In this document: positions 1 through 64,000 of the stretch, piece after piece
How the letters are laid out: every line of letters begins with the position of its first letter
How positions within the stretch are numbered: the stretch's first letter is position 1
NCBI GenBank assembly: GCA_965223845.1
Contig: CBDCXR010000004.1
Coordinates: forward strand, 7,328,001-7,392,000
DNA from: Planctomycetota bacterium
Lineage (GTDB): Bacteria; Planctomycetota; UBA8108; SXIK01
Reading direction: 5' to 3'
Length of the DNA stretch: 64,000 bases
The notes under the pieces: generated by a model
Told to the model about the DNA's origin: nothing
Seen by the model: only the letters and a program-made list of their open reading frames with translations
Databases searched by the model: none
Made by a program: the position numbers and the translations under genes

Positions 1-558
1 TTGAGCTCGAAGGCGTTCGACAACCGCGCCGGAGTCGGTCTCGTGTGCGAGACGATGCGCTCGCTCGCCGAGCGCGACCACCCGAACACGGTCGTCGGGA
101 TCACCGCCGTGCAGGAGGAAGTCGGGTGCCGCGGCGCGAAGACCGCGAGCGCCGTCGCGTCTCCCGACGCCGCGATCGTCCTCGAAGGAACTCCGGCCGA
201 CGATCTGCCCGGCTTCGCCCCCCGGCAGGGAGTGCTGCGCGGCGGGCCCCAGGTGCGCCTCTTCGATCCGACAGCGATCGGAAGCCGACGTCTCGTCCGG
301 CTGGTCGAAGAGACGGCGGCGGCCGAGGAGATTCCGATTCAGCTCGCCGTTCGGCGGAGCGGAGGAACGGACGCGAAGTCGATCCACACGCACGACCGCG
401 GAGTGCCGACCGTCGTGGTCGCCGTTCCCGCCCGGTACATCCACACGTCGGTCTCCGTGATCCACTGGGACGACTACACCGCCGCACACCGGCTCGTCCT
501 CGCCCTGATCGATCGCCTCGATGCCGCGGCGGTCGCGGAGCTGACGCGCTTCGAGTGA
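1..558 (+). CDS. M42 family aminopeptidase, C-terminal part (5' truncated by window)
   Basis: KAFDNRAG, QEEVGCRGA, GGTDA and RYIH metal-binding motifs of M42 peptidases. Confidence 0.85.
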   Translation: MSSKAFDNRAGVGLVCETMRSLAERDHPNTVVGITAVQEEVGCRGAKTASAVASPDAAIVLEGTPADDLPGFAPRQGVLRGGPQVRLFDPTAIGSRRLVRLVEETAAAEEIPIQLAVRRSGGTDAKSIHTHDRGVPTVVVAVPARYIHTSVSVIHWDDYTAAHRLVLALIDRLDAAAVAELTRFE

Positions 559-711
559 AGCCGGCGCGGTCGCGTCGAGGTCGTGGATCCGTTGCAAATC
601 GACCGGAGACGCCGCATGCTCTGAGTGGTGCAGCGAGGCGCCGCCGGCGGTCCGCAGTGCTTCTGCGGGCGACGAGCGGCGCGGTGGGCCCAGAAACGAG
701 TTCGGACGCCG

Positions 712-1560
712 ATGCGAATGCGACGACCCGATTTCTTGTGGGGGGCGGTCCTCGCGGGGAGTACTCTTCTCTCCGGGTGTGACGGCGCATCGTCTCCGGC
801 GCCGAGAAACGGAACATCCGGCGCCGGTGCGCCATCGGGAGGGTCCTCGGGCACCGTGAACGAGGCATTCACCGCGGCTCGCGATCGATTGGTGGACGCG
901 CTCGCTCCGAGCATTCGGAGCGAAGCCGTGCTCGCGGCTATGCGTGAAATCCCGCGGCACGAGTTCGTTCCCGAGGACGTGCGCTCGAGGAGCTACCACG
1001 ACGAACCGCTCCCGATCGGAGAGGGTCAGACGATCTCACAGCCGGCGCTGGTCGCGCTCATGAGCGAGCTTCTCGAGCTCGACGGAAGCGAAACCGTACT
1101 CGAGGTCGGGACGGGTTCCGGCTACCAAGCGGCGATCCTCGCGCAGCTCGCGGCGAAGGTCTACACGATCGAGATTCTCCCGACTCTCTCCCAGCGAGCG
1201 CAGAGCGTGATCCGCAGCCTGAGCGATCGTGGTGTTCTCGACGCTACGAAGATCGAGTTCATCGTCGGCGACGGGTCGAAGGGCCATCCGGCCGCGGCGC
1301 CCTACGACGCGATCATCGTAACGGCCGCGCCGACCAAGGTGCCGGATGCGCTGCTCGATCAGCTTCGACCGGGTGGTCGGCTCGTGATTCCCGTCGGGGA
1401 CTACTACCAAGAGCTGCGCCTCATCACGAAGGCGGAGAGCGGCGAGGTCGAGGAATCCTCGCTCAAGCTCGTGCGCTTCGTCCGTCTCGTCGGCGAAGGC
1501 GAGGGCGACCCGGGAGACGCGAGCCCGAGCCCGAATCCGGCTCCAGCGAACGACGAGTGA
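712..1560 (+). CDS. pcm: Protein-L-isoaspartate O-methyltransferase with N-terminal lipoprotein-like signal
   Basis: GQTISQP, VLEVGTGSGYQAA, YDAIIVTAA, GGRLVIPVG motifs; N-terminus ends in LSGC lipobox; ATG 712 chosen as start (718 possible). Confidence 0.9.
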   Translation: MRMRRPDFLWGAVLAGSTLLSGCDGASSPAPRNGTSGAGAPSGGSSGTVNEAFTAARDRLVDALAPSIRSEAVLAAMREIPRHEFVPEDVRSRSYHDEPLPIGEGQTISQPALVALMSELLELDGSETVLEVGTGSGYQAAILAQLAAKVYTIEILPTLSQRAQSVIRSLSDRGVLDATKIEFIVGDGSKGHPAAAPYDAIIVTAAPTKVPDALLDQLRPGGRLVIPVGDYYQELRLITKAESGEVEESSLKLVRFVRLVGEGEGDPGDASPSPNPAPANDE

Positions 1561-1590
1561 TGTCGCATCGGCCGCCGCGTGCGGCCGAGC

Positions 1591-2676
1591 TCACCGCTCC
1601 TCTACGAACCGTGCGATCGCGGTGTTGATCTGCTCGGTCTCAATGAGAAAAGCGTCGTGACCGTGAATCGACTTGAGGATCGTGAGTCGGCTGGATTTTC
1701 CCGCCCTCTGGAGTGCGTCGTCCACTTCGCGCATGTGCTCGACGGGGCAGAGAAAGTCGGTCTCGACGGCGAGAAGGAGAACGCGCGCCGTAACGCGCGC
1801 TGCCGCCGCGTCGAGAGAGCCGAACTCCGTGCTGAGGTCGAAGAGATCCATCGCGCGCGAAAAATAGAGATACGTGTTCGCGTCGAATCGGTCGACGAGC
1901 TTCCGTCCCTGGTGGTTGAGGTACGACTGCACCTCGAACAGTCCGCGCAGAAAATGGGGGTCATCATTGCGCACCGCTCGGCCGAAGCGCTCGTCGAACT
2001 CGGGAGAGGAGCGGTACGTGATCATCCCGAGCTTCCGGGCGAGCGCGAGCCCGTCCGCGGGCGGGGGACCGCCGTAGTAGTCGCCGCCGCGCCAGTTCGG
2101 GTCCAGTTGGATCGCTTCGCGCTGCACCGCGCGGAGGGCGATCGCCTGCGGGAACGAGCGTCCCGGCGAAACGAGGGCGATGCACTCGCGCACTTCGTCC
2201 GGGTAGCGCGCGGCCCACTCGAGCCCCATCATTCCGCCCATCGATCCGCCGATCAGCGTGACCGGGCTCGCGATTCCGTTCGCGCGTAGGAACTCGCGGT
2301 GCGCCTCGATCATGTCGGCGATCGTGATCGCGGGAAACTCCGTCCCGAATGGCCGCCCGCGCGCGGGATCGATCGAGCTCGGGCCGGTGCTGCCGTTGCA
2401 TCCGCCGAGAAGATTCGTGCAGACGATGAAGTGCTCGCGCGGTGTGAGCGGAGCGTCGTCCACGAAGAGCTGCTCCCACCAGCCGGGGAGCGGATCTTCC
2501 GCGCTGCTCCGCGCGTGGCTGCTTCCCGAAAGCGCGTGGAGAACGAGAACCGGCGCGTTGCCCGAGTCGCCCCAAGCTTCGTAGGCGATCGTGAGCTCGG
2601 GGATCGACTCGCCGGATCGAAACGAGAATCCCTGCGTCGATTTCCAGCGGAGAGCAGGAATGCGGGGCCCGGCCAT
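1591..2676 (-). CDS. metX: Homoserine O-acetyltransferase
   Basis: HALSG, GGSMGG nucleophile elbow, HGHDAFL catalytic His; ATG 2676 with GAGGA upstream. Confidence 0.9.
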   Translation of the reverse strand: MAGPRIPALRWKSTQGFSFRSGESIPELTIAYEAWGDSGNAPVLVLHALSGSSHARSSAEDPLPGWWEQLFVDDAPLTPREHFIVCTNLLGGCNGSTGPSSIDPARGRPFGTEFPAITIADMIEAHREFLRANGIASPVTLIGGSMGGMMGLEWAARYPDEVRECIALVSPGRSFPQAIALRAVQREAIQLDPNWRGGDYYGGPPPADGLALARKLGMITYRSSPEFDERFGRAVRNDDPHFLRGLFEVQSYLNHQGRKLVDRFDANTYLYFSRAMDLFDLSTEFGSLDAAAARVTARVLLLAVETDFLCPVEHMREVDDALQRAGKSSRLTILKSIHGHDAFLIETEQINTAIARFVEER

Positions 2677-3086
2677 GCGGTAGTGTCCTCGGAAAGTTGC
2701 CGGTCGTTCGACGCGAAGTCCGCGCGGCCGCCGGAGCGCGCGAGTCGGCTGATATGCCTTCTCGTCGGTCAAATTGCAAAAAAAGTATTGCCCGAACCCG
2801 TCGCCGGAGGGTACCTCGGACGCGCCAATCCGGAGCGTTAGCCCGCAGTTCTCACCAAATTCGGTGAGCGCCGCGGGGAGACGCCGTGAGGCAGGAACGT
2901 ACGACGGCGACGCATCCGATGCTCAGTTCTCGCTCTTCGGTGTCGTAGTAGAATCTGGTGAGAATCGCCGGTGAGCGCTCGCGGCGCACCGCAGAGAGCC
3001 CTCGCCGTCGCTCCTGCGTGGGTGCGCCGCGTTCGGTCCATCCGCGGCGCGAAGAGTTGCCGAGACGAGTTGTCGAGTGGAGTGAC

Positions 3087-3899
3087 GTGCGCAGCGAGTA
3101 TCGAAGCGTCGACGGGGCATGGATCCATGAGCGGGCGCGGATCGCCGAGGACGTCGTCGTCGAGCCGGGTGCGCTCATCGGCGCGGATGTCGAAATCGGA
3201 CCCGAGTGCTGGATCGGTTGCGGGGCGGTGATCTACGGTCCGACTCGCATCGGCGCGAAGAACCAGATCTACCCGTCGGTCGTCCTCGGTGGGGCGCCGC
3301 AGGATATCGGCTACGCCGGTGAGCCGACTCGGCTCGAGATCGGCGAGCGGAACGTGTTCCGCGAGGGAGTGACGGCGCACCGCGCGTCGACGAAGGACGA
3401 CGGCGTGACGCGGATCGGGAGCGACAACTTCTTGATGGCGTACACGCACGTCGGTCACGACGCCATCGTCGAGGATCACATCATCACCGCGAACGGTTGT
3501 CTGATCGCCGGTCACTGTCACGTGCAATCGCACGCGAACTTTTCCGGCGGCACGGCGGTGATGCAGTACGTCACCGTCGGCCGGTACGCGTTTCTCGGGG
3601 CGATGTCCGGATCGAGGACGGATCTCGAGCCGTTTCTCTGTCACGACATGCAGAAGTCGGTCGCATCCGCGCCGCAATCGGTGAACGTCGTCGGCCTCCG
3701 TCGCGCCGGATTCGCGGCGGAAGTCATTCAAAACCTCCGCACGGCGTATAAGGTCCTTTACGTGAAGGACGGGAAAGCGCGCCTTGAGGAAGCGCGCGCC
3801 GAGATCGAGCGGCGCGGTGCGATGTGCGCAGAGGTCGACGAGCTCCTTCGCTTCGTCGCGGCGAAGCGCGAGTCTCGGCTCGGTCGTCAGCGCGGATAG
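3087..3899 (+). CDS. lpxA: Acyl-ACP--UDP-N-acetylglucosamine O-acyltransferase
   Basis: Hexapeptide repeats, GGAPQD, REGVTAHR, HVGHD, NVVGLRRAGF; GTG start after GGAG. Confidence 0.9.
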   Translation: MRSEYRSVDGAWIHERARIAEDVVVEPGALIGADVEIGPECWIGCGAVIYGPTRIGAKNQIYPSVVLGGAPQDIGYAGEPTRLEIGERNVFREGVTAHRASTKDDGVTRIGSDNFLMAYTHVGHDAIVEDHIITANGCLIAGHCHVQSHANFSGGTAVMQYVTVGRYAFLGAMSGSRTDLEPFLCHDMQKSVASAPQSVNVVGLRRAGFAAEVIQNLRTAYKVLYVKDGKARLEEARAEIERRGAMCAEVDELLRFVAAKRESRLGRQRG

Positions 3900-3965
3900 C
3901 TCCGGGAACCGATCGTCTCTTCGCGGTTCGCACCCGCCCCGAACGCTGCGCGGTCCGACCTCGAC

Positions 3966-5330
3966 TCACTCCGTGCGCGGTCGCCGCCGCCTTCCTCCCC
4001 GACGCCGTCTGCGTCGGCGCGGCTTCTCTGAATCTTCGGCCGCGCCAGTCTCTCCGGCAGATGCGCGCTGGCCCTCGCCGGCGGCTCGCGGCGGTCGATC
4101 GTCCCACGCCGAGTACGGCACGGGCGGAGGCGCGACCTCGCGCCACCGTTCGACGAGTTCGGTCGACTTTCCCTCGGCAGCGAGGGCGATCTCGAGAAAG
4201 TCGAGCGCTTCGGAGAGGTACTCCTTGTGCGCGAGGCGGGAGAAGAGCTTTCCGCGCTCGAGGCTCTGCCGGAGGCGGCGGTGGTGGAGCGCGATCTGAG
4301 TCATTCGATCTGCGTCGCGGCGCGCGATGCGAACGACGCGCGTCAGCTCGCGTAGATTGCGCAGCATGAAGTTCTGCGCATCGGGGGGATTCGGCCGTTC
4401 GCCGCTCCACCAGGCCGGGTCGGGCAGGATGATGCTGTGAAATGCCGCGGAAAGAAGGACCGGGGTGGTGTACGTCGCACCGCTCCAGATGAGCTTGTCG
4501 AGCGCGCGGAGGCGCCCCCACAGCGGGTGCTGTTCTCCCTGCTGCCGTAGCTGCACCGCGAGAGGGGGAAAGAGCGCGTCCGCGAGACCGCTCGAGGCGA
4601 TGAGACGGTAGTAGGGCTCGGCCGCGCCGCTCCGGAGATCCTTCAGCGTTTCTTCGAGGAGACGCGATGGATTCGCGTCGGCGATGATCGAGCGGTGCTC
4701 CTCGATCGCATCCCACGTCTCGGCGTCGACCTCGAAACCGAGTCGTGCGGCGTGGCGCTGGGCGCGGATCATCCGCACCGGATCTTCGGCGAAGCTCTCG
4801 CCGGGCGGGTTGATCATTCGGATGATCCCCGCGCGTAGGTCCTCGACGCCCCCTACGTAGTCGATCACCGAGAAGGTCTTCGCGTCGTAGAAGAGACCGT
4901 TGATCGTCAAATCGCGCCGGAGCGCGTCTTCTTCAGCGGAGCCGTACTCGTTGTCGTCGAGCATCGTTTTCCCGCCTCGGCCGACGACGGAGCGCTGAAC
5001 CCCGCGGCGAAACGTTGCGACTTCGATGACCTTGTCGCCGGGAAAGGTCACGTGGGCGATCTTGAATCGCCGGCCGACGACGCGGCAGTTGCGGAACATC
5101 TTGCGCACTCGGGACGGGCGCGCCGCCGTCGCGAGGTCGAAGTCCTTCGGGGTCTTCTCGAGGAAGAGGTCGCGGACTCCGCCGCCGACTAAATAGGATT
5201 CGTACGTCGAATCGACGAGTCGATAGAGGACCCGGAGCGCGTCGTCGTCGATGTTCTGCCGCGAGATCGAGTGCTCAGACCGCGGAAGGACTAGGGGCGA
5301 ACGGTGACCAGGGGAGAGATCGATCGGCAC
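3966..5330 (-). CDS. pcnB: Poly(A) polymerase I
   Basis: LVGGGVRD, PKDFDLAT, VVGRRFKIAHV (PAP-specific), RRDLTING, EDPVRMIRA; Arg-rich C-terminal tail. Confidence 0.9.
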   Translation of the reverse strand: MPIDLSPGHRSPLVLPRSEHSISRQNIDDDALRVLYRLVDSTYESYLVGGGVRDLFLEKTPKDFDLATAARPSRVRKMFRNCRVVGRRFKIAHVTFPGDKVIEVATFRRGVQRSVVGRGGKTMLDDNEYGSAEEDALRRDLTINGLFYDAKTFSVIDYVGGVEDLRAGIIRMINPPGESFAEDPVRMIRAQRHAARLGFEVDAETWDAIEEHRSIIADANPSRLLEETLKDLRSGAAEPYYRLIASSGLADALFPPLAVQLRQQGEQHPLWGRLRALDKLIWSGATYTTPVLLSAAFHSIILPDPAWWSGERPNPPDAQNFMLRNLRELTRVVRIARRDADRMTQIALHHRRLRQSLERGKLFSRLAHKEYLSEALDFLEIALAAEGKSTELVERWREVAPPPVPYSAWDDRPPRAAGEGQRASAGETGAAEDSEKPRRRRRRRGGRRRRPRTE

Positions 5331-5784
5331 CGGATTCTACGGCGTTCGCGGACCCCGCCGGACGTCGCGGGAGAGCGAGCGGCGGGGGCAGGCTGTGGTA
5401 GCGAGATGATCGGACGGGGAGGAGTCGCCGGAGAGCCCGCTGGCGAGCCGCCCCGGTTCGACCGCGCCCGAGTGACGAGAACAGAACGCGCGGAAGGAAA
5501 CGCACCCGAGCCCGACGTGCGCAGTGCTTCGAAGCGTTCCGGCCGGCCGGACTGGTCGCGCGCCGGGCGCACACGCCGACGGACAAGCGTAAGCGTTGTA
5601 ATGGGCGTATGTTAACCGAGCTCCCCGGAGAACTCAAGGGGCGCGAGACGCGGGTGCGCCGTTCGAGAGGGGGAGCGGACCGGCCGCCGTCCCAGCGCGC
5701 GCCGGCGCGCCGGGTCTCGCCTATCCTAAGCTCCTGAAAGACTTTGCCGGTTGTTAGCGTGTTTTTCAAAAACGCCCTTGGTGA

Positions 5785-5833
5785 CCGCAAGATCTTGTAG
5801 TATGGTGCTCTGGCCTTTCGCAATATGTAGTGG
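5785..5833 (+). promoter_or_regulatory. Tandem NrdR boxes
   Basis: CCGCAAGATCTTGTAG (5785-5800) and TCGCAATATGTAGTGG (5818-5833) match the acaCwAtATaTwGtgt consensus core, with starts 33 bp apart; next clear + strand gene is nrdJ. Confidence 0.7.
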
Positions 5834-7261
5834 GTCGACCGCTGGTGGCCTTCACTGAACGACCTTTTCGCCCGGTTCCGCGCGGCGGGTGGCGTCCCCC
5901 AAATCGAGGACGGCACAGCCGTTAAGGGCACGGGAAGGGGGTCGGTGGAGCGCGGTCGCGGAGGGCTGGTGGTGCGCGCGCGGCGCGAGTCGCGCGCGTT
6001 CGGTGTGAGGAGACGGCAGCAAACATCAGGGATCCACCTCCGGCTGGCTCGAGGCCGGTCGGGTGAGGTCGATCGGCTGGGGAGAGCTGAGCGGTCGGTC
6101 TCACGATGGAAGTGATCGATCCGCGCCCGGGGTTGTGATCCGACGGGTGGGATCAGAGAGAGTGAAGGGAGAACAAGATCCGAGGACAATTCGGTTCCGA
6201 TCGGAACGCGACGCTCGAGGACCTGCGACCTCGAATCCACGGATTTGATTCATGGTCGTGGCGGGAGAGCAGGCGAATCGCGCGAACGACGACGACGGCG
6301 GCGGCCTCGAGAGAGCGGTGGTGATCCAGCCACTGGACTGAACGAGCGCTGCGCCGGATGCCGGTGATGACCGCTGTGGGTATAGTCCGATTCGGGGACG
6401 AGACATCGTTTCCGAACACGGCTCCGATTCTCGGTGTGTTGTCCGCGGCGGAAACTCGCGGTCTCGGACGCTGCCCCGGTCTCGTGTGAGCCGAGTCGAG
6501 GACGCGTGTACGGGTGGCGCCCCGGCGGTGTCACGCGTTGCGATCGAGGTCTCGCCGCGTTCGGACGGGGACGATCTCGGATTCGGTTGGAGGTCGAGCG
6601 GTCCGGCGGCGAAAACGGCGCCTCGATCGCGGCCGTCGAATCGAGTTCGGTCCGACGTATAGGGATTCCAGAGCGACCGGCAGCGATCGCTCGATCTCAT
6701 CCGCGAGTGTTCGCGGTGCGGTGGAAGATCTGGACGTCGACGAATTGAGCCTCCGAAACACTTGGTATTGAATGAGCGGGAGTTCGCGAGCGCGGACTCC
6801 TGCTGGGTTGGGAATCTCGAGATTCGGCGGTCGAGGGCTCCGGACGCGAGGCGTTCGCGTCGAGAGCTTCCGCCCGAGGAATCGAACTCCCCGTGAACGA
6901 ATCGAACTGGCGCGACCGCGGGTCGCGCGAATCCGAAAGATTGCATCCATTTTGAAGATATCGGTTGCACCCTCACTCCAGACCGACCGCCTCCGACGCC
7001 GTTGGGTCCGACGCGTCGGGTCGCGAACCGACGCCGGAGCGGTGGAACGGCCGGAAGCGAACGGGCCGTACCCGCGGGGCGCGAACGAGAGGGTGATCTC
7101 GCCTCCGGAGCGATCCATCGACGGGGTCGTTCCGTTCTCGCGCGGTCTCGAACGGGATCGCCAGCGCCCGCGATCCGAGAGGAGCGGCGCGGTCTCCGCG
7201 AGCAAGTCTCGCACCGAACGATTTCGAGAATCATGAAACAGAGAGAGTGGAGAAAAACCAT

Positions 7262-10200
7262 ATGACGTTCGATGGGAAGAGCGACCCCAGCGCGGCGTTC
7301 GGCGCGGAGCCGACCGGCGGCGGCGACGGTGGATCCGGCGGGCGGAGTTCGAGTCGCGGGAACGGCAACGGGCACGTCGCCGACGTGAAGCTCGGTGGGA
7401 TCGAAACTCTGCGACCGGGAGTCGGAACCGAAGGGCCGGGCGGGCTCGCCATTTCTCGCCGATTCACGAAAACGGCCGACGGCATCACCCTCGATCCGTA
7501 CGAGTCGCTCGCGTGGGAAAAGCGTTCGTCGGCGATCCGCGGCTCCGACGGCAAGGTCGTCTTCGAAATGACGGACGTCGAGATCCCCGCGGATTGGTCG
7601 ACGGTCGCGGGCGACATTATGGCGTCGAAGTACATGAGGAAGGCCGGGGTGCCGCAGTACGACGAGAACGGCCGTCCGGTGCTCGACGCCGACGGTCGTC
7701 CGGTGAAGGGACCCGAGAAGAGCACGCGGCAGGTTGTGAAGCGTCTCGTCGAGTGCTGGCGGCACTGGGGCGAGCAGTACGGCTACTTCGCGACGGAGGC
7801 GGACGCCGACGCCTTCCGCGATGAGCTCGCGTACATGCTGCTCCATCAGATGACGGCGCCGAATTCGCCGCAGTGGTTCAACACCGGGCTCCAGCTCGCC
7901 TACGGACTCACCGGGCCGGCGCAAGGGCACTACTTCGTCGATCCCGTAACGGAGAAGGTCGAAAAGTCGACCGATGCCTACTCGCGCCCGCAGCCGCACG
8001 CCTGCTTCATCCAGTCGGTCAGCGACGACCTCGTGAACGAGGGCGGCATCATGGATCTTTGGACGCGCGAAGCGCGTCTCTTCAAGTACGGATCCGGGAC
8101 CGGGACGAACTTTTCTCGCATCCGCGGCGAAGGCGAGGCTCTCGCGGGCGGAGGGTTCTCGTCGGGATTGATGTCGTTCCTCAAGATCGGCGATCGCGCC
8201 GCCGGCGCGATCAAAAGCGGCGGGACGACGCGGCGCGCCGCGAAGATGGTCTGCCTCGACATCGACCATCCCGACATCGAGGCGTTCATCAACTGGAAGG
8301 CGGAAGAAGAGCGCAAGGTCCAAGCACTCATCGACGCCGGGTACTCGTCGGACTTCAACGGCGATGCGTACGCGACGGTTTCCGGGCAAAACTCGAACAA
8401 CAGCGTCCGCGTCACGCAGGAGTTCCTCGAGGCGGTGCTCGCGGCGAAGCCGTGGGAGCTGATCCGCCGGACCGACGGCGACACGGCGAAGACCGTCGAG
8501 GCGCGTTCGCTCTGGGATCAGATCGCGAAGGCCGCGTGGCGCTGCGCGGATCCCGGTCTTCAGTACGACACGACGATCAACGACTGGCACACCTGCCCCG
8601 CTGGCGGCCGTATCAACGCGTCGAATCCGTGCTCGGAGTACATGTTTCTCGATGATACGGCGTGTAATCTCGCGTCCATCAACCTCGTCAAGTTCTACGA
8701 CGCGGACTCGCGCACGTTCGACCTCGACGGGTTCCGCCACGCGGTTCGACTTTGGACGATCGTCCTCGAGATCAGCGTGCTCATGGCGCAGTACCCGAGT
8801 CAGCGGATCGCCGAGCTCAGCTACGAGTACCGTACGCTCGGTCTCGGCTACGCGAACCTCGGCACGCTCCTGATGCTGACCGGGATCTCCTACGACAGCG
8901 AGGAGGGACGCGCGATCGCTGGTGCGCTGACGGCGATCCTCACCGGCGAAAGCTACTCGGCGTCCGCGGAGATGGCGCGGGGGCTCGGGCCGTTCCCGCG
9001 TTTCGAGGAGAACCGCGACGCGATGCTGCGGGTCGTCCGAAACCATCGCCGGGCCGCCTATGCTGCGGCGGATACGGAGTACGAGAACCTATCGGTCGCG
9101 CCGCAGGCCATCGAGCCGGAGCTCTGTCCGCCGAATCTCTTGCGGGCGGCGCGCGAGTCGTGGGATCGCGCGCTTCGCCTCGGGGAGCAGCACGGCTACC
9201 GGAACGCGCAGGCGACGGTCATCGCGCCGACCGGAACGATCGGTCTCCTCATGGACTGCGACACGACCGGGATCGAGCCGGACTTCGCGCTCGTCAAGTT
9301 CAAGAAGCTCGCCGGCGGCGGGTTCTTCAAGATCGCGAATCGGTCGGTCGAGCCGGCGCTTCGCGCGCTCGGATACGACGACGCGGAGCGCGCCGAGATC
9401 CTCGCGTATCTGGTCGGCACCAACCGCCTCGAGGGAGCGCCGCACATTCATCCCGCGTCGCTCACCGAGCGTGGTCTCACTCCGGACGAGATCGCGAAGG
9501 TCGAGGAGGTTCTCCCGAGTGTATTCGATCTCGGCTCGGCGTTTTCCACGTGGGTCGTCGGCGAGGAATGCCTCGCGCGTCTCGGCATCGAGAAAGCGAT
9601 CTACGAGCAGCCGGGCTTCCACCTCCTCGAGACTCTCGGGTACTCGGCGGCTGAGATCGCCGAGGCGAACGATCACGTCTGCGGTCGGCACACCCTCGAG
9701 GGTGCGCCGCAGCTCGCCGAAGGGCACCTCCCGGTCTTCGACTGCGCGAATCGTTGCGGTCGAATCGGGAAACGGTACATCGCGCCGAACGGACACCTCC
9801 GGATGATGGCCGCGGCGCAGCCGTTCATCAGCGGTGCGATCTCGAAGACGATCAACATGCCGCACGAGACGAGCGTCGAAGAGATCGCCGAAGCCTACAT
9901 GGACAGCTGGAAGCTCGGCATTAAAGCGACGGCGCTCTACCGCGACGGCTGCAAGCTGTCGCAGCCGCTCTCGACGCGTTCGGATCAAGAAAAATCCGAC
10001 GGTGCATCGGATGCCGATGCCGCCGCGTCGGCGACGACTCCCGAGCGACGTGAGATCCGGCGGCTGCTGCCCTCGAAACGTCGCGGGTTCACGCAGGAGG
10101 CGCGCGTCGGCGGCCACAAGATCTACCTTCGCACCGGTGAATACGAAGATCGCTCGCTCGGCGAGATCTTCATCGACATGCACCGGGAGGGCGCGAGCTT

Positions 10201-10723
10201 CCGCGCACTGATGAACTGCTTCGCGATCGCGGTCTCGAAGGGTCTTCAGTACGGCGTGCCGCTCGAAGAGTTCGTCGACACGTTCACGTTCACGCGTTTC
10301 GCGCCGCACGGTCAGGTGAAGGACCATCCGAACATCCGGATGGCGACGTCCGTCGTCGACTACATCTTCCGCGTGCTCGGGCTCGAGTACCTCGGGCGCG
10401 AAGACCTGGTGCACGTGAAGCCGAGCGACCTGCCGCCGCCGGCGGACTCGGCTCCCGCGGCTCCGCTCGAGACGACGCCGAAGGCCGCGAGCGTCGCTCC
10501 CGCAAAGCCGGCTCCGCCGCCGAGCGAGACCGCAGCCGCGCCGAGCGCGGAACCGGCGGCCGGCGAAGGCTCTCCCGACGGCGCACTCCAGCACTACGGC
10601 GACGAGCAGCTCGCCGGGATGATGGGGGACGCCCCGGCGTGCAGCAACTGCGGGCACACGACGATCCGGAGTGGGTCGTGCTATCGGTGCATCTTCTGCG
10701 GCGAGTCCCAGGGTTGTAGCTGA
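7262..10723 (+). CDS. nrdJ: Vitamin B12-dependent (class II) ribonucleotide reductase
   Basis: [46 protein letters not shown]; C-terminal TSCPD-like domain and CxxC...CxxC ribbon; ATG 7262 after GGAG. Confidence 0.95.
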
Positions 10724-10749
10724 GCGCCGGCGAAGAGCGTTCGGACGGA

Positions 10750-10793
10750 CGGGAACGAAGGCGCGAGCCGCGAGGCGCGCGCCTTCGTTCCCG
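10750..10793. terminator. Hairpin between convergent genes (possible bidirectional terminator)
   Basis: CGGGAACGAAGGCGCG ... CGCGCCTTCGTTCCCG inverted repeat just after the nrdJ stop; no U-tract. Confidence 0.6.
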
Positions 10794-10902
10794 CTAGACC
10801 GCTCCCCTCACCAGAATCCGTGAGCGCGGCCGCGAGCCGCCGCAGCGCGGGAACTAGCACCGAGGCGGCGCCGAACTGCCCGGTGAGAAAGGCGAGCTAG
10901 CG

Positions 10903-11682
10903 TTAGCGAAGAGCCGAACCGAATCGCGGCAAGAGCTGCGTTAGACCCGGGCGCTCTCCCGCGTCTCCGCTGTCGCCTTCTCCAGCCGCGTTTCGGTGCG
11001 CTCCGTCTTCCTCTCCGAGTACTTGGCTTTCGAGGCTCGCCGTCACGAAGTGGCGGTAGAGATGCTCGAGAAACTCCGGAAAGAGCGCGCGCGCTTCCGC
11101 GAGATTGCGCGACAGGAGATCGGCGAAGCGTTCGAGCTGATGGGTGCAGTCGTCGTAGAAGCCGTCCATGAGAACGAGGAAGAGTCCGTAGTCCTCGGGT
11201 TCCATGTAATCCGTCGGCGAGAGCTCGCTCAGCGCGTTCTCGAGACGTGAAAGCAGGCTGCGCGAGCGTCGAACGCGGCGAAGCGGGGCGGCTGCGGACG
11301 GGCGTTCCCGTCGACTCGCGAGGACGTCGCCCATCTGGCGGAGCACGTACGCGGCGAATCGTTCGCGCGAAAGCGTACCCGCGCAGGAGATGAGCTCGTC
11401 GATCGTCTGCGTGGCGAGAGGGGAGCCCCGCGTGAGCGGTGAGAGCAGCCGGTTCGTGAGCGCGACGAACTGGCGGGCGCCGTAGAGAAAGATCGTCGCC
11501 GAAGAAAGGACGGTGCCGACGATCTCCTGCGGGACGTCGCGTTCGGCGAGAAGCTGCGCGAGCGCGACGGTGTAGACCTTCGGCTCGGCTTCGGGGACGG
11601 CGACGGGCGCGGTGTGTGCGCCCTCGAGCATTCCGGGCGGAAACTCGATCGGGCTCCAAGCCTCGGATGCCGGCTCAATCAT
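10903..11682 (-). CDS. Hypothetical protein
   Basis: Protein-like composition, GAGAGG RBS before ATG 11682, directly downstream of the methyltransferase. Confidence 0.65.
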   Translation of the reverse strand: MIEPASEAWSPIEFPPGMLEGAHTAPVAVPEAEPKVYTVALAQLLAERDVPQEIVGTVLSSATIFLYGARQFVALTNRLLSPLTRGSPLATQTIDELISCAGTLSRERFAAYVLRQMGDVLASRRERPSAAAPLRRVRRSRSLLSRLENALSELSPTDYMEPEDYGLFLVLMDGFYDDCTHQLERFADLLSRNLAEARALFPEFLEHLYRHFVTASLESQVLGEEDGAHRNAAGEGDSGDAGERPGLTQLLPRFGSALR

Positions 11683-11733
11683 CGAAATCCTCTCGGAGGT
11701 GTTTCGTCGCGGTTCGTCGGGCCGTTCGCGCAC

Positions 11734-12408
11734 TCAATCCCGTGGTATCCCGCGCACGGCCACATGCCGGTCATTGATGCGGCGGACCTCGAGGCCCGCG
11801 AGCCCCGCGGCGCGCAGTTGCGCGCGGATCTCTCCCGGAGTGTACGCGGCGAGGAGGGATTGATAAAAGAGCTGCCGGAGGAGCGGGGAGGCGTCCGCAG
11901 CGTGAAGACGTTCGAGCTCGCGCGCGGCGCGCTTCGTCGGTGGGCGCGTGAGATCTTGAACCATCACCCCGCCGCCGGGTCGTACGAGACGCTTTACTTC
12001 GCGCCAAAACGGCACGGGGTCGTCGAGGTGGTGGAGAAGGCTGTTCGAGAAGACGAGATCGAACGGACCGCGTGCGGCACGCAGCCGCTTCGCGTCGTCG
12101 CGGACAACGCGAACGCGCCGCGAGAGTCCTGCCTCCGCAACTCGCTGCTTCGCTTCGCGCACCATGTCCGCCGATAGATCGACGGCCGTCACGCGCCACT
12201 TCGGCGCGATGCGGGCGAACTCGATCGCGATGTCGCCCGGTCCCGTCCCGAGGTCGAGCGCGCGACCGGCCGCGCGCGGTAAAACGCGCAGCGCCCGGCG
12301 CGCGCACCGGCGATTCACCGCCGCGAAGTCGGCGGCCGCGTACGCGTCGTCCTCGCGCGCCGACATGACTTCCGGTTCCGGAGTGCGGGGGATCGGTGCG
12401 GTCGGCAT
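11734..12408 (-). CDS. Class I SAM-dependent methyltransferase
   Basis: LDLGTGPG, VDLSADM, SNSLLHHL motifs; RTPEPEVM N-terminus. Confidence 0.85.
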   Translation of the reverse strand: MPTAPIPRTPEPEVMSAREDDAYAAADFAAVNRRCARRALRVLPRAAGRALDLGTGPGDIAIEFARIAPKWRVTAVDLSADMVREAKQRVAEAGLSRRVRVVRDDAKRLRAARGPFDLVFSNSLLHHLDDPVPFWREVKRLVRPGGGVMVQDLTRPPTKRAARELERLHAADASPLLRQLFYQSLLAAYTPGEIRAQLRAAGLAGLEVRRINDRHVAVRGIPRD

Positions 12409-12702
12409 CGGGGACGAGCTCCGGGCGAGGGAAGGACGAAGAACGTAGATCGTACCGGCGTAGGGGGTCGTTTTCGCCTGTTCTGCTGCTCGCGGATCGC
12501 GTTGGGTTTTACGACCGGCAAACCTGCGCACCGCCGTGCGACGGGGGAATCTTCCGAGCGATGGGTTCGACGCCCTCGGGTCCCGCATCGCGCGCGGGGA
12601 TCACGGATGTGATCTCACCTTGCGCTCCTTCCGCGATCCCGGCACCCTTGGGTCTTTCCTGAGGACTCCATTCGCTCGCCATCGCCGAGGAGACGCCCAT
12701 CC

Positions 12703-14694
12703 ATGTCCGAATCTCCGCTCGAATCGCCGACCGGATCGACCGAGTCGAATCGCGAGTTTACGATCGCCGCGATTGTCCTCGGGATCGTTCTTTCGATCGT
12801 CCTCGGTGCGGCGAACGTCTACCTCGGGCTCAAGGTCGGGATGACCGTCTCGGCGTCGATTCCCGCGGCGGTGATCGCCATGGCGCTCTTTCGCGTCATT
12901 CGGCGCGGCGGGAACTCGATCCTCGAGAGCAACCTCGTTCAGACGGCGGCGTCGGCGGGCGAGTCGCTCGCCGCGGGGATCATCTTCACGATGCCGGCGC
13001 TCGTCATCGCGAACATCTGGCCCTCGTTCGCGGGTTGGGAGCGTTTCTTCGTGATTTCGGCGATCGCGATCGGCGGCGGTCTCCTCGGAATCCTCTTCAT
13101 GATTCCGATGCGCCGCGTGTTCGTCGTCGAGAACAAGGAGCTTCAGTATCCCGAGGGAGTCGCTTGCGCCGAGGTGCTCCGAGCGGGAGCAGAAGCGGGC
13201 CGCGGCGCGGCGCTCGTTCTCGGCGGGATCGTCGCCGGTGCAGCGATCAAGTTCCTCGCGAAGCCGTTTCACCTGATCCACGAGTCGGTTGAGCGCGCGA
13301 TCGATGCCGGTCAGCGTGTGTTCTACGTCGGATCGGACGTGTCCGGTGCGCTGATCGGCGTCGGTTTCATCGTGAAGCTTCCGATCGCGGTGCTGATCTT
13401 TCTCGGCGGAGCGCTCGCGTGGATCGTGACTCTGCCCATCCTCGGTGGGTACACGGGGGAGGCTGGGGCGACTCCGGTGTCCTACGCGTGGGATGTCTGG
13501 GGCGAGGAGATCCGCTACATGGGCGTCGGTGCGATGATCGTTGCCGGCCTCACGAGCATCTGGACCGTGCGCCACGGACTGAAAGCCGCTTTCGATGAGG
13601 TCACCGGGCGGTTTCGCACCGACGGCGGGGCGGCGGCTCCTCGGCACGAGCGAAACATCGGAAACAAGACTCTCGTCGTGACCGGCACGTTCACGATCGC
13701 TGCCATCGCCGCGCTCTACTGGTACGTCACGGGCGACGTCCTCGTCTCGGCGATCGTCCTCGTCGCGATGATCCTTCTCTCGTTTTTCATCACCGCGGTC
13801 GCTAGTTACATCGTCGGTCTCGTCGGCAACTCGAACAGTCCCGTCTCGGGCATGACGATCACCGCGCTTCTCATCACGTCAGGGCTGGTCTACCTCTTCG
13901 GCTACGACGGAGGGGTCGCGGTGATCGCGACGCTGGGAGTCGCGGGCGTCGTCTGCTGTGTCGCGTGCACCTCGGGCGACGTGTGCAACGATCTCAAGAC
14001 CGGGCACATGGTCGGCGCGAGCCCTAGGAATCAGCAGATCCTGCAGATCGTCGGCGTCGCGGTCGCGGCCTTCGTCATGTGGCCGGTGCTTCACGTCCTT
14101 CACGAGAGCAACATCGCCGAGGGCGGCGAAGGGATCGGGGGAAAGCAGCTCGGCGCGCCGCAGGCGAGTCTCTTCGCGAATCTGACGAAGGGATTCTTCA
14201 TGACGGACGGCGAGTCGCAACTTCCTCAAGAGATGCTCTGGACGGGCGTCGCGGTCGGCATCGCGGTCTACGTCGCCGATCTCGTTTGGAAACACCTGCG
14301 ACCGAACACTGGCTTTCGTCTCCATCTGATGCCGATGGCCGTCGGGATCTACCTCCCACTCACGGTGTCTACACCGATCCTTCTCGGCGGAATCGCGGCG
14401 TCGATCGCGAGCTGGATGGCGCCGATGCGCACCGCCGATGATTCCGACGCTGCGCTCGCCGAAGCGCGCGAAGGGAGTCGCGGCGGTGTTCTTCTCGCGT
14501 CGGGAATCATCGCCGGGGAATCGCTTGCGGGAGTCCTCTGGGCATTCGTGATGTTCTTCTCCGCACCCGGTGACGGAGGGGCGGCGGGAAGCAGCTGGTT
14601 CAGCGGTCCGTATTCGCTCCTCTCGCTGCTCGTCCTCATCGTCATCCCGGTGGCGCTCATCCTCGTCTCGCGTACGCGCACTCCGAGGGCTTGA
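12703..14694 (+). CDS. OPT family oligopeptide transporter
   Basis: ANVYLGLKVGMTVSASIPAAVI, YPEGVACAEVL, NSPVSG, DLKTGH, APQA motifs; many TM helices. Confidence 0.92.
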   Translation: MSESPLESPTGSTESNREFTIAAIVLGIVLSIVLGAANVYLGLKVGMTVSASIPAAVIAMALFRVIRRGGNSILESNLVQTAASAGESLAAGIIFTMPALVIANIWPSFAGWERFFVISAIAIGGGLLGILFMIPMRRVFVVENKELQYPEGVACAEVLRAGAEAGRGAALVLGGIVAGAAIKFLAKPFHLIHESVERAIDAGQRVFYVGSDVSGALIGVGFIVKLPIAVLIFLGGALAWIVTLPILGGYTGEAGATPVSYAWDVWGEEIRYMGVGAMIVAGLTSIWTVRHGLKAAFDEVTGRFRTDGGAAAPRHERNIGNKTLVVTGTFTIAAIAALYWYVTGDVLVSAIVLVAMILLSFFITAVASYIVGLVGNSNSPVSGMTITALLITSGLVYLFGYDGGVAVIATLGVAGVVCCVACTSGDVCNDLKTGHMVGASPRNQQILQIVGVAVAAFVMWPVLHVLHESNIAEGGEGIGGKQLGAPQASLFANLTKGFFMTDGESQLPQEMLWTGVAVGIAVYVADLVWKHLRPNTGFRLHLMPMAVGIYLPLTVSTPILLGGIAASIASWMAPMRTADDSDAALAEAREGSRGGVLLASGIIAGESLAGVLWAFVMFFSAPGDGGAAGSSWFSGPYSLLSLLVLIVIPVALILVSRTRTPRA

Positions 14695-14938
14695 TTCGGG
14701 CTTCATAGGCCTCCTAGCGCGTGTCCAGAACGTCCTCCGCTTCCGCCGCCGAGGTTTCCGGTCGTCGGTTCAGCCGATAACCGCCTGCGAACGGCCCCGT
14801 CCGTGTCGCTGGGGTAGGTTTCTGTAGCTGCCCGCTCGTTCTCGAGTGATTCGTGCCCGGCTTCGGTCGTAGAGCGAACGACGAGCGGAGCTGAGCGCTT
14901 CACACCACCTCACACCGGAAGCGAGAGGCCAGGGGACA

Positions 14939-15673
14939 ATGAAACCTTCAGTGATCATTTGTGCGGGCATCGGTGGACTCGTGGGTGCGCTCGTTTGGGG
15001 CGGGATCATCGCGCTCACGGGTTATGAAGTCGGCTATGTGGCGTGGGGCGTCGGCGGACTCGTCGGATTCGGTGCGCTGCTCGGCGGCGGCCGAGGTGCG
15101 AACGCGGCGACGGTGGCGGCCGGTGTGACGGTCGTCGCGATCTTCGCGGGGAAGGTGATCGGCGTCGAAGGCGGGAAGCACCACATTTACGAGCAGCTCG
15201 CGGAGTCGCTTCCCCGCGAGTTCTACGACCAGTCGGTCGAAGAGGCGAAGCTGTTCGCGCGGCTGAGCGGTCCGGAAGCGTTCGCGCAGTTCATGATCGA
15301 CAACGCCTACACGCAGGCGACTCGACCGAGCGAGGTGACAGCGGAGGAGCTCGACGTCTTCACGAAGATCAACGCACCGGTGCTCGAGAAGATCCATCTC
15401 GAGAACTTGACGTTCGAAGAGTGGCGCCTCGTGTTCGCCGAGCACCAGTTCCGCTACGGCATGGCGGAAATCGGAACGGCGTCGCTCGTCGTCGAGAGCC
15501 TGAGCGTCATGGACGCCATCTTCTTCGTGCTCGGGATCGCTACTGCGTACAGCCTTGTCCAGAAGGCGGACCAGGTCATGCCGGAGCAGAAGGTGCCGTT
15601 CCCGTCGAAGTCCGCGCGCGAGCGCGCGAGGACTCCGCAGCGAAACGAAGAGCGCGAACCGGTCGAGGCTTGA
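14939..15673 (+). CDS. Hypothetical membrane protein
   Basis: Gly-rich N-terminal TM helices (GYEVGYVAWGVGGLVG) and C-terminal TM (DAIFFVLGIATAY). Confidence 0.7.
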   Translation: MKPSVIICAGIGGLVGALVWGGIIALTGYEVGYVAWGVGGLVGFGALLGGGRGANAATVAAGVTVVAIFAGKVIGVEGGKHHIYEQLAESLPREFYDQSVEEAKLFARLSGPEAFAQFMIDNAYTQATRPSEVTAEELDVFTKINAPVLEKIHLENLTFEEWRLVFAEHQFRYGMAEIGTASLVVESLSVMDAIFFVLGIATAYSLVQKADQVMPEQKVPFPSKSARERARTPQRNEEREPVEA

Positions 15674-15700
15674 CCTGCGGCCGGGACCTCCGTCCGCGGC

Positions 15701-16873
15701 TCAGCGATTTCGTGCGGTCACCGGCTCCGCGGCGCACTCGAGCCGTCCGTCGTCCCCGACGATCGCGAAGTGTTCCCAGAGATTGACGCAGGAGCAGATG
15801 TGCTTCGGCGCGACGAGCACGGGATCGCCGACTCTGAGTTCGGGCGTCTCCGGTCCGCGGCGAAGCACTAGGTGCTCTTCGGTCGCCGAGACGAATTCCA
15901 AACCGGGCACGCTGAATGCTTCGGGCGGTCCGGCGTCGATGCCGAAGCGCTTGTGGCCGAGATTGAGCGTCACGAGATCGCCGCCCGGCAGATCCATCAC
16001 CTGCGCGATGATGAGGGCTGCGAGCTCGAACTGACCGGGAACGATCGCGTCGTAGTTCGTGTCCCAGTAGATCCACGTACCCGGCGAGACCTCGACGTGT
16101 GCGTCGAGCCGGTGGACGCGAGTGAGCTCGTCGAGGTCTTCGCGGAAGGGCGGTGTGCCGGCGACGGTCACTCGCTTCGGCGGTGCGCCGATCCGCTCGA
16201 GGACGCGGACGCACTCGACCACGGGAGCCATCGCTCTCTGCGCGATCGCGCGGCGCTCGTCGGCGTCGCGCGCATGGTTGTGCCCGTCGTAACCGTGGAT
16301 CCCTTCGAGCTGGAGGACGCCGTAGTGATCTCCACCGAGAAGGAGTCGGGCGAGCGACTCGACCCGTTCCGGAGCGCTTCCCGTGCGCTCCCCACCGACG
16401 TTCACGTCGATGAGAACTGGAATTTCGATTCCGTGCCGGCGGGCGGCGCTCGCGAGGGTGGAAGCGTGAGCTTCGCAGCCGACCTGGGCGATGATCCGAA
16501 CCTCGGGGAAGCGCGCGGACCAGTGCGCGACGCGGTCGGCTTCCCGCGGAAGGAGTGGATAAGCGACGAATACGTCGCGAGCGCCGCCCTCGACGAGCAT
16601 CTCGAGTTCGTGCGGCGTGCACTTGAAGCGCTCGATTCCGGCTTCGAGCATCCGCTCGGTCGTCCACGCGGATTTGTGCGTCTTGACGTGCGTGCGCAGG
16701 TGAGCGAAGTCGCTTCCGGGAACGACTTCGTTGAGAGCGTCACGCATGCGCCGCAGATTCGCCTCGACGAACTCGCGATAGACGACGAGACGCGGCGTCG
16801 ACAGTCGACCGAGGAGCGGGAGAGAGTAACGGTCGGGATCGAGGGGCGCGGCTCGGTGGATTCGCTGGATCAT
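15701..16873 (-). CDS. PLP-dependent fold III enzyme (D-threonine aldolase / D-serine dehydratase family)
   Basis: RTHVKTHK PLP-lysine motif, RTG, HGYDGH, EEH, PKHIC. Confidence 0.85.
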   Translation of the reverse strand: MIQRIHRAAPLDPDRYSLPLLGRLSTPRLVVYREFVEANLRRMRDALNEVVPGSDFAHLRTHVKTHKSAWTTERMLEAGIERFKCTPHELEMLVEGGARDVFVAYPLLPREADRVAHWSARFPEVRIIAQVGCEAHASTLASAARRHGIEIPVLIDVNVGGERTGSAPERVESLARLLLGGDHYGVLQLEGIHGYDGHNHARDADERRAIAQRAMAPVVECVRVLERIGAPPKRVTVAGTPPFREDLDELTRVHRLDAHVEVSPGTWIYWDTNYDAIVPGQFELAALIIAQVMDLPGGDLVTLNLGHKRFGIDAGPPEAFSVPGLEFVSATEEHLVLRRGPETPELRVGDPVLVAPKHICSCVNLWEHFAIVGDDGRLECAAEPVTARNR

Positions 16874-16984
16874 GTTCGAGAACAGGGACAGTCGTCTCCG
16901 CGTCCAGGGCGCGAAACCGCGCGGCTGCGGCCGCGCTCGCCGGTTCGCCGCGTTCCCTCGGGGAGGGCGCGACGGGGCAGAATA

Positions 16985-17017
16985 CGAAACGAGGGCGACT
17001 CCTTCGAGTCGCCCTCG
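16985..17017 (-). terminator. Putative intrinsic terminator after rpmB
   Basis: CGAGGGCGACTC-4nt-GAGTCGCCCTCG perfect hairpin followed on the minus strand by TTTCGTATT. Confidence 0.6.
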
Positions 17018-17062
17018 GTGATTCGCTCAGTTCGGTGTCGACTCGCCGAGCCGTACTCGGGC

Positions 17063-17365
17063 TTATGCCGACTCTTTCTTCTTTCGCCGCGGGCGCCGCT
17101 CCTTGATCAGCCCGGCGTCGAGGAGAGTCTTGAACGCGCCGTTCTTCGTGATGTTGCGGATCGCCTTGGCTGAGATCCGAACGCGAACGTGCTGGCCGAG
17201 CTCGGCGACCCAGACGCGCTTCCACTGCAAGTTTGCCTTGAACTGGCGGCGAGCGATGCCGGTCGTTTTCTTACCGACACCGCCCTTCGCCTTCGCGAGG
17301 CCGCGGCGGGAGATCTTGTTGCCGAACGAGGTGCGACGCCCGGTGACCTGGCAAACGCGACTCAT
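17063..17365 (-). CDS. rpmB: 50S ribosomal protein L28
   Basis: MSRVCQVTGRRTSFGNKISRRG...RRQFKANLQWKRVWV...VRISAKAIRNI. Confidence 0.95.
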   Translation of the reverse strand: MSRVCQVTGRRTSFGNKISRRGLAKAKGGVGKKTTGIARRQFKANLQWKRVWVAELGQHVRVRISAKAIRNITKNGAFKTLLDAGLIKERRPRRKKKESA

Positions 17366-17653
17366 GTTCGTCCTCCTCCAGAGCCCGGGGCCTCTGGTTT
17401 CGGGCGGGCGAGAGTGCACGCCGAACCGATCGGGCTCCGGTGGGGTATCGAGTAGTTGCGCTCGACCGACCCGGGACACGCGAGTGCCGCGCTCGGCCTT
17501 CCTAGGGCCGCGGGGGCGTCGAGACGAAGGGGAGTTCGTACCATAGGCTCGAGCTCAGTCGCAAGGCAAAACGCCGGCCAAGCCGTTGTGGCCCCGCGAG
17601 TTTCGTCGAATCGCCCCGCACTCGGAGCGCAGCGCTGAGGCCGCTCCCGTTCT

Positions 17654-18571
17654 TCAGGAAGCGCGCCAGCGGCGGACGGTGCCGTCGGGATCCACCTCGA
17701 CGATCACGTCGTCCTGATCGGTGCGCCGTTTCGGAGGCGGCTTGCGATCGCCGGTCGCAGAGGGGAATCCCGACCCGAATCGAAAGACGATCCGGCCGGT
17801 CGGGCTCCCGGCGAACGGGTGCCCCGGCCGCGGGTGGGCTCCCGGCGTGCCGGAGGAGAATCCGCTCCATCCACCGCCGCTCGACCTCGGACCCGGCGGC
17901 GGGCCGGTCGCAAACGGTGGGGGCGATCCCCAGGCGCTCGCTGCCATCTCGGTCGCGGCGGCCGAGTAGACGAAGAACGCGATCAGAACGAGCATGAAGT
18001 GTCCCGAGACGATGCCCACCAGTCCGAGCGCGATCGCGGTGAACTGCCCGATGCGGCCCGCGATGCGCGTCGCGCGGACGTAGGGGATCCGCGTCGCCAG
18101 AAGCGCGCGGAGAATCCTCCCGCCGTCGAGTGGGAACCCGGGAATCAGGTTGAACAGCCCGAGCGCTAGATTGACGTAGATCGGAAACAGGAGAGCGGGC
18201 CAGGCGGCAGCCCAGTAGGCGAGGCCGAACGCACCGGCGAGCACGAAGTTCACGGCCGGACCCGCCGCGGTGATGATCAGCTCGGCGCGGGGTTCGCGAG
18301 GAATATGCGCGAGCTTCGCGATCCCGCCGATCGGGTAGAGCGTGATGTCGCGGACGGAGACCCCCAGCGACTGGGCGGCGATCGCGTGTCCGAGCTCGTG
18401 GAGGAGGACGAACAAGAAGACGAGCCCGACCAGACCGAGCGCCGCTCCGATCCCCGCGAGACCGGCGGACGATCCGGCTGCGAGCGCGTAGAGGAGGCCG
18501 AACACGATCAGCGTCCAGTGGACGCGAATCGGGATGCCGAACGCGCGTGCGATCAAGATCGGTCGAAACAT
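17654..18571 (-). CDS. Site-2 protease (M50 family)
   Basis: HELGH, AGPAVN, FNLIPGFPLDGGR motifs; Pro/Gly-rich C-terminal tail. Confidence 0.9.
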   Translation of the reverse strand: MFRPILIARAFGIPIRVHWTLIVFGLLYALAAGSSAGLAGIGAALGLVGLVFLFVLLHELGHAIAAQSLGVSVRDITLYPIGGIAKLAHIPREPRAELIITAAGPAVNFVLAGAFGLAYWAAAWPALLFPIYVNLALGLFNLIPGFPLDGGRILRALLATRIPYVRATRIAGRIGQFTAIALGLVGIVSGHFMLVLIAFFVYSAAATEMAASAWGSPPPFATGPPPGPRSSGGGWSGFSSGTPGAHPRPGHPFAGSPTGRIVFRFGSGFPSATGDRKPPPKRRTDQDDVIVEVDPDGTVRRWRAS

Positions 18572-18956
18572 GGGCTCTCCGTAGGGCCGGGCCGCGAGCT
18601 CGGAGCGCCGCGTTCTACGGCCATTCGCCGATGCGGCGGCTCCGTCGCAAGTCCTCTCTGTTCTTTCGGTCGGACGAGCGAGATCGTCGCTCGTTTCCGC
18701 CCCGCGGGGTTTTTTAAGCATTTCCCGTGCCAGGAGAGGGGCGGCTCCGGCGGAGGAGTCCTTAAGCTCAATCATTGACGCGGTTTAGGATTCGAAACGC
18801 TCCCACATGAGGCTCGATCCGAACCGAGCACCCGACTCCGGTCGGGCCGGATGAGGAGGAGCGCAGCCTCGGCGGCTGCCGAAGTGGCAGCCGCCGTTCG
18901 CTCTAGCGAACAGCGAGACGGGACCCGAACGGCGTGGCCGTCACGAACCGCAGGAT

Positions 18957-20192
18957 CTAAGGGAGAGCCGGGGTGACCGTGATGTTTCGAAACCAGATCT
19001 TCCCGTGGTCTCCCTGGAGGAGGAGGGGACCCGCCTCAGACTCCCAAGGCGAGATGGCGCCGCCAGTGATCCCGTCCAAGTGTTCGTTGTCGATCACGGT
19101 CTTCCCGTTCAGAACGACGGTGAGCCAGCGACCGATGAGCGTGATGTCGTAGGTTTGCCAGGTCTCCGGCGGGGCGCTCGCGTTCAGTTTGGGCGAAAGC
19201 CGACTGTAGACCGCGCCGTTCCCGTGGGGGCGCACCTTTCCTCCTTCGTGGTCATCGAGGATTTGCACCTCGTAGCGGCCGCGAAGGTAGACTCCGCTGT
19301 TTCCCCGCTTCACGACCTTGTACTCGATGTGGAGCTTGAAGTCGTCGAACGCGGCCTCCGACTGAATGTCGATGTCGCCTTTCTCGCCGTTCGAGAGAAT
19401 CGCGTTCTCGCACGTCCAACCGAACTTCCGCGGCTGAAAGTTACGCGGTTTCCACCCGGCGAGTCCGTTTGCGGCGAGCAGTTTCACCGGTTCACCCCAG
19501 CGTCGCTCCCGCGTTGCCACGGTGGGAAGAGTCTCGTCCCCCACGTACGCCGCTCCTTCGAGACGGTCGCCGCGCACCGCCCCGACGAACCGCGCTCGGC
19601 TGCCGTCTCCTGCGGTGAAGACGACGGTCAGCGTCGAGCCCGCGAGGGACACCTCTTGAATCTCGACCGGATTCCCTTGGTCGTCTCCGCCCGTCGCGGA
19701 GAGCGATCCACCCGATGAGACGATCGCGAGCCACCCGCGCGACGTCGATCCGTCGGCTTGTTTCGTTTCGAACTGCCAGCGACCGGTGACGTCGACGTCC
19801 TCCCGACCTCGCCGCGCATACACGTAAAACGGTCCACCCTTTTTCCGTTCGACCGAACCCTCGAGGTCGTCGCCGACGCGGCGAAGAGTGAGCGGCCCCG
19901 CCCAGTCGAGATCGTTCCGTCGGATGAGGAGCTCGCCGCGGTCATCGAGCGAAACGGAGCCCGGCTCGACTTTCCACACGCTCCCCCAGCGCCAGACCAT
20001 CTCTCCGCCGATGGTGTCGCCCGTCTGTGAGAGAACGAGGCTGCACGATCGAAACGTCGAACCCGAATTGACGATCAACATCTCCCATCGGCCGAGGTAG
20101 TCGTCGATCGATCCGGCGGCGGCGACCGTCCCGGAAGGAAGAAACGTCGAGAGGGAAACTGCGAGCGCGATGCAGCGAAAGAGCGGGCGCAT
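18957..20192 (-). CDS. Secreted DUF1080 (3-keto-disaccharide hydrolase-like) protein
   Basis: Signal peptide; C-terminal FDDFKLHIEY, GNSGVYLRGRYEVQILD, LQGDHGKIWFRNI. Confidence 0.85.
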   Translation of the reverse strand: MRPLFRCIALAVSLSTFLPSGTVAAAGSIDDYLGRWEMLIVNSGSTFRSCSLVLSQTGDTIGGEMVWRWGSVWKVEPGSVSLDDRGELLIRRNDLDWAGPLTLRRVGDDLEGSVERKKGGPFYVYARRGREDVDVTGRWQFETKQADGSTSRGWLAIVSSGGSLSATGGDDQGNPVEIQEVSLAGSTLTVVFTAGDGSRARFVGAVRGDRLEGAAYVGDETLPTVATRERRWGEPVKLLAANGLAGWKPRNFQPRKFGWTCENAILSNGEKGDIDIQSEAAFDDFKLHIEYKVVKRGNSGVYLRGRYEVQILDDHEGGKVRPHGNGAVYSRLSPKLNASAPPETWQTYDITLIGRWLTVVLNGKTVIDNEHLDGITGGAISPWESEAGPLLLQGDHGKIWFRNITVTPALP

Positions 20193-20486
20193 GGATGAAC
20201 CTCGTCCGGCGGATCGAGTCAGAAGGAGCGATCGACGATCACGACGCGCGAACGAAGTCCGCGCGCCGATGTTGTACCCCTCGGAGACGCCCGGTCCAAG
20301 TGCGCACACGAGAGGAACACTGCGCTAACATCAGCGGAGTTTCGGCGGTCACGGGTGCCGTAGCATCGCGACTCGTCCGTACGCTACAATCGATTTGTTC
20401 GAATCCCCTTCCGTAACCTCCCCCGGACGCGCCGAACGCGCGAGTTCGCTCGCAGTGTCTTCCGAGGCGCGGATCTCCAGTTTGGA

Positions 20487-21965
20487 ATGATGTTACGTCC
20501 TGAACGCCGCAGCGCCCCTCCCACTGCCGAGCGGTCCCGTTCGCGCGTAAGCCTCGCGCGGACGATCGTATGGATCGTCGCGACCCTCGTCGCGTCACGC
20601 TCGAGCGGCTTTGCTGAAAACTCCTTCACGGTCGGGCGGGCCACCGCGGCGCCCGGCGAGCTCGCGCGCGTTCCCCTCCTTCTCAGCACCGACGTCGACG
20701 CACACGGCTTCGTCATGGTCTTCGAGTGGGATCCCGGTCGTCTTACGGGAGAAGCTCTCGTGCCGCGCGCGGCCGACGGCGAGATCCTCGCCGACGCCGA
20801 CATCGTCGTCACGATTCTCGAAGACAACCACATGATCTACGGTGTGAGCCTCGATGCCGACAGCGTGGACTGCGAGAAGATCCCCGCGGGACAAGACATC
20901 GAGATTGGCGTGGCCGAGTTTCGCTGCTCGCCCGACGCGGGCGAGGAAGAGATCGCGATCGAGCTCGTCGACGGCAAATACGCTGCTCGCGACGGCCTCC
21001 CACTCCTCGAGAATCTCCTCCTTCACTACGCGAGATTCATCACCGTCGATGACGCCGACCTCGTTCTCCGCAGCGGTGGTGTCACTTGTCGTGCCAGCGA
21101 CGACGGCGGCACCGCCTACGCGTGCGGAGGACCGCTCGACGCGAACGGGATCCCGACGCCGCTCGAAGGAAAGATCGGTGATCAAGTGCCGGTGCATTTC
21201 TATTATCGCGCACCATCCGAAGGTCCCGACGGTCCTCTCCCTCCGATCCAGGGCCTGTCGGTTGCCGGCGCGTACGACTGCAATCTGACGGCGATGCCCG
21301 AGTCGTTCTCGTTCGCCGACACCGTTCTCGCCGAGACGGAGCCCGAGTTTGTTCATTTTGAAGCGGACAACCGCCGCAGCGCGGACGACGGCGACGCCTG
21401 CGAGTTCACGCTCGGGATCCTGATCGATGCGACCGCGCCGTTCGATGGTCGCACGCTCCCCGCCGCCGAGGGTTTCGAGCGGCTGTTCACCGTCGACTTC
21501 GAAATCGGTGGCGACGCGTTTTGCGGCCACTGCCTGCCGATTCGATTTCTCGACGGGGTCAACGGCAACGGCGACGTCCCGGTCAAGAACCTCGTCTCGA
21601 TGGAGTTCGAGTCGCGCGCGCCCGAGCTCTTCCACTGCGAGATCTGCGTCCGCGGAGAGCCGGAATTCATCCGCGGCGATTGCAACTTTTCGAGCGCCAA
21701 CGGGAGCCCGGTCGACATCGCCGACGCCGCGGCGATCGTCGGATTCGTGTTTCTCGAAGACGCTTGGAAGTTCGACGCTCCCTGCGAAGACGCCTGCGAT
21801 GCGAACGACGACGGCCGTCTCGACGCAGCGGACGTCGTCTTCGTGCTCGAGTATCTCTTCGTTCCCGAGCGTCCCGAACCGCCCGCGCCGGGACCGCTCG
21901 CCGCCGGCAAAGATCCGACGCCGGACGAGCTCGACTGCGCTGGGGGCGAGCTCGACTGCTTCTGA
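20487..21965 (+). CDS. Secreted protein with cohesin-like beta domains and a C-terminal dockerin/EF-hand-like domain
   Basis: Signal-like N-terminus, two beta-rich repeats, FIRGDCN...DIADA...CEDACDANDDGRLDAAD. Confidence 0.7.
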   Translation: MMLRPERRSAPPTAERSRSRVSLARTIVWIVATLVASRSSGFAENSFTVGRATAAPGELARVPLLLSTDVDAHGFVMVFEWDPGRLTGEALVPRAADGEILADADIVVTILEDNHMIYGVSLDADSVDCEKIPAGQDIEIGVAEFRCSPDAGEEEIAIELVDGKYAARDGLPLLENLLLHYARFITVDDADLVLRSGGVTCRASDDGGTAYACGGPLDANGIPTPLEGKIGDQVPVHFYYRAPSEGPDGPLPPIQGLSVAGAYDCNLTAMPESFSFADTVLAETEPEFVHFEADNRRSADDGDACEFTLGILIDATAPFDGRTLPAAEGFERLFTVDFEIGGDAFCGHCLPIRFLDGVNGNGDVPVKNLVSMEFESRAPELFHCEICVRGEPEFIRGDCNFSSANGSPVDIADAAAIVGFVFLEDAWKFDAPCEDACDANDDGRLDAADVVFVLEYLFVPERPEPPAPGPLAAGKDPTPDELDCAGGELDCF

Positions 21966-22178
21966 GCCGCGTTCCCTCTTCTCGCGACTCGGCCTCCGCG
22001 TCGATCGTCATCGCTTCGACGCCCGAGATGTCGTTTCCCCGTGCGCACGCTCGTGCGACAATTCCGCTCGCTTCCCGCGGCGGTCAGCCCGAGTGTCATG
22101 ATTTCGCCGCGGACGTCGCCACTCCCGCGTGGATCTTTTGTGCGTGACCCTTCGGCCATCATCTCGGTGAGTCCCTCC

Positions 22179-23483
22179 ATGCGTATTCGCTCGCGTCCGA
22201 TCTCTCTCCTTCTCGCGGTCGTGGCCGGCGCCGGCGCTGGACACACCATCCGCGCCGATGACCCGGAGAGCGAAGCCCGTCTCGCGGCCGTGCGTTCGAT
22301 CCTCCGCGAAGCACCGCTCGTCGACGGTCACAACGATCTCCCCTGGCAGATTCGAAAGCGCGCCGGAAATCTCCTCGACAAGATCGATCTTCGAAAGGAC
22401 CTGCGCGGGCTCGAGCCGACGCTTCACACCGACATTCCCCGACTCCGCGCGGGCGGGGTCGGAGCGCAGTTCTGGTCCGTCTACATCCCGGTCGAGTTCG
22501 AAGGCGGTGCCGCCGTTCAGACGGTGATCGAGCAGATCGACATCGTCCACCGCCTCGCCGAGCGGTATCCCTCGGACTTCGAGATCGCGCTCACGGCCGC
22601 CGATGTCGAACGAGTCCACCGCGCCGGCAAAATCGCGGCACTCATCGGCATGGAAGGTGGCCACTCGATCGGGAACTCGCTCGCGGTGCTCCGGCAGCTC
22701 TACGCCCTCGGCGCGCGCTACATGACGATCACGCACTGGAAAGAGAACGACTGGGCCGACGCGGCGACGAGCCCGCCCGTTCACGACGGCTTGAACGCCT
22801 TCGGAGAGGCGGTGATTCGCGAGATGAATCGACTCGGAATGATCGTTGATCTTTCGCACGTGTCTGACGCGACCATGCGCGACGCGATGCGCGTGAGCGA
22901 GGCTCCGGTGATCTTTTCCCACTCGTCGGCTAGAGCACTCTGCAAGCATCCGCGAAACGTTCCGGATGACATCCTGCGCGATCTGCGCGAGTCGCGCGGC
23001 GTCGTCATGGTGACCTTCGTCACCGGGTACGTTTCCGAGCGTGTCCTCGAGTGGTCGGCCGCGGAGGAGGCGGAGAAGGCGCGACTCGCGGAGCTCCACC
23101 CGGGCGATTCCGCCGAACAAGCAAAAGCGCGGATCGAGCGCTGGCGCGTGGAGAATCCGCGCCCCAAAGCGACGCTCGTCGACGTCGCCGATCACATCGA
23201 TCACGTCCGGAAGGTCGCCGGGGTCGACGCGATCGGGATCGGATCTGATTTCGACGGGATTCGTTCGACGCCCTCGGGGCTCGGCGACGTCTCGACGTTT
23301 CCCGATCTCCTCGCGGAGCTCCTTCGCCGAGGCTACTCGCGCGAGGACCTCGAGAAGATCGCCGGGGGAAACGTGCTCCGCGTCCTCCGCGACGTCGAGA
23401 GGGTCGCGGGCGCGCTGCGCGCCACGACCGAGCCCGGAGAGGCGAGCATCGAGCCGGTGCTCGCGACACCGCCGGTTCGGTGA
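22179..23483 (+). CDS. Membrane dipeptidase (M19 family)
   Basis: DGHNDLPW, GMEGGH, DLSHVS, FSHSS, GIGSDFDG; signal peptide. Confidence 0.92.
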   Translation: MRIRSRPISLLLAVVAGAGAGHTIRADDPESEARLAAVRSILREAPLVDGHNDLPWQIRKRAGNLLDKIDLRKDLRGLEPTLHTDIPRLRAGGVGAQFWSVYIPVEFEGGAAVQTVIEQIDIVHRLAERYPSDFEIALTAADVERVHRAGKIAALIGMEGGHSIGNSLAVLRQLYALGARYMTITHWKENDWADAATSPPVHDGLNAFGEAVIREMNRLGMIVDLSHVSDATMRDAMRVSEAPVIFSHSSARALCKHPRNVPDDILRDLRESRGVVMVTFVTGYVSERVLEWSAAEEAEKARLAELHPGDSAEQAKARIERWRVENPRPKATLVDVADHIDHVRKVAGVDAIGIGSDFDGIRSTPSGLGDVSTFPDLLAELLRRGYSREDLEKIAGGNVLRVLRDVERVAGALRATTEPGEASIEPVLATPPVR

Positions 23484-23511
23484 TCGTTTTCGACCGGCGG
23501 CGACGTCTCCG

Positions 23512-25989
23512 CTAGCAGAGGATGCGTTCGCGTTTTGGATCGTACGGCGCGCGGAGATGCGCCTGGGCGGAAATCCGCTCGCCGTCGACGACGATCTCGT
23601 AGCGACCGGCGCGGATGAACGCTGCGTCCACGGGTGCATCGGCTCGGACGTAACCCATCGCCACCGCGGCGCCGACGGTTGCGCCGAACGCACCGGACGT
23701 CGTGTAGCCGACGGGAATCCCATCGCGAAGGATGGGCTCGCTTCCCCAAAGCTGAACGGCACTGTTGTCGAGGACGAACGTGACGAGGCGTTTTCTTACG
23801 CCGGCCGACTTTTGCTCGAGGAGACGCTCGCGGCCGAGAAAGGGCTTCGACCAAGCGACGGCGAACGAGAGACCGGCTTCGAGCGGGGTGTCGTCGGGGG
23901 AAAGCTCGTGTCCCCAGGCGCGGTACGCTTTCTCGAGTCGGAGCGCGTTGATCGCGTAGTGTCCGGCGAGCCTGAGGCCGAACTCTTGCCCCGCATCGAC
24001 GAGCTCGTCGAATACCGCCGCGAGGCTCGGCATCGGAACGTGAAGCTCCCAGCCGAGCTCGCCGACGTAGGTGACGCGAAGCGCGCGAGTTTCCACGTCG
24101 GCGATCCGAATCGTCTGCGCGGTCGCGAACGGGAATGCGGGGTTTGAAACGTCGGCCGGAGTCACGCGCTCAAGTACGTCCCGGGACTTCGGACCCATCA
24201 AACCGAGGACGCCGAAGTCCGTTGTCACGTCGGTGAGCGCGACGTCGGCACCGTCCGGGCTGTTGCGCCGAATCCAGTGCGCGTCGTGCTGCGTTTGACT
24301 CGTCGCGGTGACGACGAGGAATTCGTCCGCGGCGAGACGGATGACGGTGAGGTCACTTTCGAACGTCCCGCGCTTGTTGAAAAGCCCCGTGTAGACGATC
24401 TTTCCCGGCGCGACATCGATCCGGTTTCCACAGATGTGCTCGAGAACACGCGCCGCGTCGGCGCCGCGGACGATGTACTTCGAAAACGAGCTCTGGTCGA
24501 ACAGCGCGACTCCGTTCCGCGCCGCGAACTGCTCGGCGCAGAACGCGTCGAACCAGTTCTGGCGTCCGAACGAGTACTCGACCGTCGGCGCTGCCCCCTC
24601 GCCGGCGAACCAATTCGGACGCTCCCAGCCCATTTTCGTCCCGAAGGATGCTCCCGCCTTCACGAGCCGATCGTGGATCGGAGTTCGGCGAAGATCGCGT
24701 CCGGTTTCGAACTCGCGGTTCGGCCACGCCATCTGGTAGTGGAGGCCGAGAGTCTCGGTCACACGTTCGCGCAGAAACTCGACTTCGTTGTGGATCGGCG
24801 CGAATCGGCGCGGATCGACGGACCAGAGATCCATGCCCGGCGCGCCGTCCGCGATCCACTCGGCGAGAACTTTCCCGGCGCCGCCCGCGCAGGCGATCCC
24901 CGCGGAGTTGAAGCCGGCGGCGATGTACAGCGCTTCGAGCTCGGGAGTTTCTCCGAGGATGAACTGGTTGTCGGGAGTGAAGCTCTCCGGACCGTTGACG
25001 AATTTGGGAAACTCCGCTGCCTCGAGTGCCGGGACGCGCCATTTCCCCGCGGCGAACGGATCGGCGAACTTCGGCCAGTCGTCCTCGAGAAGCTTGAACG
25101 AGAAATCGTCGGGAATCGCGTCGACGGTCCACGGCTTCGTGTACTTCTGAAACGCGCCGAGGAGTACGCAGTCCTCCTCCGAGCGAAAGTAAATGGCGGC
25201 GTCCGGGTCGCGACAGACGGGAAGGCCGTGATGGACGCCGTCGATCGGCGCGCTTTGAACGTAGTGGTGCTCGACCGGATAGAGGGGAACGGTCACGCCC
25301 GCCGACAGCGCGAGCCCGCGCGTCCACATTCCGCCGGCGAGGACGACGACGTCGGCGGTCATCGTTTCCGTCTCGGTCTCGACTCCGTGCACGCGTCCGC
25401 CGGAGTGAACGAGCCCCGTCACGCGCGCGTCTTCGTAGACGGCGACGCCGCGCATTTGTGCGCCCTTCGCGAGCGCGAGTGCGGTCTGATCGGGCTTCAC
25501 CTTGCCATCGCCGGGAAGGAAGACGCCGCCGAGGAGATCCTCCGTCCGCATGAGCGGCCATAGGGCGGCGATCCCATCGACATCGACGAGAGTTGCCTCG
25601 ACGTCGAACAGCTCGGCCATCGCGGCCGTCCGCCGGAGCTGGGTCATCCGTTCTTCCGTGCGAGCGACGATCAGGCTGCCGCAGCGCGTCCAACCGACGT
25701 CGATCCCGGTTTCCTCGGTGAGCTGCGCGTAGAGCTCGGCGCTGTACTGGTTGATGCGCGTCGTGCTGCTCGAGGTGCGAAGTCGCCCGACGAGTCCCGC
25801 GGCGTGCCAAGTCGTGCCGCCGCTCAGGCGATTCTGCTCGAGGAGAACGACGTCTCGCCAACCGAGTTCGCCCAGGTGGTAGGCGACGCTCGCGCCGACG
25901 ATGCCTCCGCCGACGACGATGGCTCGCGCCGAGGTCGGGAGGGGATCACTCTTCGCGCTGAGCGCGAACTCGTTGGGGGACTCCGTCAT
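23512..25989 (-). CDS. GcvT-family FAD-dependent oxidoreductase (sarcosine/dimethylglycine dehydrogenase-like)
   Basis: VVGGGIVG, GTTWHAAG, GPESFTPD, GWERPNWF, YVGELGWE, LRLEKAY; start set at MTESPNEF. Confidence 0.9.
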   Translation of the reverse strand: MTESPNEFALSAKSDPLPTSARAIVVGGGIVGASVAYHLGELGWRDVVLLEQNRLSGGTTWHAAGLVGRLRTSSSTTRINQYSAELYAQLTEETGIDVGWTRCGSLIVARTEERMTQLRRTAAMAELFDVEATLVDVDGIAALWPLMRTEDLLGGVFLPGDGKVKPDQTALALAKGAQMRGVAVYEDARVTGLVHSGGRVHGVETETETMTADVVVLAGGMWTRGLALSAGVTVPLYPVEHHYVQSAPIDGVHHGLPVCRDPDAAIYFRSEEDCVLLGAFQKYTKPWTVDAIPDDFSFKLLEDDWPKFADPFAAGKWRVPALEAAEFPKFVNGPESFTPDNQFILGETPELEALYIAAGFNSAGIACAGGAGKVLAEWIADGAPGMDLWSVDPRRFAPIHNEVEFLRERVTETLGLHYQMAWPNREFETGRDLRRTPIHDRLVKAGASFGTKMGWERPNWFAGEGAAPTVEYSFGRQNWFDAFCAEQFAARNGVALFDQSSFSKYIVRGADAARVLEHICGNRIDVAPGKIVYTGLFNKRGTFESDLTVIRLAADEFLVVTATSQTQHDAHWIRRNSPDGADVALTDVTTDFGVLGLMGPKSRDVLERVTPADVSNPAFPFATAQTIRIADVETRALRVTYVGELGWELHVPMPSLAAVFDELVDAGQEFGLRLAGHYAINALRLEKAYRAWGHELSPDDTPLEAGLSFAVAWSKPFLGRERLLEQKSAGVRKRLVTFVLDNSAVQLWGSEPILRDGIPVGYTTSGAFGATVGAAVAMGYVRADAPVDAAFIRAGRYEIVVDGERISAQAHLRAPYDPKRERILC

Positions 25990-26129
25990 CCGTCTCTCCT
26001 CTCGCCTTCTTCCCATGATCTCGACGTGCGCGCTCTCCGAACGCGTGCGCTTCGACCGCGGCCGCGCTGGAAGATAGACCCGAAGGCGAGCGATGCGCAA
26101 CGGAGTTCGCGAGCCGAGACTGTCGCGAC

Positions 26130-27137
26130 TCAGCGAGAATCCGTCTCGTCCCACAGAGTCTCGGAGAAACGCACCTCGCGAGTTTCCCGTTCCCGACCGC
26201 TCGCTCTTGCGAGCTCCTCGTAGAGTTCGGGACGACGCGTCTGGATCCACCGCCATCCCGTGCACATTCGGCGCACGTCGAGATCGAGGTCGGCGACGAC
26301 CATATCGTCTCCGGCACGACACGTCTCAGCGAGGACGTCACCGTACGCGTCGAGTATCATCGCGTTTCCCGTGCGCACTTCGCCGTCGTCGATTCCGACG
26401 CCGTTGCTGAAGATGAGGAACAACCCGTTGTCGTGCGCCCGAGCCGGGAGCCACTTCATGAGCCAATCACGGCCCTTCGGTCCGCGTAGCTCGGCCTCGA
26501 TGGCCGCGGGGTCGGAGTCGCGGCGATGCCACAGATCGGGATTGATCGCGCCCATCGCACGCGGACTCGGGGTTTTGCACCCGCCCGTCTGGTGGGGGGC
26601 GAGAAGAACTTCGACGCCTCGGAGCGCGTTCACTCGCACGTTCTCGCCGAGGTTGTTGTCGTAGCAAGTGAGGACGCCGACTCGCACGCCCTGGGGAAGA
26701 TCGAACACGGTGTAGTCGTCGCCGGAGCTCATGTGCTCGCTGATGAACGTGTGGAGCTTTCGGTGTCGTTCGACTCGACCGTCGGGCATCGCGACGACGT
26801 ACGAGTTAAAGAGTCGACCGCCGGCGTTCTCGATGAGTCCCGCACCGACCGTGAGGCGATGGCTCGACGCGATGCGCAGAAGGTGCTCGGTCGAAGGCCC
26901 GTCCGGGATCGGCTCGGCGAGGTCTGCGATCTCCGGTCGAGTCAGATTTCGCACGTGCCAGTACCCGGTGATGCACATCTCGGGAAAGACGACGAGCTCG
27001 GCTCCCTCCGCGGCGGCCTGCTCGCTGAAGTGCTCCACGGTGGCCAGGTTCGCTGCTTTGTCGCTCGGCTTGTGATTGAACTGCACGGAGGCTGCTCGGA
27101 TGCGACGCGCACCGCTCGGGTTTTCGATCGTTGTCAT
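26130..27137 (-). CDS. Nitrilase / carbon-nitrogen hydrolase
   Basis: FPEMCITGY, HRKLH, TCYDNN catalytic E-K-C triad. Confidence 0.9.
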   Translation of the reverse strand: MTTIENPSGARRIRAASVQFNHKPSDKAANLATVEHFSEQAAAEGAELVVFPEMCITGYWHVRNLTRPEIADLAEPIPDGPSTEHLLRIASSHRLTVGAGLIENAGGRLFNSYVVAMPDGRVERHRKLHTFISEHMSSGDDYTVFDLPQGVRVGVLTCYDNNLGENVRVNALRGVEVLLAPHQTGGCKTPSPRAMGAINPDLWHRRDSDPAAIEAELRGPKGRDWLMKWLPARAHDNGLFLIFSNGVGIDDGEVRTGNAMILDAYGDVLAETCRAGDDMVVADLDLDVRRMCTGWRWIQTRRPELYEELARASGRERETREVRFSETLWDETDSR

Positions 27138-27217
27138 CGTGCTTGGCGCTCCGGGCCGAGAATTCTCAGAATCCTTCGCGACAAGGACCCGTCCTTGGCG
27201 TCGTAGGATGTGGAGCC

Positions 27218-27895
27218 ATGAACAAAACCTTTCAACGACGCCTCGCCTGGACGCTGATCGCTCTCGGCCTCGTCGTCGCGGCGAGCGGTGGCGCGTTGCT
27301 CCTCCAACGCTACTTCACCGTCGAAGTCGTCCCCGGACTGATTCTCGTCGACTCACCGCGGAAGATCGAGACGATCTACTGGCGGCTCGAAGAAACTCCG
27401 GAAGGAACGCTGATTCGGGCGGCGGGCGGGCGCTACGAGGGGTGGTATCTCGACGCCGACGAAACGGTCTCCCAGTTCGTCGCCGACAGCTGGGAGAACA
27501 ATCGCTTTCTCGTTCTTTCGCGAGACCGCCGCGAGAGTTCCTACTGGAAGCTCGAGACGACACCGGACGGCAGTCTCATCCGCGCGGCGAAGGGACCCTT
27601 CGAGGGACTCTACTTCGATATCGCGGCGGGGGACGAGCCGATCGAGCGAGGCGGACTCCGCTTCCGGCGAAACCTCCTCATCGGACGGGTGCAGTTCACT
27701 TGGAGCTTCTCGACGACGGACGCAGGCGTCGTCATTCGTGCCGGGACGGACGGCGGTCCGGCGCTCGGCTACGATCCGTCCGGATCACCGGAGTCCGTCT
27801 GGAAGAAATCTCCCGAAGAGAGACGGAAGGACACCGAGCGAGCGTTCGGTCGGCGACTTCACTCGGGCGGAGTGCGCGGATTGCCGAAAAGGTAG
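27218..27895 (+). CDS. Hypothetical membrane-anchored protein with internal repeats
   Basis: N-terminal TM; repeated YW(R/K)LExTPxGxLIRAAxGxxEGxYxD unit. Confidence 0.6.
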   Translation: MNKTFQRRLAWTLIALGLVVAASGGALLLQRYFTVEVVPGLILVDSPRKIETIYWRLEETPEGTLIRAAGGRYEGWYLDADETVSQFVADSWENNRFLVLSRDRRESSYWKLETTPDGSLIRAAKGPFEGLYFDIAAGDEPIERGGLRFRRNLLIGRVQFTWSFSTTDAGVVIRAGTDGGPALGYDPSGSPESVWKKSPEERRKDTERAFGRRLHSGGVRGLPKR

Positions 27896-28120
27896 CCGCG
27901 GGATTGGCCATGCCAGGGCGGCGCGACGCGCCTCGATCTCGGCCGTGACCGAGCAGTTTCGATGTCGGAGACCCCCGACGCGATCCCGAGCGGTGAAAAT
28001 GGCTCGGAGAAACAAAGACGGGCGAAGGCCGGCCCTCCGGGGGATGCGAGAGTCGCCGTAGAACGCATTCGCAATGTCCGCGTTTCCGTCGGCGTTCGCC
28101 GTTGATCAACTGTCGGGCGA

Positions 28121-28169
28121 TGGTATCCCCGAGAGGACTCGAACCTCTGACCTGCGGTTTAGGAAACCG
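28121..28169 (-). repeat. att site: duplicated 3' part of tRNA-Arg
   Basis: 49-bp direct repeat of 44233-44281 with one mismatch (28150 A vs 44262 G). Confidence 0.95.
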
Positions 28170-28312
28170 ACAACGCTTGATGCGTTTCCTTCGCAACGGT
28201 ACCAAGAAACGCTACTTAGAAGAGGATTTCCTCGTTCATGGGACTGGACGTCTGACCCGATACACGGTTACAGAACCGTCCCAGATGCGTCCCACTTTCT
28301 CGGTATTCCGCT

Positions 28313-29551
28313 GTGGCAGGCAGACATCACAAGACTATCGCTGGTCGCTGGGTTGTGCGCAGCCTCTACAAACACCCATCCGGGATCTGGTATGGACGGG
28401 TTCGGGACAAGAGAACGAACCGCCTCCACAAGGTCTCGTCCAGGGAAACGCAGAAGAGGAAGGCGGAGCAACGAATCCTTGAGTGGGTCGAAGAGAAACT
28501 GCGGCAGGAGGAGCTTGGAATTACCGAGCGCGTTTTGTTTGACCACGCTTTCCCCGACTGGATTGACCAGAAGGGTCAGTTGCGGGAACGAGTCCGACGT
28601 GGCTACGAGATGGATTTCAACGGGATCTACCTGCCGGCATTTCGCGGAAAACTCATCGATGCGATCGAAGTAAGGGATATCGAGGAGTTCAAACGCCTGC
28701 TTGAAGAAAAGCGAAACCTCGCCCCTCGGACCGTACAAAAGCACCTGGGAGTCCTTCGAGGCTTTTTCACCTGGGCACGTCGCCGCAAGTACTGTGCGGT
28801 CAATCCCTGCGAGGAGGTCACGGTCAAAAACGTGCGGTCCAAAAGAGATGTTGTCATACTCTCCATGCCGGAAGCAAAGCTACTGCTCAAAGCTTGCGAG
28901 GAGCCGTTCTACGTCGTCGATAGTAGGAAGAGCACGAAGTATCCCGCGTATCCACCGCCGTACTTGAGCGTCGCCGTTTTTCTCGCGCTCCGGCTCGGAC
29001 TGCGAAAGTCCAACATCCTCAATCTTCGATGGAAACAGGTGGACTTCGACAAGCAGACCGTGAAGATCCACGGCACTGAGATGAAGAACCACAAGTCTCA
29101 CGAGCTACCGCTGTCTCGCGAGGTTGTCGGGTTTCTCACCAAGTTGCACGAGAACAGCGGGACTAACGGGCAAGCTCCTTCGGGAGAGCAACCCGTCATC
29201 GGTCAGCGCATCCGCGATCTCAAGCGAAGCTTCCGCTCTGCTGCCGTGCGTGCCGACCTGGGACCGGACCTTCTGTTCCACCACCTTCGTCATTGCTTCA
29301 GTTCATGGCTGGCGGACAAGTGCACGTACCCGACGCTGCAAGCGTTGCTGGGTCACTCGATTCCAAACTCGGTTACCGGTCGGTACATTCACACTGGTCT
29401 CCCAGAGATGCGTCAAGCTCTGGAGAAGCTGGAGTGGTTGACCGAGAAGCCATTCGATTTCAAGATTCCACGGAGGCGCAATCCGAATTGGCAGAAACGT
29501 GTCGAGCAGGATCTTTTTGAGATCAAGGCTGCTCTTGCGCGCCGCGTTTAG
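28313..29551 (+). CDS. Tyrosine recombinase / integrase
   Basis: Catalytic residues GLRKSN (R), HHLRH (HxxR), LLGHS (H), TGRY (Y); core-binding LAPRTVQKHL. Confidence 0.93.
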   Translation: MAGRHHKTIAGRWVVRSLYKHPSGIWYGRVRDKRTNRLHKVSSRETQKRKAEQRILEWVEEKLRQEELGITERVLFDHAFPDWIDQKGQLRERVRRGYEMDFNGIYLPAFRGKLIDAIEVRDIEEFKRLLEEKRNLAPRTVQKHLGVLRGFFTWARRRKYCAVNPCEEVTVKNVRSKRDVVILSMPEAKLLLKACEEPFYVVDSRKSTKYPAYPPPYLSVAVFLALRLGLRKSNILNLRWKQVDFDKQTVKIHGTEMKNHKSHELPLSREVVGFLTKLHENSGTNGQAPSGEQPVIGQRIRDLKRSFRSAAVRADLGPDLLFHHLRHCFSSWLADKCTYPTLQALLGHSIPNSVTGRYIHTGLPEMRQALEKLEWLTEKPFDFKIPRRRNPNWQKRVEQDLFEIKAALARRV

Positions 29552-29805
29552 TCGGCGTCTTCGAGGTGTTGCCTACTCGCTCGATCCTGGGGCTGGGGAG
29601 GCTTGAGCGACGGGGTAACCGTCTGAGCGGTTCTGTGCCCAATAGCTTAAGCCCGTCAGGAGTCCAAGAAGTCCCACAGTCGGCTCCGAAGGTCTGTCCA
29701 GCCCACAGGACCAGAGGGCTGTCTTCGGGCACGTACAGGCGCTGAGGGCTTTGCCGAGCGGTATGAGCCGTTGCCGCTATGCTGACGTGCTGATATGGTG
29801 TCATC

Positions 29806-30030
29806 ATGCCTAACAAGAAGTCCTCCAGGAGCAAGAAGCGTTCTCCGGCGAAAGTCCGACCCAGGGCAGGGGAAACAACCACGGAGACGCCCGGCGGACT
29901 CTTGCGAAAACAGGTCTACTTGCTCCCAGAGGAATGGGATGCCCTCCGAACGCGAGCCTTCGAGGAAGAGCGTTCTCATTCGGACATTGTTCGTGCAGCG
30001 CTCCGAGCTTACCTGGGTCTGAAGGGCTGA
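29806..30030 (+). CDS. Ribbon-helix-helix (CopG-like) protein
   Basis: RKQVYLLPEEWDALRTRAFEEERSHSDIVRAALRAYL fits the RHH strand-helix-helix pattern. Confidence 0.75.
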   Translation: MPNKKSSRSKKRSPAKVRPRAGETTTETPGGLLRKQVYLLPEEWDALRTRAFEEERSHSDIVRAALRAYLGLKG

Positions 30031-30039
30031 AGCGGACCG

Positions 30040-30210
30040 ATGGAACTTATCTTCTTTGTTCTGATCCTCCTCTGGTTCCGCCGCAAGCCGCGCAACGAGT
30101 CCGAGGAGATTGAGAAAGGGCTCCTCGCGACCATTCTCCTTGTCGCGGCGATCGCCACCATCGCCTCTCCGTCCTCTGCTCAGCGACCTCCAGAGAAGAT
30201 CGATCCGTAA
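30040..30210 (+). CDS. 56-aa small membrane protein (below ORF-track cut-off)
   Basis: Hand translation MELIFFVLILLWFRRKPRNESEEIEKGLLATILLVAAIATIASPSSAQRPPEKIDP; two hydrophobic segments; 9 nt after RHH stop. Confidence 0.55.
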   Translation: MELIFFVLILLWFRRKPRNESEEIEKGLLATILLVAAIATIASPSSAQRPPEKIDP

Positions 30211-30471
30211 CCCCCTAAGATAGCAACAAGCGATCGATACTTCCTCCTGTCGTACGTGTCCGTCAGCCGTAGCGAGGAACACGCGGGAGCGAGCCCGCAG
30301 CGATAGCGGAGGTGAGCGGTAGCCGTGTTTCGAGTCTCGGCGTTCCCGGTGCCTGAAGACCCCTCTCCACGAATCCTGGAGCCCTTAGAACCTGCGACGG
30401 TTCGACCGGGGGTAACCCATTTCGGGAGGATCGCCTTGTCCAAGACGGGACGGAATCCCCATTGTAGATAG

Positions 30472-30672
30472 TTACGTCCGCTCTCGTCCGAAACGTTTCC
30501 GGCGACGACGGTCAACGTGGAGATTCCGGGGCTCTGATTCCTTGTTTCTGGAATCCTGCGAGACTCCTGGTCTGCCCGATGCGAGGCGAGGAGACCGGAC
30601 GACGCAAACGGGGCGTACGACTCGCCAGCCTGTCTCAGGACGAGCTGGGAAGGATCTCGCGGGGGAACTCAT
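30472..30672 (-). CDS. Small hypothetical protein
   Basis: ATG overlaps the stop of the HUH gene (TGATG); no recognisable motif. Confidence 0.3.
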   Translation of the reverse strand: MSSPARSFPARPETGWRVVRPVCVVRSPRLASGRPGVSQDSRNKESEPRNLHVDRRRRKRFGRERT

Positions 30673-32027
30673 CAGGCAACCTCCGTACTGAATGGCGGGG
30701 CATGGGAAGGAGGCAGTGAGCTACCCCGGTCCATTTTCGGTGGAGACTGGAAGACCTCCAGGGGAGGAACAGGAACGTTTACGTTTCCGTTGATGCCTTC
30801 GGTGCCCCAGAATCTCAACCGAGGGAGTTCCCCGCGCTGCCACTCGTCTACCTTCTTCGTCTCGCTTCCACACTTCCGACACTTGGTTGCCTCCCGCTCA
30901 CCGGCATCTTTCTGCACGTCCCGACCACCAGAGAGCTTCGTAGGAAGCGGACGATTCAGTAAACGGCAAAGCGCTGTGATCTTCTCTCTCTGCCCCCTCC
31001 CGTTAGCGAGGAAGCCGTAGTCGCGAGACTGCTTGAATCTCTTGGGGAGCGCGTGGCGAAGAAGACGAGTGATGAATTCTGGTACGCTAAGTGTCCAAGT
31101 CTTCTTGACGCGCTTTCGCTTGCCGTCGTTCCACTCCTCGCTCTCTAAAGTCACTTTACCATTGGTGTGGTCGATGATCTGCTCGTTGGAGATGGGACCC
31201 GTGGCGATCACCCTTCCAACGTAGCGGATCAGTGTGAGTGTTTCGTTCGTGGCTTTGATTTCGAACCAGAATCTCCATTCGAGGCTGGGGTTCTCCAAAT
31301 GCTTCCTGAGTTCCTGCGCGTCCTTCAGGTGCGCCTGCTTCCCGTAAAACTTCAGCTTCGGATGTACGGCAACGAGGCGTTCGATCATCTCCTCTCGAAA
31401 GACTCTTTCTAACAGCCGCTCAGGGAACGTGTCGTTTCGGAACCACTTGACACGCGAACGGTCAGCCGACAGTCCAACCGCCGGACCAATCATGTGTACG
31501 TGCGGATCGTAGAACAGATCCCCGGCTGCCGTCTGAACGACGGAGGTGAACCCGATTCCGGCTCCCAGCCTCTCCTCGGCGACTCTCTTCAGTGTCGCTG
31601 CCGTCGCGGCGAATAGGATATCCAGGACTATCCTTTTGTTGTCACCCCAGGCGAGCGATGCCAAGTCGGATGGTGGTTTCGGGACAGCGTGAAAGAATCT
31701 CACGTCAGGAGGATAGAGCGCTTTTCTGTTTGCCATCCACTTCGCCTTATCCTCGCGTCCGCATTTGGGGCAAAGCTTGTTTCCACAACTGAGGAACGAA
31801 GCTTGGCGATGTCCACATTCCTTGCAACTATGGACCCTTCCGCCGCACCTCAGCGTCTTGCAGATCGACATGGCGAGGAGCGCGTCTGCCTCTTCCCACG
31901 GGAGCCCACGATGCGCGTCGATGTAGGCGGAAGCATGCCGGCGAAGTAGATCCTGGACAGTGACCCTTCCCGTCTCTGGAGTCCTCTCAGAGTTCGTCGG
32001 GAGTTCCTTCGGGGGAGTGGAGATCAT
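30672..32027 (-). CDS. IS91-family-like HUH transposase/Rep protein
   Basis: N-terminal Zn domain (CKECG...SCGNKLCPKCG), HUH PHVHMI, RYVGR, ISNEQI, FITRLLRHALPKRFKQSRDYGFLAN, C-terminal CRKCG. Confidence 0.85.
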   Translation of the reverse strand: MISTPPKELPTNSERTPETGRVTVQDLLRRHASAYIDAHRGLPWEEADALLAMSICKTLRCGGRVHSCKECGHRQASFLSCGNKLCPKCGREDKAKWMANRKALYPPDVRFFHAVPKPPSDLASLAWGDNKRIVLDILFAATAATLKRVAEERLGAGIGFTSVVQTAAGDLFYDPHVHMIGPAVGLSADRSRVKWFRNDTFPERLLERVFREEMIERLVAVHPKLKFYGKQAHLKDAQELRKHLENPSLEWRFWFEIKATNETLTLIRYVGRVIATGPISNEQIIDHTNGKVTLESEEWNDGKRKRVKKTWTLSVPEFITRLLRHALPKRFKQSRDYGFLANGRGQREKITALCRLLNRPLPTKLSGGRDVQKDAGEREATKCRKCGSETKKVDEWQRGELPRLRFWGTEGINGNVNVPVPPLEVFQSPPKMDRGSSLPPSHAPPFSTEVA

Positions 32028-32494
32028 GGCTTCCCCTCCCCGTCAGGATCGCTCGCAGCGCCTACGTACTGCCACACCTTCAGCTCGCGGCTATGGGATT
32101 GCCGACGACGGCTCTTGACTCGCTCTCCGGTGAAGACCCAGCAACGTTGCTTGAACAGGCTTCCAGCGGCGTTGCCCAGATCGGAGTACCGAAGCCCGTC
32201 GCTTTCCAGGGCGACGCAAACGTCCTCGGCTGTGCATCGTCGGTCAGCGCGTGACAGGGCTATGCGAACCGATACCTTCCTCGCGTACTGTAGTGCGTCA
32301 CGATGGTTTCGTGCCGCCCGCTCCATCCCCTCGTGTTTCGCGACTTCGCTGGCGTCGCTGCGTCCGACATGACTCCTGCAAGTAGGTTCAGCGACTTCAT
32401 CAAGCGCGTCGCGCAATTCGTCGAGCTGCTGCGCTGAGAGACCAGAGAGCAAGTCTCGAACGCTCTGACGAAGAGGGTCTTGGGGAGCTGTCAC
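32024..32494 (-). CDS. Hypothetical protein, phage-like
   Basis: GGGAGGTG RBS before GTG; ATGA overlap with HUH gene; LGNAAGSLF...TGERVKS...HSRELKVW. Confidence 0.7.
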   Translation of the reverse strand: MTAPQDPLRQSVRDLLSGLSAQQLDELRDALDEVAEPTCRSHVGRSDASEVAKHEGMERAARNHRDALQYARKVSVRIALSRADRRCTAEDVCVALESDGLRYSDLGNAAGSLFKQRCWVFTGERVKSRRRQSHSRELKVWQYVGAASDPDGEGKP

Positions 32495-32593
32495 GCTGCA
32501 CCTCCCTTCTCACATCGCCCGAATGGCGAGGTCAGGAAGGTGAAGAAGCGATTAGCGTCAACCGCCCAGCAGTGAACGCCTTGGACGAGGCAT

Positions 32594-32646
32594 AAAAAAA
32601 GCCCGGAGCAGGATGTCAAACCCTCGACCGCAAAGCGGCTCCGGGC
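32594..32646 (-). ncRNA. C4-like structured RNA / attenuator
   Basis: Minus strand GCCCGGAGC...GCTCCGGGC stem enclosing two small hairpins, followed by T7; one hairpin is complementary to 32684-32694. Confidence 0.45.
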
Positions 32647-32939
32647 GCGGTGTTCAAATTCTATGCTGCTGGGGATCGATCTTGGGTTTGACATACGCAA
32701 TACTACGCGACCCTGACGGCGATTCCCAAAGCTTAGGGCGATGTGTGCTTTCATTCGCTCTATGCGTCGATGACCGCCAATCCGTTTTCTCCCGCCTATC
32801 TCTTAAGTCTCGGGGCGGTCTCTCATCTTCTACTTAGCGAACGCCTGGCAACGCCTATCGACGCATTACAAGCGGCTCCGATCGTGGGGTACGCTTACGT
32901 GAGGCTGATGCCTCTACGCGAACGGTTTGGAACTGACGA

Positions 32940-33557
32940 ATGGCATCACGAACAACTCGCGAAAGACGAGCTGCGCAGGGAAGATGCGTCGCCTGCGGAG
33001 AATCGAAGGCGCAGCCGGAGCGGCGACTGTGCTCGCCATGCCGGAGCGCTCTGGACAGGGTGAAAGTCTTGGCTCGCGCTCGTGGTTGGCGCGATGACCG
33101 ACCGCACTCCTCGATGCGCAAAGCGATGACGAAGCAGGAGGCGCGTCAGCGAAAACTCTGGAGAGCCGACGAACGACGTTTACGTCGGTCCAGGGAATCT
33201 GAAGCGGTAGTCGAACGTCAGGGGGCGGGCAAGAAGACGCTGGTCGGGGAGGATTCGACATCGCACGTCGCCAAGGCGGGGACCAGTACGGCTCAGGCAG
33301 CGACACCGGTTCCGCCGTCGAATGCGCCTGTCGTGTCTCCAACGTTGACAGAAGGAGAATCGGAGCAACGGATTTGGGAGACCAACCAAGCCTATTGGGA
33401 ACGGATTCGTGGCGAAACGGCTCACGATCTCGCAGCTCGCCTTCTTCGCGGAGGGCATGACGAACAGCGGCTCGTCACGCTCGTGTGCCGTCGATATGTG
33501 ATCCGCGCTGAAGTCGCGGAGGGAATCGTTGACCGCGCTTGGGATGAGGTTGAATGA
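32940..33557 (+). CDS. Hypothetical protein with N-terminal Zn finger
   Basis: CVACG...CSPC; ATGA overlap with next gene. Confidence 0.55.
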   Translation: MASRTTRERRAAQGRCVACGESKAQPERRLCSPCRSALDRVKVLARARGWRDDRPHSSMRKAMTKQEARQRKLWRADERRLRRSRESEAVVERQGAGKKTLVGEDSTSHVAKAGTSTAQAATPVPPSNAPVVSPTLTEGESEQRIWETNQAYWERIRGETAHDLAARLLRGGHDEQRLVTLVCRRYVIRAEVAEGIVDRAWDEVE

Positions 33558-34252
33558 AGGGGCAGCGAATGATGCCGAAGTTGGAAGACGCTTTTGAACT
33601 GACAGCGCGAGAAGCTTGGAACCGCAGCTCCCTTGAGGAACGATCGACCTTCAAGCGCGGTCCCTACCAGCTCAGCGTTGCGCTTGAACGTCGGGACGGC
33701 AGCGAATCGAAGCGTGTCGTCGTGAAGTACGCCCTCGCAGACGAATGCGGAAGCCAGATTCTGTCGGAGCGCGAGCAGGAACTCGTTGTCGATGATTGCC
33801 CGCGTCAGTTCGGTGGTTCGGAGCCGCTTCTTCGATGCCCAAGCTGTTCGCGGCGCTGTCGTGTGCTGTTCATGCATCCGAGTGCAACGCGGTTCTCATG
33901 TCGGGAGTGTTCGGCGCTGTCACACGGCAAGCGCGAACGTAGACGAAAGCGTGGCAGGGTAAGACTCGACTCGTCCGAGATCGAGGAATTGTTGGTGAAT
34001 TGGAAGCGCCCAGCCCCAGATCCGCTCACGAATCTGATTCAAGCGCTACTCGCCTGTCCTCCCGAGGTGGGAGCTACCGGATACAGAGCGATCGAACCCT
34101 TCATCATCAGCAAGTATCAAGCGTTCCTGGCGGACCAAGCGAGACTTGCCGAGCGCGATCAATCCGAGCTGGACGCGACGCTGCGGCGCTATCGGGAAAT
34201 CTTGAAACGACTGGAGTCTGACAGCGCGGCGTCAGACGGGTGCCCTCAGTGA
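33554..34252 (+). CDS. Hypothetical Zn-ribbon protein
   Basis: FGGSEPLLRCPSCSRRCRVLF...FSCRECSALSH. Confidence 0.7.
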   Translation: MKGQRMMPKLEDAFELTAREAWNRSSLEERSTFKRGPYQLSVALERRDGSESKRVVVKYALADECGSQILSEREQELVVDDCPRQFGGSEPLLRCPSCSRRCRVLFMHPSATRFSCRECSALSHGKRERRRKRGRVRLDSSEIEELLVNWKRPAPDPLTNLIQALLACPPEVGATGYRAIEPFIISKYQAFLADQARLAERDQSELDATLRRYREILKRLESDSAASDGCPQ

Positions 34253-34316
34253 ATCCATCGAAATCCACTTGTTGTCTTCACCCGTGCCGGATCGGTCGAA
34301 CGCCACGGTCGGCACT

Positions 34317-35357
34317 TTACTCCGGTGTTGGAGAGCTTTGCAGCACACCCGAATCTTCGCCCTCCACCGGGCGCAAAGCGGATCGCGCAAGGTGTTGCTT
34401 CATCTCGTCCTCGCTCAGCCGGCGGATATCCGACTCGCGGATATTCTCGTGGAAGCCGCAGCTTAGCGCGCCTGCATGCTTCGCCCACGGTTTCTCGAAA
34501 TGGTCGTCGTCCTGGGGTCTCGTGAACTGCACCGTCGCCGGATCGACCCCGCCACGGATCTTCAGAAACGACTGAAGGTTTCTGATTGATAGCGCGAGCA
34601 TCATGAGACCGTGCGCGACGTTTTCGACATCCCAGTTGAGGCTGTGTTCCTTGACGCGGAAATGTGGGTCACGCTTGCCTGCTGGACTCCCGTCTATGGG
34701 GGCGGCTTCATGGAAAGTGCTGCCCCATCGGCTGCTTCCGAGGCTGCTCATGTTTTCGAGTGCAGCCGGTATTCCTGGTGTCTCTTCCAGCCCAAACCGT
34801 AGCTCGAAGCCACCAGGTCGGATTCTCAACCCATGCTTCGCGCAATTGTACTCGCGGGTGTGGAGGTGATTCTGAAAATCACTCCCGAACCGACGCCACA
34901 GGATCGAGAACAACTCTCGCGTTTTTTCGAGTTTTGCTTCGTCATCGTAGGAGAAGAGAAGGACTCGGCTGGCAACGTCTGCCCACGAGACCCGTTCAAG
35001 TCCGAGACGATTCAGAAGGCGGTCACCGACATCGAGTGCGTTCAGAATCTCTCGTAGGTGGCGCGGTTGGCACTTCTGAAACCAACCCACCACGCATTCC
35101 GGGGCTTGAATCGACGCACCAAGAAGCATGAAGAACGTTTCGAGCGCATGGTGGTAGCCCGACCGCATTGACATTGCGGCGTAGTGGCGTTCGTCGCATT
35201 CCACTTTCTCGATGTGTGTGGTAGCCAGATACTCGAAGTACGCCGGGTCGATGCTCTCGACGAAAGATAAGTTGCGACGGGTCAGGTCGCCGTCCCACAT
35301 ACAGTAGGCTCGGTCAACAACCAGGAAAGGCGCGCCTTCCATCGAATGATTCTCCAT
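34317..35357 (-). CDS. Hypothetical protein, possible HEPN-like RNase
   Basis: 346-aa largely helical protein with YHHALETF and REYNCAKHG motifs. Confidence 0.6.
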   Translation of the reverse strand: MENHSMEGAPFLVVDRAYCMWDGDLTRRNLSFVESIDPAYFEYLATTHIEKVECDERHYAAMSMRSGYHHALETFFMLLGASIQAPECVVGWFQKCQPRHLREILNALDVGDRLLNRLGLERVSWADVASRVLLFSYDDEAKLEKTRELFSILWRRFGSDFQNHLHTREYNCAKHGLRIRPGGFELRFGLEETPGIPAALENMSSLGSSRWGSTFHEAAPIDGSPAGKRDPHFRVKEHSLNWDVENVAHGLMMLALSIRNLQSFLKIRGGVDPATVQFTRPQDDDHFEKPWAKHAGALSCGFHENIRESDIRRLSEDEMKQHLARSALRPVEGEDSGVLQSSPTPE

Positions 35358-35538
35358 TCACTTCTCTGCTCAGTGCTATTGCCAACTGGTAGCCTAACAC
35401 CGATTCTCGCGCTTGTCCCGAATTGCGCTGCAACCGGCGTGCCACAGCATTTTTTGGTGCTAACGAACAATAGGGTTCCCTCTTGGACGCTATGACACCA
35501 TGATGATATGCTTGTCTGACACCTCAGAGAAAGAGTCC

Positions 35539-36276
35539 GTGAACAATACTGCCGCCTGCGACAACAACCGTGCCGTCGCCTATGTCCGCGTTAGCACTGA
35601 CGAGCAAGCCCAGGAGGGTGTGAGCCTGGCTCTCCAGGAGCGTCACGTCCGAGTGTATTGTGACCTGAAGGGGCTTGAACTCGTCGATATCATTCGGGAC
35701 GAGGGGATCTCAGCGTCGAAACCCCTCAGCGACCGTCGTGGTGGAGCGGAATTTCTGCGGACTCTCGCCTCGGGCGAAATCGCAAACGTGATCTCGCTCA
35801 AATTGGATCGGTTCTTTCGGAGCGCGTCCGACGCGCTCAACGAGACCAAGCGTTGGGATAAGGCTGGGGTTGCCCTTCATCTCGTGGACCAGGGCGGGGC
35901 GACCATCGACACGAAGAACTCGACGGGGAAGCTGTTCTTCACGCTCCTCGCGGCAATGGCTGAGTTCGAGCGGAACTTGATCTCCGAACGGACTACAGCG
36001 GCTATGCGACACCTTAAGACAGTGCGCCGAGCATACTCGCCGACGCCCTTCGGCTTCGACCGGATTGACGACGAACTCCGGGAGAATGCGGACGAACTCC
36101 GGGTCGTCAAACGAATCCGGGAGATGCGAGCCGGCGAATTGTCGCTCGGCAAGATCGCTGCCACTCTGAACCGGGAAGGTGTCCCCACGAAGACGGGGAA
36201 GAAGTGGCATGGGAGCACGGTCCACTATATTCTTCGGAACCAGCTCTACCAGGAGGTCGGAGTCGCTTCGGACTAA
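35539..36276 (+). CDS. Serine recombinase (resolvase domain plus short recombinase/HTH domain)
   Basis: AYVRVSTDEQ catalytic Ser, KLDRFFRS, AEFERNLISERT, PFGF, IAATLNREGVPTKTGKKW. Confidence 0.92.
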   Translation: MNNTAACDNNRAVAYVRVSTDEQAQEGVSLALQERHVRVYCDLKGLELVDIIRDEGISASKPLSDRRGGAEFLRTLASGEIANVISLKLDRFFRSASDALNETKRWDKAGVALHLVDQGGATIDTKNSTGKLFFTLLAAMAEFERNLISERTTAAMRHLKTVRRAYSPTPFGFDRIDDELRENADELRVVKRIREMRAGELSLGKIAATLNREGVPTKTGKKWHGSTVHYILRNQLYQEVGVASD

Positions 36277-36502
36277 CGGATCGCGGACGCCCCGCCGCTG
36301 AAGGGGTGAACAGAATTTCCGTGCGTCCCAATCCGGTTCCCCGCGCTCGGGACCCGCAACGGCGACAACTGTTTCTTTCGCGGGCGTGAGTGGAACCGTC
36401 AAGGTTTATTCCCCCGGCGGAGTGCTCGATTGCCGTCAAGGGACAGGGGGACTAAAGTACCCATTGGCTCATGTTGGAAGCGACACTGGCTCGAATCGGC
36501 TA

Positions 36503-37897
36503 ATGCTACTCACAATAACGAACAGAACTCCTGTTGCGACGGATCTCGGGTTTCTTCTACACAAGAACCCCTCGCGGCGTCAGTCCTTCAATCTTGCCTA
36601 CGGCAGAGCCCACGTGTTCTACCCAGAAGCGTCAGAGGAACGCTGCACCGCCGCACTCCTTCTGGACGTGGACCCCATCGGCTTGGTGCGGAACCGTAGG
36701 GGACCCGCCGGGGAAGGGTACACACTCGCTCAGTACGTCAACGACCGCCCCTACGTCGGTTCGTCACTTCTCAGCGTCGCCATCGCGCAGGTCTACGGTA
36801 CAGCACTTCAGGGACGCAGCAAACAACGGCAGGAACTCGCCGAGCAGCCCCTTTCGCTTGCGGCACGGCTCGCCGTTCTTCCCTGTCGAGGTGGGGAGGT
36901 CTTTCTGCGAAAGCTTTTTGAGCCGTTGGGCTACGAGGTCAGCGCGACACGCCATGTACTCGACGAGCAGTTCCCCGACTGGGGAGAGAGTTCTTACTTT
37001 ACGGTAGACATCGAGGGCGAAGTCCGCCTCCAGGACCTTTTGAGCCACCTCTACGTGCTGATCCCGGTTCTCGACAACGACAAGCACTACTTCGTCTCTC
37101 AGGACGAAGTGGAGAAGCTACTCAAGCGCGGCGAAGGGTGGCTGGCATCGCACCCCGCACGTGATGAGATCACGCGGCGGTTCTTGAAACACCAGAAGGG
37201 GCTCGCGAGACAAGCTCTTGCCCGGTTGACGGAGGATTCCGACCCGGACGAAACGGATGAAGTTCAAGCGCAGGAAGAAGCAGAAGTCGAGGAGACCATC
37301 AGCCTCAATGAGCAGCGCATGGGGTCGGTGGTAGCCGCGTTGCGAGGATGCGGGGCGAAGACCGTTATCGACTTGGGTTGCGGGGAGGGAAAGCTCCTTC
37401 AGGAGCTGTTCAAGGACCGCTCGTTTGAGAAAGTTGTCGGAATGGATGTGTCCATTCGGGCGCTTGAGAAGGCGCAAGCCAGGCTTCGATGGGATCGTCT
37501 GCCCGACATTCAAAAGAGTCGCATCGCCCTCTTCCAGGGCTCGCTGATGTACCGAGACCGGAGACTGGAGGGTTTCGATGCTGCTGCCGTTGTCGAAGTC
37601 ATCGAACATCTCGATCCGCCACGACTCGCTGCGTTCGAGCGCGTGGTCTTCGAGTTTGCCCGTCCCCGCGCTGCCGTCGTGACCACACCGAATGTCGAGT
37701 ACAACGTCAAGTTCGAGACGCTTCCGGCGGGACGATTTCGCCACCGCGACCATCGGTTCGAGTGGACTCGAAGTGAGTTCCAGGGCTGGGCAGAAAACGT
37801 GGCGGCTCGATTCGGGTACCGAGCACGGTTTCTCCCGGTCGGAACCGAGCTGGCAGACGTGGGCTCTCCGACCCAGATGGCGGTGTTCGAGCGATGA
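36503..37897 (+). CDS. hen1: Hen1 RNA 3'-terminal 2'-O-methyltransferase
   Basis: MLLTI...ATDLGFLLHKNP, YVNDRPY, HLYVLIPVLDNDKHY, DLGCGEG, EVIEH, RHRDHRFEWTR. Confidence 0.97.
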   Translation: MLLTITNRTPVATDLGFLLHKNPSRRQSFNLAYGRAHVFYPEASEERCTAALLLDVDPIGLVRNRRGPAGEGYTLAQYVNDRPYVGSSLLSVAIAQVYGTALQGRSKQRQELAEQPLSLAARLAVLPCRGGEVFLRKLFEPLGYEVSATRHVLDEQFPDWGESSYFTVDIEGEVRLQDLLSHLYVLIPVLDNDKHYFVSQDEVEKLLKRGEGWLASHPARDEITRRFLKHQKGLARQALARLTEDSDPDETDEVQAQEEAEVEETISLNEQRMGSVVAALRGCGAKTVIDLGCGEGKLLQELFKDRSFEKVVGMDVSIRALEKAQARLRWDRLPDIQKSRIALFQGSLMYRDRRLEGFDAAAVVEVIEHLDPPRLAAFERVVFEFARPRAAVVTTPNVEYNVKFETLPAGRFRHRDHRFEWTRSEFQGWAENVAARFGYRARFLPVGTELADVGSPTQMAVFER

Positions 37898-40482
37898 AAG
37901 TCACGGTACCCGAGCTTTCTCTCGTTATTCTGATGGGACCTTCCGGGTCAGGGAAGTCTACGTTTGCACGGAAGCACTTCTTGCCGACCGAAGTCCTGAG
38001 TTCTGATTACTGTCGAGGACTCATATCGGACGACGAGAACGATCAAACCGTCACGGATCATGCCTTCGAGCTGCTTCACTTCATCGCGGCGAAGCGCTTG
38101 ACGAAGAAACGGCTTACGGTCATCGATGCGACGAACGTGCACGCGGAAGACCGCAAGAAACTTGTCGCCCTCGCCCGTGAGTATCACGTCCTTCCTGTCG
38201 CGATCGTCCTCAACCTGCCTGAAAGGCTCTGTCAGGACAGGAACAAGGAGCGCTCCGATCGGAACTTCGGTCCGCACGTCATCAACCAGCAGCGTCGGGC
38301 TCTGAGGAGGTCTCTCAGAACCCTGAAGAAGGAGGGCTTTCGCCACACGTTCGTCTTCAAGACGCCGGAGGAAGTCGAGGGTGCCACCCTCGAACGCACC
38401 AAGCTCTGGACGGACCGGCGTGACGAGCACGGACCGTTCGACATCATCGGCGACGTTCACGGTTGCTACGACGAGCTGGAGGAATTGCTCGGGACGCTCG
38501 GCTACGGAGCGACTGAGCGAGAGCCCGCAGGTCCTCTGGAATCCTCGCGGGTATACACACACCCTGACGGTCGAAAGATCGTGTTTGTCGGCGATCTCGT
38601 CGATCGTGGACCACGGAGTCTCGATACTCTCCGGCTTGCCTACACGATGGTGAAGGATGGTCTCGCGATCTGCGTGCCCGGAAACCACGACATCAAATTC
38701 TTGCGAAAGCTTCGTGGGAAGAACGTCCAGATCACGCACGGGCTTGCGGAAACGTTGGCTGAGCTGGAGTCTCTGCCGACCGACATCCGTCCGGGATTCG
38801 AGCAGGAAGCAGCGCGCTTCATCGACGGGCTCGTGAGTCACTTTCTTCTCGACGACGGCAAGCTTGTGGTCGCGCACGCCGGAATGCGGGAGGACATGCA
38901 AGGACGAGCGTCTGGGAAGATCCGCGAGTTCGCTCTGTTCGGCGAGACTACCGGCGAGACCGACGAGTTCGGGCTTCCCGTGCGACACGATTGGGCGTCA
39001 GAGTACCGGGGAAGTGCGATGGTCGTGTACGGTCATACTCCGATACCTGAGCCGGAGTGGCTGAACCGAACGATCAATATCGACACCGGATGCGTTTTTG
39101 GCGGGAAGCTGACCGCGCTTCGCTACCCAGAGAAGGAACTCGTTTCTGTCGAAGCGCGGCAGACCTACGCAGAATCGCGACGACCGTTTCTGCCGGAGGA
39201 GGAGCAGGCTCCGAAACTCTCAGCGCAGCACGAGCACGACGACGTTCTCTATGTCGAAGATGTGAGCGGGAAGAGGCAGGTTCACACCCGATTGCGGAAG
39301 GCGGTGACGATCCGCGAGGAGAACGCCATTGCTGCTCTGGAGGTCATGACTCGCTTTGCCGCGAACCCGAAGTGGTTGATCTACTTGCCACCCACGATGT
39401 CTCCGTCCGAGACCAGCAAGGAAGGCGGGCTTCTGGAGCATCCGCAAGAGGCGTTTAGCTTCTACCGAAGTCGAGGAGTCCCGAAGGTCGTCTGCGAAGA
39501 AAAGCACATGGGTTCGCGGGCTGTTGTGATCGTTTGTAAGGACGAAGGCGTCGCTCGCGAACGATTCGGCGTCGAGGCGGACGGGGCGGGGATCTGCTAC
39601 ACAAGAACCGGACGACGATTCTTCAATGACCGGGCGCTCGAATCTGAGTTCATCGATCGCGTGAAACGTGCGTTCGATGAGTCGGAGATGTGGGGCGAGT
39701 TGGACTCGGATTGGGCATGCCTTGATTGCGAGTTGATGCCGTGGTCCGCGAAAGCTCAGGAACTGCTTCAGCACCAGTACGCGGCTGTCGGTGCGTCGGC
39801 GAAGGCTGCACTGGCGGAAGTCCTTCCCGCTCTTCGAGGTGCCGTAGAACGCGACTGCGAGATTCAGGAGCTTGTTGACCGCTACTCGCATCGAGCGGAA
39901 CTCGTCACACAGTACACGCAGGCATACCGACAGTATTGTTGGTCAGTGTCCAGCGTCGATGACCTGAAGCTCGCTCCTTTCCATATTCTCGCGACCGAAG
40001 GCTCGACGCACGTAGACAAAGACCACGTGTGGCACATGGAGACGATCAAGCGATTCTGCGGAGTCGATGAGAGCCTACTCCTTTCGACGCCGTACCTCGT
40101 CGTCGATTTGATGGACCCCGCGAGCGAAGAGGCGGGAATTCGGTGGTGGGAGAAGCTGACCGGCGACGGCGGAGAGGGGATGGTCGTCAAGCCTCTCGAT
40201 TTCATCGCAGTCGGGAAGCGCGGATTGATGCAACCGGCAGTGAAATGCCGGGGTAAGGAGTACCTGCGGATCATTTACGGACCGGAGTACACCATCCCGG
40301 AGCACCTGGAGCGTCTGCGCGGGCGAGGGCTGTCGGCAAAGCGGTCGTTGGCGCTTCGAGAGTTCGCCCTGGGCGTCGAATCGCTCGAACGGTTCGTTCG
40401 GAAGGAACCGCTACGCCGCGTCCACGAATGTGTGTTCGGAGTTCTTGCGTTGGAGAGTGAGCCGGTCGATCCGCGCCTTTGA
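37894..40482 (+). CDS. pnkp: Polynucleotide kinase-phosphatase-ligase Pnkp
   Basis: Kinase GPSGSGKST and DATN; metallophosphoesterase GDVHG, GDLVDRG, GNH, GHTP, DTG; ligase EEKHMGSR, EGMVVKP; C-terminal ESEPVDPRL. Confidence 0.97.
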   Translation: MKVTVPELSLVILMGPSGSGKSTFARKHFLPTEVLSSDYCRGLISDDENDQTVTDHAFELLHFIAAKRLTKKRLTVIDATNVHAEDRKKLVALAREYHVLPVAIVLNLPERLCQDRNKERSDRNFGPHVINQQRRALRRSLRTLKKEGFRHTFVFKTPEEVEGATLERTKLWTDRRDEHGPFDIIGDVHGCYDELEELLGTLGYGATEREPAGPLESSRVYTHPDGRKIVFVGDLVDRGPRSLDTLRLAYTMVKDGLAICVPGNHDIKFLRKLRGKNVQITHGLAETLAELESLPTDIRPGFEQEAARFIDGLVSHFLLDDGKLVVAHAGMREDMQGRASGKIREFALFGETTGETDEFGLPVRHDWASEYRGSAMVVYGHTPIPEPEWLNRTINIDTGCVFGGKLTALRYPEKELVSVEARQTYAESRRPFLPEEEQAPKLSAQHEHDDVLYVEDVSGKRQVHTRLRKAVTIREENAIAALEVMTRFAANPKWLIYLPPTMSPSETSKEGGLLEHPQEAFSFYRSRGVPKVVCEEKHMGSRAVVIVCKDEGVARERFGVEADGAGICYTRTGRRFFNDRALESEFIDRVKRAFDESEMWGELDSDWACLDCELMPWSAKAQELLQHQYAAVGASAKAALAEVLPALRGAVERDCEIQELVDRYSHRAELVTQYTQAYRQYCWSVSSVDDLKLAPFHILATEGSTHVDKDHVWHMETIKRFCGVDESLLLSTPYLVVDLMDPASEEAGIRWWEKLTGDGGEGMVVKPLDFIAVGKRGLMQPAVKCRGKEYLRIIYGPEYTIPEHLERLRGRGLSAKRSLALREFALGVESLERFVRKEPLRRVHECVFGVLALESEPVDPRL

Positions 40483-40495
40483 TCGGAGGTGTCGA

Positions 40496-41044
40496 TTGGA
40501 AACAGAGATTGCGAAATACTTCTGCGAACTGGGGCAGCTAAAGCGCGTGAAACGTTCGGGGTGGTGGCTCGCCGGCGTCCGAGATCCAGAGAGTGTAGCT
40601 GAGCATACGTTTCGCACAGCAGCCATCGCGTACGTCCTGGAAGGGGCGAACCCGGAGAAGGCTGCGGCTCTTGCGTTGTTTCACGACACGGCAGAGGCGC
40701 GGGTCAATGACATGCATCGGCTGGGGAAGAAATACGCGGACTGGACCGGCGTAGAGGAAAAGGTTGTGGAGGACCAAACGTCATCCCTCTCGGAGGAAGT
40801 TGCGGAAGGAATTCGAGGGCTTACTGCCGAATACAAGGAAGCGAAGTCCAGCGAAGCCGTAATCGCTCGTGACGCTGATCGTTTGGAGTGCTTGCTTCAA
40901 GCCCATGAGTACCACCAGCAAGGGGTAGCGGCGGCGGAGGAGTGGATTCAGAATTCGCGAGACGCCCTTAGTACGGATGCCGCCAAGAAGATCGCAACAC
41001 AGGTGTTGAGTCACGACGCAGCCAATTGGTGGGAAGAAGACTGA
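40496..41044 (+). CDS. HD-domain hydrolase (YfbR/HDDC2-like 5'-nucleotidase)
   Basis: LKRVKRSGW, ESVAEHTFR, FHDTAEAR, DADRLE; TTG start after GGAGGT. Confidence 0.88.
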   Translation: METEIAKYFCELGQLKRVKRSGWWLAGVRDPESVAEHTFRTAAIAYVLEGANPEKAAALALFHDTAEARVNDMHRLGKKYADWTGVEEKVVEDQTSSLSEEVAEGIRGLTAEYKEAKSSEAVIARDADRLECLLQAHEYHQQGVAAAEEWIQNSRDALSTDAAKKIATQVLSHDAANWWEED

Positions 41045-43369
41045 ATGCCGAGATACGATTTTTCGTCGCTCTCTTGGGCAGACTTTGAGGAGCTGTCTCG
41101 GGATCTCCTCCAAGAGGAACTGTCCCTAACGTTGGAGAGCTTCAAAGCCGGTCGAGACAAAGGCATCGACCTACGGCACTCCAAAGATCCAAGCGGCGAC
41201 TTGATTGTGCAGTGCAAGCACTACGCGGCTTCGGGAACCGAAAAACTCATTCGACACCTCCGCAGCAAGGAACAGCCAAAGGTCAAGAAGCTTCAGCCGA
41301 AACGCTACCTTCTCGTGACCTCAGCCGGATTGACTCCCTCGAACAAGGACGAGATCAAAGGGATCTTCGCCCCTTTCGTACACACGCCCCAAGACATTTT
41401 CGGCTGCGATGAAGTAAACAATCTGCTTGGGAAGTTCCCGGAAGTCGAAAAACGTCATTTTAAACTCTGGCTGAACAGCGAGCCAATTCTACAGCGAGTA
41501 CTGCACAGCGATGTTTTCGTCCAGTCTGGCTTCGAGGAGAAGGAGATCAGGAAAACCCTAAAAACCTACGTGCAGACGAAGAGTTTTGGCAAGGCGTTGA
41601 ACGTTCTGGAAGACAACAAGGCGTGCATAATCTCTGGCATACCCGGCATAGGGAAGACAACGCTGGCGAAAATCCTCCTTGTCCACTACCTCAGCAAGGG
41701 CTTCGAGCTTATCAAGATACGAAACGACATCTCAGAGGCGCAGAGAACGTACAAAGTGGACGCGAAGCAGGTGTACTACTATGACGACTTCTTGGGTCAG
41801 ACGAGCCTCCGGGAAAAGTTGAACAAGAACGAAGACTCAGGGCTTATCAATTTCATTCGCCATCTGGAAGGGTCAAAGAGTAAGCGATTCATCCTGACAA
41901 CGCGGGAGTACATACTCCAGCAAGCCAGGTCTGTGTACGAACCGCTCGCCCGTGCGGACCTCGATTGGTACAAGCTCGTCGTCAGCTTGTCAGACTACAG
42001 CAACTTCGACAAAGCGAAGATACTCTTGAACCACCTGGAAGCTGCCTGCCTTTCAAAGCCCCACATTGCGAGTCTGATGCAGGGGAGGACTTACCTCAAG
42101 ATCATCAAGCATCCGAACTACAATCCACGAATCATTGAGTCCATGACCGACCGGGCGCGGATAAGGTCGGTCCCCCCAGAATCCTACGCGGAGCACTTCT
42201 TGCAGAGCCTGACGAGCCCGTCAGAGATTTGGTCACACGCCTTTGAGAAGCAGATAAGCACGAACGCACAGGAAGTCCTGTTCGTGCTTGCGAGCCTGCC
42301 CAGAGAGGTATTCCTCGACGACTTGCGTGTGGCATTCGAGGCTTTTCACCAGAGTGTGTGCGACAAGTACAATAGAGCGCACAGTTCAACAGATTTTCAG
42401 GAGGCTTTGAGGGAGCTGGAGGGCAGTTTCACCATCACTGAGAGAATCGATAAGGATTTTGTGGTTCGGTTTCACAACCCCTCGGTGCGAGACTATCTCG
42501 AATCTCGATTGGAGAAGGACGACCAGGTCGTACGTTCTCTCGTTGTAAGCTGTCGCTTCTTTGAGCAGCTTTCCGGGCTATGGAATCTCGCGCCGGCAGG
42601 GAATCGAACGTACCCCATCAGGCGGTTCATTGCTCAAGATGTCTCGTCCTTTGTGGAAAGCGCCGAGCGGAGTTTCCTAACGCAGTCCTGTGGACTCATG
42701 ACCGACTGGACGCCTCGGGAGCGGAGGGCGTTAGATGTCGAAGATCGGTTGGAGACCATCGTTCGTGTGTGCGCAGAGATCTCGGACGCAACGCACGCGG
42801 ACGCTTTGATCAGGATGACGAGGATAGTGCTGAATCGATTAGCGGAAGGACAGGGAGAGAAGGAGAGCCTTGTGGCTCTCCTTGAATACCTGAATGGCGC
42901 GGACAAGTTTGGGCTTAAGACGGAAGAGCTAATAGGAACTGCCCGTTCATTCTTCATAGGTGATCTGCGCTCACTTGATGATTTTGAGCGTTTCCTCGAA
43001 TTTCGGGAAATTGTCCCAAACGCGGTCACGGACGACGACTTTGATCTGGCTACAAGGACGTTTAGCGACGTTCACTTTGACGATTGCTACAACGAGGTTT
43101 GGGAGGCGAATGATCCCGAACAACTTGAAGAGTATAGAACGCGATTGAGCAGCGTGGGCAACGCACTGTCGGTCAGTACGAGCGTGGGCGAGGAGAGGAT
43201 TTCGGAGAAAGTGAGCGAGCTGGAGGAACAACAAGCGAGATACGAGGATCACTTGTACGACGAGTACCGCGAGGAGCGAGCGTTCAAGGAGCAAGAAGAG
43301 CGTGGTACCGACACGGAGATCGACCGGCTCTTTGATACGCTGCGCGAGAGTGCGGAGCAGTCAGAATGA
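41045..43369 (+). CDS. Mrr-like restriction endonuclease fused to nSTAND3-type NTPase
   Basis: DFEELSRDLL...DKGIDL...IVQCKHY nuclease; GIPGIGKTT Walker A, YYDDFLG Walker B, ILTTREYI, YNPRIIE, FHNPSVRDY; acidic C-terminus. Confidence 0.85.
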   Translation: MPRYDFSSLSWADFEELSRDLLQEELSLTLESFKAGRDKGIDLRHSKDPSGDLIVQCKHYAASGTEKLIRHLRSKEQPKVKKLQPKRYLLVTSAGLTPSNKDEIKGIFAPFVHTPQDIFGCDEVNNLLGKFPEVEKRHFKLWLNSEPILQRVLHSDVFVQSGFEEKEIRKTLKTYVQTKSFGKALNVLEDNKACIISGIPGIGKTTLAKILLVHYLSKGFELIKIRNDISEAQRTYKVDAKQVYYYDDFLGQTSLREKLNKNEDSGLINFIRHLEGSKSKRFILTTREYILQQARSVYEPLARADLDWYKLVVSLSDYSNFDKAKILLNHLEAACLSKPHIASLMQGRTYLKIIKHPNYNPRIIESMTDRARIRSVPPESYAEHFLQSLTSPSEIWSHAFEKQISTNAQEVLFVLASLPREVFLDDLRVAFEAFHQSVCDKYNRAHSSTDFQEALRELEGSFTITERIDKDFVVRFHNPSVRDYLESRLEKDDQVVRSLVVSCRFFEQLSGLWNLAPAGNRTYPIRRFIAQDVSSFVESAERSFLTQSCGLMTDWTPRERRALDVEDRLETIVRVCAEISDATHADALIRMTRIVLNRLAEGQGEKESLVALLEYLNGADKFGLKTEELIGTARSFFIGDLRSLDDFERFLEFREIVPNAVTDDDFDLATRTFSDVHFDDCYNEVWEANDPEQLEEYRTRLSSVGNALSVSTSVGEERISEKVSELEEQQARYEDHLYDEYREERAFKEQEERGTDTEIDRLFDTLRESAEQSE

Positions 43370-43503
43370 CCGCCGACCAAAGCTCTGCGCCTCTATCGTT
43401 TTACGATCAAGGCTCGTCTGGACATCGTCGCGATTCAAGTTGGGAATCTGAATTGAAGTTGCTGGTGCCGTGGCTGCGTGTGACTATGACGATTCGGTGA
43501 GTC

Positions 43504-44109
43504 GTGTTGTTCGACCGGAGAGATGCAGTGAGCCGACGATCTGACGAAAGCGTACAGCCGCCCCCATCGGTTTCAGTGCCAGGGCTCAGCGTCGTCGAAC
43601 TGGTGATGGCGATCGAGGAGACTTTCGGGCTCGCCATTCCCGACAGCGACGCGGAGCGGATCGTCACCGTGGGTGATATCAAGAGGTACCTGAGGTCCCG
43701 TGTCCGGCGTGACTGTTCAACCGATTGTGCTTCGCAGCGAGCGTTTTACCGCCTGAGAAGCGTCGTTTGTGACGAGCTGTGCGTTTCGCCGAAGGTCGTA
43801 CAGCCCCGCCGGAGGTGGCTCGATGTTCTCCCTGCACGAGGTCGTCGTGTAGCGTGGAAGCGAATCGTAAGGAGGGCACGGCTTCCTCACCGCGCCCGTT
43901 GGAGCCTTCCGGTCCTTCGCTGGAACCTGCCGTCATTCCGAAACACGGTAGGATGGTCAGCGCGTCTACTGGCGGCGTCGGAGCCTCTGCCTGTCAAGGC
44001 TCCCAGTGAAGGCTGGACTCGCGATGAGATTTCGCGCACGGTTGACCGCTTGGTGATGGACGTGTGCGAAATCACGGACTTCTCCGACGAGGTTTTCCTC
44101 GCAGACTGA
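43504..44109 (+). CDS. Protein with acyl-carrier-protein-like domain (start uncertain, possibly degenerate)
   Basis: [33 protein letters not shown] followed by [11 protein letters not shown]. Confidence 0.55.
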
Positions 44110-44232
44110 ACGAGCAGTTTGACGCCGATGTTCGGCGGGTACGATCGCAGTTCTTCGCGGTTTTCATCCGTCCCTTTCACGTCCCAGAACTTCGGACAAC
44201 TGCGCAGCGAATCCCGTAAGTCCTGGAAAGAG

Positions 44233-44309
<77 letters not shown>

Positions 44310-44436
44310 ACAAGGACACGTCGCGGTCGTCGAACGTAGCGGCGCCCTCGCGGGAGCGCAAGCGGTTTCGCGCGTCGCTCCGCGGGCTCTTCGCGACGTG
44401 GAATCGGCTTCCGGGCGCCGGTATGATTCTGGCGCT

Positions 44437-45480
44437 ATGGAGGTCTCGGAACGATCGAACGAGGCGGATTCTTCCGGCGCGCCTCGCCGGAGGAAGCGGA
44501 AGCGCCGGCGGAACCGTTTTCGCCGGGCGATCGGTCGCTACCTCGGCTACTTCGGTCTTCGCGCCGCGTACGCCATCGTCTCCCGCTTGCCGCTCCCGAT
44601 GGGGCTCGCTCTCAGTCGATGGGTCGGCCAGATTCTCTACTGCTTCGCGTTTCGCCTGCGGCGGACGGGCATCGAGAATCTCACGCACGTCTACGGGGAC
44701 TCGCGCTCGCCGAAGGAGATCCGCCGGATGGTGCGCGACGTGTTTCGGAACTCAGCCGCGACCGGGATCGAGTTCATGATCCTTCGTCGCTGGTCGACCG
44801 AGCGTCTTCGCGAAGCGTTTCCGGAAGTCGCCGCGGCGGTCGAGCGCCTCGAGCACGACGTGAGGGAGAGCGGTTCGGGGATCGTCGGCATCACGGCGCA
44901 CTTCGGCAACTGGGAGATGCTCTCCGTCCTGGTCAGTCGCTTCGCCCCGGGTTTGCTCGTCCCCGTCGCGAAGCCCGTCTACTTCGAGAAATACCAAGCT
45001 TTCGTTCACCGGCTGCGCACCGAGGACGGAATCGAAGTCATCTACAACGATGAATCGCCGCGAAAACTTTTCCGCGCCATTCGAAAGGGACAGTTGCTCG
45101 GTCTTCTCCCGGATCAGAACTTGAGAACGAACAGCGGAGTCTTCGTCGAGTTCTTCGGTCGACCCGCCTACACGGCGACCTTTCCAGTCGACATCGCGCG
45201 GAAGCTGAGCGTCCCGATGCTCTTTTGCGTTCTCGCGAGAACCGATCCCACGCTTCGATCCCGAGGCTACCGCATTCTCTATGAGCCGCCGTGGACCCCT
45301 CCCGGCGGGGATGATCTCGAAGCGAGCCGACTCGCTGCGACGGCGAAGTGGACCGCGATCACTGAGCGTGCGATCCGCGAGTCGCCGGTTCAGTGGTCGT
45401 GGTGCTACCGCCGGTGGAAGAACCAACCCGGGAATCCGCGGCTCCCGCACGCAAGCCGAACCGAGGCGCCGGCGACGTGA
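44437..45480 (+). CDS. Lipid A biosynthesis acyltransferase (LpxL/HtrB-like)
   Basis: TAHFGNWE, LLPDQ, VEFFGRPA, QWSWCYRRWK. Confidence 0.88.
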   Translation: MEVSERSNEADSSGAPRRRKRKRRRNRFRRAIGRYLGYFGLRAAYAIVSRLPLPMGLALSRWVGQILYCFAFRLRRTGIENLTHVYGDSRSPKEIRRMVRDVFRNSAATGIEFMILRRWSTERLREAFPEVAAAVERLEHDVRESGSGIVGITAHFGNWEMLSVLVSRFAPGLLVPVAKPVYFEKYQAFVHRLRTEDGIEVIYNDESPRKLFRAIRKGQLLGLLPDQNLRTNSGVFVEFFGRPAYTATFPVDIARKLSVPMLFCVLARTDPTLRSRGYRILYEPPWTPPGGDDLEASRLAATAKWTAITERAIRESPVQWSWCYRRWKNQPGNPRLPHASRTEAPAT

Positions 45481-46199
45481 ACGATTCGCGCTCGGTACGT
45501 GTCGTGCTCGTCGACGTGGGAGGGACGCTCCTTCGCGTGCGTCACTCCGTCGGCACGGTCTACGCGACGACTGCCGCGGAACACGGCGTGGACGTCGAAG
45601 CGTCTAGGCTCGACCTGGCGTTTCGGAGCGCCTGGTCGGACTCGCTCGAGCGTCGACGGCGGCGACGGTTCGCGTGCAGCGACGAGCTTCTTCGCGAGGA
45701 ATGGCGCTGGATCGTCGAGCGAACGTTCGGCGATGTCGTTCCCCCGAATCGCATGTCCGCTCTCTTCGAGGATCTCTACGCCCGGTTCGCGTCGGCGGAC
45801 GCGTGGGACGTAGCGCCGAACGCGCGCGCGAATCTCTCGTATCTGCGGACGAAGGGAGTGCGGCTCGGTGTGTTCTCGAATTGGGACAGCCGACTCGCGC
45901 GGACTCTCGAGGAGCTCGACCTCGCGTCGGCGTTTGATTTCCAGGTGGTGTCTCACGCCGTGGGCGTCGAGAAACCGCACCCCGACATGTTTCGAGTGGC
46001 ACTCGACAGGGGCGGAGGTCCACCGAGCGCGACGGTCGTCGTCGGAGACTCGTACGAGGCCGACATCGCCGCGGCGCGCGCGCTAGGGCTTCGGACGATC
46101 TGGATGACGAAGAGTGCGCCGGACGGAGGGGCGGACGATCAGATCGACGGGTTTCCGGGGGATCCCGCGTCGTATTGGGCTGCGTGGATCGCGGGGTAG
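45477..46199 (+). CDS. HAD-superfamily hydrolase
   Basis: DVGGTL, SNWD, EKPHP, VGDSYEADI; GTGA overlap with upstream gene. Confidence 0.88.
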   Translation: MNDSRSVRVVLVDVGGTLLRVRHSVGTVYATTAAEHGVDVEASRLDLAFRSAWSDSLERRRRRRFACSDELLREEWRWIVERTFGDVVPPNRMSALFEDLYARFASADAWDVAPNARANLSYLRTKGVRLGVFSNWDSRLARTLEELDLASAFDFQVVSHAVGVEKPHPDMFRVALDRGGGPPSATVVVGDSYEADIAAARALGLRTIWMTKSAPDGGADDQIDGFPGDPASYWAAWIAG

Positions 46200-46314
46200 C
46201 AGGAACCTGCAGTTTTCGAAACACTGTGTCAGAATCTTCGACGACGTCGTGCGGACGGGCGTCGCAGCTGCGGGGCCGGCGAAGTGAATCATCAGCAAGG
46301 AGTCGAGAGCGAGC

Positions 46315-46629
46315 ATGATCCTCAGCAACGTCGAGACCGTGCCTGGTCGACACATCGTCGAGCACTACGGACTTGTCCAGGGGAGCACGATCCGAGCTAA
46401 GCACGTCGGACGCGATTTCATGGCCGGCCTCAAGAACATCGTAGGCGGCGAGCTCAAGGGCTACACCGAGCTCCTCCAGGACTCGCGCAAGGAGGCGACC
46501 GCGCGCATGATCGCTCAGGGCGAGGAGCTGGGCGCGAACGCGATCGTCAACGTGCGCTACGCCACGTCTTCGGTCGCCCAGGGCGCGGCCGAGATCCTCT
46601 GCTACGGAACCGCCGTTCGGGTGGAGTGA
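46315..46629 (+). CDS. YbjQ (UPF0145) family protein
   Basis: GRDFMAGLKNIVGGELKGY...GANAIVNVR...YGTAV. Confidence 0.92.
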   Translation: MILSNVETVPGRHIVEHYGLVQGSTIRAKHVGRDFMAGLKNIVGGELKGYTELLQDSRKEATARMIAQGEELGANAIVNVRYATSSVAQGAAEILCYGTAVRVE

Positions 46630-46630
46630 G

Positions 46631-47092
46631 ATGGACCACCTGGAACTCGTCCTTACGCTAATCAGCTTGAGCTTGTTTCCGCTCGCGTTCTTCACGGGCT
46701 TCGTCTTCCGCAACGCACACTACCAGCGGATCCACGAGCGCGAGGACGCTACGATCGATCAACCCGCGGTGACCTTCCGCAGCTTGCCCGACGACCGCGC
46801 CGTCGAAAGCGCGACTCTCGCGCGTGGGTCGGTCGTCATGAGCGTCGACTATTTCCGACACGTGCTCAGCTCGCTCAAAAAGCTCGTCGGCGGAGAGCTG
46901 GGTTACTACTCGCAGATGCTCGATCGCGCGCGACGCGAGGCGCTCTTGCGAATGAAGGAGAGCGTTCCCGACGCGGATATCTTCGTCAACACGCGGCTCG
47001 AAACGACGACGCTCATCGGCAAGGGCGATCGCCCGAGTGGAGTCGTCGAGATCGTCGCTTACTCGACCGCGATTCGATTCTCCGACCGGTAA
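46631..47092 (+). CDS. Membrane-anchored YbjQ family protein
   Basis: N-terminal TM; GSVVMSVDYF...GGELGYY...DRARREALLRMKE. Confidence 0.85.
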   Translation: MDHLELVLTLISLSLFPLAFFTGFVFRNAHYQRIHEREDATIDQPAVTFRSLPDDRAVESATLARGSVVMSVDYFRHVLSSLKKLVGGELGYYSQMLDRARREALLRMKESVPDADIFVNTRLETTTLIGKGDRPSGVVEIVAYSTAIRFSDR

Positions 47093-47097
47093 TCAGC

Positions 47098-47868
47098 ATG
47101 AAGTTCGTGCCGCGGCGACTGGAGCGCACAGCGGAGATTTCGAGCGGAAAGACGAAGCTCTCGTCATCGCTCAAGGTGGCAGCGATCGTCGCCGCGAGCT
47201 TGATTGCGGCGTGGTTCCTCGTCGGCGTCGTCGCGGACGGAATCGCCGAGCGCATCACCGCCGAGACGGAAGCGCGGTGGTTCGGCGGGCTCGGAGAGAC
47301 TCTAGCCGCCGGCGGCGAAGAGACGAAGACTCCTGATCTCGAGCGAGCCGAGAGAATTCTCGGGGAGCTGCTCGAGGCCGGCGACCTTCGCGCCCTCCCG
47401 TTCCGTCTGGTGGAGCTCGACGACGACGCGCCGAACGCGCTCGCCGCGCCCGGCGGGCTCGTCGGAGTGACGCGCGGGCTTCTCGACCGCGTTCGGAGCG
47501 AGCGGGGTCTCGCGATGGTGCTCGCGCACGAGCTCGGCCACCATCACCATCGGCACACCCTCAGGCGAGTCGGGCGAGCTCTCGCTCTACAGGCTCTCCT
47601 CGCGCTCGTCGATGGCGGCGCAGCTCTCGAGCAGAGCGTCGGCCTCGCCGAAGCGAGTTATTCGCGCGACCAGGAGCGAGAGGCGGACCGGTTCGGCCTC
47701 GAGCTCGTCCACCGCGCGTACGGCGGTCTCGATGGGGCGCTCGAGTTCTTCGAACTCGTCGAGGAGGAAGAGCGGGAGGCGTGGACGGACTTCACCTCGA
47801 GTCACCCGTTGACGAGCAAGAGACTCGAGGAGCTTCGCGAGTTCGCGCGCGAACTCGAGACACGCTGA
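47098..47868 (+). CDS. M48 family metallopeptidase
   Basis: PNALAAPGG, VLAHELGH, YSRDQEREAD, SSHP. Confidence 0.9.
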   Translation: MKFVPRRLERTAEISSGKTKLSSSLKVAAIVAASLIAAWFLVGVVADGIAERITAETEARWFGGLGETLAAGGEETKTPDLERAERILGELLEAGDLRALPFRLVELDDDAPNALAAPGGLVGVTRGLLDRVRSERGLAMVLAHELGHHHHRHTLRRVGRALALQALLALVDGGAALEQSVGLAEASYSRDQEREADRFGLELVHRAYGGLDGALEFFELVEEEEREAWTDFTSSHPLTSKRLEELREFARELETR

Positions 47869-48435
47869 GCCGCGATCATCGGGGCACGGGCGATAGGACG
47901 TCCGAAACGCCCGCTGCGACTGCCCGAACACTCACCAAATCCAGCCGCCAGACCCCGAAAAAAAAAAGCGGGCAGGCCAGCCTGAAGGTTGTTTGGGTCG
48001 AAAGGGTAGGGTTGGAGTTGGGTGAGATGATCGGCTGGCCCACCCGCTGGATATTTTGCCGTTCGTTTCCGGGTCGCGCAACTATTTTGGCCGAGTTCTT
48101 TGTGTCGCTCGGGCGGCCCGAGCGCTATCATTTTCGGCCCTTTTTTGGGCCGGAGCTCGCGCCGCGTCCGCGTCTGCAGGCGATCCTAACCTCGTGCAGA
48201 GGTGCGCTTTAGCTGTCCGATCGACCGCGGGTTCGTCCGCTGAACCCGCACGGAGGCCGAGCGGTGATGCGTTCGCGGCTCCCTCGGCGCGTTGATCCCC
48301 CCGGGGCCCGTCGATCGCCGCACCGCGCGATTTTCCCCTCGGGCCGCTCACAGGGAGTCCCGATTCCCGCCGAAGTACGGAAGAGCCGCGGCGTCCGGTC
48401 TCCTATGTTCGTGAGCCCCTTCGAGTTGAAGTGTT

Positions 48436-49722
48436 ATGACTGAGCCATTCCGCATCGGCCTGATCGGCTGCGGCACCGTCGGTTCCGGCGTGCTCGATCT
48501 TCTCGAGCGTCGCGCGGCGGAGCTCACGCGGGCGACCGGGCGCTCGTTCCGAGTCGTCCGAGTCGCGGTGCGCGATGCGTCTCGGCCACGGAACGTCGCC
48601 GCGCTCGATCGCGGAGTCGAGCTCACGGAGGACGCGATGGCGGTCGCGAGAGCGCCCGACCTCGATGTCGTCGCCGAGGTGGCCGGCGGCGTCGACTCCC
48701 CGCGCGACTGGATGGTCGCAGCTCTCACGTCCGGGAAAGACGTAGTCACGGCCAACAAAGCTGCGCTCGCGGGTCACGGCCCAGAGATATTCGCTGCGGC
48801 CGTCGAGAACGGGCGTCGCGTCTACTATGAGGCGAGCGTCGCCGCCGCGATCCCCATCATCGAAGTCCTTCAAAACGGTCTCGTCGCGAATCGTGTCACC
48901 CGACTCGACGGCATTCTCAACGGCACCTGCAACTTCATCCTGTCCCGCATGGAGCGGGATGGAATCAGCTACGAAGCCGCGCTCACCGAAGCGCAGCAGC
49001 GGGGCTTCGCCGAGGCCGATCCAACTCTCGACGTGAGCGGCGAAGATGCCGCGCACAAGCTCGCTCTGCTCGGCGGGATCATCACCCACGCGCCGATCGA
49101 CGCGCGCAGCATTCCGACCGAGGGCCTAACGGAGATCACCGCGCAGGACATCGTCTTCGCTCGCGAGCTCGGGTACGCCGTCCGCATGCTCGCGATCGCG
49201 CGGTGCACTGAGGAGAGCACGTGGGACTTTCGCGTTCACCCCACGCTCGTCCCGAGTCGTGGCTTGCTGGCACAAGTCGAAGATGAGTTCAATGCGGTTC
49301 AGCTCCGCAGCACCGCGGCGGGTCCGATGGTCCTCTACGGAAAGGGCGCGGGATCCCTTCCGACCGCGTCGAGCGTCGTCGCCGATCTCGCGCGCGCCGC
49401 GCGCCGCGAGCCCACCGCCTACGGACCGGCCGCGGGCGAGCCGCCGCCGCGCGTCGATCTCGGTGACGTCGCCCTGCGCAACTACATCCGCATGGAAGTG
49501 ATCGATGCGCCGGGTGTGCTCGGTCGCATCACGTCTTTTCTCGGCATGCGGAGCATCAGCATCGCCAGTCTTCGCCAGCCCGAAGCGCACGTCGGCCGCG
49601 AAGTGCCGGTGGTTCTCGTTACGCACCGAACGGTCGATCGCGTCGTGAGCAGCGCGCTCCGCGAGCTCGCCGAGGCGAAGCTGCTCACGAAGCCGGCGAC
49701 GCGGATCCGTATCGAAGACTGA
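48436..49722 (+). CDS. hom: Homoserine dehydrogenase
   Basis: GCGTVG, VVTANK, ILNGTCNFIL, GFAEADPTLD, GAGSLPTAS; C-terminal ACT domain. Confidence 0.95.
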   Translation: MTEPFRIGLIGCGTVGSGVLDLLERRAAELTRATGRSFRVVRVAVRDASRPRNVAALDRGVELTEDAMAVARAPDLDVVAEVAGGVDSPRDWMVAALTSGKDVVTANKAALAGHGPEIFAAAVENGRRVYYEASVAAAIPIIEVLQNGLVANRVTRLDGILNGTCNFILSRMERDGISYEAALTEAQQRGFAEADPTLDVSGEDAAHKLALLGGIITHAPIDARSIPTEGLTEITAQDIVFARELGYAVRMLAIARCTEESTWDFRVHPTLVPSRGLLAQVEDEFNAVQLRSTAAGPMVLYGKGAGSLPTASSVVADLARAARREPTAYGPAAGEPPPRVDLGDVALRNYIRMEVIDAPGVLGRITSFLGMRSISIASLRQPEAHVGREVPVVLVTHRTVDRVVSSALRELAEAKLLTKPATRIRIED

Positions 49723-49735
49723 TGGAGCGAGCAGA

Positions 49736-50827
49736 ATGACGGTCCAGCTTCAGGGGAAACCATCGCTGATCGAACGCTATCGCGACGTTCTCGACTCCGT
49801 GTCGGCGTCGACGCCGATCGTGAGCCTACAGGAGGGCGGCACTCCGCTGCTTCGCGCGCGGCGCCTCGAAGCGCATCTCGACGCGATCGCGGGCCGGGCG
49901 CTCGAGCTCGAGCTCTATCTCAAGTTCGACGGCAACAACCCGACCGGATCGTTCAAGGACCGCGGAATGACGATGGCGATCTCGCTCGCCGTCGAGCACG
50001 GCACTCGCGGGGTGATTTGCGCTTCGACCGGAAACACCTCGGCCTCGGCCGCCGCATACGCCGCGCGTGCGGGGATTCCGTGCTTCGTGGTGATCCCGGA
50101 TGGCAATATCGCCATGGGAAAGCTCGCCCAGGCCGTGATGGCCGGGGCGAAGGTGATCGCCATCCGCGGCAAGTTCGACGTCGCGCTCGATCTCGTCCGT
50201 CGCGTGGAAGATGAACTCTCGCTGACGCTCGTCAATTCGGTCAATCCGCACCGCATCGAAGGACAGCAGACGGCGTCGTGGGAGATCGTCGATGCGCTCG
50301 GAGACGCCCCGACGCACCATTTCATCCCCGTGGGGAACGCCGGCAATATCACCGCGCACTGGCGGGGTTACCGTCGATTCCGCGACGAGGGGCGTGCGAC
50401 GCGTCTCCCGCGCATGATGGGGTTTCAGGCGGCGGGGGCCGCACCGATCGTGAGCGGGAAGCCGGTCCCGGATCCGAAGACGCTCGCGACGGCGATCCAG
50501 ATCGGGAACCCCGCGAGCTGGAAGGGCGCGGAAGCGGCGCGCGACGAGTCGGGCGGGCTCATCGAGGCGGTCACCGACGACGAGATCGTCGCCGCGTATC
50601 AGCTCGTCGTCGAGAAGGAGGGGGTTTTCGCCGAGCCCGCGTCCGCGGCGTCGATCGCCGGACTCGTGAAGCTCGCGTCCGAGGGGCGCATGGACACCGG
50701 CGCGATCGCCGTCTGCACGCTCACGGGGCACGGACTCAAGGATCCCGATCGAGCGATCGCGACCGCGCCGGCGCACCGAACCATCGATGCGACCTTCGAC
50801 GCCGTTCGAGGAGAGATCGAGCGATGA
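49736..50827 (+). CDS. thrC: Threonine synthase
   Basis: NPTGSFKDRG, CASTGNTS, PVGNAGN, EPASAA, TGHGLKD. Confidence 0.95.
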   Translation: MTVQLQGKPSLIERYRDVLDSVSASTPIVSLQEGGTPLLRARRLEAHLDAIAGRALELELYLKFDGNNPTGSFKDRGMTMAISLAVEHGTRGVICASTGNTSASAAAYAARAGIPCFVVIPDGNIAMGKLAQAVMAGAKVIAIRGKFDVALDLVRRVEDELSLTLVNSVNPHRIEGQQTASWEIVDALGDAPTHHFIPVGNAGNITAHWRGYRRFRDEGRATRLPRMMGFQAAGAAPIVSGKPVPDPKTLATAIQIGNPASWKGAEAARDESGGLIEAVTDDEIVAAYQLVVEKEGVFAEPASAASIAGLVKLASEGRMDTGAIAVCTLTGHGLKDPDRAIATAPAHRTIDATFDAVRGEIER

Positions 50828-51738
50828 CCGCCGACCGGTTCTCGATGCGAGTGCGCGTGCCCGCTTCAACCGCGAATCTCGGCTCCGGCTTCGACGTCCT
50901 CGGTCTCGCCGTGCAGATGTACCTCGAGGTCGACGCTCTCCCCGGCGGAAACGCGATCGTCATCGAGAACGAAGGACTCGGTGCCGACGAACTGCCTTCT
51001 GACGCGCGAAACTTGATCTACCGGCTCATCGCCGAGCACGCCGGCGAGTCGATGCCGCGCGGCATCCGCTTGCGGGTGCGGAACGAAATCCCTCTCACGC
51101 GCGGTCTCGGCTCGAGCGCCTCCGCGACGGTTGCCGGAATCGCCATCGGGATGTGGATCCGGAACGGGACTCCGCCCGAGCGGATTCCGGTCCTCGAGGC
51201 AGCGAGTCGCGTCGAGGGCCATCCGGACAATGTCTCCGCATCCGTGTTCGGAGGACTCACGGTCAGCGCCGACGTCGAGGACCAGGTGATCTCGACGAGC
51301 CTTCGCATTCCGCACGGCGTTCGCATCCTCGCGCTCATTCCGGATCGAGAGATCTCGACGCAGAAGGCGCGCGAAGTGCTCCCGGTGCAGATTCCGCGCG
51401 CCGAAGCGGTCCACAACCTGCAACGACTCGGTTTGCTTCTCGCGGGACTCTTTCAGAATCGCCGCGACTTTCTCATCCACGGCGTTGGCGACCAGATCCA
51501 TCAACGCCGCAGGTATTCGCTGCTCCCACCGATGGGCGCGGTCGTCCAGGCGCTCAACGAGCAGCGCGCGTGCCTCGGAGCGTTCGTGAGCGGCGCCGGT
51601 CCGGTGATCGCGGCGTTCACGACCGAGGACGCGGGAAACCGTCTCGGTGAGCTCGGCGTGAGGGAGTTCGATCGGCACGGCGTCGGGTCGGAGTTTCGCT
51701 TGCTCGCGCCGGACTATCTCGGAATCACTTACGGTTGA
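50824..51738 (+). CDS. thrB: Homoserine kinase
   Basis: VPASTANLGSGFD, IPLTRGLGSSA, EGHPDN, SGAGP; ATGA overlap with thrC. Confidence 0.95.
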   Translation: MTADRFSMRVRVPASTANLGSGFDVLGLAVQMYLEVDALPGGNAIVIENEGLGADELPSDARNLIYRLIAEHAGESMPRGIRLRVRNEIPLTRGLGSSASATVAGIAIGMWIRNGTPPERIPVLEAASRVEGHPDNVSASVFGGLTVSADVEDQVISTSLRIPHGVRILALIPDREISTQKAREVLPVQIPRAEAVHNLQRLGLLLAGLFQNRRDFLIHGVGDQIHQRRRYSLLPPMGAVVQALNEQRACLGAFVSGAGPVIAAFTTEDAGNRLGELGVREFDRHGVGSEFRLLAPDYLGITYG

Positions 51739-51809
51739 CTTCGCGCGCGAGAGCCCGCGAGCTCGTTTTGCGTGCTTGGGGCAGTGCGGAGGAATGACGA
51801 GGCGGACGC

Positions 51810-53141
51810 GTGTCCCAAGAGAACATCGCTGCGAAGCCGATTCTCGTTCAGAAGTACGGCGGGACATCCGTGGCGACGATCGAGCACATTCGCCGGGTCG
51901 CATCGCGCGTTGCCGACGCTCATCGCGAGGATCGCGCCGTCGTCGTGATCGTCTCGGCGATGGGAGAGACGACCGACGAGCTCGTCGCGCTCGCGGGGGA
52001 GGCCGCGGTTCGGCCGTCGCGGCGGGAGATGGACATGCTCCTTCACGCGGGCGAGATCGTCAGCGCATCGCTTCTCGCGATGGCGATCACCGACGCGGGC
52101 GTGCCGGCGATCTCCGTCACCGGGCAGCAAGCGGGAATGCGCACGGACGGCGATCACACCCGCGCGCGGATTCGCGCCGTGCGGGCCGAGCGCGTGCGCG
52201 AAGAGCTCGCGCAAGGGCGAGTCGTCGTGGTCGCCGGATTCCAGGGAGTTACCGACGCGCTCGAGATCACGACGCTCGGACGCGGCGGCTCCGACACGAC
52301 CGCCGTCGCGATGGCGGCCGGTCTCGACGCGGAGTCGTGCGAAATCTTGACCGACGTCGACGGCGTCTACACGGCGGATCCGCGAATCGTTCGGGAGGCG
52401 CGCAGATTGGAGTGGTGCTCGTACGACGAGATGCTCGAGCTCGCGACCCTCGGTGCACGTGTGCTCCATTCGCGTTCCGTCGAGATGGCCCGCCGATTCA
52501 AGGTGCCGCTCGTCGTGGCAACGAGTTTCCGGCGTGCGCCGGGGACGGTGATCGCAGCCGGGACGACAAGATCTTTGGGTGAGGAGCCGGGCGAGGACGG
52601 ACGATCGAGCGGGACCGCGCCCGACGACCGCTCCACTCTAGAGGATTCGAGGACTATGGAACAGGTGTCGCTGCGCGGCCTCGCGCACAAGACGGACGTC
52701 GCGAAGATCGCTCTCGTCGGAGTGCCCGATCGCCCCGGAGTGGCGGGAGACGTGTTTTCCGCGCTAGGCGATGCGGGGATCAACATCTCCCTCGTCGTTC
52801 AAGCCGAGCACCGCGGCGGGACGAACGACATCGCGTTTCTCGTCGGAAGCGAGGCCCTCGCCGATCTGCACCCCAAGCTCGAAGAGCTGCGCGAGAAGAT
52901 CGGCGCCGAAAAGATGCTCGTCGACGAGAACGTCGCCACGGTGTCGATCGTCGGTGAGGGAGTGCAGCGCGAGCCGGGAGTCGCCGCGCGGATGTTTCGA
53001 ACGCTCGGCGGCAATGGCATCAATATCGATCTCATCAGCTCGTCCAATCTCATGCTCACTTGCGTGATTCCAGCCGAGCGCATCGAGGACGCGCTCCGAG
53101 CGCTCCACCGCGAGTTCTTCGAAGGGGAAGCGAATCCTTGA
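51810..53141 (+). CDS. lysC: Aspartate kinase
   Basis: VQKYGGTSV, TLGRGGSDTT, TDVDGVYTADP; two ACT domains. Confidence 0.95.
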   Translation: MSQENIAAKPILVQKYGGTSVATIEHIRRVASRVADAHREDRAVVVIVSAMGETTDELVALAGEAAVRPSRREMDMLLHAGEIVSASLLAMAITDAGVPAISVTGQQAGMRTDGDHTRARIRAVRAERVREELAQGRVVVVAGFQGVTDALEITTLGRGGSDTTAVAMAAGLDAESCEILTDVDGVYTADPRIVREARRLEWCSYDEMLELATLGARVLHSRSVEMARRFKVPLVVATSFRRAPGTVIAAGTTRSLGEEPGEDGRSSGTAPDDRSTLEDSRTMEQVSLRGLAHKTDVAKIALVGVPDRPGVAGDVFSALGDAGINISLVVQAEHRGGTNDIAFLVGSEALADLHPKLEELREKIGAEKMLVDENVATVSIVGEGVQREPGVAARMFRTLGGNGINIDLISSSNLMLTCVIPAERIEDALRALHREFFEGEANP

Positions 53142-53644
53142 ACGAGAACGCCGGGATCTCTCGGTCGAATGCGTCACCACCGAACGAGGTCGCGGCGCGG
53201 ATAGCGCGGGAGCTTCGCACGGATAGCCGCGAAAAGGCCGAGCGGTTCCGAACGATCGATGAATCGTCCGCGCGTGAACCGCGCGCGGCGGGCAAGTGGT
53301 CCCGGTGCGAGATCCTCGGGCATCTCATCGATTCCGCCGTCAACAACCATCACCGATTTGTCCGCGCGCAGCTCGCGAGCGAACTCCGCTTTCCGAAGTA
53401 CGAACAAGATGAGTGGGTGCGCGTGCAAGCGTACCGACGCGCCGAATGGTCCGCTCTCGTCGATCTTTGGGAGCGCTACAACGAGCAATTGGCGTGGGTG
53501 ATCGCGCAGATTCCCGTCGAGGCGATGTCGACCGTTTGCTTCATCGGCGAGTACGAGCCCGTGTCGCTCGAGTTTCTTCTCACCGATTACGTCGATCACT
53601 TGCGGCACCACGCCGCCCAGATCCTCGATGAGAGCTCGGACTGA
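53138..53644 (+). CDS. DinB family protein
   Basis: KWSRCEILGHLIDSAVNNHHRFVR, YEQDEWV, DYVDHLRHH. Confidence 0.85.
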   Translation: MNENAGISRSNASPPNEVAARIARELRTDSREKAERFRTIDESSAREPRAAGKWSRCEILGHLIDSAVNNHHRFVRAQLASELRFPKYEQDEWVRVQAYRRAEWSALVDLWERYNEQLAWVIAQIPVEAMSTVCFIGEYEPVSLEFLLTDYVDHLRHHAAQILDESSD

Positions 53645-53850
53645 ACTAGACGCAGAGCTCGATCCGGAGAGAACTCCGCGCGAAGTCAGCTCGCGAGTTC
53701 GATGCACGCGTCGGCGGCCAGTTTCGAAAGCTCATCGCTGCTAATAGCCAGCGGGAGCGGGAACGTGCAGTCGTCGAAGCGCGACCCGCGAATGGACTCC
53801 CCGGCGTCGAGCGAGAGGCCGAGGTTCGGCGATGAATCCTCTCCGTCGGC

Positions 53851-53899
53851 AAAAAAATGCCACCGCGGAGATGGGTGGACGGAGGTTCTCCGCGGTGGC
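53851..53899 (-). terminator. Intrinsic terminator downstream of lexA
   Basis: GCCACCGCGGAGA / TCTCCGCGGTGGC inverted repeat followed by T7 on the minus strand. Confidence 0.7.
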
Positions 53900-53973
53900 G
53901 TGCGACTTCAGCGAAAAGCCGCGGTTGAAGAGGAAGTAGGTGTTTCGTCTTAAAACTGGGTCGACGCGCGCCC

Positions 53974-54882
53974 CTATGCGAGCTCGAGCTGCCCCCGCAC
54001 CAGGCCGACGTACTTTCCGATCACGATCACGTCGCGCCCTTCGCTCTCGTCGATCTCGATCGGAGCGAAGCGCTCGTTCTCGGGACGAAGCGAAACGGTG
54101 GTGCTCCCGGCGCCGCGATGGGTATGCCAGCGCTTCAGCGTTCCTTCGCCGTCGATGATGACGGCGGCGATCTCGCCCTCCTCGACGGAGTTCTGCCGAC
54201 GGATGATCGCGTAGTCACCGTCGAGGATGCCCGCGTCGATCATGCTGTCGCCTTCGACCTTGAGCGCGATCACATCGCCGCTGTCACAAAACATGCGCGG
54301 ATCGATGCCGAGCGAGACCGTGTCCGGTGGGGGACTTTCGGCTGTCGCGACGGCCTCGGCGAAGCTCTCCGACGTGAATCCGTCGGCGTAGCTTTCAAAC
54401 GGCTGACCAGCCGCGATCGCACCGACGATCGGAACGGGGGACGCCATCGGCCGGAGAGCGAAAAGCTTGAGCCCCGGGTTCCCACTCGCGCCGGAGGGCG
54501 GCCTCGACTGCGCGAACGATGACGCCCAGCGCGCGACCTCCGGAAGATGCGACTGAAGGACGGTCGATCGATCGCCTTCCGCCGGACGGAGCTCGTCGCC
54601 GCCATCGTGAGCACTGTCCTGAGCGCCGTCGGAGACCGCCGCATCGAGCGCTCGCTCGAGGAGCTCCGGATCGGCGATGCGAATCCCCCGGCTCTTACCG
54701 CTATGGCTGATCAGGCCGGCGTTCTCGAGCACGCGGAGATGCTTGAGCACCGTCGCCGGGGAGCGCAGTCCGACGAGCGCGCCGACTTCGCGTACGGTCG
54801 GGATCTCGCCCTTCTGCATGAGGAACAAGATCGCCTCGAGAATCGTACGCTGCTTCTTGGTCAGAGGGCGTTCGGGAGGCAT
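53974..54882 (-). CDS. lexA: LexA repressor with extended linker
   Basis: LTKKQ...PTVREV...SPATVLKHL wHTH; IAAG cleavage site; GDSM and TLKR Ser-Lys dyad. Confidence 0.93.
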   Translation of the reverse strand: MPPERPLTKKQRTILEAILFLMQKGEIPTVREVGALVGLRSPATVLKHLRVLENAGLISHSGKSRGIRIADPELLERALDAAVSDGAQDSAHDGGDELRPAEGDRSTVLQSHLPEVARWASSFAQSRPPSGASGNPGLKLFALRPMASPVPIVGAIAAGQPFESYADGFTSESFAEAVATAESPPPDTVSLGIDPRMFCDSGDVIALKVEGDSMIDAGILDGDYAIIRRQNSVEEGEIAAVIIDGEGTLKRWHTHRGAGSTTVSLRPENERFAPIEIDESEGRDVIVIGKYVGLVRGQLELA

Positions 54883-54992
54883 GAGATTCCCTTCACGAAT
54901 GTCGGAGAGACGGGCGGGTGGATCTTCTGAGCCGAGCTCACGATCCCCCCGTCCCTCCCCGTTCGAGCTTCTTTTCCGCGGGGCGACGAGGG

Positions 54993-55056
54993 CGAACAAT
55001 CGTTCGGCGAACGCTTGTTCGCTTTCATGCCGAGGAGTATAGCGAACGGATGTTCG
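54993..55056. promoter_or_regulatory. Three putative LexA (SOS) boxes CGAAC-N4-GTTCG
   Basis: 54993-55006, 55008-55021, 55043-55056, flanking a minus-strand TATACT -10 element (55036-55041) upstream of lexA. Confidence 0.8.
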
Positions 55057-55186
55057 CCCATCTACCCCTAAACTCGAAAAGTTTTATGTTCCCATAACCA
55101 TGGGAAATGTGACTTGCGCCAACGCGTCCGTCGCGGCCGAAATCAGGGGGGCGGAGATCACCCCGAACGAGCCGAACGATGACGGT

Positions 55187-55621
55187 ATGACGCTTCGCAT
55201 CCCCGCCCGCCTCCGCGGGTTCACGCTGATCGAGCTCATGATCGTGATCGCGATCATCGCCATCATCGCGGCGATCGCGATTCCGAGCCTGTTGAACGCC
55301 CGCAAGTCGGCGATCGAGACCCAGGCGATCGGTCTCTGCCGGACGGCAGTGACGGTGAGCGAACAGTACCGGACGCGCTTCGGTCGCTACCCGAGCAGCG
55401 CGGTCGACCTCGGCATGACGGGGTACGTGCCGAACTGGGGACCGGGATTCCTCGACGAGTACGTCATCGACTACCTGCCGAGCGCGGGAACGTGGACGCT
55501 CACTCTGATCCCGGTGCAGTTTGGGGTCACCGCCGATCGATCGTTTTACGTCGACGCCACCGGAGTGATCCGCGTGAGCGCGTCCGGAGCCGCGACATCG
55601 ACGAGCACGCCGCTCGAGTGA
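55187..55621 (+). CDS. Type IV pilin-like protein
   Basis: RGFTLIELMIVIAIIAIIAAIAIPSLL prepilin cleavage/methylation motif. Confidence 0.88.
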   Translation: MTLRIPARLRGFTLIELMIVIAIIAIIAAIAIPSLLNARKSAIETQAIGLCRTAVTVSEQYRTRFGRYPSSAVDLGMTGYVPNWGPGFLDEYVIDYLPSAGTWTLTLIPVQFGVTADRSFYVDATGVIRVSASGAATSTSTPLE

Positions 55622-55886
55622 CGCGCTCCCCGTTCGTCTGATCCCCCGAGACCGGCGCTGGATTCGATCTCGTAAGTCGGGCAGACTACGCGAAGGCTCT
55701 CGAAACTCGTTCTGAGCGCCGCGACGGTCCGGCCGACGACGAATCCGAGCTGGGGCACCTCGGCAGCGCTCGACGTCCCTTCCGACTCGACGGACACACA
55801 TCCGCGGCGAACGCGCCGCACTTTCGCGGGGCGGAACCGACCGACGACCGCGTGGGTCTCGGTGCATTCACGATGGGGGAAAGACT

Positions 55887-58163
55887 ATGCACACGTGGTC
55901 GACGACGGCGCCGCCGTCCATGCACGATTCGTTCTCTCCTCGCGGCCGGGCCATAGCTCGAGAATCCCTTCGAGTCGTCTTCGCCGGCGTGTTGCTAACG
56001 AGTTCTCTGTTGCCGTTCATGCGAGCCGTCGCGGCACCTTCGCCAGAGGGCGATACCACCGTCCGGTTCGACGTCGAACAACACCTTCCTCCGGTTCGGT
56101 TCTATCTTCGATTCACCGACATTTCGTCGCTTCGCGCGGGGTTCCAGGAAACCGCGCTCTATCAGATCCTCACGCGCGACGACGTCCAGGAAGCGTTCGC
56201 CCAACCACTCGCCGAGATGCGAGCCGGACTCGCCGAAGCGGAGCCTGCGTTCTTGGCTTGGACCGGAAAGAAGCCGCTCGAGATTCTCGATCTCTTTCGC
56301 GGAGAGTTCCTCGTCGCGGTCGGCGAAATGACACCGATGGGGATTCCGGAGCTTTGCTTCGCGATCGAGCTCGGCGCGCAAAAGGCGGAGATCCGGAAGC
56401 TCGTGCGTCACGCGGCGGGAATGCTCGAGCAGGCGCTCGGCGTCGAGCTTCAGAAGTACGGCTCGGGCGCGGAAGAAGCGATGATCTGGCCGACGCCGGC
56501 GGGCGCGGTGTTCGAGAAGGACTTCGGATCGCACCTAGTCTTCACCAACTCGGCTCGCTTCTTCGGCGAGGTGTCGGGACGCTACTTCGGGAAGTCGACG
56601 GGTGAGAGCTTCGGCGGTTCTCCTCTTCGTGCGACCGTTCAGAAGGGCGCGCCCGTCAAATCGCCGCACGTCGAGCTCGGGCTCGATCTCGCGTGGCTGA
56701 ATCAGGTGATCGCGCCGTTCGTCGGGGCGGGGGAAGAGGCGCGGTGGATGCAGTTTCTTGGCGTCCACGATCTCAGCGTCTTCGGGGCCGCCCTGAGACT
56801 GACGGGCGGGATGGCCGATCGCGGCTACGTCATTCAGTCCTCGCGCGCGAATCGTGGAATCCTCGGCATTCTCGGATCAGAGTTGAAGCCCGTCGGTGCC
56901 ACGGCGAGGGAATTCACTCACGTTCCGCCGAACGCGCTCTCGCTCGGCGGCCTGAGGATCGACGTCGACCCGATCGTCGCTCGGGCGAAGACCCTCGCCG
57001 AAGAACTCGGCCTCGCGCAAGCGGCGCAGGGACTCGCGAACCTGCCACGGCTCGGGGAGTTTTCGCTGCGAACGGCTTCGGTTCCCGATCCGGACCAGCC
57101 CGGGAACGCGATCGATTGCTACTTCATGGATACGGCGATGTTTCGCCGGGTTCTTCCGCTCGTGGAACAATTCGTTCCGCTCATTCGCGAGAAAGACGAG
57201 GGAGGGACGGAACTCGTCCTTCTCGACTTCGAGCAGTTCGACGCCTCGCTCTCGGGAACGGGATTCGTGGGGACCGATTTGGGCGATGGGACATCGGTGG
57301 TCGCTGGGAGTCGCACGATCCTCGACTCGATTCTCGAGCACCGCACGAAAGCACGCCGCAAGCCGGATGAGCGCCTCGGTCGGGATGCGATGCGGCTCCT
57401 TTCCCGGGCGCCGTTCGCGTCGACTGGGATCGATCGTGGACAGGCGCTCGCCGCGCTCCGTGCGCGGTTCGACACACCCGACGTGCGACAAGGACTGGGA
57501 TCGATGGGTGTAAATACCGAATTGCTACCGTCGATCGACGAACTTGAGCTTCCGCCCGTTCGCTACTTCACCGGTGCGATCGCGAGACCCGATCGACTTC
57601 GACTGAGGGCGCGCTCGCGGATCGTCTCGGTGTACGCGGCCGATCTGTTTACTCCGGTATTCGTCGGAGTGGGCGTGCTCGTGCCGTCGCTCAGTGCCGG
57701 ACGTGAGGAGGCGTTCAAGGTCGCGTGCAGTTCGAATCTGAAACACATCTACGCCGTGTCATTGCTCTACGCCCTTAGGACTAAGACCGACCGCTTCCCT
57801 CACGATCCAGCGGGTAGTCTCGCCTCCATCCAAAAGCTGGTTGATTACTTTCCTGAAGATTTTCAACCCAAGACGTTCATCTGTCCCGCCGCTAGTCACG
57901 AACCGGTGCACTTTGCCGAGGATGGTGCATTCAAGTTGACACGGGAGGCGTGTAGCTACGAGATGGTTCCGTGGCAGATGAAAGCGACCACGCCGAACTC
58001 ACCACTCATGTACGACCGCCATCCCCACCACGACGGCGGGCGAATGGTGCTCTATTCGGATGGCAGCGTGATCCACCGAGACGAAGCGACGTTCCAAGCA
58101 CAGCTCGCCGAGGCGCGAAAGCGTTTCGAAGGCAAGGAGGATGGCAAGGACGCCGGAGAGTAG
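55887..58163 (+). CDS. Large exported protein with C-terminal pilin-like H-X9-DG domain
   Basis: Signal-like N-terminus; LVPSLSAGREEAFKVACSSNLKHI and HHDGGRMVLYSDGSV; start uncertain. Confidence 0.7.
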   Translation: MHTWSTTAPPSMHDSFSPRGRAIARESLRVVFAGVLLTSSLLPFMRAVAAPSPEGDTTVRFDVEQHLPPVRFYLRFTDISSLRAGFQETALYQILTRDDVQEAFAQPLAEMRAGLAEAEPAFLAWTGKKPLEILDLFRGEFLVAVGEMTPMGIPELCFAIELGAQKAEIRKLVRHAAGMLEQALGVELQKYGSGAEEAMIWPTPAGAVFEKDFGSHLVFTNSARFFGEVSGRYFGKSTGESFGGSPLRATVQKGAPVKSPHVELGLDLAWLNQVIAPFVGAGEEARWMQFLGVHDLSVFGAALRLTGGMADRGYVIQSSRANRGILGILGSELKPVGATAREFTHVPPNALSLGGLRIDVDPIVARAKTLAEELGLAQAAQGLANLPRLGEFSLRTASVPDPDQPGNAIDCYFMDTAMFRRVLPLVEQFVPLIREKDEGGTELVLLDFEQFDASLSGTGFVGTDLGDGTSVVAGSRTILDSILEHRTKARRKPDERLGRDAMRLLSRAPFASTGIDRGQALAALRARFDTPDVRQGLGSMGVNTELLPSIDELELPPVRYFTGAIARPDRLRLRARSRIVSVYAADLFTPVFVGVGVLVPSLSAGREEAFKVACSSNLKHIYAVSLLYALRTKTDRFPHDPAGSLASIQKLVDYFPEDFQPKTFICPAASHEPVHFAEDGAFKLTREACSYEMVPWQMKATTPNSPLMYDRHPHHDGGRMVLYSDGSVIHRDEATFQAQLAEARKRFEGKEDGKDAGE

Positions 58164-58185
58164 CCGGCGACCACGCGCTCGATTC

Positions 58186-59265
58186 TCAAACCGAGAACCG
58201 AAACTCGATCACGTCCCCGTCCTTCACCTCGTACTCCTTCCCCTCGAGGCGATAGACTCCCGCCTCTTTCGCGCCTTTGGTCCCACCGTTTGCGACGTAG
58301 TCGTCGTAGGCGACGACTTCGGCTCGGATGAACCCGCGCTCGATGTCCGTGTGGATCTCGCCCGCGGCTTCCGGCGCCGGCGTCCCCGCTTTGATCGTCC
58401 ACGCGCGCACCTCGTCTTCTCCCGTCGTGAAGAAGCTACGCGCGCCCGCGGCGCGGTAGGCGGCGGCGATGAGCTCGTCGCGGTGAAACGTCTCGATGCC
58501 GTACTCCTCGAGGAAGTCGGCGCGCTCCTCCTCCGGGAGCTCGAGCACGTCGGCCTCGTTGCGCGCCGGAATGACGAGGATTTCTTCGGCCTCGAGTGCG
58601 CGTAGCGACGCGAGCGATTCGTCCGAGCCGATCGCGCCGTCGTTCGTTCCGTCGGTGTTGATGACGGTCACGAATGGCTTGGCGCTCAGGAATCCGAATC
58701 CGCTGAGGAGTTTCGACGCCGCGGCGGTGAACTCGAACGTCGAGAGTCCTCTCTCCGCCTCGAGGTGAGCGTGGACTCGCTTCTGCACTTCGAGCTCTTT
58801 CTTCTCCTCGTCGCTAAAGCGTGGCTTCCGGGCCTTCTCCTCGAGCTTTTCGATCCGCTTCTCGACGATGACGAGGTCGGTGAGGATCAGCTCGCCGCGA
58901 ACCTCGGCGAGCTCCGCCGCCGGGTCGATCTGGTCACCGCCGGGCACGGCGGGATTCGCGAACGCGCGGAGGACGACGATGAGCGCGTGTGCCTCGCGTG
59001 CGGGCGCGAGAAGATCGGCGAGGCCACTTCGATCCTGGCCTTCCTTCTGTACCGCCGGGAAGTCGAGCACGTCGACCGCGGCCGGCGTGTACTTCTTCGG
59101 CTGGTAATCGTCGCGTAGCCGCTCGAGACGAGGATCGCGAACGTTCACGCGCCGGAGCTGCGGTTTATTTCCCGCTCGGTAGTCCGGCGGGCCGAAGTGT
59201 TCGGTGATCAGTTGGAAGACCGTCGTCTTCCCGCTTCCTGGAAGTCCGATGATGCCGACTTTCAT
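58186..59265 (-). CDS. ychF: YchF family ATPase
   Basis: MKVGIIGLPGSGKTT, DPRL, EVRAWTI, AAGEIHTDIERGFIRAEV, EGKEYEVKDGDVIEFRF. Confidence 0.93.
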   Translation of the reverse strand: MKVGIIGLPGSGKTTVFQLITEHFGPPDYRAGNKPQLRRVNVRDPRLERLRDDYQPKKYTPAAVDVLDFPAVQKEGQDRSGLADLLAPAREAHALIVVLRAFANPAVPGGDQIDPAAELAEVRGELILTDLVIVEKRIEKLEEKARKPRFSDEEKKELEVQKRVHAHLEAERGLSTFEFTAAASKLLSGFGFLSAKPFVTVINTDGTNDGAIGSDESLASLRALEAEEILVIPARNEADVLELPEEERADFLEEYGIETFHRDELIAAAYRAAGARSFFTTGEDEVRAWTIKAGTPAPEAAGEIHTDIERGFIRAEVVAYDDYVANGGTKGAKEAGVYRLEGKEYEVKDGDVIEFRFSV

Positions 59266-59538
59266 CGCGAAGCCTGAAGGTTGGAGCGGCTGTTGGGTGC
59301 GAAGAGCGCGCGTCGGCGACCGGCCGAACGCGGAGCGGAGTCTATCGCACGGCGCGAGCACGCTCAATCCGCCGTCGTGAACGGTCCGTTCCGAGTGCGT
59401 CGTTGCGACGCGAATTCTCTTGCGAGGTCACGCGCGAGTTCGGTTGGATGGACGCCCTTTTTCCGTCCCGCGGAGCGACGTCCCCGGCGTGCTCCGCCCT
59501 TCGAGCTGCGACCGAAATCCTCTCTAGGAGCGAACCCC

Positions 59539-60303
59539 GTGTCCCGCAACTACGTCACCCGCCGCGAGTACGACGCTTGGATCGCCGAGTGCACCGCCCT
59601 CGCGATCGCCTGCGGTTACCCCGTCCAAGACGACATGATCAACGACAACACGGGGCTCGTGTTCGGCGAGGATCAGTACGGGGCGTTCGAAAACGGAATC
59701 TGGTCGCGGGAACCGTACGAAGTCTTCGCGATCTTCCAGGCTCTCAACGAGCCGGCGATCGACGGACTCCCCGAGAGCGGTCTCGAGTACGCTCAATTCG
59801 GCGGGCTCTGCGACAAGCTGATGATCGTCCATCCCGGGAAGTTCTGCAGTCCGCACCTCCACTGGCGGAAGACGGAGTTCTACGAAGTCGTCCTCGGCGA
59901 GATGGACCTTTTCTATGCGCGCGAGATCATGGACGACGAACGCCTCGGGGTGAAGAAGGCGGGACTCATCGACCAAGGGCCGATGCCGGCGGGCGAGAAA
60001 CGCCCGGATCGCGTCGTGCTTCCGAAGGGGCGCGAGCACACCTACGATCAGCTCACCGAATACCGTCAACTACGGCCCGGCGACGCCAAATTCGTGATGC
60101 ACCGAAAGCATCTCCACGCGTTCGGATGTCCAGCGGATGCGAAGACGCCGGTCGTCATTCGCGAGGGTTCCGCGTACAGCCACGAACCCACGGCGAGCGG
60201 GAAGTCGACACTGCTCTCCGATTGGCAGCACATTCACGACAACGGATTCCTTCTCGACGGGCTCGACGAGGGACGGCTGAAGAACAACATCCGCGAGGGG
60301 TGA
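59539..60303 (+). CDS. Cupin protein, D-lyxose isomerase-like
   Basis: CDKLMIVHPGKFCSPHLHWRKTEFY (HxH-x3-TE) and later HAF; GTG after AGGAG. Confidence 0.65.
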   Translation: MSRNYVTRREYDAWIAECTALAIACGYPVQDDMINDNTGLVFGEDQYGAFENGIWSREPYEVFAIFQALNEPAIDGLPESGLEYAQFGGLCDKLMIVHPGKFCSPHLHWRKTEFYEVVLGEMDLFYAREIMDDERLGVKKAGLIDQGPMPAGEKRPDRVVLPKGREHTYDQLTEYRQLRPGDAKFVMHRKHLHAFGCPADAKTPVVIREGSAYSHEPTASGKSTLLSDWQHIHDNGFLLDGLDEGRLKNNIREG

Positions 60304-60336
60304 TCCTCGGGTTCGGCGCGGAGCTAGAGGAAGGAT

Positions 60337-60562
60337 TCACCACGAAGGGCACGAAGGACACGAAGGGAAGAGGATGAGAGCTAGAAATGAGAGGATGTAT
60401 GACGGCGCGGCCGTCGGACACCTTTGATTCGTCGTCCGCGGCCTCGTGATTTGTCGTTCGCGGCCTCGATCTCGGCGACGCTCTTGATCCACGCGCCCTG
60501 ATCCTTATCTCTCTATCTCTCTTCTTCTCTTCCCTTCGTGTCCTTCGTGCCCTTCGTGGTGA
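60337..60562. repeat. Perfect 36-bp inverted repeat (REP/MITE-like)
   Basis: TCACCACGAAGGGCACGAAGGACACGAAGGGAAGAG at 60337-60372 and its exact reverse complement at 60527-60562. Confidence 0.85.
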
Positions 60563-61667
60563 TCATCCTCTTCGAAAAACCAGACGCCGAGGACCCACCG
60601 AACGCCACGATCGCCCGACCATCCCGAAACGGCTCCGCCGCCAAAAACCCGAACGGAAGAACGAGAGTGCCGGAGCGGTCGACATAACCCCAACGCTCCC
60701 CGCGTTGCGCCGCAGCGAGGCCCTCGCTCAGCGCACCGAGCCTGCCCTCGTGTCGACCGAGGACACGCCCATCGGGATCGACGATCTCCCAGACGTCCCG
60801 GCTGCGAACGATCGCGACGCCGTCCGTGAAGTCGAGCACCTCGTCGTGCTTCGCCGGAAGGCGCCAAGCTCCGGCTCGATCGATGTATCCCCACGCGCTT
60901 CCCGCGCGCGCGGCCGCAAGCGCGCCGGCGAAGTCGCGAGCTTCCTCGACGCCGCTCGGCCGGAGCTTCACGTCGCCGAGGCGATCTAGAAACACGACCT
61001 CGCCGTTCTTCTTCGCGCGTGCGAGCCCCCCCGCAAAGGGAGCCGCATGCTCCAGCGTAAGTCCGATGGCGACGCGCCCCTCGCGATCGATGTATCCGTA
61101 GCGTTCGTCCTTCGCGACCGGTGCGAGGCCCTCGTGGAACGGGCCGCCGTCGTCGTAACGCGGGGCGACGACGACGAACCCGCGCCCGTCGATGTACCCA
61201 TGAAGCGTCCCGGCCACGACGCGCGCTCGCCCCTCGGAAAACGGCCCGAGCTCGTAGAATTGCGTCCGAATCTTGAGCTCGCCACGGCGGTCGATGTAGC
61301 CCGAGCCGTCTTCCGTCCACACGGGAGCGAAGCCAGCCGAGAATCGGCGCGCGCGCAGAAACGTCGGCGGGATGACGATCTTCCCCGCGCGATCGCAAAA
61401 GCCGAAGCGCGGCCCGGCGTCGGTGTCGACCTCGATCGCGGCGAGTCCCTCTGCGAACGAATCGAGCGAGCGGATCGCCGGGTCTGAGAAAACGACGCGT
61501 CCCGTTCGATCGATGGCACCAAAGAGCGGCGGAGGCTCGAAGTCGTCGCCCGTTTCGCGCTCAGCCGAGCCGCTCGCGGGTTCCTCGCCGAGACTCAAGA
61601 GGCGCGCGTTCGCAGAGATCGCCAGCATGATCACTGCGCAGAGACGAATGTATCTGGTCGTGCTCAT
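60513..61667 (-). CDS. WG-repeat protein
   Basis: Signal peptide; repeated F(S/A)EGLA...(W/Y)GYIDRxG units. Confidence 0.9.
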   Translation of the reverse strand: MSTTRYIRLCAVIMLAISANARLLSLGEEPASGSAERETGDDFEPPPLFGAIDRTGRVVFSDPAIRSLDSFAEGLAAIEVDTDAGPRFGFCDRAGKIVIPPTFLRARRFSAGFAPVWTEDGSGYIDRRGELKIRTQFYELGPFSEGRARVVAGTLHGYIDGRGFVVVAPRYDDGGPFHEGLAPVAKDERYGYIDREGRVAIGLTLEHAAPFAGGLARAKKNGEVVFLDRLGDVKLRPSGVEEARDFAGALAAARAGSAWGYIDRAGAWRLPAKHDEVLDFTDGVAIVRSRDVWEIVDPDGRVLGRHEGRLGALSEGLAAAQRGERWGYVDRSGTLVLPFGFLAAEPFRDGRAIVAFGGSSASGFSKRMITTKGTKDTKGREEER

Positions 61668-61744
61668 GATCCGAGCGTAACCGGGGGGATTCGTGCGAAT
61701 CCACTCCAGAGGCCCACTCCCGGGGACACGGGAAGCGGCGCGAT

Positions 61745-61924
61745 TCAGCGCGACCCGCTGCCCTCACGCTTGGGCGAGCTCGCCGCGTCGCCGCCGGGCG
61801 ACGCGCTCGTGCTCGACTCGCTCGAGGAGGTCGAACCGGACTCCGACGGCCCCGGACAGCCGACGAGAAAGACGCTCGCCACGAGCGCGGCGAGAACGGA
61901 GAGACGAAATCGATGGAGGGTCAT
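61745..61924 (-). CDS. Small Ser-rich lipoprotein
   Basis: MTLHRFRLSVLAALVASVFLVGC lipobox followed by a low-complexity tail. Confidence 0.5.
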   Translation of the reverse strand: MTLHRFRLSVLAALVASVFLVGCPGPSESGSTSSSESSTSASPGGDAASSPKREGSGSR

Positions 61925-62248
61925 GAGAGCTCGAATTCGAATGGCCCGGGTCGGAAGATCGATCTCCGACCGCTGCGAAGTGACCGATCGCCCCCGCGGC
62001 GATCGCATCGTGCGAACGATCGAGCGGACCGCGAGGTTCCCAGAGTCATCGAGTGCGTTGTCCCGGGCTCGATCGGGTCGATTTCACCGCCGCGCGTGCT
62101 TTCTATCGGTCTGGGGACAGAGTACGGTGAACGGACGAGGAATCGAGGGCGCGGAGCCGAGAATTGCCGGGCGTTCAGGACGCCCGGACAGGTTTCGTCG
62201 CCGCTTCCACGGAAGCGCAGCGGGGCACGGAGAGATCACGGAGGATCG

Positions 62249-64000
62249 ATGACGAGGGTACTTCGATTGAGGGCTTGTGGCGCGATCTTCGTGGCGTTGG
62301 TATTGAGCGCGTCAACCGCGCGTGGAGCCGAAGCCGACCCCGAGTGCCTGGAAGAGTGCGAGCGGGCCGCCAACGCCTCGTTCGAGGAGTGCCTCGAATC
62401 GGACGAAGCCGGTGAAGAAGAGTGCCGTGCGCGTCGCCGGCGGAAGCTCGAGGGGTGCATCGCAGAGCACTGCGAGCCCGATCCACCGCCTCCGCCGCCG
62501 ACGTGTGAGGATCTGTGCGAGAACCACGCCCGCGGAGTGTTCGCGGAGTGCAGGGAAGCAGGTGGTGGTGAGGAAGAGTGCGCTCGCCGCAGCGAGAACG
62601 CGTTTCTCGAGTGCGTGGAGCGCGAGTGCGAGGAACCACCTGAGCCGACGTGCGAGGATCTGTGCGCGAACCACGCCCGCGGAGTGTTCGCGGAGTGCTT
62701 AGAAGCGGGCGGCGGCGAGGAGGAATGTGCTCGCCGCAGTGAGAACGCATTTCTCGAGTGCGTGGAGCGCGAGTGCGAGGAACCACCTGAGCCGACGTGC
62801 GAGGATCTGTGCGAGAACCGCGCCCGCGGAGTGTTCGCGGAGTGCAGGGAAGCAGGTGGCGGCGAGGAAGAATGTGCTCGCCGCAGCGAGAACGCGTTTC
62901 TCGAGTGCGTGGAGCGCGAGTGCGAGGAACCACCTGAGCCGACGTGCGAGGATCTGTGTGCGAACCACGCCCGTCGCGTGTTCGTCGAGTGCAGGGAAGC
63001 AGGTGGCGGCGAGGAAGAATGTGCTCGCCGCAGCGAGAACGCGTTTCTCGAGTGCGTGAAGCGCGAGTGCGAGGAGCCACCTCCCCCGAGCTGTGAGCAC
63101 GCGTGCGAAATCCTCGCGAACGAAAAGTTCGAAGCGTGCCGCGAGGACGGCGGGGGCGAAGAGGAATGTCACCGCGTTCGCCGAACGAGCTTCGCGGCTT
63201 GCGTCGAACGCGAATGCGAGCCGCAGCCCGACTGCGAATCGCGCTGCCGAGCACGGGCGGAAGAGATCTTCGAGGCCTGCCGCGCCGATGGTGGCGGTGA
63301 GGACGCCTGCTGGGAAAACGCCCGTCGCTTCTTCGAAGAGTGCGTCGGCTCCGAGTGCGAAATGGAGCCTCCGCCGCCGCCTACGTGCGAAGACAAGTGC
63401 GAGCGAATCGCGGACGAGCGGTTCGAGGAATGCGTCGCCGCCGGCAACGGCGAGGAGGAGTGCGGCTCCAGGCGACGCGAATGGATTCGTGACTGCATCG
63501 CCGGCGAGTGTGAGCGGCCGGATCCGACCTGCGAGGAAGAATGCCGGCGCCATGCGCGTGAGGTGTTCGGGGCATGTATCGAAGACGGTGGGGAAGAGGA
63601 AGACTGTGCACGACGCGCAGCGAGCGCGCTCGAAGAGTGCGTCGGCGAGTGTCCGAGCGATCCGCCCGACGAGCCGAACTGCGAGGACCGCTGTCGGCGC
63701 GTCGCGGAGGAGGCGTTCGAGATGTGCGTCGCTCACGACGAGGATCCCGAAGAGTGCGAAGCCCGCGCGGGCCGGATCTTCCGCGAGTGCGCGGGACTTT
63801 GCCACGAACCGCCACCCGACGAACCTACGTGCGAGGATCGCTGCCGGCGACGGGCGCGCGCCGCGGTCGAGGAATGCCGTGAAGAGCACCGCGACGACGA
63901 TCCCGAGCGGAAGCACGACGATGATGACGAGCACGAGGGAGACGAGTGCGAAGCGCGCGGGGAGCGCGTCCTCATCGCGTGTCTCCGCGAGGAATGCCGC
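62249..64000 (+). CDS. Secreted Cys-rich acidic repeat protein (3' truncated by window, missing from ORF track)
   Basis: GGAGG RBS, ATG 62249, signal peptide MTRVLRLRACGAIFVALVLSASTARG, frame open to 64000, about 11 Cys-rich repeats. Confidence 0.85.
   Translation, partial: MTRVLRLRACGAIFVALVLSASTARGAEADPECLEECERAANASFEECLESDEAGEEECRARRRRKLEGCIAEHCEPDPPPPPPTCEDLCENHARGVFAECREAGGGEEECARRSENAFLECVERECEEPPEPTCEDLCANHARGVFAECLEAGGGEEECARRSENAFLECVERECEEPPEPTCEDLCENRARGVFAECREAGGGEEECARRSENAFLECVERECEEPPEPTCEDLCANHARRVFVECREAGGGEEECARRSENAFLECVKRECEEPPPPSCEHACEILANEKFEACREDGGGEEECHRVRRTSFAACVERECEPQPDCESRCRARAEEIFEACRADGGGEDACWENARRFFEECVGSECEMEPPPPPTCEDKCERIADERFEECVAAGNGEEECGSRRREWIRDCIAGECERPDPTCEEECRRHAREVFGACIEDGGEEEDCARRAASALEECVGECPSDPPDEPNCEDRCRRVAEEAFEMCVAHDEDPEECEARAGRIFRECAGLCHEPPPDEPTCEDRCRRRARAAVEECREEHRDDDPERKHDDDDEHEGDECEARGERVLIACLREECR
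62501..63088 (+). repeat. Four near-identical 147-bp coding tandem repeats
   Basis: First-Cys codons at 62504, 62651, 62798, 62945, 63092 (period 147). Confidence 0.92.

Follow-up and report, generated by a model that had tools for sequence, protein, structure and literature searches.

The four tightly packed genes for Hen1, Pnkp, an HD_3 phosphohydrolase and an Mrr-nSTAND3 protein (here the STAND protein) in the window, that is, the whole 64,000-nt stretch of DNA analyzed, are probably mosaic cargo of a tRNA-Arg(CCT) island, with two independent modules packed head to tail. The first module would be a hen1-pnkp RNA-repair pair that carries, in a narrow lineage, an extra HD_3 gene drawn from a family that otherwise stands alone in the order, and the second an autonomous single-gene, Avs/NLR-like candidate defense protein (PADLOC PDC-S73). 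The joining of two known modules on one island is a warning against taking tight packing in defense islands as functional coupling. The genes and their predicted products are as follows:

36503..37897, + strand: hen1, RNA 3'-terminal 2'-O-methyltransferase, 464 aa (Hen1_L, E 8.5e-113; TIGR04074)
37894..40482, + strand: pnkp, kinase-phosphatase-ligase, 862 aa (AAA_33, Metallophos, PNKP_ligase; TIGR04075)
40496..41044, + strand: HD_3 (AF1432/HDDC2/YfbR-like) phosphohydrolase, 182 aa, TTG start (PF13023)
41045..43369, + strand: Mrr-like nuclease, nSTAND3 NTPase and all-helical C-terminal region, 774 aa (PADLOC PDC-S73; Avs-like fold)

All four open reading frames were found where a first-pass annotation of this DNA had placed them, family profile matches agree with the identities that it had assigned, and its description of the junctions (an ATGA overlap, a 13-nt spacer with GGAGG and an abutting TGA|ATG) was right. 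The genes share one orientation and are close-packed, with hen1 and pnkp having the ATGA at 37894-37897 in common. Between the pnkp stop (40480-40482) and the TTG of the HD gene at 40496 lie 13 nt (TCGGAGGTGTCGA); the TTG stands 6 nt downstream of the GGAGG inside this spacer. The HD stop TGA (41042-41044) abuts the STAND ATG at 41045 with 0 nt between them, the tightest of the three junctions. The TTG form of the HD protein (182 aa) is identical to a catalogued protein. Promoter and terminator scans gave counts at or below shuffle expectation, and the terminator scan found no terminator-like site on the + strand between the four genes. Given this and the overlap, 13-nt and 0-nt packing, all four are probably transcribed together and co-expressed in the present genome, which leaves room for their functional coupling. 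Close co-oriented gene packing is widespread in bacteria and is by itself no more than chance would give. GC3 is alike over the four genes (0.63-0.71), so that composition does not split the block into two modules.

The island measures 16.1 kb, lies at tRNA-Arg(CCT) and is bordered by a 49-nt direct repeat. The first-pass annotation had placed the genes on a tRNA-integrated island, and the tRNA, the repeat and the integrase bear this out:

28121..28169, - strand: left border of the island, formed by the far copy of the 49-nt direct repeat of the tRNA-Arg 3' half (98% identical to 44233-44281)
28313..29551, + strand: 412-aa island integrase of the tyrosine type (Phage_integrase, E 6.3e-22)
30672..32027, - strand: IS91-family (Y2) transposase (Y2_Tnp, E 5.6e-26; Zn_Tnp_IS91, E 3.5e-17)
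35500..36276, + strand: 258-aa shortened form of a large serine recombinase (its match to CcrB covers the first 232 of 542 positions and no more)
43501..44109, + strand: open frame, probably a remnant, in which a domain match shows an acyl-carrier-protein domain reduced to its C-terminal half
44233..44309, - strand: tRNA-Arg(CCT), integration site and right end of the island (tRNA call and repeat)

The XerC/XerD-like matches of the tyrosine integrase stay below their cut-offs. GC content is 0.56-0.60 inside the island versus 0.64-0.67 outside, and GC3 is 0.59-0.73 in island genes versus 0.77-0.79 in flanking genes.

With respect to the first module, profile scores at equivalog level (Hen1, TIGR04074, 723.1 bits with a cut-off of 340; Pnkp, TIGR04075, 1425.7 bits with a cut-off of 750) identify hen1-pnkp as a canonical bacterial RNA-repair pair. 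Like the Clostridium thermocellum/Anabaena-type system, it comprises a full-length three-domain Pnkp (AAA_33, 10-138; Metallophos, 181-384; PNKP_ligase, 480-857) and a two-domain Hen1, with the N-terminal, Pnkp-associating Hen1_L at 1-242 and C-terminal SAM methyltransferase domains at 285-432. The co-oriented order of hen1 then pnkp, with overlapping stop and start codons, is also that of known Pnkp/Hen1 systems, and Hen1 lies within 1.5 kb upstream of pnkp in 24/29 other loci of the same phylum. Unlike those systems, the module here stands on a tRNA-integrated island and has, as do two close copies, an HD_3 gene 13 nt after pnkp. By homology, Hen1 and Pnkp would act on cleaved RNA as a heterotetramer, by healing, methylation and sealing: Pnkp would heal 2',3'-cyclic-phosphate and 5'-OH ends, Hen1 would then 2'-O-methylate the RNA 3' end, and Pnkp would seal the break, leaving a repaired site that resists re-cutting by the ribotoxin. 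This function matches the outline given in PMC3675462 and PMC4411300.

The HD protein belongs to PF13023 (HD_3, E 4.7e-29) and to the AF1432/HDDC2/YfbR family, as indicated by its sequence matches in the PDB (1yoy and 1ynb, AF1432, E 1e-23; 4dmb, HDDC2; further 1xx7, 2cqz, 5yox and 2paq, YfbR) and by its H...HD...D metal ligands (H37, H63, D64 and D128), which are invariant in 25 sequences. Its closest solved relative in sequence comparison is AF1432. We rejected an assignment as equivalog of the E. coli 5'-deoxynucleotidase YfbR (NF003009, 38.6 bits versus a cut-off of 122). Copies at 59-61% amino acid identity occur in six genomes of the order, all without Pnkp and STAND, and there they lie beside genes of metabolism or of other, unrelated functions (nitroreductase, APS kinase, sulfatase). 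Genome G000 holds a second HD copy (56%) elsewhere on the chromosome. In the tree, the island HD nests within the stand-alone HD family of the order, and by this sequence evidence the family is otherwise a stand-alone gene there.

We observe that the linkage of HD to hen1-pnkp recurs, in a segment shared with a genome of a sister genus (G338):

36420..40571, + strand: segment 89% identical at the nucleotide level to G338, covering hen1, pnkp, the spacer of 13 nt and HD as far as codon 25

The G338 copy encodes Hen1 and Pnkp with 97% and 95% amino acid identity to those of the window. Its pnkp is interrupted by a DDE-transposase IS, and its HD, as we read the sequence, breaks off behind codon 25, where it meets transposase-like remnants. 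A search of the whole G338 genome gave no STAND match; the DNA past HD codon 25 has been replaced, and a STAND gene may once have stood there. A third source, a 3,959-nt contig from a public run (X6), is 92% identical, spans the pnkp-HD junction and reaches 263 nt into HD. Thus hen1-pnkp-HD descended as one segment, which moves between genera of one bacterial family. The neighborhood search proposed in the first-pass annotation therefore has a divided outcome, in which hen1-pnkp-HD does recur, only as copies at least 89% identical, and the STAND gene is never near hen1-pnkp or HD in 85 loci.

Since hen1-pnkp-HD moves as a unit in three sources, HD may be more than a passenger. We nevertheless regard it as unlikely that hen1-pnkp-HD is a real three-gene RNA-repair variant, with HD taken up as a functional accessory (such as one for additional healing of 2',3'-cyclic or 3'-phosphate ends or for clearing nucleotide by-products) and with an independent STAND gene. 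The order of hen1, pnkp, 13 nt and HD is the same in the window, G338 and X6, and the catalytic H...HD...D residues of HD are intact. Pnkp operons do gain lineage-specific accessories: RlaP (PF10127) stands directly before pnkp in a locus of another family of the phylum and a preprint counts it among the RNA-repair accessories (PMC12776372). The RlaP operons described there, with RlaP beside RNA ligases, are alike in that an extra enzyme gene is packed in, in some lineages only; they differ in that RlaP is a Pol-beta nucleotidyltransferase, whereas the enzyme added here is an HD_3 phosphohydrolase and is confined to one close-knit lineage. Against a three-gene variant, all three instances copy a single segment with at least 89% identity and hence represent one evolutionary event, not independent conservation, and both pnkp and HD are broken in G338. 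The HD family is, moreover, common as a stand-alone gene in unrelated contexts, and a search of five longer HD-containing proteins, which is weak evidence, found no Pnkp, Hen1 or STAND domain on them.

In three phylum samples, 56 other Pnkp loci were covered, and none has HD or STAND beside pnkp (0/29 in the same phylum, within 1.5 kb of pnkp; 0/23 in two other phyla; 0/4 further loci of the class). Downstream sequence of at least 1,091 nt is available in 27 of the 29 same-phylum loci, and the HD HMM recovers copies of 39-61% identity (E 3e-49 to 1e-92) as a positive control. Among the same 29 loci, the gene 3' of pnkp is common to only one pair.

The second module is a single protein with Mrr_cat at residues 7-106 (E 1.7e-10) and nSTAND3, an NTPase named for Avs5 according to a preprint (bioRxiv 10.1101/2025.07.08.663546), at 175-332 (E 1.7e-51). 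The PADLOC check that the first-pass annotation had suggested returned the catalogued single-gene candidate PDC-S73, which matches end to end (E 1.9e-176; residues 1-764 of 774 on positions 1-750 of 752). In length and domain order the protein is like its homologues, which number in the thousands: 3,717 of the 8,000 scored candidates have E ≤ 0.001. In an alignment of 39 homologues, Mrr D42, Q56 and K58, Walker A G198-K204 and Walker B D247 and D248 are invariant. The present protein is a divergent member, its best full-length homologue among the scored candidates being 44% identical, and in no other member seen do an RNA-repair pair and an HD gene precede the STAND gene. In the main texts searched, the name PDC-S73 was not found.

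An AlphaFold2 model of the STAND protein (pLDDT 82.4) is almost entirely helical over residues ~480-774, where pLDDT is mostly >80. Foldseek places Avs4 bound to phage portal first (8dgf_B, E 7.8e-9), followed by SAMD9, a plant NLR resistosome (6j5t), Avs5, Avs3, CED-4 and Apaf-1, so that the model resembles Avs4, Avs5 and Avs3 in structure. As in Avs4 and Avs5, an N-terminal effector precedes a central STAND NTPase with Walker A/B motifs and a helical C-terminal region. No PDB relative was found by sequence, and no Avs model is among the PADLOC matches at E ≤ 0.01, which makes the likeness to Avs4, Avs5 and Avs3 structural only. Unlike the Avs4 (1,534 aa) and Avs3 (2,028 aa) chains, the protein has only 774 aa, and its effector is of Mrr type, whereas that of Avs5 is Sir2. 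In the proposed mechanism, the helical C-terminal part would sense a phage cue, the nSTAND3 NTPase would oligomerize and the N-terminal Mrr-type PD-(D/E)xK nuclease would cut DNA. This divergent member of PDC-S73, for which the Avs4-like model is confident, lends itself to a test on its own.

We examined 85 loci of STAND homologues (four and one from separate searches plus the best 80 of 518), of which 69 have at least 600 nt and 52 at least 1.5 kb of upstream sequence. Hen1 or Pnkp (tblastn, E ≤ 1e-3) and HD (HMM, E ≤ 1e-3) were each found near the STAND homologue in 0/85 of these loci, and the largest family of flanking ORFs occurs in 4/86 loci, so that no recurrent neighbor is seen. As far as sequence can tell, PDC-S73 stands alone as a single-gene candidate, without a conserved partner. 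The homologues found are all at most 53% identical, and a close relative of the present gene whose neighbors could be checked is therefore lacking.

The packing of the STAND gene behind HD also admits readings in which both modules act together. It is rather improbable that the mobile hen1-pnkp-HD is a three-enzyme RNA-repair system with a working HD that is here translationally coupled to an Avs-like nuclease, with infection sensing and the mending of RNA damage, collateral or inflicted by phage, expressed as one unit. Still less probable is the single defense system proposed in the first-pass annotation, in which the Avs-like sensor-nuclease would kill or arrest the infected cell, HD would deplete or process nucleotides and Pnkp/Hen1 would mend RNA for recovery or for resistance to RNases of phages or competitors. 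The junctions fit one transcript with translational coupling, and all genes are intact with their catalytic motifs. A weak hint is that Pnkp is present on another contig in 4/5 other genomes with a PDC-S73 homologue, versus a base rate of 1-10% in the phylum samples; n is tiny, and genome size and taxonomy confound the comparison. Joint action of the four genes, if real, would connect NLR-like phage sensing with RNA repair for the first time. The neighborhoods do not support this: the combination occurs in none of the 85 STAND loci and none of the 56 other Pnkp loci, the former an outcome that the annotation had itself named in advance as speaking against a joint system, and PDC-S73 homologues have no neighbor in common. 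Furthermore, the Mrr effector would, by family assignment, cut DNA, and DNA damage is not mended by Pnkp/Hen1; the only close copy of the segment, in G338, is decaying and lacks STAND; and titles and abstract openings of the papers found to treat Pnkp, Hen1, phage and defense together mention no such system.

HD-family nucleotide hydrolases function in other immune systems. Together with the abutting HD stop and STAND start, this favors HD and STAND as a two-gene defense pair, with HD as second effector or regulator, that landed 3' of an unrelated hen1-pnkp; we consider this the least probable reading, as none of the 69 STAND-homologue loci whose upstream sequence reaches 600 nt or more encodes an HD, the five longer HD forms include no HD-STAND fusion, and in G338 and X6 HD is joined to pnkp by the same 13-nt spacer, so that HD historically belongs with pnkp and not with STAND.

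All four genes that the first-pass annotation had proposed as one defense system are present at the described places in the window (G000:C4:7328001-7392000; the genome, G000, has 7.9 Mb and ~66% GC).

36503-37897, + strand: hen1, bacterial Hen1 with Hen1_L and a methyltransferase domain (TIGR04074, 723 bits against a cut-off of 340)
37894-40482, + strand: pnkp, full Pnkp with three domains (TIGR04075, 1426 bits against a cut-off of 750)
40496-41044, + strand: HD gene, HD_3 protein of 182 aa with a TTG start at 40496, six bases 3' of GGAGG
41045-43369, + strand: STAND gene, Mrr-like nuclease (Mrr_cat, residues 7-106) and NTPase (nSTAND3, residues 175-332)

The 182-aa TTG form of the HD protein is identical to a protein on record. 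The described junctions are likewise borne out, with an ATGA overlap between hen1 and pnkp, a 13-nt spacer between pnkp and the HD gene, and the HD gene's TGA abutting the ATG of the STAND gene, and this geometry makes it likely that the four genes are cotranscribed in G000. Between 35400 and 44300, promoter-like sites (3 versus 2.0 +/- 1.2 in shuffles) and terminator-like sites (5 versus 9.2 +/- 3.6) give no usable signal either way on a single transcript, and GC3 is alike across the four genes, so that composition cannot tell modules apart. We consider it probable that two modules have been packed into an integrative island by accretion: the first would be a canonical pair of RNA-repair genes accompanied, in this lineage, by an HD gene drawn from a family common in the order, and the second would be an autonomous Avs-like gene.

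The tRNA-integrated island itself is real, as indicated by the tRNA, its 49-nt repeat, an integrase, and GC and GC3 values lower than those of the flanks. Its features besides the four genes are the following.

44233-44309, minus strand: tRNA-Arg(CCT)
28121-28169: repeat of the 3' 49 nt of tRNA-Arg(CCT), with 16.1 kb between the copies
Inside the island, between the repeat copies: tyrosine integrase
Inside the island: IS91-type transposase
35500-36276, + strand: truncated large serine recombinase (258 aa, aligned to positions 6-232 of 542 in the CcrB model)
32940-33557, + strand: ORF
33554-34252, + strand: ORF
34317-35357, minus strand: ORF
29656-30282, minus strand: ORF
32024-32494, minus strand: ORF

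The five ORFs have no NCBIfam or PADLOC match and none of note in Pfam, where one of them gives a weak sub-threshold match to DZR_2; the two on the + strand overlap by 4 nt and may form another small operon. Between the STAND gene and the tRNA, an open frame (43501-44109, + strand) resembles acyl carrier protein at residues 25-67, with only the C-terminal half of that protein matched (NCBIfam E 1.4e-13, below the cut-off), and by sequence it looks like a gene remnant. Read depth is present in the bin 43479-43755 in two public sequencing runs, X5 and X6.

With respect to gene neighborhoods, the part of the proposal that recurs is hen1-pnkp-HD, and it does so in close copies only. Window positions 36420-40571 are found at 89% nucleotide identity in a sister-genus genome, G338 (L153, G338:C1, 11309-16962), with Hen1 at 97% and Pnkp at 95% amino acid identity, the same spacer and HD codons 1-25. 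A 3,959-nt contig from run X6 covers 37046-40758 at ~92% identity, spanning the pnkp-HD junction and stopping with the contig end 263 nt into the HD gene. These copies argue that hen1-pnkp-HD is a segment moving between genomes, and since each of the three is a close copy of the others, they count as one event. Viral contigs had no match to a 20-nt word taken from this pnkp-HD junction. Judged from its sequence, the G338 instance is decaying: its pnkp is split by a 1,480-nt insertion sequence encoding a DDE transposase, on both sides of which 12 nt of the window match, and similarity to the window ends after HD codon 25, beyond which the sequence reads like transposase remnants. A tRNA-Asp lies 1.6 kb beyond the truncated HD gene. 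In the G338 genome no STAND match or other HD match was found, and none of the window's other island genes turned up in the 34 kb inspected. On the window side, the truncated serine recombinase ends 144 nt upstream of the start of the G338-shared segment, which suggests a possible insertion of the hen1 block into the recombinase gene or next to it; no remainder of the recombinase was seen in 43370-44232 by eye in stop-to-stop frames.

Pnkp occurs widely in the phylum, with 39 of 401 genomes above the cut-off, and among the matches listed, Hen1 lies within 1.5 kb before pnkp in 24 of 29 other phylum loci. Neither HD nor STAND stands on either side of pnkp in any of these 29 listed loci, 27 of which offer at least 1,091 nt downstream, and genes 3' of pnkp are common to just one pair among them. 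In two further phylum samples, centered on G401 and G403, two genomes with a homologue of the STAND gene, a Pnkp match at E<=1e-100 occurs in 17/261 and 5/261 genomes, respectively, and no HD or STAND gene is found in the 23 Pnkp loci (one from an unpublished genome), nor in 4 further Pnkp loci of the class. Across these loci, gene content indicates that the accessories of Pnkp operons vary by lineage. One locus (L013) has a 326-aa ORF without a Pfam match between hen1 and pnkp (440-1420).

The HD family is populous (1,179 proteins at E<=0.001 among 2,290 candidates), and its members are stand-alone proteins of 182-197 aa, the best non-self match having 66% identity. In the sampled phylum genomes, the family is concentrated in the order to which G000 belongs, where DNA search finds a match in 12 of 20 other genomes; six of these carry copies 59-61% identical, yet lack Pnkp and STAND. 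Genes around the order's copies have metabolic roles or are otherwise unrelated, and G000 itself has a second HD_3 gene 2 Mb away (G000:C4:5337827-5338357; L129 1495-2043; 56% amino acid identity), flanked by genes for a nitroreductase and a DUF7948/SBBP protein. Maximum-likelihood phylogeny groups the island copy with a metagenomic protein inside the clade of the order's copies. The catalytic H...HD...D residues are intact; AF1432 and HDDC2 are the closest solved relatives, whereas YfbR is distant, and the HD protein scores below the YfbR equivalog cut-off. Five longer HD-containing proteins carry no Pnkp, Hen1, Mrr or nSTAND3 domains, which is weak evidence.

That the HD gene is instead a working accessory of RNA repair is, in our view, unlikely, given a family of stand-alone proteins among unrelated neighbors; such accessories do exist, as in another family of the phylum, where pnkp is immediately preceded by RlaP (PF10127) genes (L015, 742-1500 and 32-352). 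By title and abstract opening, the literature combining Pnkp, Hen1, phage and defense does not deal with a STAND or HD partner. An HD partner may have been described earlier, for instance in what is reportedly the main survey of RNA-repair gene neighborhoods (Burroughs and Aravind 2016, NAR 44:8525).

For the STAND gene, we considered 85 homologue loci: four from species-representative genomes with 10-kb flanks, one from 400 other sampled phylum genomes, and the best 80 of 518 metagenomic matches, with at least 600 nt of upstream sequence in 69 and at least 1.5 kb in 52. Neither Hen1 nor Pnkp (tblastn, E<=1e-3) nor a member of this HD family (E<=1e-3 with an HMM made from 120 HD proteins) occurs in any of them; in a control, the HMM found copies down to 39% identity at E 3e-49. 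When flanking ORFs are clustered, no family reaches beyond 4 of 86 loci. Together, these neighborhoods argue that the STAND gene is autonomous. A single four-gene system, with which the junctions in G000 are compatible, is thus very improbable, the combination being found in 0/85 STAND loci and in 0/29, 0/23 and 0/4 other Pnkp loci. Similarly improbable is an HD-STAND pair, whose two genes abut in the window. In runs X5, X6 and X10, bins 40986-43478 have little or no cover and none of the contigs listed links HD with STAND, a blank that says nothing on the relatives' STAND gene, and run X4 shares its study and organism label with X1-X3 (whole stretch present) and is not independent.

Full Pnkp is encoded on a different contig in four of five other genomes with a PDC-S73 homologue (G019, G401, G403 and G960; loci L031, L130, L131 and L180), versus a base rate of 1-10% of genomes in the phylum samples. 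This same-genome pairing is an unexplained hint of some relation, with a tiny n and with genome size and taxonomy as confounders.

In the PADLOC check, the STAND protein gives a full-length match to PDC-S73 (E 1.9e-176), which by sequence makes it a known single-gene candidate, although this name was not found in the literature searched. The PDC-S73-like family is a large one: of 8,000 scored candidates, 3,717 proteins reach E<=0.001. Almost all of these have 750-790 aa and the same two Pfam domains, and the closest full-length one among the scored candidates has only 44% identity. Across 39 aligned members there is no variation in the Mrr D...QxK residues, Walker A or Walker B, all of which are present here. 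No PDB chain matches by sequence. An AlphaFold2 model built from the homologue alignment is confident (mean pLDDT 82.4, pTM 0.66), and its top Foldseek match is Avs4 bound to a phage portal; next come SAMD9, a plant NLR resistosome (6j5t), Avs5 filaments, Avs3, CED-4 and Apaf-1. The Avs5 NTPase is described as nSTAND3 in a 2025 preprint (bioRxiv 10.1101/2025.07.08.663546). Motifs, model, structural matches and NTPase type together predict that the STAND protein works like an Avs/NLR protein. What it shares with Avs3, Avs4 and Avs5 is a similar predicted fold and, with Avs5, nSTAND3, whereas no PADLOC profile assigns it to any of Avs types 1-5. Its residues 3-159 (window 41051-41521), reaching past the Mrr_cat match, also match the PADLOC profiles Aga_TIR-PNTD1-PNTD2 (E 2.2e-44) and Aga_REase-TIR-PNTD1-PNTD2 (E 2.7e-32), and a nuclease-plus-helical head seems to be common to the STAND protein and both Aga candidate proteins.
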